A stretch of 64,000 nucleotides of DNA from Magnetococcales bacterium (GCA_002753565.1 PEAM01000003.1:9828-73827); one strand, 5' to 3'. Shown: positions 1-64,000, numbered from the stretch's first letter. Translations and numbers: made by a program. Notes: generated from the sequence alone by a model not told the origin.

Positions 1-8204: not shown

Positions 8205-8711
8205 CCACTAAGGCTCTCCTTACTCTATCCTAACAACAGCATCGCTCCTCCTGTCAGTCAACATAGATATAGATGGTAGCGTACAAAATAAAATAACTTT
8301 AAGCAATGTCAAAACCATTCTAACACCTGTTCAATTACATAACCCCACATTAAAATTGATATTAGTTATTTATAAAGATGGTTTATCACCGCCTGAACCA
8401 TCGATGACTTAGAAAAAACTCTGAGGGGTGCCAAAAAACAAGCAGACCAGATTCATGAATATTTCAATACACAGGAAGCATGTGGCAGCCTGTCCTTCCC
8501 GGAAACCTCATCCAGCCCAAAATCGGCATCGTCACCAACCTTGGCGAGGCCGATTTTTGTGGACATAAGGAGTGATTTCCGGGAGAATCTAGCGGGGGTG
8601 GTGTCTTGGTAGCTCGTTAAGGCTGTAATCCTCTGGTTTTGGACACGAGTTATCGGAACACCAAGTTATAAGCGCTCTTTGAAAACCCAGGAATCGAATG
8701 ACTGCCTTGAA

Positions 8712-9737
8712 TCAGGCAGCGACTCGCTCATAGCAATGGTGTAGGCCACCGAGTATAGGAAATGCCACGATTTTTCCTAGCTCAGAACTCTGAACATCAC
8801 GATGAATTGGAGAGTCTTTATCCAATCCAAGGTGTGTGCGTTGGTGGTAGTAATCCACGTACTCACCAAGCCTTTGTCGCAGATGCTCCTCGTTCAGCAC
8901 AACGATGTGATCAAAACACTCCCTGCGACAACTGCCAACCATTCTCTCCGCAACAGCATTTTGCCAAGGCGAACCGGGTGCCGTAATCACAGTCTCTATT
9001 CCCATTTTCTTGAATGATGACTGACTGGCCATGAAAAGTGGATCACGGTCATGTAGCAAATATCGCGGTGCTGAATCCCAGGGGAAAGCCTCTCGTATCT
9101 GCTGGATCACCCATCTTGATGTTGGATTTGTTGTCACGTTGAAGTGGACGATGCGTCGCCTCTCGTGATCAATCAGAATCAAGACGTGCAGCACTTGGAA
9201 GAAAATGGTTGGGACTGTGAAGAAGTCCATTGCGACAATTTGGTCAGCATGGTTTTCCGGAAATGTCTTCCAGGTCTGAGATGGTGGCTTTTCATGCTTG
9301 ACCATGTATTTGGCGACTGATGTCTCACCAACATCGTAACCGAGCTTTAAAAGTTCACCATGGATTCGGGGTGCTCCCCAGAGCGGATTTTCCTGGCTCA
9401 TCCGTTTGATCAAGTCACGCACTTCTTTTGGAACGCATGGTCGCCCAGGACGTTTTTTGTGTGATCGCCATCGCCAGAAAATCTTGAAGCCGGCCTGATG
9501 CCACTTCACGACTGTCGCAGGTTTCACGATTACAAGGGTACTTTTCCAGTTTGGCCAGACTCGCGATAGCCAGATCCAGAATACTCTGTCCCAGCGATTG
9601 AGGATTGGCCGCTTCCGTTTCTGTCGGCGTAGAATATTGACCTGATGGCGGAGAGCCAAGTTTTCCAGTTGGAGTAAAGCACGAGATTTAAAAGAATCCG
9701 TGATGGTTGAAACGATCAGGGTTAAGATGCTCGGCAT
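8712..9737 (-). mobile_element. IS-like element: DDE (rve/integrase-core) transposase gene, 341 aa; element ends not defined
   Basis: Track ORF with a DDE-type core (VAMDFFTVP, LLHDRDPLF, SPWQNAVAERMVGSCRRECFDH). The N-terminal HTH-like region carries LENLALRHQVNILRR. I found no terminal inverted repeats. Confidence 0.75.
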
Positions 9738-9772
9738 GATGTCTCCAAGATATAGAGTATACTTGATCCATT

Positions 9773-10738
9773 ATGAGCGATATTGCACAACCACATGATC
9801 GGTTTCTGAAAACGCTTCTTTCTGACCCAAATCGCTCAGGAACTTTGCTCCGAGAGCGATTGCCCAAAGAGATAGCGGAGTGTTTATCAGATGATCCGCC
9901 TCAACTGGTCGACGGCACGTTTGTTGACGAAGAATTGAGATCGCATTTGACAGATCGGTTGTTTGCAGTAAAGACAATCCGAGAAAAACCAGCATTTCTG
10001 TATGTGCTGATCGAACACAAGAGCCAGCCTGAGAAGCGAATTGCATGGCAGTTGGCGAAATACCTGATTGAGGTGCTGAAGCAGTGGGAAAGGGAAAATC
10101 TGGATTGGAAGTTGTTGCCGGCGGTTGTTCCATTTGTTTTTTACCATGGTTCATCTGAGTGGCAGATACCGAATGAGTTTCAGGCTCTTATAGAAACGGA
10201 GGTAGGGTGGAAGCCATTTTTGTTGAACTTTCAGTTCCCCGTTTTTGATTTGGGGCACATTGATGACAGAGAGCTTTCAAGGCATCCCCGCTTGAAGGCT
10301 TGGCTTATGGTGGCAAAGTATGGCACGCGCGATGTTGCGTATGCCGAAATCAAGGGGCAGCTCATTAAGAGCATGGCTGAGGTGCCTGAGGATTTGCCGG
10401 CATTTCTGCGGTACATGATCGAGACGTTTGATGATGTTAGTAGCGATGATTTGCGTGAAGTTATCCGAGGTGTAAAACCGGAGGAGGAAATGGAAATGAT
10501 GTCACAATTTGCCAAAGAGGTGGTCAACCAAGAAAAGCCTGGATGGATTCAGATGGGTCGCCAGGAAGGTCGCCAGGAAGGCGAGGCTGCGTTATTGCTG
10601 AGACAATTGCAACGACGTTTTGGAACTCTTCCTGAGGAGATTCAAAACAAGGTGGAATCAGCTGATCAGATCGCTTTGGAGACTTGGGGAGACCGTGTAC
10701 TGGATGCCCCATCACTGGAGGACGTTTTCAAGGTGTAA
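9773..10738 (+). CDS. Rpn-family recombination-promoting nuclease / putative transposase (PD-(D/E)xK, YhgA-like) with a DUF4351-like C-terminus
   Basis: N-terminus PHDRFLKTLLSDP, core DRLFAVK...FLYVLIEHKSQPE, and C-terminus EGRQEGEAALLLRQLQRRFGTLPEEIQNKV are typical of this family. Confidence 0.75.
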   Translation: MSDIAQPHDRFLKTLLSDPNRSGTLLRERLPKEIAECLSDDPPQLVDGTFVDEELRSHLTDRLFAVKTIREKPAFLYVLIEHKSQPEKRIAWQLAKYLIEVLKQWERENLDWKLLPAVVPFVFYHGSSEWQIPNEFQALIETEVGWKPFLLNFQFPVFDLGHIDDRELSRHPRLKAWLMVAKYGTRDVAYAEIKGQLIKSMAEVPEDLPAFLRYMIETFDDVSSDDLREVIRGVKPEEEMEMMSQFAKEVVNQEKPGWIQMGRQEGRQEGEAALLLRQLQRRFGTLPEEIQNKVESADQIALETWGDRVLDAPSLEDVFKV

Positions 10739-11015
10739 ATGAATCCGGTGAGATCGGCAGTTTTGCTTTTTCATTTTGGTCAAGGGATTGAACCCTGGAC
10801 CGAACTCATATGAGTTGACCATTTTGAGAAATTTTTCGACTTTTGATAATTATAATTTAATTCCAACATGTTAAAGCGTGTTAATAGGAACGTTTGGTTG
10901 ACCGTTCGTTACTAAAACATTCTCAAAATATTACACAAAAATTTCAAAGAATAGTTCGAAATAGGGTCGGTATGCTCCACCATTATACGGTCCGATAAGG
11001 GCCGAGAAAACACGG

Positions 11016-11041
11016 AAACCCGCTTAATTGCGGGTTTTTTT
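11016..11041 (+). terminator. Rho-independent terminator with no annotated gene upstream
   Basis: Stem aaacccgc / gcgggttt with loop ttaatt, followed by a run of T to 11041. Confidence 0.6.
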
Positions 11042-11199
11042 GTACCTTCCTTCTCTAGTGCTACCCAGGAAAAACTATTGTCATCCAAGGTACAGATTTC
11101 CTTCAAGAGTCCCTTCGTGTTTTTCGCCCGAGCGTATTCTTAAATACCTTGTTAGCCTGGCTGGATAACAATAGCTCCAAGCCGATTTCCAGCAGCACC

Positions 11200-12105
11200 C
11201 TAGGAAGTAGCTGTTCCACTCGGAACAGCTAATGCCGCGCAAATCTCTTTTGCCGGACTATTGTTCGGAACAGCCACAAGGTTCCAACTCTGTTCCAGTC
11301 GTGAATCCAGAAGACCATTGCCACAAAGCTTGAAAATTGTATAGTTGATCCCCAACGCTTGCCGCATTTCATCCAGAGTGAAATGGTGTTGTGTGGTATC
11401 GTTATACTCAAAAATAATGACCGGATTGTGTCGACGAATAAAGGCAGCCCCCCCTTCGACCACCTCCAGTTCAGACCCTTCCACATCAATCAACATGACC
11501 ACCTGCTCAGAGAGTTCGGGCAGGGCACGATCCAGGGTAGTCTGCTCAACAATAATGGACTCTCCGCGGTCCCCTTCACGCATAAAATGTGATGCCGTAG
11601 GGCTGCGTTGGTCAATGATAAACTGCTTTTCGCCTACGGTACGACCAAACCCCTTCTGGATTAAAGTAACGTGTTTAAAACCGTTGATTCTTACCGTCTC
11701 CTGCAAACCATACATACACGCTGGAATAGGTTCCGCTGCGTAGACGTGAGATACTTCAGGGCGACTGGCCATATCCAACATCATTTCACCGATGTTTGCA
11801 CCAATATTGACAAAACAGAGAGGGGCTTCAGACCGCTCTACAAACTGATCGAAAAAGAGATGTGTCTCCCTCTCTCCCCAAAGACCGATGAGAAAGTTTC
11901 CGTAACATTCTGAGACTTTATGGTAAAGAAATATTTTTTTTCCATTCTCTACCGTCAATTCGTAATTACGATCAATCAGACGAGAAAGGATACCCATTCC
12001 TGGAATGGAAATACCAAATTTTTTGATAAGCCACTCCCGCAGATAAAGATGCCCCTTAACTGCTTGAAAAATCAACCGTGATTTTAATTTCGACACCATC
12101 TCCAT
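11200..12105 (-). CDS. FkbM-family SAM-dependent methyltransferase
   Basis: Motifs FVNIGANIGE, VYAAEP and LIDVEGSELEVVEG. Confidence 0.75.
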   Translation of the reverse strand: MEMVSKLKSRLIFQAVKGHLYLREWLIKKFGISIPGMGILSRLIDRNYELTVENGKKIFLYHKVSECYGNFLIGLWGERETHLFFDQFVERSEAPLCFVNIGANIGEMMLDMASRPEVSHVYAAEPIPACMYGLQETVRINGFKHVTLIQKGFGRTVGEKQFIIDQRSPTASHFMREGDRGESIIVEQTTLDRALPELSEQVVMLIDVEGSELEVVEGGAAFIRRHNPVIIFEYNDTTQHHFTLDEMRQALGINYTIFKLCGNGLLDSRLEQSWNLVAVPNNSPAKEICAALAVPSGTATS

Positions 12106-12538
12106 TCTACTCCTATCACAGTCGGCCTTTAGTCAATATACACCGGTGTTGCCGAACACCAACATTCACCTTGCCATGAGGTTTACCCCATACTGGTTCC
12201 AACCCTAAACCACCCAAAATTGTCACTCTCGCCCAGACAGAAACCCAGGACAACACAGTTGGAGTTCCTTGCCCCCCTGCCTGCGCAGAAAGAATGAATG
12301 GATTGTCAGGTTGCTGTTCAGTCTATAAGAGTTTCTATCATCAAGCTAGGGAAATCAATCGGTTGCATCAGATGCATGCTGATAACGGCCACTATCTGGT
12401 CTTTTGGTGGTTTCGTGCAGACCTTGGACACTCAAGGTCAGGGTGGATAAGATGAAGGGTAGTGAACGAGACACTTCCCCCCTCTTGGTTTTGATTATCT
12501 TGGGGAGATCATCTCACGAGTGATGGATTGGAGTTCCG

Positions 12539-12949
12539 ATGAAACCTATTGCTGACAGCTTCTCTTCCGGCATAAAACGACTGCTGCTCTGCCACCTTTA
12601 CTATCTTGTTGTGTGTTTCGTCTACTTCCTTGTTGTCTATTCTCTAGAAAGGCTGGGGGTGGCTATTGTGGTGGATGGAGGGGCTGTGGGGATCACTCTT
12701 TTCATCATGATGTTTGCACCGGGAATAGTCGCTCAACTGGCTTATGTCATTCCCCTCACCCTCCATCTCTCCTCAAAGAAAAAGTACGCCGCTCTGCGAG
12801 GAGTGCTGGCGGGGGCTTTGGTGACAGCTCTGCTCAATGTGGGCGCCCTGTTTGTCGCTGCCAAGATTGGCGTTATGTTATCACCCGAAACCAAGCCGGT
12901 CCATAACCGCTCCCATCTCGAAAGATTGATCTCACTCCAGCGGGGATAA
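12539..12949 (+). CDS. Hypothetical membrane protein (136 aa, about 4 TM)
   Basis: Track ORF with hydrophobic segments; no recognisable family. Confidence 0.4.
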   Translation: MKPIADSFSSGIKRLLLCHLYYLVVCFVYFLVVYSLERLGVAIVVDGGAVGITLFIMMFAPGIVAQLAYVIPLTLHLSSKKKYAALRGVLAGALVTALLNVGALFVAAKIGVMLSPETKPVHNRSHLERLISLQRG

Positions 12950-13056
12950 TGGGGCAGCCTCTTAGGGTATAAAGAGAGGCAATCCTGGGTTTTGAGGATG
13001 ATTTACTTCAGAATGGAGGGGTTTGGTGCCTGTTTGAGGCCATCAGCCTCTATCAT

Positions 13057-13437
13057 CTAACCTGAGGGTTCAGTCAGGTCGCGTCCACTCTTAACCCGCT
13101 CAATCTCCTCCAGAACCTTTTTTTCAGCCAAGGATGGGAGCATCCGGGCTACCTGATCCTGAACCATCTCACGGGCAATGGACTCCACTTGAGGAGTGAA
13201 AGCCTGCTGAATGGCGGCACGTAACTGCTCAGGATCAATCTCCACCGACTGCTCGGCCTGATAGATGGTCTGGATCTCCTCTCGGACAATTTTTTCAGCC
13301 AGCACAGGCAGCAGAACCCGAACCATCTCTTGAATCCCATCTCGTGCCGACTGGGTGATTTGAGGCACAAAAAGCTCTTTGAGTTGATCCGTCAGGGGGT
13401 TCTGCTGAGATGTTTGAAGCGTTACCTCATCGGCCAT
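13057..13437 (-). CDS. Small acidic protein with a duplicated PopZ C-terminal-like (DUF2497-like) motif
   Basis: Internal repeat FVPQITQSARDGIQEMVRVLLPVLAEKIVREEIQTI / FTPQVESIAREMVQDQVARMLPSLAEKKVLEEIERV. The second copy resembles the Caulobacter PopZ C-terminus (LPRIVETKVEEEVQRISRGRG, as I recall it). Confidence 0.5.
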   Translation of the reverse strand: MADEVTLQTSQQNPLTDQLKELFVPQITQSARDGIQEMVRVLLPVLAEKIVREEIQTIYQAEQSVEIDPEQLRAAIQQAFTPQVESIAREMVQDQVARMLPSLAEKKVLEEIERVKSGRDLTEPSG

Positions 13438-13466
13438 TCTTCCACTCCCTCTGTTATGGTATAGCC

Positions 13467-13931
13467 CTAATAGAAAACCTCAACGGAGAAGATCTCTCCA
13501 TCCAGATCAAAAAGATGGCTGACACAGGCCGGAACAGCCCCTGCAGCCCGATGGTTAATCCGCCCAGAGGCCACCTCAGGAGGGGTAAGGCTAATGGAAC
13601 CCAATTCGGGCTCCAACCGGCCCTGAATTCCGCCTGCCACCAGGTTGGCCATCTCGCCGAAAGCATCGTTCATCTCATCATCCATCTCATCTCGACTCTC
13701 CCCCAAAAAGGCCGAGAGAAGCTTAAGGATGGCAGCCTTGGAGCCAGAGAGGTGCAAACTGCCTTGGATCCCCTCTCCATAACCAATCACAGCACTGTAC
13801 TCACTGGCAATCTCTGCCGGTTTTTCTTGGGCACTACCTTCTCCCACCTCAACAAAAAGCATGGTTTCGGCAATCTCCAAGATGGCCTCTCTCAGCACTT
13901 CCAAACACCGTTCCGGCTTCAATTGAGACAT
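13467..13931 (-). CDS. cheX: CheX-like chemotaxis phosphatase
   Basis: Motif DAFGEMANLVAGGIQGRL and the overall ~155-aa size. I prefer the ATG at 13931 because the track start at 13988 would overlap the proS 3' end. Confidence 0.6.
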   Translation of the reverse strand: MSQLKPERCLEVLREAILEIAETMLFVEVGEGSAQEKPAEIASEYSAVIGYGEGIQGSLHLSGSKAAILKLLSAFLGESRDEMDDEMNDAFGEMANLVAGGIQGRLEPELGSISLTPPEVASGRINHRAAGAVPACVSHLFDLDGEIFSVEVFY

Positions 13932-13980
13932 CGCTTTTTTTTCTCCTGATTTGATTCGTTCAACCCGGTCTCCAACCTGG

Positions 13981-15708
13981 TCAGACAACGGCCTCTGCCA
14001 TCAAAGCCTGTAGACGTTCGATCAGATGTTCAGCCACCGCACCAATCTCCACTTTTTGGGAGGCACCATCATGACGGCTCTGAACTTCCACCATACCCTC
14101 TTTAATACCCCGCCCCCCAATCACCACCCGCAGAGGGGCGCCGATCAGGTCGGCATCTTTAAACTTAACCCCAATCCGCTCTCTTCTATCATCCAGAAGG
14201 GTCGATAGATTGGCCTGACCCAGGCGGTTGTAGAGTGACTCCGCCAGCTCCATCGCTTCGGTCTCTTTGGGGTTGACCAGCAAGATCTCGACATGAAAAG
14301 GGGCCAACGAGACAGGCCAGACAATGCCGTTGTCGTCGTGGTTCTGTTCGATGGCCGCCGCCACAATGCGAGAGACACCAATCCCATAACAGCCCATCAA
14401 CGGCGTCTGTTCACGGCCCTCTTTGTTGAGGACGGTCATCTTCATGGCTCGGGTATATTTATCGCCCAACTTGAAAACATGCCCCACCTCCACACCTCGA
14501 TCCAGGCTAAAGTGGCCTGTCTCACAGCGGGGACAGCGATCACCTGCCCGAACATTACGCAGGTCGGCAAAGCGCGGGCGAGGTAGATCTCGACCCCAGC
14601 ATACACCGGTAAGATGCCACCCCTCTTGATTGGCACCACAGACAAAGTCGGTCTGATTTTCTAAAGCGTAGTCGGCAATAAGCGGCAATGTCGCTCCAAC
14701 CGGACCCAAAGAGCCAACCGTAACCCCGGTCAGTTTTTGCACCGCTGCCGGATCGGGAAGATGGAACCCCTCCCCCTCCAGCAGGTGGGACGCCTTGATT
14801 TCATTCAGCTCGTGGTCCCCTCTAAGGAGGAGAATAGCCGCCCCTTCAGAGGTTTCAACAACCAGAGATTTAACCGTCTGGTGAGCCGGAACCTTTAAAA
14901 AACCGGCCACCTCCTCGATGGTGCGAATCCCTGGGGTTTCGACCCGTTCCATGGCAGCACCCGAAGAGGTTAAAGCCACCTCTTCCAAGGGGCCTGGCAC
15001 CGCTTTTTCGAGATTGGCGGCATAGTGGCAATGATCACAGGAGGCAATTTCATCCTCACCAGAACCCGCCAGAACATGAAACTCATGGGAGTCGGAGCCA
15101 CCAATGGCACCGGTGTCGGCCTCCACCGCCCTGAAGGTCAAACCGCAACGCCGAAAGATAGCCTGGTAGGCTTGAAACATGATCTGATAGCTGTTATCCA
15201 GACTCTCCTGGTCCAGGTCGAAAGAGTAGGCATCTTTCATCAGAAACTCCCGACCTCGCATCATGCCAAAGCGGGGGCGTACTTCGTCTCGAAACTTGGT
15301 CTGGATTTGATAAAAATTGGCAGGGAGTTGCTTATAGGAGCGCAGTTCGTGGCGAACCAGGTCGGTAATGACCTCCTCGTGGGTGGGGCCAAAACAGAAA
15401 TCCCGCTCTCCCCGATCTTGGAAGCGTAGGAGTTCGGCACCATACTGGCTCCAGCGGCCCGACTCCTTCCATAGCTCAGCCGGTTGCACCGCCGGCATCA
15501 GAACCTCTTGTGCCCCAGCCCGGTCCATCTCTTCCCGAACAATGTTCTCCACCTTTCGCAACACCCGCAGCCCCAACGGCAGCCAACTGTAGATTCCGGC
15601 GCCCAGTTGGCGAATCATACCGGCCCGCAACATCAGTTTGTGGGAGACAACCTGGGCTTCGCCCGGATTTTCTTTGAGGGTTGGAACAAGGGTTTGACTT
15701 AATCGCAT
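13981..15708 (-). CDS. proS: Proline--tRNA ligase
   Basis: 575 aa with the canonical bacterial ProRS N-terminus MRLSQTLVPTLKENPGEAQVVSHKLMLRAGMIRQLGAGIYSWLPLG, plus an INS editing region and an anticodon-binding C-terminus. Confidence 0.95.
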   Translation of the reverse strand: MRLSQTLVPTLKENPGEAQVVSHKLMLRAGMIRQLGAGIYSWLPLGLRVLRKVENIVREEMDRAGAQEVLMPAVQPAELWKESGRWSQYGAELLRFQDRGERDFCFGPTHEEVITDLVRHELRSYKQLPANFYQIQTKFRDEVRPRFGMMRGREFLMKDAYSFDLDQESLDNSYQIMFQAYQAIFRRCGLTFRAVEADTGAIGGSDSHEFHVLAGSGEDEIASCDHCHYAANLEKAVPGPLEEVALTSSGAAMERVETPGIRTIEEVAGFLKVPAHQTVKSLVVETSEGAAILLLRGDHELNEIKASHLLEGEGFHLPDPAAVQKLTGVTVGSLGPVGATLPLIADYALENQTDFVCGANQEGWHLTGVCWGRDLPRPRFADLRNVRAGDRCPRCETGHFSLDRGVEVGHVFKLGDKYTRAMKMTVLNKEGREQTPLMGCYGIGVSRIVAAAIEQNHDDNGIVWPVSLAPFHVEILLVNPKETEAMELAESLYNRLGQANLSTLLDDRRERIGVKFKDADLIGAPLRVVIGGRGIKEGMVEVQSRHDGASQKVEIGAVAEHLIERLQALMAEAVV

Positions 15709-15713
15709 GGTTC

Positions 15714-16529
15714 TTAAAGCTCTTTCTGACCGCCTTCAATCAGGGCATAGGCGGAGTGGTTATGAATTGATTCAAAATTTTCTGATTCTACCTTAAACCA
15801 ACTCACCCGGCTATCTTTTTCCAGATCAGCCGCCACGGATCGAACCATATCCTCAACAAATTTGGGATTCTTATAGGCCTCTTCCGTGACAAATTTTTCA
15901 TCCGGCCTTTTGAGGATCGCATAGAGCTGGCAGGAGGCGTTCTTTTCGACCATATCGATAATCTCCTCCACCCAGACAAACTTGTTAAACTGCAAAGAGA
16001 CCGTCACATGGGAGCGCTGGTTGTGGGCGCCAAAGTCGGAAATCTCCTTGGAGCAAGGGCATAGAGAGGTGACCGGCACCATCACTTTCATGGTCATTCG
16101 GTAGTCATCGCCATCGAGAACCCCCATGAATTCAACCTGATAATCCATCAAGGCAGAGGCCTTGCTTACCGGCGCCACCTTGCGAATAAAATAGGGAAAG
16201 GCCAGCTCGATATGGGCCTCTTCGGCATCCAGTCGGCTCTGGATTTTTTCCAGCAGATTGGGGAGACTGGTGATGGAGATGGCCTCGTCGTACTCGGCAA
16301 TCACCTCCAGAAAGCGGGACATATGGGTGCCTTTAAACAGGTGAGGCAGCTTGACGTACATATTGATGGAGGCGATGGTGTGCTGCTGACCACGGCTTCT
16401 ATCCCGAACAATAATGGGATAGCGGATATCCTTGACCCCAACCCGATCGATATCGAGTCGGCGGCTATCTTGTTGAGATTGCACATCGGTTAAAGTCTTA
16501 TTTTGGTGGTCCGGCGTTTTAAGGTCCAT
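15714..16529 (-). CDS. folE2: GTP cyclohydrolase FolE2 (type IB)
   Basis: 271 aa with motifs HMSRF and CPCSKEIS...GAHNQRS. Confidence 0.85.
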
Positions 16530-16695
16530 GGTTCAGTCCAGATCTGCCATCCTGAAAAAGGCAGAAGAATCTAAGTCTGTTGGGATCGGACTTAGCATAG
16601 TGTATGATTGCCTCTGTTTATTATCAGAGTACCTCCCAAATCACCGGGAACTGCTCTATCTCCACCAGAATAACATTGAAAACGACTCTATTACC

Positions 16696-17574
16696 ATGCG
16701 TGATATCGGCATCATTACAAAACTATCCGATCCCCAAGCCCTGAAGGCCACCGCTCAACTGGCCAAATGGCTGAATCGACAAGGGTGCCGGGTGACCATA
16801 ACCGAAGAGGCTGCTCAAGACGCCAAGATCTCCAAAAAGGTTGCCACCCCCTCTCCCCAAGCCACCCTGCCCCATGGTCAGGATCTGGTGGTGGTCATTG
16901 GGGGGGACGGTACCTTCATTGCGGCTTTTCGGGCCACGGAAACCGCCAAAACCCCGCTGCTGGGTATTAATCTGGGTCGGTTGGGTTTTTTGACCGAGGT
17001 TCCCCAAGAGGAGATGCTCCAGACCATGACCGATGTGCTGGCTGGGCGGTTTCAGCTGGAAGAGCGGATGTTGCTTTCGGTCAGTGTCCAGCGCCAGGGG
17101 GAGGAGATTCTCAAACATCGGGTGTTAAACGACGCCGTCATCCATAAAGGGGCGCTGGCTCGCATGTTGGAGTTTCAGGTCTCCATCGACAACCGTTTTG
17201 TCTTCAATAGCCGAGCCGATGGGCTAATCATCTCCAGCCCGACCGGCTCTACCGCCTACGCCCTCTCGGCTGGTGGCCCCATTATCCACCCCACTCTCAA
17301 CACCATTCTCATCGTCCCCATCTGCCCCCACACCCTCAACAACCGCCCCATTGCCGTGCCGGGTGAGGGGCTGATCTCTGTCATTCTCGATAAAGACAGC
17401 AGCCAGGATCAACGGCTGACACTGGATGGCCAGACCGGCTTTCCCCTTTTAAACGGAGACCGTATTCTCATCCGCCAGTCCGAACACCGTCTGCGGGTTC
17501 TCCACGCGCCCGAACGCAACTACTACTCGGTCCTGCGTCAAAAGCTCCGCTGGGGAGAGCAGGTAGGCAGTTGA
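16696..17574 (+). CDS. nadK: NAD(+) kinase
   Basis: Motifs GGDGT, NDAVI and GLIISSPTGSTAYALSAGGPI. I prefer the ATG at 16696 (MRDIGIITK) over the track start at 16528, which abuts the folE2 start. Confidence 0.9.
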   Translation: MRDIGIITKLSDPQALKATAQLAKWLNRQGCRVTITEEAAQDAKISKKVATPSPQATLPHGQDLVVVIGGDGTFIAAFRATETAKTPLLGINLGRLGFLTEVPQEEMLQTMTDVLAGRFQLEERMLLSVSVQRQGEEILKHRVLNDAVIHKGALARMLEFQVSIDNRFVFNSRADGLIISSPTGSTAYALSAGGPIIHPTLNTILIVPICPHTLNNRPIAVPGEGLISVILDKDSSQDQRLTLDGQTGFPLLNGDRILIRQSEHRLRVLHAPERNYYSVLRQKLRWGEQVGS

Positions 17575-17580
17575 TTCAAC

Positions 17581-18405
17581 TCAGATCAAGGGCTGGCAAT
17601 GAGGACAAAACGCGCTGGCTCGCCCCCCCTGACGAACCTGCTCGACAAGAGAACCACAACGCAGACAGGGCTGACCCTCTCGACCATAAATCTGCAAAGA
17701 TTGCTGAAAATAACCGGGCTGACCATCCCCCCGACGAAAATCTCGCAGGGTCGTTCCCCCCTGTTGGATCGCCGCCGTCAACACCTGTTTAATGGCTGCA
17801 ACCAACCGCTCGCAACCTGCTCCATCCACGTGTCCAGCTGGGGTTTCAGGGTGAATTCCGGCCAGAAAAAGGGACTCCGCCGCATAAATATTGCCCACAC
17901 CCACCACCACATGGGCGTTCATGATGCGGTTTTTTATCGCCACCCTCCGGCCTCGACAGCTTTTGAGCAGAGAGTCGGCTATAAAACTGTCCGCCAGCGG
18001 TTCGGGTCCCAGGGGTTGGATGAGCCGGTGGGAGTTGGGGTCGTCGGTGGTCCACAACACCGAGCCAAAGCGGCGTGGGTCAGTCAGCCGGAGCTGCCCA
18101 CCCTGATGAAAACCGATGTTGAAATGGTCATGTTTGCCGTAGGGGAGATCCATCGGCAGAAAGCGCAGCACACCGGACATGCCCAGATGAACAATAAGAG
18201 TCCCCTCGCCGATGGAGAGAAGTAGATATTTTCCTCGCCGTTCAACCGAAGCAACATGCTGCCCCGGCAGGGCACGACTGAGGGCCTGTTCGGGCAGGGG
18301 CCAACGCAGCTTGGCGCAGCGGACCGTGACCGACTCGATGGGCTGTCCGGTAACAAGGGGCGCAATCCCTTGTCGTATGGTCTCCACTTCCGGCAACTCC
18401 GGCAT
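17581..18405 (-). CDS. mutM: Formamidopyrimidine-DNA glycosylase
   Basis: N-terminus MPELPEVETIRQGI and a C-terminal zinc finger CLRCGSLV...AFCPHCQ. Confidence 0.95.
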   Translation of the reverse strand: MPELPEVETIRQGIAPLVTGQPIESVTVRCAKLRWPLPEQALSRALPGQHVASVERRGKYLLLSIGEGTLIVHLGMSGVLRFLPMDLPYGKHDHFNIGFHQGGQLRLTDPRRFGSVLWTTDDPNSHRLIQPLGPEPLADSFIADSLLKSCRGRRVAIKNRIMNAHVVVGVGNIYAAESLFLAGIHPETPAGHVDGAGCERLVAAIKQVLTAAIQQGGTTLRDFRRGDGQPGYFQQSLQIYGREGQPCLRCGSLVEQVRQGGRASAFCPHCQPLI

Positions 18406-18532
18406 GATCTTACTCCAAGACTTGGTGTTGGGGGTAAATTATGGCATACTAACTCATACGGTTGTACGAGATACCCGTTTCGAGCATAACCGGCCAGAGA
18501 CTATTTGAAAACCCCCATTTCTTATAGGAATA

Positions 18533-20911
18533 ATGACTGGACCCAACACAAAAAAACCACCAACACACCAAGATGAGTCCAGCGGCAAAACAGGCAACCA
18601 AGCCCAGTCGGCCGCCCATCTTAACAGAAGTTGGGAGATGGCCGAATCCGGACTGTACAAGGAGGCGGTTGTTCTATGGGAACATGCTGCCCGGCTCGCA
18701 TCCACACCCCTTGATGTCACCCCGCTGCTGGTCTGGCTGATCAACAGCCAGCAGATTGTCCAGGCTGCCAAGCTCTATTTTGCCCACGCGACAACCCTTC
18801 AACAGCGGCACCCTCAACTGGAAAAAAAGCTGCTCTCTCTGTTAGCGGCCCATCTTCTGGTCAACAGAGCCGACCTGAAAAAAAGCCTCCCAAGCCACCA
18901 CCCCCTGAAAGAGGATCTACCCTTGGCAAAATTGGCCCTGGCGGCTCTGTGCCAGGGGGATCTGACCAAACTAAAACAGTCGCTCCAATCCCTCTCTTCA
19001 GACTCTCCCTACCGAGAATTTGCCGACATACTCCTCAGCCTCGCTACTCCGCTTGAGGAGCCGGAACGCCTCATCCAAGCACTGCAAACCATTCCGGCCA
19101 GCTCCCCCTTCGCCAATCTGGCTCGGGCCGCCGGCATACGCTCTCTTTCTGGTCGGGCCTTGGCTCGGGCGCTGATGCAGATACCCCAGGTCGACCAGAC
19201 CTTTGTTGCACACCTGCTCGGCATCCCCACCCCGATTATCGACCAGATCAACCAGCTCTCTACCTGCCACAAGAGCGCCCATTTTCTGCAAGCCTTGCTG
19301 GACCATCCAAGCCCCCTCACCGGGCCGTGGATTCGACCGACTTTTCTGGATCTGCTGGTTGATGACCTGGGCAAGCGGGCCGCTGTCGAAGAGCGGATTG
19401 GCCCTTTCAGCAAAACAGAGAATGCCCGACTGTTGGCGCTGCACCACCAGCGAAAAAAAAACCGGGTTCGGACCCGCACCTATTGGAAGCAGTACCGATC
19501 CCTCATTAAAAAACAGCCCGACAGCCGCAACCGATCCCTCACCCTCGCTCAAATTGCCAGCCATTTTGCCACCCTGGAAGAGTCGACCCACTGGCCCTCT
19601 CGGGTGCATATCATCGAACACCTTCAAGAGGCCCGAGGGTGGGACCCCGAAGATAGCGCACTCCTGCTTCGCCTGATTCACTGGCATCAACAGGATGAAG
19701 ACCGGGTGGCCTACTATAGCCTCATCGAAGAGGCCCTGAAACAGTTTCCAACCAACCCCGACATTCTACTGGCCGCCAGCGAGGCCGCCATCCAGAGAAA
19801 AGCCTACAAAAAAGCCCTCGGCCTGATAACCGCAGCCGCCAAGCTGGAACCCAACAACCAAGAGACCCTCTCCCGACAACGGGTCGCCCAGACCCTGCTG
19901 GCCCGAAAACAGATCAAACAGGGCCGTCTGAATCTGGCTCGCAAAGGGTTGGCACACATTCGGCCCCTTGCCCAAAATCGTGCCACAGAGAGCCATCTCT
20001 GTATTCTCCAAGCCATTCTGGAGTCTCTGAGCGGCAACACTGATGCCGAGACAGCCTTTCTGGAGCAGGGAAAAAAACTGGCTGCAAGTGGCCCCCTTTT
20101 TCCCCTCACCCTTCTACTGGAAGCGGGCGAGATGGGCCTCGCCAAAAGCCGCATCTATGACTATCTCAACCGCTTGGAGTTGGAGTGCCAGACCCCTCCC
20201 AACAGAACCGAGACCAAAAAAATCATCACTTTGGCAAAAGATCACTTTGCGCGAAAAAACCCTCTGGTCAGCGAATCATTCGACCGTTTAAAGCGCTATC
20301 TTTCCAAAGGTTCCCGACTGGATTTCAGCAAAAAAGAGGCCGACACTCTCTGCAACGACCTTTTCCAGATCAAACAGTTTTCCCTCCTGAAGTCGTTTGC
20401 CGAATCGGCACAAAAACGGTGGAAGGGAGAGCCGGCTTTTCTCTTTTTCCGTCTCTATGCCGAGAGTGGTGGCGAGACCTACCGGATCTCCGATGAAGAT
20501 TTTTTTGCCCTGCGTGACGCTCTTCCCACCGCAGTCCGCCGGGGCGATGACCTGACCGCCCAGCGCATTGACAGCCTGATGGGCCAATCTCCCCATGGCA
20601 GTCGGCGCAACCTGGGGGCACTCTCCCCGGCCAAAATACCCAAACTGCTTGAAAAACAGTTGGTAAAAAATTTAAAAAAATGGATTGTTTCTGAGTTTGG
20701 ACAGGAGAAGAGAACCAACCTTAACAACGGAGACTCTCTGCGCACCCTGCTGCTAGAGAGGCTGGCCAACAGCGAATATGCCAGTCGTGGCCCCTTTATC
20801 CTGGCCTATCTTGTCGACAAAGCCCTCGACCGAGAAGAGGGGCCGACCGGACAACGCAAAAAGAGGGAGAAACCACCCATACGCCAGTTGGAGATGGACC
20901 TATTCGAATGA
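18533..20911 (+). CDS. Large all-helical (TPR-like?) hypothetical protein, 792 aa
   Basis: Long ORF on the coding-looking strand. It is Leu/Ala-rich with helical-repeat character, and I recognise no catalytic motif. Confidence 0.6.
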   Translation: MTGPNTKKPPTHQDESSGKTGNQAQSAAHLNRSWEMAESGLYKEAVVLWEHAARLASTPLDVTPLLVWLINSQQIVQAAKLYFAHATTLQQRHPQLEKKLLSLLAAHLLVNRADLKKSLPSHHPLKEDLPLAKLALAALCQGDLTKLKQSLQSLSSDSPYREFADILLSLATPLEEPERLIQALQTIPASSPFANLARAAGIRSLSGRALARALMQIPQVDQTFVAHLLGIPTPIIDQINQLSTCHKSAHFLQALLDHPSPLTGPWIRPTFLDLLVDDLGKRAAVEERIGPFSKTENARLLALHHQRKKNRVRTRTYWKQYRSLIKKQPDSRNRSLTLAQIASHFATLEESTHWPSRVHIIEHLQEARGWDPEDSALLLRLIHWHQQDEDRVAYYSLIEEALKQFPTNPDILLAASEAAIQRKAYKKALGLITAAAKLEPNNQETLSRQRVAQTLLARKQIKQGRLNLARKGLAHIRPLAQNRATESHLCILQAILESLSGNTDAETAFLEQGKKLAASGPLFPLTLLLEAGEMGLAKSRIYDYLNRLELECQTPPNRTETKKIITLAKDHFARKNPLVSESFDRLKRYLSKGSRLDFSKKEADTLCNDLFQIKQFSLLKSFAESAQKRWKGEPAFLFFRLYAESGGETYRISDEDFFALRDALPTAVRRGDDLTAQRIDSLMGQSPHGSRRNLGALSPAKIPKLLEKQLVKNLKKWIVSEFGQEKRTNLNNGDSLRTLLLERLANSEYASRGPFILAYLVDKALDREEGPTGQRKKREKPPIRQLEMDLFE

Positions 20912-21285
20912 AAAATCCCTTTCACCTCCTCAACCTTCCCCCTGATGTGAGCGATGAGACGGTCGAAGCCGCCTATCAGCGCCTGATCACCCTCCATACA
21001 GCGCAGCACTCCACCCAGCGCCACCAGGAGATTGAATGGGCCTATCAAACCATCAAAGCCCAACGGGACCGTATTCGCTTTCAACTACTCGAGACCCCCA
21101 CAGCAGACATCCCCACCCTGCTTGGCCCGGCTTTAACAGAGCCAACCCCCGCCCCTCCAAACCAAGAGCAAACCTTGGCGGTCCTCTCTCACGCCCTGAA
21201 AACCTTTAAAATAGCCATGCCCGATTCAGCCAAACCGGCCCCGGTTTCCACTCAGCACTCCGCAGAGATTTCGGCAAAAAACTGA
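20908..21285 (+). CDS. J-domain-like protein lacking the HPD motif (125 aa)
   Basis: NPFHLLNLPPDVSDETVEAAYQRLITLHTAQHS...EIEWAYQTIKAQRDRIRF follows the J-domain pattern, but HPD is replaced by HTA. An ATGA overlap couples it to the upstream 792-aa gene. Confidence 0.5.
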   Translation: MKNPFHLLNLPPDVSDETVEAAYQRLITLHTAQHSTQRHQEIEWAYQTIKAQRDRIRFQLLETPTADIPTLLGPALTEPTPAPPNQEQTLAVLSHALKTFKIAMPDSAKPAPVSTQHSAEISAKN

Positions 21286-22571
21286 ACCATGTTCCGTCCC
21301 GCTGCCTTGGCGGCATAGAGGGCTTTGTCGGCATGTTTGGTCAACATTTCCATATTCTCTCCATCCTGGGGAAAGAGGGCAACACCGATGCTGGAGGTAA
21401 TGTTGACGGTATGCTCCGAGAGGAAAAAATCCGCTGCCAGGCTTTTAAGAATCTTCTCCGCCACCACATGAACCTGCTGCACACTCTCCACCTCGTTGAG
21501 AATCGCCGTAAACTCATCCCCGCCCAGGCGGGCGATGGTATCACTTTTTCTGATGCAGGTGATCAACCGTCTGGCCACCTCAATCAGGAGCAGGTCACCA
21601 ATATCGTGCCCCAAAGTATCGTTGACCTGTTTAAACCGATCCAGATCGAAAAACATGATCGCCATCCGTTTGTTATGGCGACGACTCATAGCCAGGGATT
21701 GATGGATACGGTCATAAAAAAGCTGTCGGTTGGGCAGGCCGGTCAAGACATCATGAAAGGCCAGATGTTTCAGCTTATCCTGCAACAGCCTTGCCTTGGT
21801 GATATCCCGGCCGATAAGCAGTATCTGATCAGACACTTTTCCCGGCACATCGATAGGGATGGTGATCACCTTGGTATAGCACTTTTCGTTGTGTTCATCT
21901 CGGCTGGAAAAGGTCTGATAGGCGGTCTCTCCTCCCCGCAACATCTCGATCAGGAGGGTTGTGTCATCGGCATCATTGCAGGGGTAGCAGGAGGCAGGCC
22001 CCTCTGCATGGTAAAGCTGGCTGCCCATCAGAGCTTTGCGTGTTTGACCAACCACCTTTAAAAAACTCTCATTGGCATCCACCACAGAGAGATCCTGTCG
22101 TTTGAGGACCACAATGGCATCTTCCATACTGTTGAGTACCGTATCGGAGAAGGCTTTGGCCCGTTTCAGATCTTCATTTTTCTTTTTGATGGAGAGAATA
22201 TGCTGCCGGGTCTCCAGAGCGATGCGGACGCGCGATTGCAGCTCCAAAGGGCGAATGGGTTTATGGATAAAGTCGACAGCACCCATTTCAAAACATTGAG
22301 AGATCAGCTTCTCTTCGGTCTCCCCAGTCACCATGATCACCGGTATTTCCGACAGGGTGGGATGGGACTTGAGGGCTTTGAGGAGGGTCAGTCCATCCAC
22401 ATCTGGCATATTGACATCCAGCAGGACCAGATCCGCCAAACGGGACTCCAACTTGGGAACCAGAAAACGGGACTCCATTAAAAAATCGGATGTATGGCCA
22501 CTATCGGCAATCAAGCGAGCTGTCTGTTCAACAACCTGACTATCATCATCCACCACCAAGATCTCTGCCAT
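21252..22571 (-). CDS. Response regulator (REC)-PAS-GGDEF diguanylate cyclase
   Basis: REC domain (ILVVDDD...LLDVNMPDVDG), a PAS-like middle and GGDEF (RLGGDEF). I prefer the ATG at 22571 (MAEILVVDD). Confidence 0.85.
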   Translation of the reverse strand: MAEILVVDDDSQVVEQTARLIADSGHTSDFLMESRFLVPKLESRLADLVLLDVNMPDVDGLTLLKALKSHPTLSEIPVIMVTGETEEKLISQCFEMGAVDFIHKPIRPLELQSRVRIALETRQHILSIKKKNEDLKRAKAFSDTVLNSMEDAIVVLKRQDLSVVDANESFLKVVGQTRKALMGSQLYHAEGPASCYPCNDADDTTLLIEMLRGGETAYQTFSSRDEHNEKCYTKVITIPIDVPGKVSDQILLIGRDITKARLLQDKLKHLAFHDVLTGLPNRQLFYDRIHQSLAMSRRHNKRMAIMFFDLDRFKQVNDTLGHDIGDLLLIEVARRLITCIRKSDTIARLGGDEFTAILNEVESVQQVHVVAEKILKSLAADFFLSEHTVNITSSIGVALFPQDGENMEMLTKHADKALYAAKAAGRNMVQFFAEISAEC

Positions 22572-22731
22572 AAGCGTACCCTTGCCATCCCCATCCAACC
22601 CAGGTTGAACCCAGAAACATCCGAATACTCGGGACAATTTAGCAGATGGCACCCCCTTTTCAAAGGAAGATGAAGAGCCGCCAACCTAACTTGAACAAGT
22701 TTACAGTGTAAAAGCTAGAACTAATCCCCAC

Positions 22732-23787
22732 TTAGCCAAAGTGGATTTTTGCCTCCAGGTTGGCCCGTGAGTCAGCGCTGTTTAAAGCCTCATCCAGGGT
22801 AATGGCCTCCTCTTGATAGAGAGCCAGCAGGGCGGCATCAAAGGATTGAACCCCTTTTTCACTGCTGGCGGCTATGGCCTCTTTCACCTCATCCACACTC
22901 CCTTGCAGAATTTTCTCGGCAATATGAGGGGTGTTGATCATCACCTCCACAGCAGCCCGACGTTTACCGTCTTGGCTGCGGACCAGCCGTTGGGAGAGAA
23001 TAGCACGCAGATAGAGCGAGAGGTCCATAAAGAGCTGTTGGTGTGACGCCTGGGGAAACATGTTGATGATGCGAGTCAAAGCCTGGTTGGCATTGTTGGC
23101 ATGGAGGGTAGAGATACAGAGATGACCGGTTCCAGCCAGCTCCAAAGCGGCCTCCATGGTCTCTCGATTACGGATCTCACCAATCAGAATCACATCCGGG
23201 GCCTCACGCAGACTGCTCTTCAAGGCGTTGGCGTAGGAGTGGGTATCCGGCCCCAGCTCCCGCTGGTTGATAAGAGATTTTTTGTGGGAGTGGAAAAACT
23301 CGACCGGATCTTCAATGGTAAGAATGTGCCCGCCCATCTGGCTGTTGCGGTGGTCTATCATGGCAGCCAGAGTGGTGGACTTACCCGACCCGGTCCCCCC
23401 CACCATCAGCAGCAGCCCCCGCTTGAGCAGGATCAGCTCTTTAAGAACCTCGGGCACCTTCAGGGAGTCGATGCTGGGAACCTGACTGCGGATATAGCGC
23501 AGCACCATGGCAGGAGAGCCTTTTTGGTAGAAGGCGTTAATCCGAAACCGTCCGGCCTCCCCCTGAGAGATGGCAAAATCGATCTCCCGATTTTGCTTGA
23601 AAAAGGCGATCTGGTCTGCATCCATAATCCCCAGCACCGCCCCCTCCACCTGCTCCTGGGAGAGCGAATCGCTGCCTACCGAAGCCATCTGACCATCGAT
23701 TTTCATCTTGGGGGAGGTGCCTGGTGTAAAATAGAGATCCGAGGCCTCTTTTTCGATCATCAATTTCAGATAAGGGGAGATATCCAT
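22732..23787 (-). CDS. pilU: PilT/PilU-family type IV pilus retraction ATPase, PilU-like
   Basis: Walker A GGTGSGKSTT and the PilU-type signature STLHANNANQALTRIINMFP. Confidence 0.8.
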   Translation of the reverse strand: MDISPYLKLMIEKEASDLYFTPGTSPKMKIDGQMASVGSDSLSQEQVEGAVLGIMDADQIAFFKQNREIDFAISQGEAGRFRINAFYQKGSPAMVLRYIRSQVPSIDSLKVPEVLKELILLKRGLLLMVGGTGSGKSTTLAAMIDHRNSQMGGHILTIEDPVEFFHSHKKSLINQRELGPDTHSYANALKSSLREAPDVILIGEIRNRETMEAALELAGTGHLCISTLHANNANQALTRIINMFPQASHQQLFMDLSLYLRAILSQRLVRSQDGKRRAAVEVMINTPHIAEKILQGSVDEVKEAIAASSEKGVQSFDAALLALYQEEAITLDEALNSADSRANLEAKIHFG

Positions 23788-23796
23788 ACGTTTTCT

Positions 23797-24957
23797 CTAC
23801 CCCTCCTCTTGAGAGACCAGGGACAGCCCATCCAGCCCCTGGGTTAAATCGGCCCCCTTGGCCTCTTTGCCCTCCAGCTTGATTTTCAGGCGCAACTCGT
23901 TGGCAGAGTCAGAGGAGCGCAGGGCATCTTCATAGGAGATCTGGTCGGATTCGTACAGATCGAACAGGGCCTGATCGAAGGTCTTCATGCCCAACTCGTT
24001 GGATTTTGCCATAATGGCTTTAATGCCAGAGACATCCCCCTTAAAAATCAGGTCGGAGATCAGAGGGGAGTTCAACATGATCTCCACCGCCGCCACCCGT
24101 CCCCCGCCTTTTTTCTTGAGCAGACGCTGAGAGACAATGGCGCGAAGGTTGAGAGAGAGGTCCATCAACAACTGCTGGCGTTTTTCGGAGGGGAACATGT
24201 TGATGATCCGGTCCAGAGCCTGGTTGGCGCTGTTGGCGTGGAGGGTGGAGAGGGCCAGATGTCCGGTTTCGGCAAAATTGATGGCATGCTCCATGGTCTC
24301 CTGCTCACGCACTTCACCGATTAAAATAACATCTGGCGCCTGACGCAGGGTATTCTTCAAGGCCGCCATCCAATCGGCCGTATCCACCCCCACCTCCCGC
24401 TGGGTGATCATACAGTTGACGTGGGGATGGACATACTCGATGGGATCTTCGATGGTGATGATGTGACCATGGGTCTCTTTGTTACGGACCCCCAACATAG
24501 AGGCCAGGGTGGTGGATTTTCCCGACCCGGTCCCCCCGACAACCAACACCAGACCGGTCTTGCTCAGCACCACCTCTTTTAAGATGGGTGGCAGATTCAT
24601 CTGGTCGAAGTCGGGAATGTCGGTGGTGATGGTCCTTAGCACCATGCCAGAGCTACCCTGCTGAACGAAGGCATTAACCCGGAACCGCCCCACCCCTTTG
24701 GGGTTGATGGCAAAGTTGCATTCAGAAGTGGCGTCAAACTCTTTAATCTGCCGATCATTCATGATAGACCGAACCAACATGCCGACATCTCGTGATGAGA
24801 GAGGCTGTTTGGTCAGCGCTGTCATCTTTCCGTCCAGTTTGGCGGCAGGGGGAAAATTGGCGGTAATGAAAAGATCCGATCCCCCCTGGTTTTTCATGGC
24901 TGTCAACGCATCCAACATAAACTTGATTGCCTGTTCCCGTTCCATAACAACTCCCAA
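23797..24957 (-). CDS. pilU: PilT/PilU-family type IV pilus retraction ATPase, PilU-like with a C-terminal extension
   Basis: GGSDLFITANFPPAAKLDGK, GGTGSGKSTT and STLHANSANQALDRIINMFP. It resembles P. aeruginosa PilU as I recall it. The start may be 24945. Confidence 0.8.
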   Translation of the reverse strand: MGVVMEREQAIKFMLDALTAMKNQGGSDLFITANFPPAAKLDGKMTALTKQPLSSRDVGMLVRSIMNDRQIKEFDATSECNFAINPKGVGRFRVNAFVQQGSSGMVLRTITTDIPDFDQMNLPPILKEVVLSKTGLVLVVGGTGSGKSTTLASMLGVRNKETHGHIITIEDPIEYVHPHVNCMITQREVGVDTADWMAALKNTLRQAPDVILIGEVREQETMEHAINFAETGHLALSTLHANSANQALDRIINMFPSEKRQQLLMDLSLNLRAIVSQRLLKKKGGGRVAAVEIMLNSPLISDLIFKGDVSGIKAIMAKSNELGMKTFDQALFDLYESDQISYEDALRSSDSANELRLKIKLEGKEAKGADLTQGLDGLSLVSQEEG

Positions 24958-25176
24958 CCCCCTGGTTATATTTTATCCGTTTCAAGATGCCACAACAGAG
25001 AATCAACCATTCCTCTCATTTTTTCCAGTTTAAAATACGATCCTCACCCCCGCCAACCCCCGCTTCTGTTGGTAAAAAAAAGGACAAAGGGCAAGAGACC
25101 CCTCCTCTACCCTCTCTAAGGTGTGTTAATATGTTGGGCTGAACCTTTATTGAAAATTAGCGCCAAGAGAGAAACA

Positions 25177-27246
25177 ATGAAAAATCTATGGTCAGAACAG
25201 GAGGCGGCAGCCTCACGCCAAAAATGGGCAGAGGGGAGCCAGAGTGCGCTGGCCCTGCGAATCTACAGCAGCCACCTCTTGGGTCAAAACCCCTCTTTGG
25301 TGCTCCATGGGGGCGGCAACTGCTCCCTCAAGAGCCAGCAAACCGACCTGCTGGGCCGACAGGTTCCGGCCCTGTTTGTCAAAGCCTCTGGTCACGACAT
25401 GGGCCACCTCACCCTGGCTGGTCTGCCGGGTTTAAAGCTGGCGGGACTGCAAGAGCTGCAGGCCCTCAAGAACTTGGACGACCTTGCCATGGTCAACCAA
25501 CTGCGCAGCCACCTGTTTGATGCCGACGCCCCAACCCCCTCCATCGAGGCCCTGCTCCACGCTTTTCTACCGCCTCGCTTTATCGACCACAGCCATGCCG
25601 ACGCCATCCTTACCCTGAGCAACCAGACAAACGGCGCCCAGTTGCTACGGCAGGCTCTGGGAGATCAGGTGATCATTCTCCCCTATGTTCACCCTGGCTT
25701 TGCTCTGGCAAAAGCGGCAGCCGAAGCCTTTGCCGCCCAGCCCACCGCCCACGGCATGGTGCTGATGCAACACGGCCTGATCACCTGGGGAGAAGAGGCC
25801 CGCACCAGCTATGATCGCCACATCGAGCTGGTCACCCTGGCAGAGAACGCCATCCAGAAGCAGATCGGAACGCCCCCCACCCTGCCAAAAATTGACCTGC
25901 AAGAGGCTAAAAAACGCTACCGGGCGATCGCCCCTCAACTTCGGGGTGGGTTATCCATCCCCAGCCAGCAGCCGGGCCGCCCCAGGAAACGTTTTATCCT
26001 ACGCCCCCTCATTCAGCCCGAAAGCCTGGCTATGGTGGGGGATGAGCAGTCTCAGGAGCAGCTCCTGACCCCACCACTCACCTCGGACCATCTCATCCGC
26101 ACCAAACCTCTTGGCGTCTGGATTGAGAACAGCCGGCTGATCCCCCTGGCCCTATCGGCCTATCGGGAGGCCTATCTTGCCTATGTCAACCGGTACGCCA
26201 GGCCCGACCAGACACCCTACGACAGCTCGCCACGGGTGCTGTTTCTGCCCGGTATCGGGGCGGTTTGCGCCGGAGAGAGTGCTGACAAGGCCACGGTTGT
26301 CCGGGATATTACCCGCCAGACCATCCAGGTGAAAAGCCAGATTGCCGCCATGGGCACCTACAAAGGACTCTCGGAGTCTCAACTGTTTGAGATGGAGTAC
26401 CATCCCCTGCAACAGGCCAAGATGGAGCGGCAGTCCAGCCCGGCTTTAGAGGGGTCCGTTGCGGTTATTACCGGGGCAGCGGGTGCCATCGGTGCGGGCA
26501 TCTGCCGGGAGCTGCTCCAACAGGGTTGTCATGTGGCGGCTACCGACCTGGCCGGAGAGCCCCTTAACGCTCTGGTAGCCGAACTGGCTGCCGACCATCC
26601 GGGCCGGGTTGTAGCGGTTGCCATGGATGTCACCAGCCCCGAGGGGGTCCACGAGGCCTTTGGGCAAATAATCGATACCTGGGGTGGGGTGGATCTGGTG
26701 GTCATCAACGCTGGTCTGGCCCACGTCTCCTCTCTGGAAGAGATGAGTATGGAGGCTTTTCAGCGGCTGCAACGGGTCAATGTCGAGGGCACCTTGAATC
26801 TATTCTCCGAAACCGGGCGACTGCTGAAAAAACAGGGCAGCGGCGGAGATGTGGTTCTTATCTCCACCAAAAATGTCTTTGCACCCGGCGCCAATTTTGG
26901 TGCCTACAGCGCCACCAAAGCTGCCGCCCATCAGCTGGCCCGCATTGCCAGCCTGGAGATGGCCGCCATGGATGTTCGGGTTAACATGGTGGCCCCGGAT
27001 GCGGTTTTTTCGGAGGGAAGTCGCAAATCGGGCCTCTGGGCTGAGGTGGGGCCGGACCGCATGAAAGCTCGAGGGCTGGATGAGGCGGGTCTGGAGGCCT
27101 ATTATCAAAACCGCAATCTGCTCAAATCGGCGGTTACCGCCCGCCATGTTGCCAATGCGGTACTCTATTTTGCAACCCGACAAAGCCCCACAACCGGTGC
27201 CACCCTGCCGGTTGATGGTGGTCTGCCGGACGCCACACCCCGCTGA
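25177..27246 (+). CDS. Bifunctional class II aldolase/adducin-domain plus short-chain dehydrogenase (rhamnulose-1-phosphate aldolase/alcohol dehydrogenase-like)
   Basis: About 690 aa. The C-terminal SDR has VITGAAGAIG and YSATKAA, and the N-terminal half is aldolase-like. I prefer the ATG at 25177. Confidence 0.75.
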   Translation: MKNLWSEQEAAASRQKWAEGSQSALALRIYSSHLLGQNPSLVLHGGGNCSLKSQQTDLLGRQVPALFVKASGHDMGHLTLAGLPGLKLAGLQELQALKNLDDLAMVNQLRSHLFDADAPTPSIEALLHAFLPPRFIDHSHADAILTLSNQTNGAQLLRQALGDQVIILPYVHPGFALAKAAAEAFAAQPTAHGMVLMQHGLITWGEEARTSYDRHIELVTLAENAIQKQIGTPPTLPKIDLQEAKKRYRAIAPQLRGGLSIPSQQPGRPRKRFILRPLIQPESLAMVGDEQSQEQLLTPPLTSDHLIRTKPLGVWIENSRLIPLALSAYREAYLAYVNRYARPDQTPYDSSPRVLFLPGIGAVCAGESADKATVVRDITRQTIQVKSQIAAMGTYKGLSESQLFEMEYHPLQQAKMERQSSPALEGSVAVITGAAGAIGAGICRELLQQGCHVAATDLAGEPLNALVAELAADHPGRVVAVAMDVTSPEGVHEAFGQIIDTWGGVDLVVINAGLAHVSSLEEMSMEAFQRLQRVNVEGTLNLFSETGRLLKKQGSGGDVVLISTKNVFAPGANFGAYSATKAAAHQLARIASLEMAAMDVRVNMVAPDAVFSEGSRKSGLWAEVGPDRMKARGLDEAGLEAYYQNRNLLKSAVTARHVANAVLYFATRQSPTTGATLPVDGGLPDATPR

Positions 27247-27266
27247 TCGGGAGAGGATCGATCCCC

Positions 27267-30200
27267 ATGCTGCCAAGCCACCCGGACGCCCGACGCTTCC
27301 TAGAGATGAAACTGTTCCATCATCTCTCCCACTTTCGAGCGTTGGAACATCGACTGCGCGCCTTACCGGAAGAGAGCGACAGAGAGTCTGCCTTTGCCCT
27401 GTTTGCCGAAGGTCTACTGACCATCCAAACCCTACCCCAAGCCACGGATGTTCTGCCTCAAGGGTCGTTAACCGCCGAGATTCGCCACCGACTATCTCTG
27501 CCAGAGGGCAGCCCGGCCCCCCAGGGGTATCTGCGTACCACAACCGGAGAGACCTACCCCTATTTTCTCCACTACACCCCTCAACGTACCCCCCTCACCA
27601 GCCAAGAGCTGGCACCGTTTGTTCAACTGATGCAAAACAGCCATCAGCCTCTGCTGTTTTCCAACGGGGCTGACCTGCCAAAAGCTCTGCACAAACAAGC
27701 GGGGTTTTGGCGTATTCTGGCGCCAGATCTTGACCGACTGACCGAGACAGACTTTAACAATTTTAATCGCTGGCTTCGGGGCGGTGGCATCACCCCTACC
27801 CGCAGCACCCCCACGGCCAGCCAAACCGAAAGACTGAATCAAATCCGCTCCATCACAACTCCACGGGCCATACTGGTCCCCCCACTGGGTGCCGAGGTGT
27901 GGCAGACAGCGCGTCATCTGCTGGAAAATATGGGCAGCCAACGCATTGGCCTGGTTATTCTCCCCTCCCAAAATCAAGTGCGAGAGCTGATCCACTTTTG
28001 GCGCAGGGAGAGCAGCTGGTCCACCCTTACCCCGCTGGTTGTCCTTCAGGGAACCGGCAAAACCAAACCGGCCGATCTAGACTATCCCATCACCCGCTCT
28101 CTGGCTGGGCTGCGCCATTTCTTTCATTGCCGGGTATCGAGCGGCACCAAGGTGATCTTGGGTACTGACGAACTGCTGCCACTGGTTCAGCGAGCCATTC
28201 TCGGCTTTCCCCCCATCGAAATGGCCTTGATTCTCGAAGCCCACAGACTGGAGACCCCTCAAGGAGAGAGCCTGAAAAAGAGCTTTTCAGAGAAGAGACT
28301 TCCCATTCAAAAACTTTTTTTCATCAGCTCCACCCCCCAGCGGATGAACCCCTTAAAGCCAAACAGAGAGGGTGAGATTCAACCACTCTACTCTTTTGGC
28401 AACCCCGAGCAGTATGGCCCGACGGTCTCTCTGGGCACCCTTCCGGCGGCTATCCAGAAAAAGAGCATCCGCCCTTGGAAAGTTCTGCTGCCCCTGGTTA
28501 TGGGTGAGCAAAACCATCCGGCCGCTCTGGCCCTCTGTGTTGATAAAAAGCCAACCGTGCGCCACATCCACACCCGTCATGCTTCGGCAAAAGAGGCCCA
28601 GGCTTTCGCCCAGGGGTGGTTGGAGAGCAGGCCGGAGAGCCTGAACCTTTTTACCCCCTTCTGTCTGGAGGGGCAAAAAGGTGCGGCGCAACTCGACCAG
28701 ACAATCGGCGACTATCACCACAGCTCTCACGCTTTACTCTCTCTGATCAACACCCCCGAGTTCGGCTTTGGCCTGCCCCAGGCCGACCTGATCTATTTTG
28801 TCCAAGGGGCCAGACGAGAAGAGCCTCACACCTTCCACCCGGTTCTCTCTCCACGCCAAGGGGAGCAGTCCGGGCTGATCGCCATTGCCCTTTTTCTTCC
28901 CACTCTTTCAGCCAGCCAACCACCCCAAGAGGGTTGGCTGGCAGCTCTGGACCGGTGTGACGACCTCTGGCTCTCTCTACAACTGTTTCGGGAGCAAGAT
29001 ACCACCTTTGCCGAGGAGCTGCGAACCATCCGCATCAACTGGGGTCGAACCGGGCGGTGGGAGTTGGAGCCGTTATCCCAGTGGCTGGAGCCTCTCTATG
29101 AGTTGGAGCCTGACCCCAAGATGACCCAGGCCATCCTGATCCACTGCACCCGAAGGCTCACCACCCTCTGGGATGAACGCTTTGGTCAACTGCTCGCCTT
29201 CCGAGACCGGTACAACCACTGTGAGATTCCTCCCCGCTGGGCCGACAACCCCGAACTGAGCCTCTGGGCGGAGCAGCAGCGTAAAACTCGCTACCAAGGT
29301 CGTTTGAGTGCCGATCGAATCAAAGAACTGGAAGAGATTGGCTTTATCTGGGACCCCAAAAAAGCTGCTTGGGAGAAACAGTTCAAAAACCTTCTGCTCT
29401 ATCGCTCCCAGCACCAACACTGCAAAGTACCCAAAGGGTGGACAGAAAACCCGGAGCTGGCGGACTGGGTTATTCAACAACGAAGAGCTTTCCAAAGTGG
29501 ACGACTGGAGCCGGAGTGGTCTCAACGTCTGGATGAGGTGGGGTTTGTCTGGGATCTGGAGGTGGAGGCGTGGGAGAGCGGCTTTGCCACCTTGAAAAAA
29601 TTTCGTCACCTGCATGGACATGCCCAGGTTCCCAAAGAGTACCCACAAAACCCCTCCCTGGGTGAGTGGGCAGAGAGCCAACGCCGGCAGGAGAAGAGCG
29701 GCAGGCTGGCCCCTGAACGGATTGAGCGACTGGATGGCCTCGGCTTTATCTGGAACTTGGAAGAGGCGGCTTGGGAGGAGCGTTTTCAACTGTATGAACG
29801 CTATCGTCAACTCCACGGTCACGGCAAGGTGCCGGACCGGGATAAAAACCTGCCCAAACTCTCCGACTGGGCCGCTGCCCAGCGTAAGGAGCAGGCCCGT
29901 GGCACCCTGGACCCCAGCCGAGAACAGCGTCTGAACGATGCAGGCTTTGTCTGGGACCTGGAAGCCACCGCCTGGGAAGAGGCGTTTGTCCGACTGAAAA
30001 GCTATAAGATCCAACATAACCACTGCACCCTCCCCGATAAAGGGCTTCCTGCGGGGTCTTTGGAGCAGAGCCTGAGCCAATGGTGTCAGGAGCAGCGTGC
30101 CTTGCGCCGTCGTGGTCGTCTGCATCCAACCCGCATCAACCGCCTGACAGCCCTGGGCTTTTGTTGGGACCTTAAAATAGCTGAGTGGGAAGCGATGTTT

Positions 30201-31382
30201 GCTGACTTTCTCTTTTTCAAACGGTGCCAGGGTCACGGCAAACTCCCAGACAGCTACAGGCCGAACCCTCTTCTGGGACAGTGGGCCAAAACCCAGCGTC
30301 GAGAGCGAACCATGGGCAAGCTGGACACAGAACGAGAGGGGCGACTGGAGGAGGCTGGCTTTGTTTGGGACCTGGAAGCGGCTGCTTGGGATGAGGGGTT
30401 CGAAAAACTGTGCCGCTACCACCAAAAAGAGGGCCATTTCAACCTGCCTCTCAAGCTGAAATCGGACCCTGACCTACCGCTGTGGGTGAAAAAACAGCGT
30501 AGTCTCTACAACAAAAAAAGCCTGAAGAGCTCCCGCAGAGAGCGGCTGGAGAAGATCGGCTTTGTCTGGGATATCCGCGAGGCCGCCTGGGAGGAGATGT
30601 TCCACGCCCTAGCCCAATTTACCCAGAGCCGTAACCACTGCATCGTACCGGCCAAATGGCCAGAGAATCCCCGTCTGGCTCAGTGGGTCAACAATCTACG
30701 TCGAGACTACAAAAAAGGTGTTTTACCCCAGGATAAGGTTGACCGCCTGACCAAGCTGGGCTTTCTTTGGGATGCCAAGGCGGTCTTTTGGGAGGAGATG
30801 TTTGCCGCCCTGACGGAATATCGGGATAGAAATGGCGACTGTCTGGTGCCGGAGAGCTACACAGAGAACAGTGAACTGGGTTGGTGGGTCTCCACCCAAC
30901 GCAAGGCCAACCTCTCTGGTCAACTAGACCAAGCACGGGTTCAGCGCCTGGATGCCCTCGAGTTTATCTGGGATATCGAAGACGCCAACTGGCTGGAGAT
31001 GTATCGGCAACTTTTTATTTTCGCTCAGAAAAACGGTCACTGCATCATCTCAAAATCCCGACCGGAAACCCTGCTTCTGGCCTCTTGGGCAGATGCTCAG
31101 CGTCAGGCTAAAGAGCAAGGAAAACTCTCGCAAGATAAGATCAACCGCCTCTCTGAGCTTCAGTTTATCTGGGATGCCAAACAGGTTGTCGTGGAGAAGA
31201 TGCTGATGGTTCTGCGTCGTTTTAAAGAGGAGCATGGCCATTGCAATGTGCCGATACAGGGGTCAAACTATTCTCAACTGGGTCTCTGGATTCAATTTCA
31301 GCGACAATCCTACCAAAAGGGGACTCTGGACCCACTCCGACAGCAAAAGCTTGAAGAGATGGGCATCTCTATGGATGGCTGA
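27267..31382 (+). CDS. Helicase-like N-terminal region (motifs apparently degenerate) plus 11 tandem helicase-associated (HA) domain repeats, 1371 aa
   Basis: The C-terminal 740 aa are repeats of the pattern W-E-x-x-F-x(5)-[FY]-x(4)-GH-x-x-[VI]P-x(7-11)-L-x-x-W-x(3)-QR-x(5)-G-x-L-x(3)-R-x(3)-L-x(3)-GF-x-WD. The N-terminus has SF2-like strings (IGLVILPSQNQVRELI, ALILEAHRL) but no clean Walker A in the expected place. Confidence 0.8.
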   Translation: MLPSHPDARRFLEMKLFHHLSHFRALEHRLRALPEESDRESAFALFAEGLLTIQTLPQATDVLPQGSLTAEIRHRLSLPEGSPAPQGYLRTTTGETYPYFLHYTPQRTPLTSQELAPFVQLMQNSHQPLLFSNGADLPKALHKQAGFWRILAPDLDRLTETDFNNFNRWLRGGGITPTRSTPTASQTERLNQIRSITTPRAILVPPLGAEVWQTARHLLENMGSQRIGLVILPSQNQVRELIHFWRRESSWSTLTPLVVLQGTGKTKPADLDYPITRSLAGLRHFFHCRVSSGTKVILGTDELLPLVQRAILGFPPIEMALILEAHRLETPQGESLKKSFSEKRLPIQKLFFISSTPQRMNPLKPNREGEIQPLYSFGNPEQYGPTVSLGTLPAAIQKKSIRPWKVLLPLVMGEQNHPAALALCVDKKPTVRHIHTRHASAKEAQAFAQGWLESRPESLNLFTPFCLEGQKGAAQLDQTIGDYHHSSHALLSLINTPEFGFGLPQADLIYFVQGARREEPHTFHPVLSPRQGEQSGLIAIALFLPTLSASQPPQEGWLAALDRCDDLWLSLQLFREQDTTFAEELRTIRINWGRTGRWELEPLSQWLEPLYELEPDPKMTQAILIHCTRRLTTLWDERFGQLLAFRDRYNHCEIPPRWADNPELSLWAEQQRKTRYQGRLSADRIKELEEIGFIWDPKKAAWEKQFKNLLLYRSQHQHCKVPKGWTENPELADWVIQQRRAFQSGRLEPEWSQRLDEVGFVWDLEVEAWESGFATLKKFRHLHGHAQVPKEYPQNPSLGEWAESQRRQEKSGRLAPERIERLDGLGFIWNLEEAAWEERFQLYERYRQLHGHGKVPDRDKNLPKLSDWAAAQRKEQARGTLDPSREQRLNDAGFVWDLEATAWEEAFVRLKSYKIQHNHCTLPDKGLPAGSLEQSLSQWCQEQRALRRRGRLHPTRINRLTALGFCWDLKIAEWEAMFADFLFFKRCQGHGKLPDSYRPNPLLGQWAKTQRRERTMGKLDTEREGRLEEAGFVWDLEAAAWDEGFEKLCRYHQKEGHFNLPLKLKSDPDLPLWVKKQRSLYNKKSLKSSRRERLEKIGFVWDIREAAWEEMFHALAQFTQSRNHCIVPAKWPENPRLAQWVNNLRRDYKKGVLPQDKVDRLTKLGFLWDAKAVFWEEMFAALTEYRDRNGDCLVPESYTENSELGWWVSTQRKANLSGQLDQARVQRLDALEFIWDIEDANWLEMYRQLFIFAQKNGHCIISKSRPETLLLASWADAQRQAKEQGKLSQDKINRLSELQFIWDAKQVVVEKMLMVLRRFKEEHGHCNVPIQGSNYSQLGLWIQFQRQSYQKGTLDPLRQQKLEEMGISMDG
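29169..31379 (+). repeat. Tandem coding repeat array: 11 HA-domain units, period 201 nt (one unit of 213 nt)
   Basis: The first codon (W/V) of each unit falls at 29169, 29370, 29571, 29772, 29973, 30186, 30387, 30588, 30789, 30990 and 31191. Confidence 0.9.
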
Positions 31383-31403
31383 CCTATTACACAAGGGGTA
31401 ATC

Positions 31404-31898
31404 ATGGCGCGAACCGACCCAAACAAGCCAACCACGGTCCGATTTTACCAGCTGGGACTCTCTTCCCTGGAGGCGGCGGTGACGGGTATTCTCACCAAAG
31501 CCTGGGAAAAAGGGATGAGAGCCACCCTGCTCACCCCTGGTCCCGATCCTACCCGCTATTGGGATAGCCTCTTGTGGCGTACACCGGCAGACAATTTTCT
31601 ACCCCACGGCCCGGATAACGGACCCGACCCGGACCGACAGCCGATCCTGATCGCCTCCAGCTTGAACGATCAAAATGGGGCCACCCTGGTGGTTCTGGCC
31701 ACCCCCCAACTGATCGAAGAGCCGGCAAACTACGATATGGTGGTGGACTTTGTCGATGGCAGCAGTCAGGAGGATTTGGCCGCCAGTCGCAAACGATATA
31801 AACAGTATCGAGAGTTGGGGTGTCATCTGGAGTATTGGGTTCAGGAACCAAACAGAGGCTGGAGCCTGAAAAACAGCACAGAGGCCACTCAGGGGTGA
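31404..31898 (+). CDS. holC: DNA polymerase III chi subunit
   Basis: VRFYQL..., KAWEKGMRATLL and LLWRTPADNFLPHG match the chi-subunit pattern. It starts 21 nt after the HA-repeat gene. Confidence 0.7.
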   Translation: MARTDPNKPTTVRFYQLGLSSLEAAVTGILTKAWEKGMRATLLTPGPDPTRYWDSLLWRTPADNFLPHGPDNGPDPDRQPILIASSLNDQNGATLVVLATPQLIEEPANYDMVVDFVDGSSQEDLAASRKRYKQYRELGCHLEYWVQEPNRGWSLKNSTEATQG

Positions 31899-31943
31899 CG
31901 GTCAACACAACCCTCGTCTCTTATGAAAGCTGTCCATAAAAAA

Positions 31944-32020
31944 AGGGGCTGGGGTCTTCCAGGGGGCGCTGCCCAAACCTGCTGGGAAGCATTCATGCCT
32001 TCCCAGACCTATCCCTTTTT
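31944..32020 (+). repeat. Partial copy (3' half) of the MITE/REP-like element family
   Basis: gggcgctgcccaaacctgctgggaagcattcatgccttcccagacctatccc matches the core of the copies at 47923, 50875 and 51095. It lies between convergent holC and leuA. Confidence 0.8.
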
Positions 32021-32022
32021 AG

Positions 32023-33708
32023 CTAGAACGCTCCCCCTCGCCTTTTCATACCCTGGCTCAACGCCCTGAGAACCGCATCCAGAGCCGACGTGGTGGTATT
32101 GGCATGCAGACCAACCCCAAAAACCGCCTCGCCCCCATCCAAAGAGAGAGAAACATAAGCAACCGCCTTGGCATCACGCCCCTCCCCAATTCCGTGCTGC
32201 TCAAAAGAGTTGATTTTAATCGGAACCCCAACAATCTCCTCCAACGCCCCAACCAACGCACTGACCGGCCCACTACCACGGGCGCTGAAGGTCGACACAT
32301 TCTCTTCATGCTGCAGTTTACCACTCAATCGGCAGCTCTCATCCGCCTCGGTGGTGGGTTGATGGTCGTAGGAGAGTAACTGGTAGCCATTGGGGGGTGG
32401 CAGATAGTTATCTTCAAAAGCCTGATAAATCTCCTCAGGCTGCAACTCTCGTCCCAAGCCATCGGCCATCTTCTGAACAATCTGACTAAAGGCCACAATC
32501 ACCCCAGCCGGCGGCCTGATGCCAAACCCATTCTCCAGCACAAAGGAGACCCCACCCTTACCCGACTGACTGTTGATTCGGATAAACGCCTCATAATTTC
32601 TTCCCAAGTGGTCGGGGTTGACGGGCAGATAAGGGACCGACCAATGGGTGGCATCCGAAGCTTTTAACGCCCGAAGCCCCTTCTGGATGGCATCCTGATG
32701 AGAGCCGGAAAAAGCGGTAAAAACCAACTCGCCTCCATACGGGTGCCGAGGATGGACCGCCAATCCCGAACAGCTCTCATAGGTATCAACAACCGCTTGA
32801 ATATCGGAAAGGTCCACCTTGGGGTCGACCCCCTGAGAAAACAGATTCATGGCCAAGGTGATCAAGTCCACATTACCGGTCCGCTCTCCATTACCAAACA
32901 GCGTCCCCTCCACCCGCTGAGCGCCCGCCATCACCGCCAACTCGGCGGCCGCCACAGCCGTACCCCGGTCGTTGTGAGGATGGACACTGATAACAGCCGC
33001 CTCCCGGTTGGGCAGATGGCGACAGAACCACTCAATCTGATCGGCATGGACATTGGGTGTTGCCGACTCTACCGTGGCTGGCAAATTGAGAATGACCGGA
33101 CGCGCCCGACTGGCTCCCCATGCCTCCATGACGGCGTGGCAGATCTCGACAGAAAAATCCAACTCGGTCGCACTGAAGCTTTCAGGAGAGTACTGCAGAC
33201 GAATGGTCGTATCGGTCTCCTGGGCCAGCTGATGAATAAGCTGGACACCCTTGACGGCCAGCTCGATAATCTGCCGACGGTCCATGCCAAAGACCACCTG
33301 CCGCTGAAGCGGAGAGGTGGAGTTGTAAAGATGAACAATAGCCTGCCTTGCCCCGGCAATGGCCTCAAAAGAGCGGCGAATCAGATGTTCTCGGGCCTGG
33401 GTCAACAGTTGAATGGTGACATTATCCGGGATATGATTTTCGGTGATGATCTCTCGGGTAAAGTCAAAGTCATCCTTGGAGGCCGCAGGAAAACCCACCT
33501 CAATCTCCTTGAAGCCGATCTGAACAAGCTGTTTAAACAGCCGTAATTTTCGGGCAGGATCCATGGGGTTGATCAGGGCCTGGTTACCATCACGCAGATC
33601 GACGGCACACCAGATGGGTGCTTGATCAATCACCTTCGAAGGCCAGAGCCGATCCGGCAACAAAACCGGCTTAAAAGGGCGATAGTGGTGGTGGGGCATG
33701 GTACTCAT
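32023..33708 (-). CDS. leuA: 2-isopropylmalate synthase (long, LeuA2-type)
   Basis: Motifs DLRDGNQ and HPHNDRGTAVAAAELA, plus a C-terminal LeuA dimerisation/regulatory region. The start is one of the ATGs at 33744, 33714, 33708 or 33699. Confidence 0.9.
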   Translation of the reverse strand: MSTMPHHHYRPFKPVLLPDRLWPSKVIDQAPIWCAVDLRDGNQALINPMDPARKLRLFKQLVQIGFKEIEVGFPAASKDDFDFTREIITENHIPDNVTIQLLTQAREHLIRRSFEAIAGARQAIVHLYNSTSPLQRQVVFGMDRRQIIELAVKGVQLIHQLAQETDTTIRLQYSPESFSATELDFSVEICHAVMEAWGASRARPVILNLPATVESATPNVHADQIEWFCRHLPNREAAVISVHPHNDRGTAVAAAELAVMAGAQRVEGTLFGNGERTGNVDLITLAMNLFSQGVDPKVDLSDIQAVVDTYESCSGLAVHPRHPYGGELVFTAFSGSHQDAIQKGLRALKASDATHWSVPYLPVNPDHLGRNYEAFIRINSQSGKGGVSFVLENGFGIRPPAGVIVAFSQIVQKMADGLGRELQPEEIYQAFEDNYLPPPNGYQLLSYDHQPTTEADESCRLSGKLQHEENVSTFSARGSGPVSALVGALEEIVGVPIKINSFEQHGIGEGRDAKAVAYVSLSLDGGEAVFGVGLHANTTTSALDAVLRALSQGMKRRGGAF

Positions 33709-34137
33709 TTTCATCTCCTTGACAAACAGACCGACAAGAGTCAAACAAAAAACGGGCCAGATAAGACCATCCAGGCTCTACTGTCGATCTGTTGGTTTTT
33801 TTGCGTGTTCTTAAAAAGTGTGCAGATACGCTCTGCCAGGCGTTAAGGTGAATCAGATAGTCGCCGCTACCGCGGCAGCAGCAGGGCGAGGGATAGGGTG
33901 CCACCCAAAAAAAGAAGGGGAAGAGAGGCCGCCTGAAGAGAGGCGCTATGACATTTAACGTTCGCCACTTGGGAAATGGTCCCTAACGATGGTAAGATGT
34001 CCGAAAATAAAAAAACGATCACAGGCCCCCAAAAAAACAGGCCATCAAAACTATTAGCAAAACCGGTACCTGTTGGTAAAGTATTTTTTTCTTTTTTAGC
34101 AAAACACCATCTTCAACTACCCCAAAGGAGGGTATCA

Positions 34138-34449
34138 ATGAGTAGGGTAAAAGCTTCTGTTTGTTGGCACTGTAAAGAGGTTCTATCCCCTGATCTGGGT
34201 CGAGGTTCCATCTGTTCTGGCTGCAAAAAAGATTCCCGAGTCTGTCTAAACTGCCGTTTTTATGACGCCCACTCCTATAATGAGTGCCATGAGAGTCAGG
34301 CAGAGCGGGTTATGAACAAGGAAAACGGTAACTTTTGTGACTATTTTTCCATCAATAAAGCCTCGGTCTCCTCCTCAAGAAAACAGTCCCGAAAACGGCC
34401 CACCAGCAAAACGGCCGCCCTCCAAGCGGCAGAAGCCCTCTTCAAGTGA
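34138..34449 (+). CDS. Cys-rich zinc-ribbon-like small protein (103 aa)
   Basis: ATG at 34138 is preceded by AAGGAGG (34125-34131). The Cys pattern is CWHC-x14-CSGC-x6-CLNC-x10-C-x17-C. Confidence 0.55.
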   Translation: MSRVKASVCWHCKEVLSPDLGRGSICSGCKKDSRVCLNCRFYDAHSYNECHESQAERVMNKENGNFCDYFSINKASVSSSRKQSRKRPTSKTAALQAAEALFK

Positions 34450-34477
34450 GGAGCCCATCTCAACAAGCTCCCCATCC

Positions 34478-35752
34478 GTGACCTCCCAACCCAAAACCGG
34501 TTTCACCTGCTATCAGGTGGGCGGCTCGGTGCGAGACCAACTGTTGGGCATTCCCAGCCAAGATCGGGACTGGGTGGTGGTAGGAGAGTCACCTCAGACA
34601 CTGCTCAACCTGGGTTACCAACAGGTCGGGGCCGATTTTCCGGTTTTTCTCCACCCCCTCACCTCTGAAGAGTACGCCCTGGCCCGCACCGAAAGAAAAA
34701 CCGGACCGGGTTATCGGGGGTTCTCCGTCTTGAGTGGGCCAGAGGTAACCCTGGAAGAGGATCTTATCCGTCGGGATCTGACCATCAACGCCATGGCCTT
34801 GGATTGTCAGGGGCGACTGATCGACCCCTTTGGTGGTGAGGCCGACTTAAATAGCCGTACCCTTCGCCACGTCTCTTCCGCCTTTGCCGAAGACCCCCTG
34901 CGGGTGGTTCGGGTGGCCCGTTTCATGGCCCGTTTTGCTCCTTTGGGTTTTACCATCGCCCCAGAGACTCAAACCCTTATGGGTCAGTTAGCCAACTCGG
35001 GCGCCCTGCAAGAGCTAACCCCAGAGCGGGTCTGGATGGAGACCCATAAAGCCCTGCTCTCCCCCTCACCCAGCCTATTTTTTAAAACCCTGCACCACAC
35101 CCATGCCCTCCAGGAGATCTTCCCAGAGTTAGCCGCCCTGGTTGGACAAGAGCAGGTGGCCAAATATCACCCTGAGGGGGATGCCTGGGAACACACTCTT
35201 CTCAGCCTGGAGGCCGCAACACAACTGAGTGACAAGCCAGAGATCCGCCTGGCGGCCCTGCTGCACGATTTAGGCAAAGGGCTAACCCCAGCCGAACAGC
35301 TTCCCCACCACTGCGGCCATGAAGCGTACGGTGCCAGAGAGGTTGCCTCCCTCTGTCAAAGACTGAAGATACCCAAATCATTTAAAAAACTGGCAACCAT
35401 GACCGCCCGACACCATCTGCACTGCCACCGCCTGCAAGAGATGCGGCCCAACCGCATTGTCAAACTGCTCAACCAGTTGGATGGTTTCAGAAATCCTCAG
35501 GGGATTGATGCCTTTGTTTTGGCCTGTACGGCCGATAAATGGGGCCGGGGAGCCAAGAGCAGGCACACCCCCTATCGAGAGGGGGAGCTGTTAAAAAGAT
35601 GTCTGGCTGCCTGCCAAAAAATTGATAACAGCCTCTTTTCAGCGGCTGGTTTACAGGGAAAAGCCTTCGGAGAGGCTCTCCATCACGCTCGAGTCAAGAC
35701 GGTAAACTCAATTAACAAACGATCACTTTCAACCCAACCCGAAGATAAATAG
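34478..35752 (+). CDS. cca: CCA-adding tRNA nucleotidyltransferase with an HD phosphohydrolase domain
   Basis: YQVGGSVRDQLLG, DRDWVVVG, RRDLTINAM and the HD region LLHDLGK. The start is uncertain. GTG at 34478 gives a normal N-terminus, whereas the track ATG at 34337 overlaps the upstream gene by 113 nt. Confidence 0.85.
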   Translation: MTSQPKTGFTCYQVGGSVRDQLLGIPSQDRDWVVVGESPQTLLNLGYQQVGADFPVFLHPLTSEEYALARTERKTGPGYRGFSVLSGPEVTLEEDLIRRDLTINAMALDCQGRLIDPFGGEADLNSRTLRHVSSAFAEDPLRVVRVARFMARFAPLGFTIAPETQTLMGQLANSGALQELTPERVWMETHKALLSPSPSLFFKTLHHTHALQEIFPELAALVGQEQVAKYHPEGDAWEHTLLSLEAATQLSDKPEIRLAALLHDLGKGLTPAEQLPHHCGHEAYGAREVASLCQRLKIPKSFKKLATMTARHHLHCHRLQEMRPNRIVKLLNQLDGFRNPQGIDAFVLACTADKWGRGAKSRHTPYREGELLKRCLAACQKIDNSLFSAAGLQGKAFGEALHHARVKTVNSINKRSLSTQPEDK

Positions 35753-35887
35753 ACACTTTATCTTTGCCTTTTCTTAACATCACCCCGTTACAATTTTTTA
35801 ACATCTTAATTTCCCTTAAAATTTCTCTTTTTATCCCGTAGAAAAGAGGGTAGAATCCTTCGCAATCAAGTTTTTGTGGGAGAATAA

Positions 35888-36202
35888 TTGATGATACACA
35901 ATCAGCACATGTATGACGGCATCACAGTCGAGAGCGAAACAGACTGCACGACCTATCACGTATTTGGCAGGTTTAACTATCTTTTAGCCAAACATTTGCT
36001 TAAAGAGTTTCGAAAGTCGACCTCTGAATATTATATCATCAACCTAAAACAGGTCCAATCAGTCGACGCTTCTGCAATTGGCACGATTGCTTATCTTCTT
36101 GAAAAAACAAATGACCTCAATGTGAGCATTATTATTGAGGAGTCCTGCGAACAGGTCAGGCAGGTGTTTAGTCGATCAAAAATAAAAACAGTCTATTCTT
36201 AA
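35888..36202 (+). CDS. Small STAS-like (anti-sigma-antagonist-fold?) protein, 104 aa
   Basis: AT-rich ORF. YIINLKQVQSVDASAIGTIAYLLEK resembles the STAS core. This is weak evidence. Confidence 0.3.
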   Translation: MMIHNQHMYDGITVESETDCTTYHVFGRFNYLLAKHLLKEFRKSTSEYYIINLKQVQSVDASAIGTIAYLLEKTNDLNVSIIIEESCEQVRQVFSRSKIKTVYS

Positions 36203-36217
36203 CCCCCCTCCCCTCAG

Positions 36218-36517
36218 CTAGCCCCAGATTTTAACCGCACCAACCACCAAAAACAGCACTCCGACCAAAAAAGTGGCGTAATGAAAAAGGGCTATGGGGT
36301 CTTTGGAGAGCCGTAGCTCGAAGGGAAGGTAGGGGAGGATGATCTCGTCGCGTTTGACCCCGCAACTGCCGGTCACACAGAGATGTTGCCCCGAAAAGAG
36401 ATTGAGCAGGGCGTTGATCGCCACACCATTCAATATCATCCCCATACCCGCCCATTGATAGGCCATCAGAGCCGCGATGGTGCAGATGAAAAAACGTATT
36501 TCTCGCAAACTAATCAT
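36218..36517 (-). CDS. Small membrane protein (99 aa from the ATG at 36517)
   Basis: GGAGAG lies upstream of the ATG at 36517. There are three hydrophobic segments and no family call. Confidence 0.35.
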   Translation of the reverse strand: MISLREIRFFICTIAALMAYQWAGMGMILNGVAINALLNLFSGQHLCVTGSCGVKRDEIILPYLPFELRLSKDPIALFHYATFLVGVLFLVVGAVKIWG

Positions 36518-36721
36518 GATCTCTCCAACAAACGTCCAACCCCAAGCGGGAGAAGTTGGCACCAAAACAGCGCGATCCCCTTGCAAAGTTACCACCGAAC
36601 TAAGATGATGGAAGAGGTAGCGACATCCAACCGATAGGACAACAGAAACACCAACGGATTCGAACGGGTGCCGGGTCAACCAGCCCCAAACAACACGCCA
36701 GAGTGAAAAGAGAGCGTTAAC

Positions 36722-37291
36722 GTGACTATCGTCGTCAATCTCAGTGTCTTATCCCTGTTAAGTTTTATGCTGTTTCAAATTGCCCGCCAAGGGTTAATCG
36801 ATCTGGAGCAGGGAATAAGCGGCACCATTATTTTCACCTCCATCATTGTCATCTATCTGGTGGTGATTTTTCGGATGATCTTTCACAACCTGGCTGAAAA
36901 AAAAGACCACCAAAGCATCCACTTTTTCTTTACCGAAGAGGCCCAAAAACAGTTCAGAGGCCGCCCAGACCACGTTGTCAAAACCGTCTCTTGGATTGTC
37001 GCCCTCTGTTGGGCCGTTGTCGTCACCCTGCTCGCCTCTCTCCACGAGGCCTCGCCCCCCATTCAAGAGGTGGCATCCCTTGGAATCGAAACTGCTGTTC
37101 CTCTGTTTTCTGCCGGCTGGAACCCTACGTGGGCCCATTTTGCCTATCTGCTCACCCTTCTGGTCTCTCTACTCTCTGCGGTTGGCCTTTTTTTGCAGAG
37201 TCGGCGAAACAGACGTTTGACAGACCGCTACCCCCCCAGTCTGGTCACTATTTTTCTCATCTCCCTCATCGCCTCAATCTATTTCTACTAA
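36722..37291 (+). CDS. Hypothetical membrane protein (189 aa, about 5 TM)
   Basis: Track ORF (GTG start; alternative ATG at 36767) with hydrophobic segments throughout. Confidence 0.45.
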   Translation: MTIVVNLSVLSLLSFMLFQIARQGLIDLEQGISGTIIFTSIIVIYLVVIFRMIFHNLAEKKDHQSIHFFFTEEAQKQFRGRPDHVVKTVSWIVALCWAVVVTLLASLHEASPPIQEVASLGIETAVPLFSAGWNPTWAHFAYLLTLLVSLLSAVGLFLQSRRNRRLTDRYPPSLVTIFLISLIASIYFY

Positions 37292-37310
37292 CAGATATTC
37301 TGGGATCACC

Positions 37311-37781
37311 ATGACTCGAATCCAGCTCTTTTTTATCCTCTTCATTCTGCTCCTGCCTCTCATGCTGATCCAACCGAAGGGGGGAGAGGCCCAAACAGAA
37401 CAGACAGAAGCAGAGAGTGCGGCTCTCCAGACCTACAAAACTTTCGCCAATGCCTTTATGTCCGGTCAGTTTGAGACTGCTCTGGCTCTCTCCATCGGCG
37501 CTGCCCACCAGACGGTTTTGCGTAAAATAGAGCTGATTAACAAGGGCGAAGATCAGATAACATCTTATCAAGACCCCCTGTTTTTAATTGTCAGTGAAGA
37601 GCACCAAAAAGAGGGCCAGGAGGTGACGATCCACGGGGTACAGGTGTTACAAAACAACAGTAAAAAAGGGATGTATCAACCACCCCAGCTACACCGACAA
37701 TATCTGACCCTGGTTCTTCAAGAGAAAGGCTGGAAAATTCGGGACTTTAAAGATGACCAGGAAAAGTGTTGTCAACCTTGA
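37311..37781 (+). CDS. Secreted hypothetical protein (156 aa) with a signal peptide
   Basis: N-terminus MTRIQLFFILFILLLPLMLIQPKGGEA. It starts 19 nt after the preceding gene. Confidence 0.5.
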   Translation: MTRIQLFFILFILLLPLMLIQPKGGEAQTEQTEAESAALQTYKTFANAFMSGQFETALALSIGAAHQTVLRKIELINKGEDQITSYQDPLFLIVSEEHQKEGQEVTIHGVQVLQNNSKKGMYQPPQLHRQYLTLVLQEKGWKIRDFKDDQEKCCQP

Positions 37782-39430
37782 TCGGACACCCCTTCTGAGG
37801 AAAGGTCCAGAGCGGCCGAGAGCAGACGCCGGGTGTAGGGGTGTTGGGGGGTATTGAAGAGAGACTGGGTAGAGCCATGCTCAACAACCTTGCCCTTCCA
37901 CATCACCATCACCTCATGAGACAGAGCCCGGACAACCCGAAGATCGTGGGAGATAAAGAGAAAGGCCAGTCCATATTTTTTTTGCAGATCCCGCAATAAG
38001 GTCAAAACCTGGGCCTGTACCGATAGATCCAAGGCGCTGGTCGGCTCATCTAAAATCAGCAAGTCCGGTTTTAAAATCATGGCACGGGCGATGGCGATCC
38101 GCTGCCGCTGTCCACCTGAAAATTGGTGGGGATAGCGCCCCAAAACCGACTGGGGAAGACCCACCTCATCCAGAGCCTCCTCAACCCGTCGTTCTCTGGC
38201 TAACCGATCCGGCTCCAGTCCGTGAATCAACAGCCCCTCTTCTAAAATCTGACCGATGGTCAAGCGAGGAGAAAGAGAGGAGAAAGGGTCTTGAAAAACC
38301 ACCTGGATACGACGCCTCAACAGCCGCATCTGCTCACGAGTCGCATCAAACAGGGGAATACCATCAAACAGCAGGGTGCCCTCTCCCTGGTTTAATCGCA
38401 GGATAACCTCCCCCAAGGTGGTCTTGCCACTGCCCGACTCCCCCACAACCCCCAACGTTTCACCTCGGCGCAAGGTCATGGTAACCCCATCCACCGCCTT
38501 GACCCAGTCGACGGTCCGTTTAAAAAGCCCTTTTTTGATGGGAAAATAGCAGCGCACATTCTCTGCCGACAGAATCACCTCGGCCCCCTCCACCCGCTCG
38601 GGAGAGTCGCTGGAAGGGAGGCTTCCCAACAGGGTGCGGGTATAAGGGTGCTGGGGAGACTGAAACAGCTCGGCAACCGGTCCCTCCTCGACAATCTCAC
38701 CCTGACACATCACACAGACCCGATCAGCCGCTTTACGTACCATGGGTAGATCGTGGGTGATAAGCAGCATGGCCATACCCAACTCACTCTGAAGCTGGGT
38801 GAGGAGTTCCAAGATCTGGGCCTGGATGGTGACATCCAGCGCCGTCGTCGGCTCATCGGCAATGAGGAGAGACGGTTTGCGGGCCAGAGCCATGGCGATC
38901 ATCACCCGCTGTCTCTGACCACCGGAGAGCTGGTGGGGAAAGCTATCCAGACGTTGATCTGGGTTTTGAATACCGGTCAACTCCAGCAGTCCAACCGCCC
39001 GCCTGCGCAGTGCCTTCCGGCCTTCATCCCTATCTTGGGGCGAAAAATTTTCTGCCAACTGCCGAAAAATGGGATAGACCGGATTCAGAGCCGTCATCGG
39101 CTCCTGAAAAACCATAGCTGCCTGTCCACCTCGAATGGTCTGCATCTGAGCTTCGGAGAGTTCGCCTATCTCTTGCCCCAAAAAACGCATGCGTCGAGCG
39201 GCTAGGTGTGCCGATGGGGGCAACAGCCGCAGCAGAGAGAGTGCAGCCACGGTTTTTCCACTGCCCGACTCCCCAACCAGAGCCAAAGTCTCTCCGGGAG
39301 ACATGGAGAAGGAGATCTTTTTGACAGCTTTAACCGACTCTCTTTGCCCGAACTCCGAACCGACGCCGGGAAAACTGACCTCCAGATCCGCCACCTCAAA
39401 AAGAAGGGGAGAGTGTGCCACGCCGCTCAC
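37772..39430 (-). CDS. yejF: ABC transporter ATP-binding protein with duplicated ATPase domains (YejF/microcin C-type peptide importer-like)
   Basis: Two cassettes with Walker A GESGSGKT and [17 protein letters not shown] twice, and Walker [13 protein letters not shown] and [12 protein letters not shown]. Confidence 0.85.
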
Positions 39431-40494
39431 TCTTTGCGCGGGTCCATGGCATCCCGCAAAGCTTCACCGATAAAATTGAGTAAAAGTAACATAATCACCA
39501 AAACCAAAAAGGCGGAGAGAGATAACCACCACGCATCAATATTTGCTTTTCCCTGACGCAACAGCTCGCCCAAACTGGGTGTGGAGGGAGGAACACCCAA
39601 ACCGAGAAAATCCAAGCTGGTCAGAGCCAGAATCGCCCCGGAAATACGAAACGGAAGAAAAGTAATAACCGGTGTTAAAGCATTGGGAAGCAGATGGCGG
39701 AGCATGATGCTTCGGTCCGTTGCCCCCATAGAGCGAGCCGCCTTGACATAGACCATGGTTCTGGCCCGCAAAAACTCGGCTCGAACATAGTCCGAAAGCC
39801 CCATCCAGCCAAAGAGAGAGAGCAGCACCAACAGCAGCAGCACACTCGGGTTGAACAGGCTGGCAAAGATAATCAGCAGATACAACTCCGGCATGCTTCC
39901 CCATATCTCGATAAAGCGCTGAAAGAGCAGATCTGTCCTGCCGCCAAAGTAGCCTTGAACAGCCCCGGCTACAATCCCCAAAACCAGACCGATCAGGGTG
40001 AGAGAGAGGGCAAAAAGGACCGACAGCCGGAAGCCATAAATCAGCCGGGCCAGTACATCTCTGGCTCGATCATCGGTACCAAAATAGTTGGCCCCATCTG
40101 GTGGAGAGGGGGCGGGATGGGTCAGTTCGGTATTGATGGAGTCATAACGGTGGGGGTTGAGAGGAAACAGCATCCAGTTACCGTTACTGTTCAATATCTC
40201 CACCAGAAAAGGGTCTTTATAGTCCGCCTCCGTTTCGAAATCTCCGCCAAAGGTGGTCTCAGGATAACTGACCAGCAGGGGAAAATAGAGCTCATCCTGG
40301 TAGGAGACGATGAGTGGCCGATCATTGGAGATCAGCTCAGCCCCCAGAGAGAACAGAAAAAGTGTGCTGAAAATCCAGAGGGAGACAATCCCTCTACGAT
40401 GTGACCGGAACCGTCGCCAACGCCGTTTGGCAATAGGAGAAAACCGAATCATTGTATTCCCGAAAACAGATAACAGGGTAGAAAGGGTGCCCAC
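39427..40494 (-). CDS. yejE: ABC transporter permease (YejE/DppC-like)
   Basis: About 6 TM with the binding-protein-dependent permease loop VKAARSMGATDRSIMLRHLLPNAL. A 4-nt overlap couples it to the ATPase gene. Confidence 0.8.
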   Translation of the reverse strand: MGTLSTLLSVFGNTMIRFSPIAKRRWRRFRSHRRGIVSLWIFSTLFLFSLGAELISNDRPLIVSYQDELYFPLLVSYPETTFGGDFETEADYKDPFLVEILNSNGNWMLFPLNPHRYDSINTELTHPAPSPPDGANYFGTDDRARDVLARLIYGFRLSVLFALSLTLIGLVLGIVAGAVQGYFGGRTDLLFQRFIEIWGSMPELYLLIIFASLFNPSVLLLLVLLSLFGWMGLSDYVRAEFLRARTMVYVKAARSMGATDRSIMLRHLLPNALTPVITFLPFRISGAILALTSLDFLGLGVPPSTPSLGELLRQGKANIDAWWLSLSAFLVLVIMLLLLNFIGEALRDAMDPRKE

Positions 40495-41143
40495 TCATCA
40501 GGTAGGGAACAAAAATAGCAGAGTCAAGCCCCAGGGGGAAGGTCCACCTTGATCATTCAACCCGAAAAAAGGCCCTATTGACGGCTGCTCCGAGCGGTTG
40601 TTCCGAGGCACAACCAATAAATGGTCTTATTTTTGCATTCCAGCCATCAACCATACCAATGATCCAGGGAGAAGCTGATGGGCCGGAACAAAAAAAACCC
40701 GAAACATAAGAAGCCAGAGCATACCATTGGCCCAAATAGCCGCAGTGACCCCCAAAAGACACCCTCTCCCAGCCTCGATAAAGATAAGGACAAACCTTTG
40801 GTATCCCTCTCTTTTGACACGGTTTTGACGGAAAGCAACGTAAAAAGCCTGTTGCGTATCCTCTCCTCTGCCAGTGGCGATAAAAAAAGGTGAGAAAGGT
40901 GGCCTGCATGCTCTGACGGCTTGGTTTCGCCTGCTCTTTACCACCGGCAAACTCTGTTGAATAAAGTCTGCCAAAACCATTGCCAGAAAGGCCAAACTTC
41001 ACTAGATTGACAGAGTGTTGTGCTGTGGAGATCCTTTGTTACGATACCTTTAAAAAAGCTGGATCTTCAAAACGACAAATCCAGCCACCTTGCCCGTTTA
41101 TTACCCTAACCAAAACTCTCAACCATCATGAGCGACTTCCTAC

Positions 41144-43459
41144 ATGAGCGACCTTCTATTTGAGAGTATCAGCCTGGCCGTTGTTTTAATCACCTTTCTG
41201 CTACTCCTCAAGTCGGGCAGAGCCATGGAGCTGAACCATCAAGGTGGATGGTCTCTCATTATCGCCGGATTTACCTTCCTGGTTTTTGGCAGTATTCTGG
41301 ATATTCTCGACGAGTTTGCCCCTTTTAAATTCCTCGATTTTTGGGAAGAGATGGCAGGCACCCTACCCGGCTATATTCTTCTGGCCCTGGGTTTTTATCG
41401 CTGGTTTCCCGAAATCACCAAACTAAAAAAAGCGGAAGAAAAACTACGCAGAGCCAACCACTCCCTGGCGCGTCAGGTTCAACAGCGAAAGCTGGCCATG
41501 GAAGATCTGGCCAACGCCAAGGATCAAGCCGAAAAAGCCAACCAGTCCAAAGATGCCTTTCTGGCTACCATGAGCCATGAAATCCGCACCCCCATCAACA
41601 TTATTCTGGGCATGCAAGAGCTACTCAAGGATGCAGAGCTATCTTCTAAATACCGTGAATACCTGCACCTTTCCATTACAGCCGGCAAACGCCTGCTTTT
41701 CCTGATCAACGATTTGCTCGATTTTGCTCAAATCGACCAAGGCAAGTTTACCCTGGACCATCGGGATTTTGATTTAAGAAAACTGATGGATGAGGTGACC
41801 ATGATTCTCGCGCCGTTGGCCAGCGCCAAAGGGGTGGAGCTGACCGCCCATATTCCTGCCCATCTGCCAACCCACTTTCAGGGAGACCCAAACCGGCTTG
41901 GTCAGATTTTCACCAACCTGCTCACCAACGCCATCAAGTTTACCCCAGCTGGAGGCTGTGTCGACCTGCATGGCGGTCCCATCGGCCACCATGATGATGA
42001 AAAGTTGGAATTTCTGTTTGAGGTTCGGGATACCGGCAGCGGCATTCCTGCAGAAAAAAGAGAGGTGATTTTCAACCGATTTACCCAAGCCGACAACTCC
42101 CCTTCCAGAGCCCATGAAGGGACGGGGCTGGGGTTGGCAATCACCAAATATCTGGTGCTCTTGATGGAGGGTGAGATTGGTGTGGATGATAACCTGCATG
42201 CCCCGACCGGCAGCACCTTCTTTTTTAGCATCACCCTCCAAAAACAGTCTGGAAATTATCTCGATACCGCCATCACCTCCACACCTCTGACCGGCTATTC
42301 CATACGGCTCTTCGATTGTGAAGGGCTGCAACTCACCATGCTGACAGACCATCTGGAGCGGTGGGGTAGCCGGGTTCTACGCAATGATGAGGAGGCCCCT
42401 CTTGATCCAGATGAAAACCAGAAAATTGTCATCGTCAACCACAAGCCAGGAAGCCATGACGATTTTCTTCCTCTGCAACATCTGACAGCAGACAGTCGCC
42501 TGCTGATTCTAACCGACCTTCTAGACCAAGCCTGGGATCAGGCGGCAACCTACGTTGGTTCCATCAGTTGTCTGCAAAAACCGGTTAGCTCCGAGCGTCT
42601 GCTCAATGCCATCCTCAACGCTCAAAGCGATGAATCTATCCACGCCAACAACGACCAGGAGGAGCGTCTCTCGCCGGTTGGGTCGGTACTGGTTGTGGAT
42701 GATCAGACAACCAATTTATTGCTGACCAAAGCTCTGTTAGAGAAAATCGGTTTTACCGAGGATGCCATTGATCTGGCAGACTCTGGAAAAAAAGCCCTGT
42801 CCCTGGTTATCGACAACCCCTATCAACTGATTCTGCTCGATTTGCGCATGCCCAACATGGATGGCTACCAAACAGCACGGGCCATTCGAGCCGCCCAGCT
42901 TGAAAAGAGAGGTCAGCCGATTCCCATTGTCGCTTTTTCGGGTGATATCACCAAAAAGAGCAAGAAAAAATGTTTGCAGGCCAAAATGGATGGGCTACTG
43001 GCAAAGCCGGCCTCTCTCTCTGACTTGAAGCGGGTGATTAAAAAATATTTTTCCTACACTTCCCACGATCTGGACGAAAAGCAGCAGGAGAGCAGTCCGG
43101 GAACCAGTACCCTAACCGCAGCCCTGGATGCCATGGGGCTGCCACCTGAAAATCATGGAGAGGTAGCCGAGGTGTTGATCGAGCAGCTTCCTTCACTCAT
43201 GAAAGGGCTGGAGCAGGCAATTATTGACAGAGAGGAAGAGAAGGCCCGGGCTACGGCCCATGTCTTGAAGGGGTCCATGGCCAACGTACTGTTTCCCACT
43301 CTTAAAGATCCATCGGTTCGGGTACATCAATCAATCCGAAACAAAGAGTGGATGCTGGCAAGAAAAGAGTTGGAAAACTATCGGGCCATTCTCAACCCAA
43401 TCATGCACTCCATCCAAACCTACCTCACCACCACCAAACAGCAAAAGAGCGATGGCTGA
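41144..43459 (+). CDS. Hybrid sensor histidine kinase (2 TM, HisKA, HATPase_c, REC, HPt)
   Basis: H-box MSHEIRTPIN, G-boxes RDTGSGI and GTGLGLAI, REC VLVVDDQ...DLRMPNMDG, and HPt AHVLKGSMANV. Confidence 0.9.
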   Translation: MSDLLFESISLAVVLITFLLLLKSGRAMELNHQGGWSLIIAGFTFLVFGSILDILDEFAPFKFLDFWEEMAGTLPGYILLALGFYRWFPEITKLKKAEEKLRRANHSLARQVQQRKLAMEDLANAKDQAEKANQSKDAFLATMSHEIRTPINIILGMQELLKDAELSSKYREYLHLSITAGKRLLFLINDLLDFAQIDQGKFTLDHRDFDLRKLMDEVTMILAPLASAKGVELTAHIPAHLPTHFQGDPNRLGQIFTNLLTNAIKFTPAGGCVDLHGGPIGHHDDEKLEFLFEVRDTGSGIPAEKREVIFNRFTQADNSPSRAHEGTGLGLAITKYLVLLMEGEIGVDDNLHAPTGSTFFFSITLQKQSGNYLDTAITSTPLTGYSIRLFDCEGLQLTMLTDHLERWGSRVLRNDEEAPLDPDENQKIVIVNHKPGSHDDFLPLQHLTADSRLLILTDLLDQAWDQAATYVGSISCLQKPVSSERLLNAILNAQSDESIHANNDQEERLSPVGSVLVVDDQTTNLLLTKALLEKIGFTEDAIDLADSGKKALSLVIDNPYQLILLDLRMPNMDGYQTARAIRAAQLEKRGQPIPIVAFSGDITKKSKKKCLQAKMDGLLAKPASLSDLKRVIKKYFSYTSHDLDEKQQESSPGTSTLTAALDAMGLPPENHGEVAEVLIEQLPSLMKGLEQAIIDREEEKARATAHVLKGSMANVLFPTLKDPSVRVHQSIRNKEWMLARKELENYRAILNPIMHSIQTYLTTTKQQKSDG

Positions 43460-43547
43460 TCCAAAGCTGGACCACTCTCGGGAAAGAGCCAACATAAATT
43501 AAATCTGCTTTTCTCACCCAAGGACTCACCTGATTTTTAACGACTTC

Positions 43548-45617
43548 CTACCCCTTAGAGGTGAAGTTAAACACACCGTCCCAATCATCAGCCGGTGGGT
43601 TTTCGCTGTACTCCTTACACCGCTCCAGAAAGGTTAAAGAGGGGCCATCGTCGGCAATAATCGCCAAAGCCTTCTCAAAGTGCGGAATCGCCTCTGCATA
43701 CTGGCGAGCTTTATACGCGGTGGTTCCCTTGTAATAATTCTCCAACATCTCGGCACGCTTACCGGTAACCTGGCCCTTTTTATCCAACAACTGATAAATG
43801 GTAATCGGCTCTTTTTTCCCAACCACCCGAACCGTATCCAGTTCTCTGGCCTCAATCTCCTCTTTGGCCAAGGCATAAGTGGAGTCGGAGATCATGGTGC
43901 CGGAAGCGTAAAACTTATTGGCCCCTTCCAGACGAGCAGCAAGATTGACCGCATCGCCCATGATGGTATAGTCCATACGGGTGGCCGAACCCATGTTCCC
44001 CACCACCATGGGGCCAGAGTTAATCCCCATGCGAACCGTCATGTTGGGTCTCCCCTCCTCCTTGAGTTTCTTCCGCATGCCGATCATATGTTTTTCCATA
44101 TCAATAGCCGCATGACAACAGCGCACAGCATGATCCTCCTGGGTAAGGGGGGCTCCCCAGAAGGCGATGATGGCATCCCCTTCAAATTTATCGACCGTTC
44201 CATCGTAGTGGGCGATGATATCGCACATGGCTGTCAAATATTCATTGAGAAGTTGCACCAACTCCGTCGGGGTCAGCTTTTCGGAGATGGAGGAGAAGCC
44301 GGCCACATCCGAGAAGAAAGCGGTCATCTCCCGCTGCTCACCACCCAAAGATAACTTGCTGGGATCGTTGACCAGGATCTCGACCACCTTGGGTGAGAGA
44401 TACTGCCCAAAAGCCCCCTTAATCATGGCCTTTTGCCCCATCTCCTTGAGGTAATAGCGCATATTGATCATAACAAAGCTCAATACCCCGGCCACAAAAA
44501 CATACGCCATGGAGTAGACCAACCCGGTCTTGACATAGAAAAAGGAGACAAACCCAACCCAACCCGCAAATAGAACCAAAGCAACCAACACACGGACTGT
44601 CGGATGAGAGACCAGACCCAACAGAATGAGAGCCAGCATGAAAACCATGGCAACCAAGGTCTCATTTTTAACCGAAGCGGGGCGAAGCGGGGCGCCGTTC
44701 ATCAGGGTATGGATAACATCTGCAATAATCTCCACCCCATAGACCATACCTACCGGAGTATCAAACCAGTCATGAGAAACCTCGGAGGTATCACCGATGA
44801 TCACCAGTTTATCGTTGATCCAATAGCGCAACTCTTCAATCTCGTCGTCATCCAGACCAGAGATGTCGACAAACTCCAACGCCGACAGGCCAACACTCTC
44901 ACTCAAAAATCTGGTCCCGGTTGGAAGGGCGGGAAAATCGATGTAGAAATTATTGTTCTGATCCAGTGGAATGGTCAGTTTATCCCCAAGCTTGAGAAGG
45001 TGCCCGTCCAAGCTTGGCTCTACCCCCAGATACATGGCCAACGCCTTTACCGCATAAGGCCAACTATTATCCAGCCGGGCTATTTCCTCATTTACCTGAA
45101 GTCGGGAAAGGCTGGTGATAATGGAACTGGAAGAGGTGATGTTGGTATAACCATCCTCTGTAACCGCTGCCAGAGTGGCATTGGGGTGGTTCATGCGGTG
45201 AAACTGATTATCGACAATATCGGCCTGCGAAACCAGCAGAACCGGATGGGCTTTTTTAAAGGACTCCGCCGTCGGTTCATCCTCCCCGTAAGAGCTGGGG
45301 AAGTCCATCAAAAAGTCGATTGCCACCACCTTGGCACCCAAAAATTTTAGATTTTCCGCTATTTTACCAATATCTGTTCGACGCAGAGGATAGCTTTTAT
45401 AGTCTTTAAAAAACTCTTCATCCGTATTGATCAAAACAATTTTATCTGAGGAAAAGCGGGTCTTTTCCGGGTCTCCTGAGCCGACACGCAAAATATGCCT
45501 GAAGGAGATGGTCTGCTCTTCCAAGAGGGAGAATAGCTCTAAATACTCTGCTGGAATGGCTAATAAAAAGAGAATAACTGTCCCCAGAATATCCCATCTC
45601 TCAACAATTTTCTTCAT
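43548..45617 (-). CDS. CHASE2-domain class III adenylate/guanylate cyclase with a C-terminal TPR-like tail
   Basis: An N-terminal TM, a periplasmic CHASE2-like region and 3 TM. The cyclase core has MTAFFSDVAGFSS, GDAIIAFWGAP and RMGINSGPMVVGNMGS...GDAVNLAARLE. Confidence 0.85.
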   Translation of the reverse strand: MKKIVERWDILGTVILFLLAIPAEYLELFSLLEEQTISFRHILRVGSGDPEKTRFSSDKIVLINTDEEFFKDYKSYPLRRTDIGKIAENLKFLGAKVVAIDFLMDFPSSYGEDEPTAESFKKAHPVLLVSQADIVDNQFHRMNHPNATLAAVTEDGYTNITSSSSIITSLSRLQVNEEIARLDNSWPYAVKALAMYLGVEPSLDGHLLKLGDKLTIPLDQNNNFYIDFPALPTGTRFLSESVGLSALEFVDISGLDDDEIEELRYWINDKLVIIGDTSEVSHDWFDTPVGMVYGVEIIADVIHTLMNGAPLRPASVKNETLVAMVFMLALILLGLVSHPTVRVLVALVLFAGWVGFVSFFYVKTGLVYSMAYVFVAGVLSFVMINMRYYLKEMGQKAMIKGAFGQYLSPKVVEILVNDPSKLSLGGEQREMTAFFSDVAGFSSISEKLTPTELVQLLNEYLTAMCDIIAHYDGTVDKFEGDAIIAFWGAPLTQEDHAVRCCHAAIDMEKHMIGMRKKLKEEGRPNMTVRMGINSGPMVVGNMGSATRMDYTIMGDAVNLAARLEGANKFYASGTMISDSTYALAKEEIEARELDTVRVVGKKEPITIYQLLDKKGQVTGKRAEMLENYYKGTTAYKARQYAEAIPHFEKALAIIADDGPSLTFLERCKEYSENPPADDWDGVFNFTSKG

Positions 45618-45827
45618 TTCAAGCCAACTCCCCCAAGCGCAGGCAAATGGAACCTACTATTTTGATTATCTCTTGAATGTTAACCGATGAGCCGTCTTAC
45701 AGGCAAAAAGGCGGTGGAACAACCTCTTGATTCACCTGCATAGAACAGAAAAAAAATACCCAGCTTTAACTGGCTCCTACCTATACTGACATGAGTATAT
45801 AGAAAAGGGAGCCATTTGAGAATGAGT

Positions 45828-45860
45828 AAAAAAAAAGCGCGCTCGAAAGCGCGCTTTTTA
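45828..45860 (-). terminator. Rho-independent (bidirectional-looking) terminator after the FecR-like gene
   Basis: aaaaaaaaa gcgcgc tcgaaa gcgcgc ttttt. On the minus strand the hairpin is followed by 9 T. Confidence 0.8.
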
Positions 45861-45875
45861 TTGCGACAGATTGTT

Positions 45876-46823
45876 TTAGCCGTCTTCTTCCAACATCTGG
45901 TTATACTTGACTGCCTCAGCCTTCTTCATGTCCTTTAACTTCAGGTCATGGTAGGACTTGATCAGCATGGGATACATATCGATATCATCGGCATTTTCGG
46001 TGAAATATTTCCGGTACATGTCCATGGCGGCAACGGTCATGCCCTTCTCTTCCAGATAGTTGGCAAGCAGGAAGTCATCACCCGGTGCGGCCGATTTTAC
46101 CGATGCCAGACCTTGGTTGAATGCTGCCAGATGGTTGCCATCCATCCACTTGATGATGTGGCTCTTTTTAGGAGAATAGACTGTCTCACCATCTTTAACC
46201 AACTCCACGGTGTATTCGTGATCACCGCTGGAGAGGGTTGGAACAGAAAAGCGCACCATGCTGCCATTGACGGCAGGCACATCATAGCTGGTCCCATCGA
46301 TGGTCAGACGATAAGCGATGTCACTACCCATACCTTCCCAAACCAGGTCGGGATGGGCTGCGGAGAGGGTTACCTCTTTGATGGTATTCAGCTTCAGCTT
46401 TTTCTTTTTGTTGACGCTACGGCGAACCGTCGTATACCGCTGAGCTTTGGCAAAGCGTTTATTCAAGCTGGCGACCAGATCACCGGAGGCCTGCATCGGC
46501 TTGGAGAGAATACCGGATACCAGCTCACCACCTTTACTGGAAATCTTGAACTCTGTGTTGGGGCCAACATCTCGGCTCATATTGGTGATCTGATTGACCA
46601 ATTTGGCCGACCCATCATCACCGGTTCGTACAGTATACCCTTCGAAAAGAAACTTGTTCCGGCGAATTTTCTTCCATTTCTGCCCATCTTTGCTGTATTC
46701 AATTTTACCTTTGACTTGGGTCAGCATGGCCACTGGAGGTGACTTTGCAAAGGCCTCTGCCCCCACACCAAGCCATAAAATCGAAATCAGCATTACACCG
46801 ATTTTCATGAATGTTGACTTCAT
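45876..46823 (-). CDS. FecR-domain periplasmic protein (315 aa, signal peptide)
   Basis: Signal peptide MKSTFMKIGVMLISILWLGVGAEAFA. The FecR-like segment is VKGKIEYSKDGQKWKKIRRNKFLFEGYTVRTGDDGSAKL. Confidence 0.6.
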   Translation of the reverse strand: MKSTFMKIGVMLISILWLGVGAEAFAKSPPVAMLTQVKGKIEYSKDGQKWKKIRRNKFLFEGYTVRTGDDGSAKLVNQITNMSRDVGPNTEFKISSKGGELVSGILSKPMQASGDLVASLNKRFAKAQRYTTVRRSVNKKKKLKLNTIKEVTLSAAHPDLVWEGMGSDIAYRLTIDGTSYDVPAVNGSMVRFSVPTLSSGDHEYTVELVKDGETVYSPKKSHIIKWMDGNHLAAFNQGLASVKSAAPGDDFLLANYLEEKGMTVAAMDMYRKYFTENADDIDMYPMLIKSYHDLKLKDMKKAEAVKYNQMLEEDG

Positions 46824-47385
46824 TTTTGTTCTCCCAAATAGTGTGTTTGTTCAATAAAAAAACTGGACCTCAAAAAAACTCAGGTCCCGGACCAACTACC
46901 ACCACCTCCCCAACTCTGCTGTAGGGCAAAGCCGAAACAGTGGACAAAAAAGTCATCTCATACAGGGTAAGTACGAAAATCTCTTCAAAAGTTCACCAAA
47001 AATCGATACCCCTGCTACACAGGCTTATCATCATCTCTCTTGCCAAACGGACCAAAGGACACCTTGACCCTCTTTTCATCGATATCCCTCCATCGTCATA
47101 AACGGCTCTTTGTATAGAGACCATAAGTGGCATTAACCCATCGACTGGCTCTATCTCATCGGACATTGACCATAAAGTCAACACAATTTTTAACTATTTT
47201 GTTGTCAGGTGACAAACGGAAAACTCCTCCGCAAATACGTGACAAAAAAGCTTAATTTCGTCACTCTTTGTAACCAACCACCCCCTTTGATGACACGACT
47301 GGGTCTCATCTCTCTTTTACACCATGCCCGACCATCTTACCTTTCGAGTAGCTGCCTTTTTTCAACCGTTCTCTCTTTTTTTCCT

Positions 47386-47413
47386 CAAGGGAGATGAGAG
47401 CCTCTCCGATAAG
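47386..47413 (+). promoter_or_regulatory. Possible sigma-28 (FliA)-type promoter
   Basis: TCAAG (47386-47390), a 15-nt gap, then TCCGATAA (47406-47413). I compared this with the recalled consensus TAAA-N15-GCCGATAA. It lies about 78 nt upstream of the 47491 ATG. Confidence 0.25.
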
Positions 47414-47490
47414 ATACCCAAGGAAAGAGACAATCACTTTAACAAGACAGGTAAAGGACAACTTTAAGAAGGATAAAAGGATACAAGATC

Positions 47491-47769
47491 ATGGATATTA
47501 ACGTGGTAGGGAACCTTTCCCAAAGCACCACAGCCATGGCAAGTCGAAGCCCAGGAGGGGCGAATCCGGTGGGAGCCGGCGGCAAAGCCAAGTCCCAGCA
47601 CAGTGTGGACAAGGTTGATTTAATTGGGTTGGAGTCGGTAAGTCAGGCATTCAAACAGCTCAAAGAGCAGGAACCTCTGGAAATTCCAGAGCCGGTCGGA
47701 CAGGCCATTCGAGACATGGCACAAGAGTTTCTCGATAAGCTACCGGAAGTGGATTCAGCTATCCACTGA
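47491..47769 (+). CDS. Small hypothetical protein (92 aa); weak FlgM (anti-sigma-28)-like features
   Basis: Low-complexity N-terminus, then DKVDLIGLES, and a size typical of FlgM. It is followed by a strong terminator. Confidence 0.45.
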   Translation: MDINVVGNLSQSTTAMASRSPGGANPVGAGGKAKSQHSVDKVDLIGLESVSQAFKQLKEQEPLEIPEPVGQAIRDMAQEFLDKLPEVDSAIH

Positions 47770-47835
47770 TAAATAAAACAGCCCATCTCCTCTATTTAAG
47801 GAAGAGGATAGATGGAATGCATCATAGAGCAAACC

Positions 47836-47889
47836 AATCCGTTTCACCGCAACCTGGCACATTCGCCAGGGGTGAAACGGATTTTTTTA
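47836..47889 (+). terminator. Rho-independent terminator
   Basis: The 13-bp arm aatccgtttcacc (47836-47848) pairs with ggtgaaacggatt (47871-47883). There is an inner helix cctggc/gccagg, followed by TTTTTTT. Confidence 0.8.
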
Positions 47890-47922
47890 TGCCTGTCGGC
47901 AAGACCGTTGGTATCGTATTAC

Positions 47923-48131
47923 AGAGATTTCAAACCAAATTGGGACAATGGTTAAAGGCAAAGTCAACCTTGGGAGGCCTCGCAGGCCCCCAAACCCCCA
48001 CGCTTTTAAAATTAAAAAAAAGCAAAGTCAAATACTTATGGCCTTGGGCGCTGCCCAAACCCGATGGAAAGGCATCCATGCCTTCCCAGCCCCATTCGTA
48101 ACTGTTGTCTACCAAAATTGGTTCGGACTCT
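47923..48131 (+). repeat. MITE/REP-like element, full copy with imperfect terminal inverted repeats
   Basis: Left end agagatttcaaaccaaatt and right end aaattggttcggactct. The core is gggcgctgcccaaacccgatggaaaggcatccatgccttcccag. Confidence 0.8.
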
Positions 48132-48153
48132 TCATATCTCCGGTTAACTGACG

Positions 48154-49173
48154 TTATGGATTGGTCTGCAGCAGAGGCTGCAACCGTTTGATGTTCGTTC
48201 GAATCAGTGCCATCTCCTCCTCAGGAAGAGCAGAATAGCTGTTTTTCGACGGCTCTTTACCCATTTGAGCAGAAAAATGGTTGAGGCGATTGATGATGGC
48301 TCTCTTCTGCTCATCGGAATAACCGGAATTTTTCTCAATCTGCTCAATATTTCGTGCCACCCACCCCTTCCTCTGCTCTTGCATCCGGACCATCATCTCC
48401 TCTTGAGTCGGCATTTTAACCGGCTCGACAGCCGCTTGAGGCTTGACTGGTTGGTTGGCAAGATCCAGCCCCTCCATAATCCTCTTTTTCTGTTCTGCTG
48501 GAATATGGGGATTATCTTGAATCGATTGACGATAGCGGGCCTCCCAAGCCTTCTGCCTCTCACGAGCCTCTGCTCTGGCCTGCTCAAAATCAAACGGTGT
48601 CACCTCAACTTGATTGGCCTGAGCGCTGCTTTTTTCGAGAAAATCCAGGATGTTTTTTTTCTGAAGTGGGTGCATGAAGCGGTTCTCCCGCACCTGTTTT
48701 TTCTGAGCTTCCAGCTGATCCTTAATCCACGCCTCTGCCCGTTGCGCCTGTTCCTGACGCTCTTTTTCAAACGCCTGGTGCTGGGCGCTCAATTTAGCCG
48801 CCATTTCAGCCATTTGACGATCGATCGCCGCTTCAGACTCCTCTTGCCGTTGACGCTGCTCCTCAGCCATCACCCCCTGACGAACATGGTTGAGCAGATA
48901 GAAAAAACGGTCCGACTCCCACCCCTTCTCCTTCAACCCTTTCGCAAACGCCGGGTTATATTGCATCCCTGCCATAACCCAATGGTTTTTCAGGTTTCCC
49001 GTTACCTGACCCTTGGGAGCGCTCCACTGGGTAAGCCCAGGGTAGTCTGCAATAAATTTTTCCAGTTCCGCACCATCAAATGGCTTGACAGCAGACGCTT
49101 CAGCTGTACTCATCGGTCCAGAAAAAATCAGGGAAAGAGCAAAAAAACCGCCGGCAATAAATAATTTTTTCAT
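48154..49173 (-). CDS. Secreted Glu/Gln/Lys-rich coiled-coil protein (339 aa), unknown function
   Basis: Signal peptide MKKLFIAGGFFALSLIFSGPMSTAEA followed by charged helical low-complexity sequence. Confidence 0.6.
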   Translation of the reverse strand: MKKLFIAGGFFALSLIFSGPMSTAEASAVKPFDGAELEKFIADYPGLTQWSAPKGQVTGNLKNHWVMAGMQYNPAFAKGLKEKGWESDRFFYLLNHVRQGVMAEEQRQRQEESEAAIDRQMAEMAAKLSAQHQAFEKERQEQAQRAEAWIKDQLEAQKKQVRENRFMHPLQKKNILDFLEKSSAQANQVEVTPFDFEQARAEARERQKAWEARYRQSIQDNPHIPAEQKKRIMEGLDLANQPVKPQAAVEPVKMPTQEEMMVRMQEQRKGWVARNIEQIEKNSGYSDEQKRAIINRLNHFSAQMGKEPSKNSYSALPEEEMALIRTNIKRLQPLLQTNP

Positions 49174-49349
49174 TGTAAAACCCTACCTTGCTATTAAAGA
49201 GTGAAAAACAGGCCAACAGCACCCCTCCCAAAACAATCACCAAGGAGATACGCTCAGCAAGCCTCTCTATATTATCTAATGCTAATAATCAAAACTATGG
49301 CACACTCTGGAGGGTAAGGACAGCGCAAAAGAGGGGAAAGTTCCTTTTT

Positions 49350-49949
49350 TCAGGATTTATGCGACGCCCGACTGTCAGCAAAGAGTGCCTGTTCGATGTG
49401 GGCGCAAAGCAGGTGACCAACCAGGATATGTCCCTCTTGAATACGAGGGGTAACGCGGGAAGGAATCTTGATGCAAAGATCACACAATGCTGCCATCTCT
49501 CCGCCCGATTCGCCCGTCAACCCCACCACTCGGATCGCCCCTTTTTGGGCCGCCCGAATCCCCTGGATAATATTGGGGGAGTTGCCGGAGGTGCTGATGG
49601 CCAGGAAAAGATCGCCGGGCCGACCATTCCCCTCAATCTGGCGAGAAAAAAGCTGCTCATAGCCATAATCATTACCAATAGCGGTCAGGATGGAGCTATC
49701 GGTCGTCAAGGCTATGGCAGGGAGGGAGGGACGATCGAAGAAAAAGCGGCTGACCAGCTCTCCGGCAATATGCTGGGCATCGGCCGCCGACCCGCCATTC
49801 CCGGCAATCAGGAGTTTGCCGCCGGATTGATAACAGGAGAGGGCCAGATCACAAGCCTGTTGAATGGTATCCAGACTGCTCTCATCCGCCAACAGGGCCT
49901 GCTTGAGATCACGGCTCTCGACTATTTGCGACAATAAAAAGGGGTCCAT
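49350..49949 (-). CDS. gmhA: D-sedoheptulose-7-phosphate isomerase (SIS domain)
   Basis: LLIAGNGGSAADAQHIAGELVSRF, ALTTDSSILTAIGNDYGYEQLFSRQ and ISTSGNSPNI. Confidence 0.85.
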   Translation of the reverse strand: MDPFLLSQIVESRDLKQALLADESSLDTIQQACDLALSCYQSGGKLLIAGNGGSAADAQHIAGELVSRFFFDRPSLPAIALTTDSSILTAIGNDYGYEQLFSRQIEGNGRPGDLFLAISTSGNSPNIIQGIRAAQKGAIRVVGLTGESGGEMAALCDLCIKIPSRVTPRIQEGHILVGHLLCAHIEQALFADSRASHKS

Positions 49950-50545
49950 AGCAGATACTCCGTCTCCTACTCACTTGACAGAGGCCAGAGACCATCAGCA
50001 GCCTCTTGCCTCCTGTTGCCAAAACTCCAAAAGAGAATACCCCACTCCATCCCCTGCCGCAATAAGGGCTCCCATCAAAATCATTGGAGAGAAAAAAAGG
50101 GGCGCCATCTCTTCTAAGAGAAGGCCCTTCCACCCTCCTGCAGACAGGGTATGATCAGCCGATTGATTTCCATTACTTTTTCAGTAACTTTCATTATTTT
50201 TCCACCAAAAAAGTCCCTTTTTTCCCAGATAATCCAACCCTGTTTTCTTCTTATAACTCAGTGAAATATCACATTTTTTTAACTTTCGCTAAAACATTTT
50301 TTCCTTTATTTACAATAAGTTGAAAAAAAACTTTTTCTTTCTTGTCTTCCGGCTTCGTTCCATGCAATATGTAGCCACTTCAGCACGGGGGAAGATTAAC
50401 GAAAGATCGATATTTTTTAATGAATGTCAGATCAGACCATCTTAACGAAATCCAGTTTTTTCTGGATTGCTCTGCTGAATCTGTGTAAAATCCGACTGGA
50501 AAAATGTAAAACCTGAACCACTGTAAATCTGGAGGGGGAAGCACC

Positions 50546-50740
50546 ATGACATACAACGAAGCGGTAGTTGAAGCACGGGAAAAGGCATCGGAAACATCCA
50601 AAAGCTGGTATATCTTCATCGACGGTAAAGAGAACTATCATATCGGCGACAGCACCCGCCAGATCCCCAGCACAGCCATCAACAATGGTAACCACAACCT
50701 GCGCGTTACGGCTGTTGTTAACCCTGTTTGGCAAGAGTAG
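50546..50740 (+). CDS. Small hypothetical protein (64 aa)
   Basis: GGAGGGGG lies 7 nt upstream of the ATG, and a strong terminator lies at 50801-50845. No family recognised. Confidence 0.45.
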   Translation: MTYNEAVVEAREKASETSKSWYIFIDGKENYHIGDSTRQIPSTAINNGNHNLRVTAVVNPVWQE

Positions 50741-50800
50741 CTCTCCCGGCCTTCTGGCCCCTGCACCATCGCCAGCCTGAACCAAATCCAATAATAAAAA

Positions 50801-50845
50801 AATGAGGGCATAAAACTGTGTGTTGTTTATGCCCTCATTTTTTTG
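50801..50845 (+). terminator. Rho-independent (bidirectional-looking) terminator
   Basis: aatgagggcataaa (50801-50814) pairs with tttatgccctcatt (50826-50839). An A-run precedes it and a T-run follows. Confidence 0.8.
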
Positions 50846-50874
50846 TGTGGTTATCCTGGAGATGGCTGTTGGTA

Positions 50875-51086
50875 TAGACAGTCAACACCCAATTGGGACA
50901 AACGTCAAAGTCAACACCTTGGGAGGCCTTGCAGGCCCCAACCCCCCCACGCTTTTAAAGATAAAAAAAATAAAGGCAAAGTCAAAGGATCAGGACCTTG
51001 GGCGCTGCCCAAACCCGCTGGGAAGGCATCCATGCCTTCCCAGACCCATCCGCTATCGTTTTGTACACATTTGGTTTGAAATCTCT
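50875..51086 (+). repeat. MITE/REP-like element, full-length copy
   Basis: The right end catttggtttgaaatctct (51068-51086) is the reverse complement of the copy-1 left end. The core palindrome is ctgggaaggcat cc atgccttcccag. Confidence 0.8.
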
Positions 51087-51094
51087 AAAAATTT

Positions 51095-51265
51095 AGACAA
51101 TGGTTAAAGGCAAAGTCAACACCTTGGGAGGCCTTGCAGGCCCCCAAACCCCCACGCTTTTAAAGATAAAAAATAAAGGCAAAGTCAAAGGATCAGGACC
51201 TTGGGCGCTGCCCAAACCCGCTGGGAAGGCATCCATGCCTTCCCAGACCCATCCGCAATGGGTTT
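51095..51265 (+). repeat. MITE/REP-like element, end-truncated copy directly in tandem with the previous one
   Basis: Nearly identical to 50915-51055 of copy 2. It abuts the FemAB-family gene stop at 51269. Confidence 0.8.
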
Positions 51266-51268
51266 GAT

Positions 51269-52327
51269 TCACCCCAGATCTTTGGCAAGCCATGGTCCAA
51301 GCCAACGAGAGACCGGGAGCGGTAACCGTTTCCAGGCTTGGATAAACAGACGATACTTGGGGTTGTCTGGGCTGATATTGGGCAGACCATCCTCTTTGAC
51401 CAGATGGTATTGATAAGGGAGAGGCTTCGGCTCAAAGCCATAAAATTTTTTAAAATCGAAGGAACCACTCCCCTTTTTGCTGCGACCAAAATCAAACCGG
51501 GCAACACCCCGCTCCTGACTGGCGTGACGCATCAGATCCCAATACATGAAAGGGGTTCCACCCATCCGACGGGCATGAGGGGTTCCACCACCATAATAGG
51601 GCAGAACCTCATCCCTGAAATAAAAGCTAACCACCGCCGACACCACCTCTCCCCCATCACGCACAACCACCCCCTCACAATCCTCGCCAAACACCTCTTT
51701 TAGCAGACGAAAATAGTTTCGGGAGAAGACCGGTGTCCCCAGGTTTCGAACACTCTGAGCATAAAGATCGTAACAGACCCCGGCCACATCCTGATCCACC
51801 TCGGTCATCAACCCCTTTTTAATGCCTTTGCGCACTTCAGCCCTCTGTTTGCGAGGAATGGCCGTCAAATTCTCCTGAGGATCGGTAGAGATAGGCTTGC
51901 TGAAGGTGTAATAAAGATCTTTAGTCAGCCACTGGGGGGTCGGGGTGGTGTGATTACGGCACTCTAGATAGGCTACCCCCATCTCTTCGGCCAACGCCGA
52001 TGCAGCCTGCTCCAAAGCCTGTCGTGCCGATGCCTCCCTGCTGGCTACCCCACCATAAACACAGAAGGGGGTAGAGATCAGCGCATCACCAAACAGCAGG
52101 CTTTTTTGTCGCACCAAGGGCAACACCCCCACAATCTCACCCTGGCGCTCTGCCAGCAAATAGTGACCACGATGACCAAAACTGCGCTGGATCACCTCAC
52201 GCCATCCCACCCGATGGAAAAAGGTGGCCTCCGGGCAGTTGACCACAAAACGGTCCCAAGCAGCCTCCTCCTGCCGTTCAGAGCCAAGAGGACGGACGAC
52301 AGTCTGATCCAAAGCGTGAGAACTCAT
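51269..52327 (-). CDS. FemAB-family protein of the PEP-CTERM/exosortase-associated EPS locus type
   Basis: About 350 aa from the ATG at 52327, which forms an ATGA overlap with the upstream stop. It has GNAT/FemAB-like architecture, and its context matches the exosortase-locus FemAB family as I recall it. Confidence 0.65.
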   Translation of the reverse strand: MSSHALDQTVVRPLGSERQEEAAWDRFVVNCPEATFFHRVGWREVIQRSFGHRGHYLLAERQGEIVGVLPLVRQKSLLFGDALISTPFCVYGGVASREASARQALEQAASALAEEMGVAYLECRNHTTPTPQWLTKDLYYTFSKPISTDPQENLTAIPRKQRAEVRKGIKKGLMTEVDQDVAGVCYDLYAQSVRNLGTPVFSRNYFRLLKEVFGEDCEGVVVRDGGEVVSAVVSFYFRDEVLPYYGGGTPHARRMGGTPFMYWDLMRHASQERGVARFDFGRSKKGSGSFDFKKFYGFEPKPLPYQYHLVKEDGLPNISPDNPKYRLFIQAWKRLPLPVSRWLGPWLAKDLG

Positions 52328-53214
52328 TGCCCCTGCTCCTTCCCGATACGATCTTGAAAAACCCGATCCATCCGATCCCACGCGAAGGTCGACAGCATGC
52401 CCCGTAACCGGGTCTCCGTCTGTTCTAAATGGAGATAGTGGCGAAATCGACTCTTCCAAGGCAGGTTGGCAATCCGAGGCTGACCGGGATCAAACTCCCA
52501 AGGGTGACAGTAAAAAACCCCGGGCTGACCCTCTCTGTGATTGATCCGCTCCCAGGCCCAGCGGGAAAAGGCCAGGGGGAAAAGGCGAAAATATCCCCCT
52601 CCCCCACAGGGAATACGTCGATTCAACAGAGAGAGGGTGGTAATGGGAATCTCTAGAATACCCCGCCCTTTATCGTGCTGGCGGGGAAAATAGGCAAAGC
52701 GAGGTGCCGCAGGCATACCGTAGAGGTCATGGTGAATAGGATAGATGCTGGAACTGTATCGATAGCCGACCTCATGGAGAATATCCCAAGCCCAGCGGGT
52801 CTCTGGAACAATGGAATAGGTGGAGGCCCGATAACCACTAACCGCCACTCCAGTGGTATCTTCCAGCCGTTTTTTACTGGCCGAACAATCTTCCCGAAAC
52901 TGTTGGGGACTCTGCCGGAAAATCCGTACATGGTTCATGCCATGGCTTGCTACCTCATGGCCCCCCTCAACCAGACGACGAACCAGAGCCGGGTAGCGTT
53001 GAGCCACCCAACCCAAGACAAAAAAGGTCCCTTTCACCCCGCTCTCCTCAAACAGAGCCAAAAGCCGGTCGGTATTGGCCTCCACCCGGCATGGCCAGGA
53101 GGACCACTGTTCAAAAGGGATCTGCTCTTCAAAAGCGGCAACCTGGAAATAGTCTTCCACATCCACCGTCATGGCGTTGATTATGGGCGGGAAAGGCTTA
53201 TCTCTGGCAGGCAT
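52324..53214 (-). CDS. Polysaccharide deacetylase (NodB homology; exosortase-locus type)
   Basis: INAMTVDVEDYFQV, TFFVLGWVAQRYP and HEVASHGMNH. I prefer the start at 53214 (MPARDKP). Confidence 0.8.
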   Translation of the reverse strand: MPARDKPFPPIINAMTVDVEDYFQVAAFEEQIPFEQWSSWPCRVEANTDRLLALFEESGVKGTFFVLGWVAQRYPALVRRLVEGGHEVASHGMNHVRIFRQSPQQFREDCSASKKRLEDTTGVAVSGYRASTYSIVPETRWAWDILHEVGYRYSSSIYPIHHDLYGMPAAPRFAYFPRQHDKGRGILEIPITTLSLLNRRIPCGGGGYFRLFPLAFSRWAWERINHREGQPGVFYCHPWEFDPGQPRIANLPWKSRFRHYLHLEQTETRLRGMLSTFAWDRMDRVFQDRIGKEQGQ

Positions 53215-54334
53215 GACCCAAACGCTCTTGCAATATCCGAGCAATCCGAGGTGCCGCCTGACCATCCCAACCTTCCGGTATTCGCCCGGACTTGCCACCA
53301 CTCGCCAACACCTCTGCCACACAGTTACGCATTTTAACCCGGTCTATTCCAACCAGGGTATTGGTACCATGGGTAAGGGTAATGGGCCGTTCGGTATTCT
53401 CACGCAGAGTAATACAGGGAATACCTAACGCGGTGGTCTCCTCTTGGATTCCGCCGGAGTCGGTCAGAACCAAGGTAGCCCGTTTCATCAACCCCAACAT
53501 TTCAAGATAACCGATCGGCGGCAAACAGAGAATGTTGGAGGCGGCCAACATCGGGGCAAGACCGGCCTTGTCAATCTGTCCTCGGGTGCGTGGGTGAACC
53601 GGAAAGAGCAGGGGAATTTGGCGGCTTATATCGGAGAGTTCTTGCAAAAGAGAGTGCAAAACATCAGGAAAATCGACATTGGAAGGCCGATGCAAGGTCA
53701 ACAGACCATAGCCGCCACCCTGCCCTATCAAAGGGGAGGAAGGGGCCAACGTCGCAAGGATCTCCTGGGGTTCCGGGGAGAGGGGGAGCAGACGATGCAG
53801 GGTGTCGATCATCACATTACCGACAAAATGGACCTTCTCAGCCCCAATCCCCTCTTTGAGGAGATTATCCAGCGCGGCCCGCTCGGTGGTAAAAAGAAAG
53901 TCGGAAAGTTGATCGGTCAGGATGCGGTTGATCTCCTCCGGCATGCTTCGATCACCACTGCGCAGACCAGCCTCGACATGGATGATGGGAACCCCTTTCT
54001 TGACCGCCACCAACGCACAGGCAATGGTGGAGTTGACATCCCCAACCACCAAGACCGCAGCGGGCTTTTCCTGATCGACCACCGGCTCGAAGCGACGCAT
54101 GATCTCTGCCGTCTGAACCGCATGGCTACCCGAGCCGACACCAAGGTCCTGATCGGGTTCGGGAATATCCAACTGCCGAAAGAAGGCATCCTTCATGGCC
54201 GAATCATAGTGCTGACCGGTATGGATCAGGCGGGTATCGAGAGGGGCATCGCCCCCTTTCAAGGCAGGAAGAACCGCCGCCATTTTCATAAAGTTGGGTC
54301 GCGCCCCAACAACACAGAGGATAGGTGAAGACAC
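53198..54334 (-). CDS. wecB: UDP-N-acetylglucosamine 2-epimerase (non-hydrolysing)
   Basis: VVGARPNFMKMAAV, GDVNSTIACAL, IHVEAGLRS and TDSGGIQEE. Confidence 0.9.
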   Translation of the reverse strand: MSSPILCVVGARPNFMKMAAVLPALKGGDAPLDTRLIHTGQHYDSAMKDAFFRQLDIPEPDQDLGVGSGSHAVQTAEIMRRFEPVVDQEKPAAVLVVGDVNSTIACALVAVKKGVPIIHVEAGLRSGDRSMPEEINRILTDQLSDFLFTTERAALDNLLKEGIGAEKVHFVGNVMIDTLHRLLPLSPEPQEILATLAPSSPLIGQGGGYGLLTLHRPSNVDFPDVLHSLLQELSDISRQIPLLFPVHPRTRGQIDKAGLAPMLAASNILCLPPIGYLEMLGLMKRATLVLTDSGGIQEETTALGIPCITLRENTERPITLTHGTNTLVGIDRVKMRNCVAEVLASGGKSGRIPEGWDGQAAPRIARILQERLGHACQR

Positions 54335-54367
54335 GTTGTTACCCAGTCAATAAGGAGAGAATACCTG

Positions 54368-55213
54368 CTACAACCCCAGCAGCCTGCTGATCAAACTTTT
54401 ACTGCTTTTTTTTGGCTCGTTGTCCCCATAGCCGCCATAGCCGCCATAACCACCATAACCACCATAGCCACCGTAACCGCCATAGCCATAATAGTAGTAG
54501 CCACCCCGACCCCGTCGACGGGTCTTGTTAAGGACCAGCCCGACAATATCCAGATCTTCCAACTGCTCCAACGCATCCTTTACGGCATTTTGCGGCGTCT
54601 GTTCTGCTTCGATCACCAGGACGATCTGGCCCATGTTTCTGGCCAACTCTCGGGATTCGGTGGTGAGCAGCAACGGAGGGGAGTCGAACACCACAATACG
54701 ATTGGGGTCCTTCATCATCTTTTTAAGCAGAACCCTCATGCTCTCACTGGCCAGCAACTCGGTGGCATTATGGTGGCGACGACCCGAGGGCAGCACCATC
54801 ATTTTGGGAACATTGGTCTGGATGACCGCCTCGGTATAGTCGGAGACCTTACCCATCAAACAGTCGATCAGTCCCACCTTGGATTTAAAGCCAAGAATAC
54901 GGCTGACCGATGGCTTGGCCACATCGCCATCCACCAACAATACGGTCGAGTCCATCTCGGCTGCCAAACTCATCGCCAGGTTGATGGCGGTAAAGGTTTT
55001 GCCCTCTTTGGGGAAGGCGCTGGTCACCATCATCAATTTTTTAGGACGGTTGATGTCGGTATCATCCTGGCTGGCTTTGAGCAAAAGGGGGCGTTTGATT
55101 ACCCGATACTCTTCGGCAACCACACTCCGACCAGTATCAGGGGTCAAGATGCCTTTGGCCCGGAGCTTTTCAAAATCCAAGAGTATTTTTTTTCGGATCA
55201 ACGCTTCAGACAT
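54368..55213 (-). CDS. BY-kinase-type chain-length-determinant tyrosine autokinase (EpsG-like) with a (GGY)n C-terminal tail
   Basis: Walker A SAFPKEGKT, A' VLLVDGD and B IVVFDSPP. The C-terminus is GGYYYYGYGGYGGYGGYGGYGGYGGYGDNE. The ATG is at 55213. Confidence 0.8.
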   Translation of the reverse strand: MSEALIRKKILLDFEKLRAKGILTPDTGRSVVAEEYRVIKRPLLLKASQDDTDINRPKKLMMVTSAFPKEGKTFTAINLAMSLAAEMDSTVLLVDGDVAKPSVSRILGFKSKVGLIDCLMGKVSDYTEAVIQTNVPKMMVLPSGRRHHNATELLASESMRVLLKKMMKDPNRIVVFDSPPLLLTTESRELARNMGQIVLVIEAEQTPQNAVKDALEQLEDLDIVGLVLNKTRRRGRGGYYYYGYGGYGGYGGYGGYGGYGGYGDNEPKKSSKSLISRLLGL

Positions 55214-55283
55214 ATCCCTACCCTTCAAACAAGCCAAGCAATCTTAATAAGAGATCATTCCCAGATGACGGTGCCATTTTGAC

Positions 55284-56858
55284 CTAAAAGATGGGTGACA
55301 CAAAAACCAGACTGGCATAGACGGAAAACAGAAGGATCAGCCCCAAGAAAAACAGCAATCTTGAGCGAAGCCAACCCCTGCCCACCCCCTCATCAACCAT
55401 CGAGACCATACCCAACACCGGCAGGCCCAACACCCGTTTCAACGAGCCGGCGCTGTCGAAAACAGGCCGGATGACCGCCAAAAAAAGAGCCAGGGTCAAA
55501 CCGGCCAACAACGCACCGATGAGGGCGATAGTGGAAAACAGCACCCGGTTGGGACCCACCGGCTTGGATGGAACAACCGGCCTGGAAACCAGACGAAAAC
55601 GGACAAAGCGGCTCAATCGCGCTTCGATCTCCGCTGTTTCGGAGGCTTGGGTCTCTTTACCAAGCATGGAGAGCATTTTGTTTTTTTTCTGATCCAGATA
55701 GCCCTGCAGACGGAACAGCTTGTTCTCCATCGCCGGAATCACATCCTCCAACTCCTTGAGCTTTTCAATTCGGGTAGCTGTCGAAGCCAATCGTGCCCGG
55801 ACCGAAGCCAGATCCACGTCGATCTCACTGGCCTCCATTTTCAACTGGCGAAAAACCGGGTTGGTCTCCAACTCCCAGCTATCGACAGGAGAGGTGGTAC
55901 CAACCGATTGGGACTGCTTCTCGGCATCTCTCTTTTCCAACTGGGCAATGGCCTTTCTCAGGGCGATCACCTCAGCATGGTTTTCCGTATAGAGGGGGCG
56001 CCGCTCTCCCCCCATGATATAATATTGGCTGAAGAGCTTATCCAGTTTTGCCATCAACTCGATGGTACGGCTGTTGGTTGTTGCCGCCACCGGAGCGGCC
56101 GCTTTGCTGCGCAGCTCTTTGAGCTGTCTTTTGGTTTCATCCCGGCGTTTTTCCAACTCTCCCAACAGGGCAAGGTCGGTCTCTTGTTGCTGGGCAAACT
56201 TCTGCAACCGCTCGTAATAGCCCCCCTCCTCGTCAGGAAGAATGAGGATGTGTTTTTTCTTGAAGGCCCGCAACTCCTGTTCAGCCTTGCTTACCTTGGT
56301 CTCGTACTCTTCCACCTGAGCTTGCAAAAAGTTTTTGGCCGCCTCGGCCTTTCCGCCCCGATATTCGTTAACGCTATCGCTGGGAAGAAGGCTGACCAGA
56401 TAGGCCACCACCTGCTGGGTAATGCGGGGTTCTGTATGTCTATGCTTGATTTTATAGATGTTTTCTCCCGAGTGGGAGACGGTAAGTTGGGCGCGGAGAT
56501 CCTTTAAGATCTCATTTTTATCCTCTTCGTTATTAACCAAAAAGGCCAGATCTGTCTCCCCCACCACCCCCAGAAGATTGCCGCGGGAGAGCAGGCCATT
56601 CAGCACCTTCCTCGCCTCTCGGGTCACGTCGATCAGTTCGGACTCCTCGGACAGAAAATCTTTGATGTCCTCTCGAGGATCTTCAATCTTGACCGTGGCT
56701 GTCGAGACATACTGGTCATCCATCATGGCAACAGAAACCCAGCCGGTCAGGCAGATGAACCAGGCCAGAAAAAGCGCTTGCCACCGATTTCGCCACATGC
56801 CTCTGAGGTGAAGAATCACCTGGAAGTAGAGGTCTCGTATTCCAATATCCTGCTGCAT
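55284..56858 (-). CDS. Polysaccharide chain-length determinant protein (Wzz/GumC-like, PEP-CTERM locus subfamily-like)
   Basis: An N-terminal TM (ALFLAWFICLTGWVSVAMM), a long coiled-coil periplasmic region and a C-terminal TM (LFSTIALIGALLAGLTLALFLAVI). Confidence 0.75.
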   Translation of the reverse strand: MQQDIGIRDLYFQVILHLRGMWRNRWQALFLAWFICLTGWVSVAMMDDQYVSTATVKIEDPREDIKDFLSEESELIDVTREARKVLNGLLSRGNLLGVVGETDLAFLVNNEEDKNEILKDLRAQLTVSHSGENIYKIKHRHTEPRITQQVVAYLVSLLPSDSVNEYRGGKAEAAKNFLQAQVEEYETKVSKAEQELRAFKKKHILILPDEEGGYYERLQKFAQQQETDLALLGELEKRRDETKRQLKELRSKAAAPVAATTNSRTIELMAKLDKLFSQYYIMGGERRPLYTENHAEVIALRKAIAQLEKRDAEKQSQSVGTTSPVDSWELETNPVFRQLKMEASEIDVDLASVRARLASTATRIEKLKELEDVIPAMENKLFRLQGYLDQKKNKMLSMLGKETQASETAEIEARLSRFVRFRLVSRPVVPSKPVGPNRVLFSTIALIGALLAGLTLALFLAVIRPVFDSAGSLKRVLGLPVLGMVSMVDEGVGRGWLRSRLLFFLGLILLFSVYASLVFVSPIF

Positions 56859-56969
56859 GCTATAAAAAAATCACACCTTATAAAACGGTAAAAAACCAGC
56901 TCCACTCCCCTAATCATACAATAGGCCGAGGCTCCAAGTATAGAGTTCAATCCAGTTTTGCGTCACCCT

Positions 56970-64000: not shown

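What the first reader, a model, noticed from the sequence alone, without database searches (positions are those of the whole stretch)
27267..31382. 1371-aa protein with 11 head-to-tail helicase-associated (HA) domains on a strict 201-nt period, behind an apparently dead helicase-like core, in an operon with holC
Repeat units start at 29169 and recur every 201 nt, with one 213-nt unit, up to the stop codon. Each unit has the HA-domain signature (GH.xVP ... LxxW.xxQR.....G.L...R...L...GF.WD). HA domains normally occur once or a few times at the C-terminus of helicases, and their function is unknown. An 11-mer array is extreme. The N-terminal 630 aa retain helicase-like strand motifs. Where Walker A should be, the sequence reads ILVPPLGAEVW, and DEAH reads LEAH. 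A stray GTGKT occurs out of order. The gene lies 20 nt downstream of an aldolase/SDR gene and 21 nt upstream of the DNA polymerase III chi gene, which hints at a replication or SSB-linked role. The units are diverged at the DNA level, so the array is old and under selection rather than a recent expansion.
Basis: partly seen in the sequence, partly recalled or inferred. Interest (0 to 1): 0.55.

Follow-up and report, generated by a model that had tools for sequence, protein, structure and literature searches.

The report
Dead restriction-type helicase with HA repeats
This gene encodes a bacterial protein descended from a DNA-cutting, DNA-tracking restriction-type enzyme that has lost all its catalytic residues but keeps a fixed chain of eleven small "helicase-associated" modules; the protein is conserved throughout the magnetotactic order Magnetococcales, so it appears to be a defence-type enzyme put to a new, non-enzymatic use.

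Summary
There is a 1371-aa ORF (27267..31382, +) with 11 Pfam HA domains on a 67-aa (201-nt) period, one 71-aa unit, and short gaps to an aldolase/SDR gene and to holC.

- The N-terminal 630 aa are a dead enzyme core. They are homologous to the Mrr-nuclease + SF2-translocase module of Type ISP restriction enzymes (LlaBIII: HMM E=4e-27; Foldseek E=1e-23, TM 0.70). Both the nuclease motifs and ATPase motifs I, II, III, V and VI are destroyed.
- An 11-unit HA array is not extreme. The parent family (Mrr–SF2–HA×n, thousands of members, common on plasmids) carries 0–15 units, and the number changes quickly between close relatives.
- The dead form is a monophyletic clade found only in Magnetococcales. 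It is under purifying selection (dN/dS about 0.2), and its array of 10–12 units stays in the same order between orthologues.
- The holC link holds only in the nearest relative. The order-wide link is the aldolase/SDR gene directly upstream (11 of 11 genomes).

Most likely function (inferred): an ATP-independent DNA-binding or scaffold protein. Novelty: a new variant of a known kind. Interest is moderate.

The parts
25123..27246 (+). Bifunctional class II aldolase / short-chain dehydrogenase gene. It is the partner conserved across the whole order, directly upstream on the same strand.
   Evidence: NCBIfam NF006194 equivalog, 851 bits against a cut-off of 686. Pfam Aldolase_II + adh_short. It lies upstream of the HA gene in all 11 distinct Magnetococcales genomes that have upstream DNA.
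27267..31382 (+). The whole gene: a 1371-aa catalytically dead Type ISP-like nuclease/translocase fused to an array of 11 HA domains.
27267..27806 (+). aa 1-180: domain derived from an Mrr-type (PD-(D/E)xK) nuclease, with the catalytic motifs lost. GDAFEVF is now ESAFALF (27384-27404). D.GVDG is now APQGY (27516-27530). YQVKFR is now YFLHYT (27561-27578).
   Evidence: Active relatives match Pfam Mrr_cat_2. Alignment. The Foldseek alignment to full-length LlaBIII spans 681 columns, against 469 to the nuclease-deleted LlaGI. dN/dS is 0.12-0.15 in orthologue pairs.
27807..28451 (+). aa 181-395: RecA-like lobe 1 with degenerate motifs. Motif I is PLGAEVW (27882-27902), motif Ic is replaced (28161-28175), motif II is ILEAHRL (28230-28250) and motif III is SSTPQ (28326-28340). 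Motif Ia LPS is retained (27960-27974).
   Evidence: Alignments. The model places strand 200-204, a loop, then helix 211-220 at the P-loop position. HMM hit to LlaBIII residues 180-656.
28050..28064 (+). Stray GTGKT (aa 262-266). It is out of register with motif I and is not conserved in orthologues.
   Evidence: P0001 and P0002 read SQPSKLK and TDFAKLK at this position. pLDDT is below 50 over 265-270.
28452..28922 (+). aa 396-552: RecA-like lobe 2. Motif V is PEFGFGLP (28755-28778). The arginine motif of motif VI is absent (28833-28862).
   Evidence: Alignment. The query has no Pfam Helicase_C hit even at E<=10. Two dead-clade relatives keep weak Helicase_C hits.
28923..29153 (+). aa 553-629: helical linker (LW.SLQLFREQD...GRTG) that joins the core to the array. 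It aligns with the region just after the ATPase in LlaBIII.
   Evidence: Helices 553-632 in the model. The alignment to LlaBIII runs to residue 656. Family consensus.
29154..31376 (+). aa 630-1370: 11 head-to-tail HA domains. Units start at 29154, 29355, 29556, 29757, 29958 (the 213-nt unit), 30171, 30372, 30573, 30774, 30975 and 31176.
   Evidence: Pfam HA in 11 stretches. Unit table. PDB 2KTA hit at E=1.4e-5. Positional orthology. dN/dS 0.10-0.16.
30573..30974 (+). HA units 8 and 9 (aa 1103-1236), the best-conserved part of the protein across the order. Unit 9 is acidic (net -5).
   Evidence: 54-72% identity to the positional counterparts in distant orthologues, against about 36% background. 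dN/dS 0.05-0.13. Charge.
31404..31898 (+). holC (DNA polymerase III chi), 21 nt downstream. This adjacency is specific to the lineage and is not a conserved part of the unit.
   Evidence: PF04364, E=4.5e-28. Downstream only in the window and L013. Absent downstream in L003, L004, L006, L009 and L015.

Best explanation
What it is (shown): a Magnetococcales-specific, vertically inherited, catalytically dead derivative of a widespread single-chain family. That family is built as Mrr-type nuclease, then SF2 (ResIII/Helicase_C) translocase, then an array of HA domains. Its nuclease+motor half is homologous to that of the Type ISP restriction enzymes LlaGI and LlaBIII. The HA array occupies the position where those enzymes have their methyltransferase and target-recognition domains.

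In this clade the nuclease D...QxK residues and helicase motifs I, II, III, V and VI are all replaced. The protein therefore cannot hydrolyse ATP, translocate or cut DNA. The fold, the ex-nuclease domain and especially the HA array are nevertheless kept by purifying selection, and the array is fixed at 10-12 units that stay in the same order between orthologues.

How it most likely works (inferred): it is an ATP-independent DNA-binding or scaffold protein. The 11 three-helix HA modules form an extended binding platform. The inert nuclease/RecA core serves as a static structural or DNA-clamping body. The protein is co-expressed with the aldolase/SDR gene that always precedes it.
For: Ancestry:
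- The N-terminal profile finds 932 clusters.
- Active relatives have Mrr_cat_2 + ResIII/DEAD + Helicase_C + 7-15 HA domains.
- Active relatives match the PADLOC Type IIG/ISP model PDLC03597 at E=1e-85 to 1e-92, over profile positions 18-655.
- The dead-clade profile alone hits LlaBIII (4xqk) at E=3.6e-27 and LlaGI (5ffj) at E=4.4e-27.
- The AF2 model (pLDDT 82.9) matches LlaBIII at E=1.3e-23, TM 0.70.

Loss of activity:
- Motif-by-motif table for 150 family members.
- The query has no Pfam, NCBIfam or PADLOC hit outside the HA domains.

The clade:
- Monophyletic, 14 of 14 members together in an NJ tree.
- All 9 genome loci and all named members are Magnetococcales.

Selection:
- dN/dS is 0.17-0.20 overall, 0.30-0.36 in the RecA lobes, 0.12-0.15 in the ex-nuclease domain, 0.10-0.16 in the array and 0.05-0.13 in units 8-9.
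- Units are collinear between orthologues.
- Active relatives with at least 75% N-terminal identity vary from 2 to 10 units.

DNA binding by HA:
- NMR structure 2KTA matches a unit at E=1.4e-5.
- Its paper title says the structure indicates DNA binding. PMC12191111 cites HA domains as binding DNA and describes PLD nucleases fused to HA domains.
- A Tn7 preprint reports TniQ proteins that carry HA domains.

Context:
- Aldolase/SDR is upstream in 11 of 11 genomes.
- The neighbours in the window are housekeeping genes, not a defence island.
Against: - No binding, ATPase or nuclease assay exists for this protein or any family member. The DNA-binding role of HA domains rests on one NMR study that I could not read.
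- The array is only mildly basic (net +10 over 741 aa). The best-conserved unit, unit 9, is acidic. That fits protein binding at least as well as DNA binding.
- dS values are 0.9-1.9 and partly saturated, so the dN/dS figures are approximate.
- Loss of activity is inferred from sequence motifs only.
- The reason for the coupling to the aldolase/SDR gene is unknown.
Confidence: 0.6

Rival explanations
1. The HA array is a protein-protein scaffold or regulator, not a DNA binder. Individual units, with positions fixed across the order, each dock a specific partner. One partner could be the co-encoded aldolase/SDR enzyme. The dead core is only a platform.
For: - Unit identity is position-specific and conserved across the order.
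- The best-conserved unit is acidic, net -5.
- The gene is invariably paired with the aldolase/SDR gene while all other neighbours change.
Against: - HA domains are fused to DNA enzymes: helicases and PLD nucleases. TniQ-HA fusions are also reported.
- The only structural study concludes that the domain binds DNA.
- In this family the array takes the place of the DNA-recognition half of Type ISP enzymes (PMC4666363).
Confidence: 0.2
2. One reading: a replication- or SSB-linked factor that works with DNA polymerase III chi, co-transcribed with holC.
For: - There is a 21-nt gap to holC on the same strand, and no terminator-like site in that gap.
- holC is also downstream in the closest full-length relative.
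Against: - In that relative the gap is 228 nt, and the whole block (pilT-like, aldolase, HA gene, holC, leuA, cca) is simply collinear with the window.
- holC is not downstream in L003, L004, L006, L009 or L015. tblastn finds nothing even at E<=10, and Pfam shows an SDR, a histidine kinase, a T2SS protein G and unknown proteins there.
- The C-terminus (GISMDG) does not resemble an acidic SSB tail (the SSB tail motif is from my own knowledge).
Confidence: 0.07
3. It is still an active helicase or ATPase that uses non-canonical residues, possibly the displaced GTGKT.
For: - GTGKT equals the core of the family's own motif I (PMC2790903).
- The glutamate of DEAH is retained as LEAH.
- The RecA fold is preserved.
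Against: - GTGKT lies about 55 aa away from the P-loop position, in a low-confidence loop. It is absent from the closest orthologues.
- The Walker B aspartate, motif III, motif V and the arginines of motif VI are all missing.
- The RecA lobes are the least constrained region, dN/dS 0.30-0.36.
Confidence: 0.03
4. It is a decaying relic: a former defence gene on its way to becoming a pseudogene.
For: - All catalytic motifs are lost.
- The query gives no HMM hits to helicase families.
Against: - The ORF is intact at 1371 aa.
- Intact orthologues occur in at least 11 genomes spanning the order, at 28-50% identity.
- dN/dS is about 0.2, with 0.05-0.16 in the array.
- Unit order is conserved.
- Synteny is conserved.
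Confidence: 0.02
5. It is a non-catalytic partner, sensor or decoy for an active paralogue or another defence system encoded elsewhere in the genome.
For: - The parent family looks like a defence or mobile-element family. It matches the PADLOC Type IIG/ISP model, occurs on 575 plasmid records, and has WYL-regulator or FtsK/deaminase neighbours.
Against: - There is no paralogue in the 64-kb window.
- The neighbours are housekeeping genes.
- Vertical inheritance with stable synteny is unlike a defence island.
- A fixed array contrasts with the fast-changing arrays of active members.
Confidence: 0.06

Closest known systems
[quoted passage not shown]
   Same: - Same N-terminal module in the same order: Mrr-family nuclease (residues 1-165 in LlaGI), then an SF2 helicase-like ATPase, then a helical connector.
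- Dead-clade HMM E=3.6e-27. Foldseek E=1.3e-23, TM 0.70.
- Active relatives share the 'GTGKT' form of Walker A (PMC2790903).
   Different: - There is no methyltransferase and no target-recognition domain. An HA array sits in their place.
- The nuclease and ATPase catalytic residues are all lost, so the translocation-collision cleavage mechanism (PMC3553950, PMC4666363) cannot operate.
- The gene is chromosomal, vertically inherited and in a housekeeping context. The Lactococcus enzymes are plasmid-borne defence genes.
Active 'Helicase associated domain protein' / 'DEAD/DEAH box helicase' family (Mrr_cat_2 - ResIII/DEAD - Helicase_C - HA x n), for example P0006, P0008, P0010 and the Rhodococcus and Pseudomonas plasmid genes
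   Same: - Homologous along the full length. Profile E=1e-60 to 1e-76. tblastn shows 29% identity over about 1470 aa to P0010.
- Same domain order.
- The HA array runs to the C-terminus on the same 67-aa period.
   Different: - Active members keep every nuclease and ATPase motif.
- Their HA number changes quickly, from 2 to 10 among relatives with at least 75% N-terminal identity.
- They occur in many phyla and on plasmids, in variable contexts with no aldolase/SDR partner.
- Their function has not been tested experimentally, as far as the searched literature shows.
HA domain, Pfam PF03457; NMR structure of BVU_0683(627-691) from Bacteroides vulgatus (PDB 2KTA)
   Same: - Each of the 11 units matches the Pfam model.
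- Unit 3 aligns to 2KTA at E=1.4e-5, including the W...QR...G.L...R...L...GF.W signature.
   Different: - 2KTA is a single isolated domain.
- Here 11 units are joined without linkers and each has its own conserved identity.
- One unit is acidic.

Membership tests
Pfam HA (PF03457) | Match to the HA profile above the gathering score (28.4 bits) | tested here: met
   581.9 bits, E=3.3e-179, 11 stretches.
SF2 helicase / translocase (ResIII-DEAD + Helicase_C) | Two RecA-like lobes (the fold) | tested here: met
   AF2 model with pLDDT 82.9. Foldseek hits LlaBIII, LlaGI, RadD, CSB and ISWI with probability 1.00. HMM hit to LlaBIII at E=3.6e-27.
SF2 helicase / translocase (ResIII-DEAD + Helicase_C) | Motif I (Walker A, GxGK[ST]) at the P-loop position | tested here: not met
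   PLGAEVW where the family has ACGTGKT.
SF2 helicase / translocase (ResIII-DEAD + Helicase_C) | Motif II (Walker B, DExH) | tested here: not met
   ILEAHRL where the family has FDEAHKT. The aspartate is lost.
SF2 helicase / translocase (ResIII-DEAD + Helicase_C) | Motifs III, V and VI (TATPR; LTEGVDVP; QxxGRxxR arginine finger) | tested here: not met
   SSTPQ, PEFGFGLP, and motif VI replaced by FHPVLSPRQG.
SF2 helicase / translocase (ResIII-DEAD + Helicase_C) | Match to the Pfam ResIII, DEAD or Helicase_C profiles | tested here: not met
   No hit for aa 1-634 even at E<=10. Active relatives hit all three profiles.
Type ISP restriction-modification enzyme | Mrr-family nuclease domain with catalytic D...(E/Q)xK | tested here: not met
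   The fold region is present, but GVDG is now PQGY and YQVK is now YFLH. No Mrr_cat_2 hit.
Type ISP restriction-modification enzyme | Gamma-class adenine methyltransferase and target-recognition domain C-terminal to the motor | tested here: not met
   The C-terminal 741 aa consist only of HA domains. There is no methyltransferase Pfam hit. Active relatives match only positions 18-655 of the 1646-position PADLOC profile.
Mrr-SF2-HA 'Helicase associated domain protein' family | Full-length homology and the domain order nuclease-like, RecA1, RecA2, helical linker, HA array to the C-terminus | tested here: met
Mrr-SF2-HA 'Helicase associated domain protein' family | Conserved catalytic motifs of the nuclease and the ATPase | tested here: not met
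   Lost in the query and in the whole monophyletic Magnetococcales clade. It is therefore filed as a dead sub-clade, not as a working member.
holC (chi) operon / replisome accessory factor | Conserved linkage with holC across orthologues | tested here: not met
   Linked in 2 of 7 informative loci.
holC (chi) operon / replisome accessory factor | Physical interaction with chi, psi or SSB | not testable with these tools
   Requires pull-down or two-hybrid experiments.

The most novel reading that the evidence does not exclude
HA arrays may be a modular, position-specific recognition device, comparable in logic to TALE or PUF repeats. In the active Mrr-SF2-HA enzymes this device would replace the methyltransferase and target-recognition half of Type ISP restriction enzymes, and it would evolve fast by gaining and losing units. 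In Magnetococcales one such array became fixed, the enzyme core was switched off, and the protein was recruited as a dedicated reader of a conserved chromosomal DNA target, or of a fixed set of partners, tied functionally to the aldolase/SDR gene.
Probability: 0.1. Interest if true: 0.8.

Novelty: new variant of a known kind. Interest (0 to 1): 0.42.

Why it matters
HA domains are common and are annotated only by association. The large Mrr–SF2–HA family has no tested function.

This locus shows a natural separation of function. Across a whole bacterial order, selection has discarded the nuclease and motor chemistry but kept the HA array, unit by unit, together with the ex-nuclease domain. That points to the array as the part that carries function. 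It also provides a clean, enzyme-free protein for asking what HA arrays bind.

The contrast between fast-changing arrays in active, often plasmid-borne relatives and a fixed array here is the pattern expected if the array is the specificity module of a defence-type enzyme that has been put to a new use. The invariant pairing with an aldolase/SDR gene is an unexplained lead that can be tested.

Tried and rejected
- Single-sequence searches of aa 1-634 against Pfam at E<=10, NCBIfam and PDB sequences found nothing. Homology appeared only with the exhaustive profile search.
- Two word-index searches returned only one partial orthologue. The second was effectively wasted.
- Exact look-up of the query protein found no record.
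- The first AF2 run, with a 2-sequence alignment, was unusable (pLDDT 39.7). The 11-sequence alignment gave pLDDT 82.9.
- Tandem Repeats Finder does not see the array at DNA level.
- I suspected that an active paralogue (P0006) shared a contig with a dead copy, because both contigs are 20,888 bp long. They are different records, so the match was a coincidence.
- The AFDB fold library was unavailable.
- The Mills 2013 HA-domain paper is not held in the library.
- P0175 could not be located on a contig.
- Rfam found nothing in the window.
- The promoter and terminator scan was not informative: 15 terminator-like sites against 9.4±3.2 expected, and none in the intergenic gaps.
- The 'pseudogene' and 'active non-canonical helicase' readings were considered and rejected, on dN/dS and on the motif evidence.

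Full report
**1. Observation**

The ORF 27267..31382 (+) encodes 1371 aa. Pfam finds only the HA domain (PF03457), in 11 stretches, with whole-protein E=3.3e-179.

The GF.WD anchors are 67 aa apart, with one 71-aa spacing at unit 5. The last unit ends one residue before the stop codon. Units share on average 36% aa and 48% nt identity, and Tandem Repeats Finder does not detect the array.

The upstream gene (25123..27246) is a bifunctional class II aldolase/SDR (NF006194, above its cut-off). The downstream gene (31404..31898) is holC. The gaps are 20 and 21 nt. Every factual element of the finding is correct.

**2. What the N-terminal 630 aa are**

On its own, this region matches nothing in Pfam (E<=10), NCBIfam or the PDB sequence set.

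An exhaustive HMMER search with a two-sequence profile found 932 clusters, 84 of them at E<=1e-30. Most are 1000-1700 aa long. Pfam scans of these relatives give Mrr_cat_2 (a PD-(D/E)xK nuclease), ResIII/DEAD and Helicase_C, followed by 7, 12 or 15 HA domains.

Active relatives match PADLOC's Type IIG/ISP restriction-enzyme model at E=1e-85 to 1e-92. The match covers only profile positions ~18-655 of 1646, which is the nuclease+motor half.

A profile built only from the dead clade hits LlaBIII (4xqk, E=3.6e-27) and LlaGI (5ffj, E=4.4e-27).

An AF2 model from an 11-sequence alignment (pLDDT 82.9, pTM 0.72) has LlaBIII as its top Foldseek hit (E=1.3e-23, TM 0.70 normalised to the query, 681 aligned columns). 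The nuclease-deleted LlaGI structure aligns over 469 columns.

Type ISP enzymes are single chains made of an Mrr nuclease, an SF2 helicase-like ATPase, a coupler, a methyltransferase and a target-recognition domain (PMC4666363). In this family the HA array takes the place of the last two.

**3. The core is dead in two ways**

Motifs in the active family consensus and in this protein:

| Motif | Active consensus | This protein |
|---|---|---|
| Nuclease helix | GDAFEVF | ESAFALF |
| Nuclease D | D.GVDG | PQGY |
| Nuclease QxK | YQVKFR | YFLHYT |
| Helicase I | MACGTGKT | VPPLGAEV |
| Helicase Ia | LPSLAL | LPS retained |
| Helicase Ic | TYQS | replaced |
| Helicase II | FDEAHKT | ILEAHRL |
| Helicase III | TATPR | SSTPQ |
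| Helicase V | LTEGVDVP | PEFGFGLP |
| Helicase VI | QATGRAMR | absent |

In the model, the degenerate motif I sits exactly at the strand-loop-helix P-loop position.

The stray GTGKT (aa 262-266) equals the family's motif I core. However, it lies about 55 aa away from that position, in a low-confidence loop, and the two closest orthologues lack it.

**4. The dead form is a clade, not an accident**

About 17 of the 150 best clusters share the degenerate motifs. They are monophyletic in an NJ tree, 14 of 14.

All 9 loci recovered from species-representative genomes are Magnetococcales. All named cluster members are too: Magnetococcus sp. PR-3, Magnetococcus sp. DMHC-6, Ca. Magnetaquiglobus and several MAGs. 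NCBI calls them 'helicase associated domain-containing protein'.

**5. Selection**

Nei-Gojobori dN/dS was computed on three orthologue pairs:

| Region | dN/dS |
|---|---|
| Whole gene | 0.17-0.20 |
| RecA lobes | 0.30-0.36 |
| Ex-nuclease domain | 0.12-0.15 |
| HA array | 0.10-0.16 |
| HA units 8-9 | 0.05-0.13 |

dS is 0.9-1.9, so these values are approximate. The gene is clearly functional, and the array and the N-terminal domain are its most constrained parts.

**6. The array is not extreme, but it is fixed**

Active full-length relatives have 0-15 HA units, with a median of 5. Seven of 80 have 10 or more. Pfam confirms 15 units in P0008 and 12 in P0010.

Among relatives of P0006 with at least 75% N-terminal identity, the number ranges from 2 to 10, with a mode of 6. 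Protein lengths form a ladder with a 67-aa step. So arrays in active members gain and lose units quickly.

The dead clade keeps 10-12 units on the same strict period in the full-length orthologues with DNA, even at only 28-50% N-terminal identity. Clade-wide the median is 10 and the range 5-13.

Units are orthologous by position. Against P0002, every unit pairs with its counterpart at 60-84% identity, over a 36% background. Units 8, 9 and 11 remain identifiable in distant orthologues. Units 8 and 9 are 54-72% identical to their counterparts, well above the 28-30% identity of the core.

Unit 9 is acidic, net -5. The array as a whole is mildly basic, net +10.

**7. Context**

The aldolase/SDR gene lies directly upstream, on the same strand and 8-139 nt away, in all 11 distinct genomes that have upstream DNA. 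The other neighbours differ between genomes.

holC is downstream only in the window and in the closest full-length relative. There the gap is 228 nt, and the whole block (pilT-like ×2, aldolase, HA gene, holC, leuA, cca) is collinear with the window.

Five other loci have an SDR, a hybrid histidine kinase, T2SS protein G or unknown genes downstream. tblastn finds no holC there even at E<=10.

Active relatives are solitary genes in variable contexts (WYL regulator; FtsK/DUF87 plus a deaminase) and have no aldolase partner. They are frequent on plasmids: 575 records, mainly Streptomyces, Pseudomonas and Rhodococcus.

The window neighbourhood consists of housekeeping genes. It contains no paralogue and no Rfam hit.

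**8. Mechanism**

Shown: the ancestry, the loss of catalytic motifs, the restriction of the clade to Magnetococcales, purifying selection, collinearity of the array, and the aldolase synteny.

Inferred: the protein acts without ATP as a DNA-binding or scaffold protein whose working part is the HA array. This rests on the following.
- The NMR structure 2KTA, whose paper title says it indicates DNA binding, cited as such in PMC12191111.
- Fusion of HA domains to DNA enzymes such as PLD nucleases. TniQ-HA fusions are also reported.
- The array's position in place of the Type ISP recognition half.

The acidic but conserved unit 9 and the aldolase pairing keep a protein-scaffold alternative open.

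**9. Novelty and verdict**

The HA domain, the Mrr–SF2–HA architecture and long HA arrays are already in the databases, although I found no paper describing the architecture.

What is new is an order-wide, selected, doubly inactivated derivative with a fixed array and a fixed metabolic-gene partner. That makes it a new variant of a known kind.

Interest is moderate, 0.42.

Noticed in passing
window 29073..30437 (- strand): A 454-aa ORF runs antisense through HA units 1-7. It has no Pfam hit. It is probably a stop-free frame produced by the periodic repeat and not a gene.
   Followed up: partly
window 28050..28064: GTGKT, identical to the family's own Walker A core, occurs about 55 aa downstream of the real P-loop position. 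The closest orthologues lack it. It is either chance or a lineage-specific oddity.
   Followed up: yes
window 22732..24957 (- strand) and 21252..22652 (- strand): Two tandem PilT-like T2SSE ATPase genes and a response-regulator/PAS/GGDEF gene lie upstream, on the opposite strand. The same trio is found in the two closest relatives (L001, L013) but not in more distant Magnetococcales.
   Followed up: partly
L015 4833..7861 (Magnetococcus sp. PR-3): In this genome a DeoC-family aldolase gene directly precedes the aldolase/SDR + HA gene pair. This may hint that the conserved partner belongs to a sugar-phosphate pathway.
   Followed up: no
L001 / L002, L005, L007, L010 (Magnetococcales MAG contigs): Several MAG contigs end inside or right after the HA array. 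The diverged repeats still seem to break short-read assemblies, so orthologues are often annotated as partial.
   Followed up: no
window 33976..34449 (+): A 157-aa cysteine-rich ORF (several CxxC pairs) with no Pfam hit overlaps the predicted GTG start region of the CCA-adding enzyme gene (34337..35752). The true start of one of the two genes is uncertain.
   Followed up: no
L009 4320..8361: The orthologue in this MAG appears split. A 375-aa N-terminal ORF is followed by a separate 878-aa ORF that carries the array. This may be a frameshift or an assembly error.
   Followed up: no
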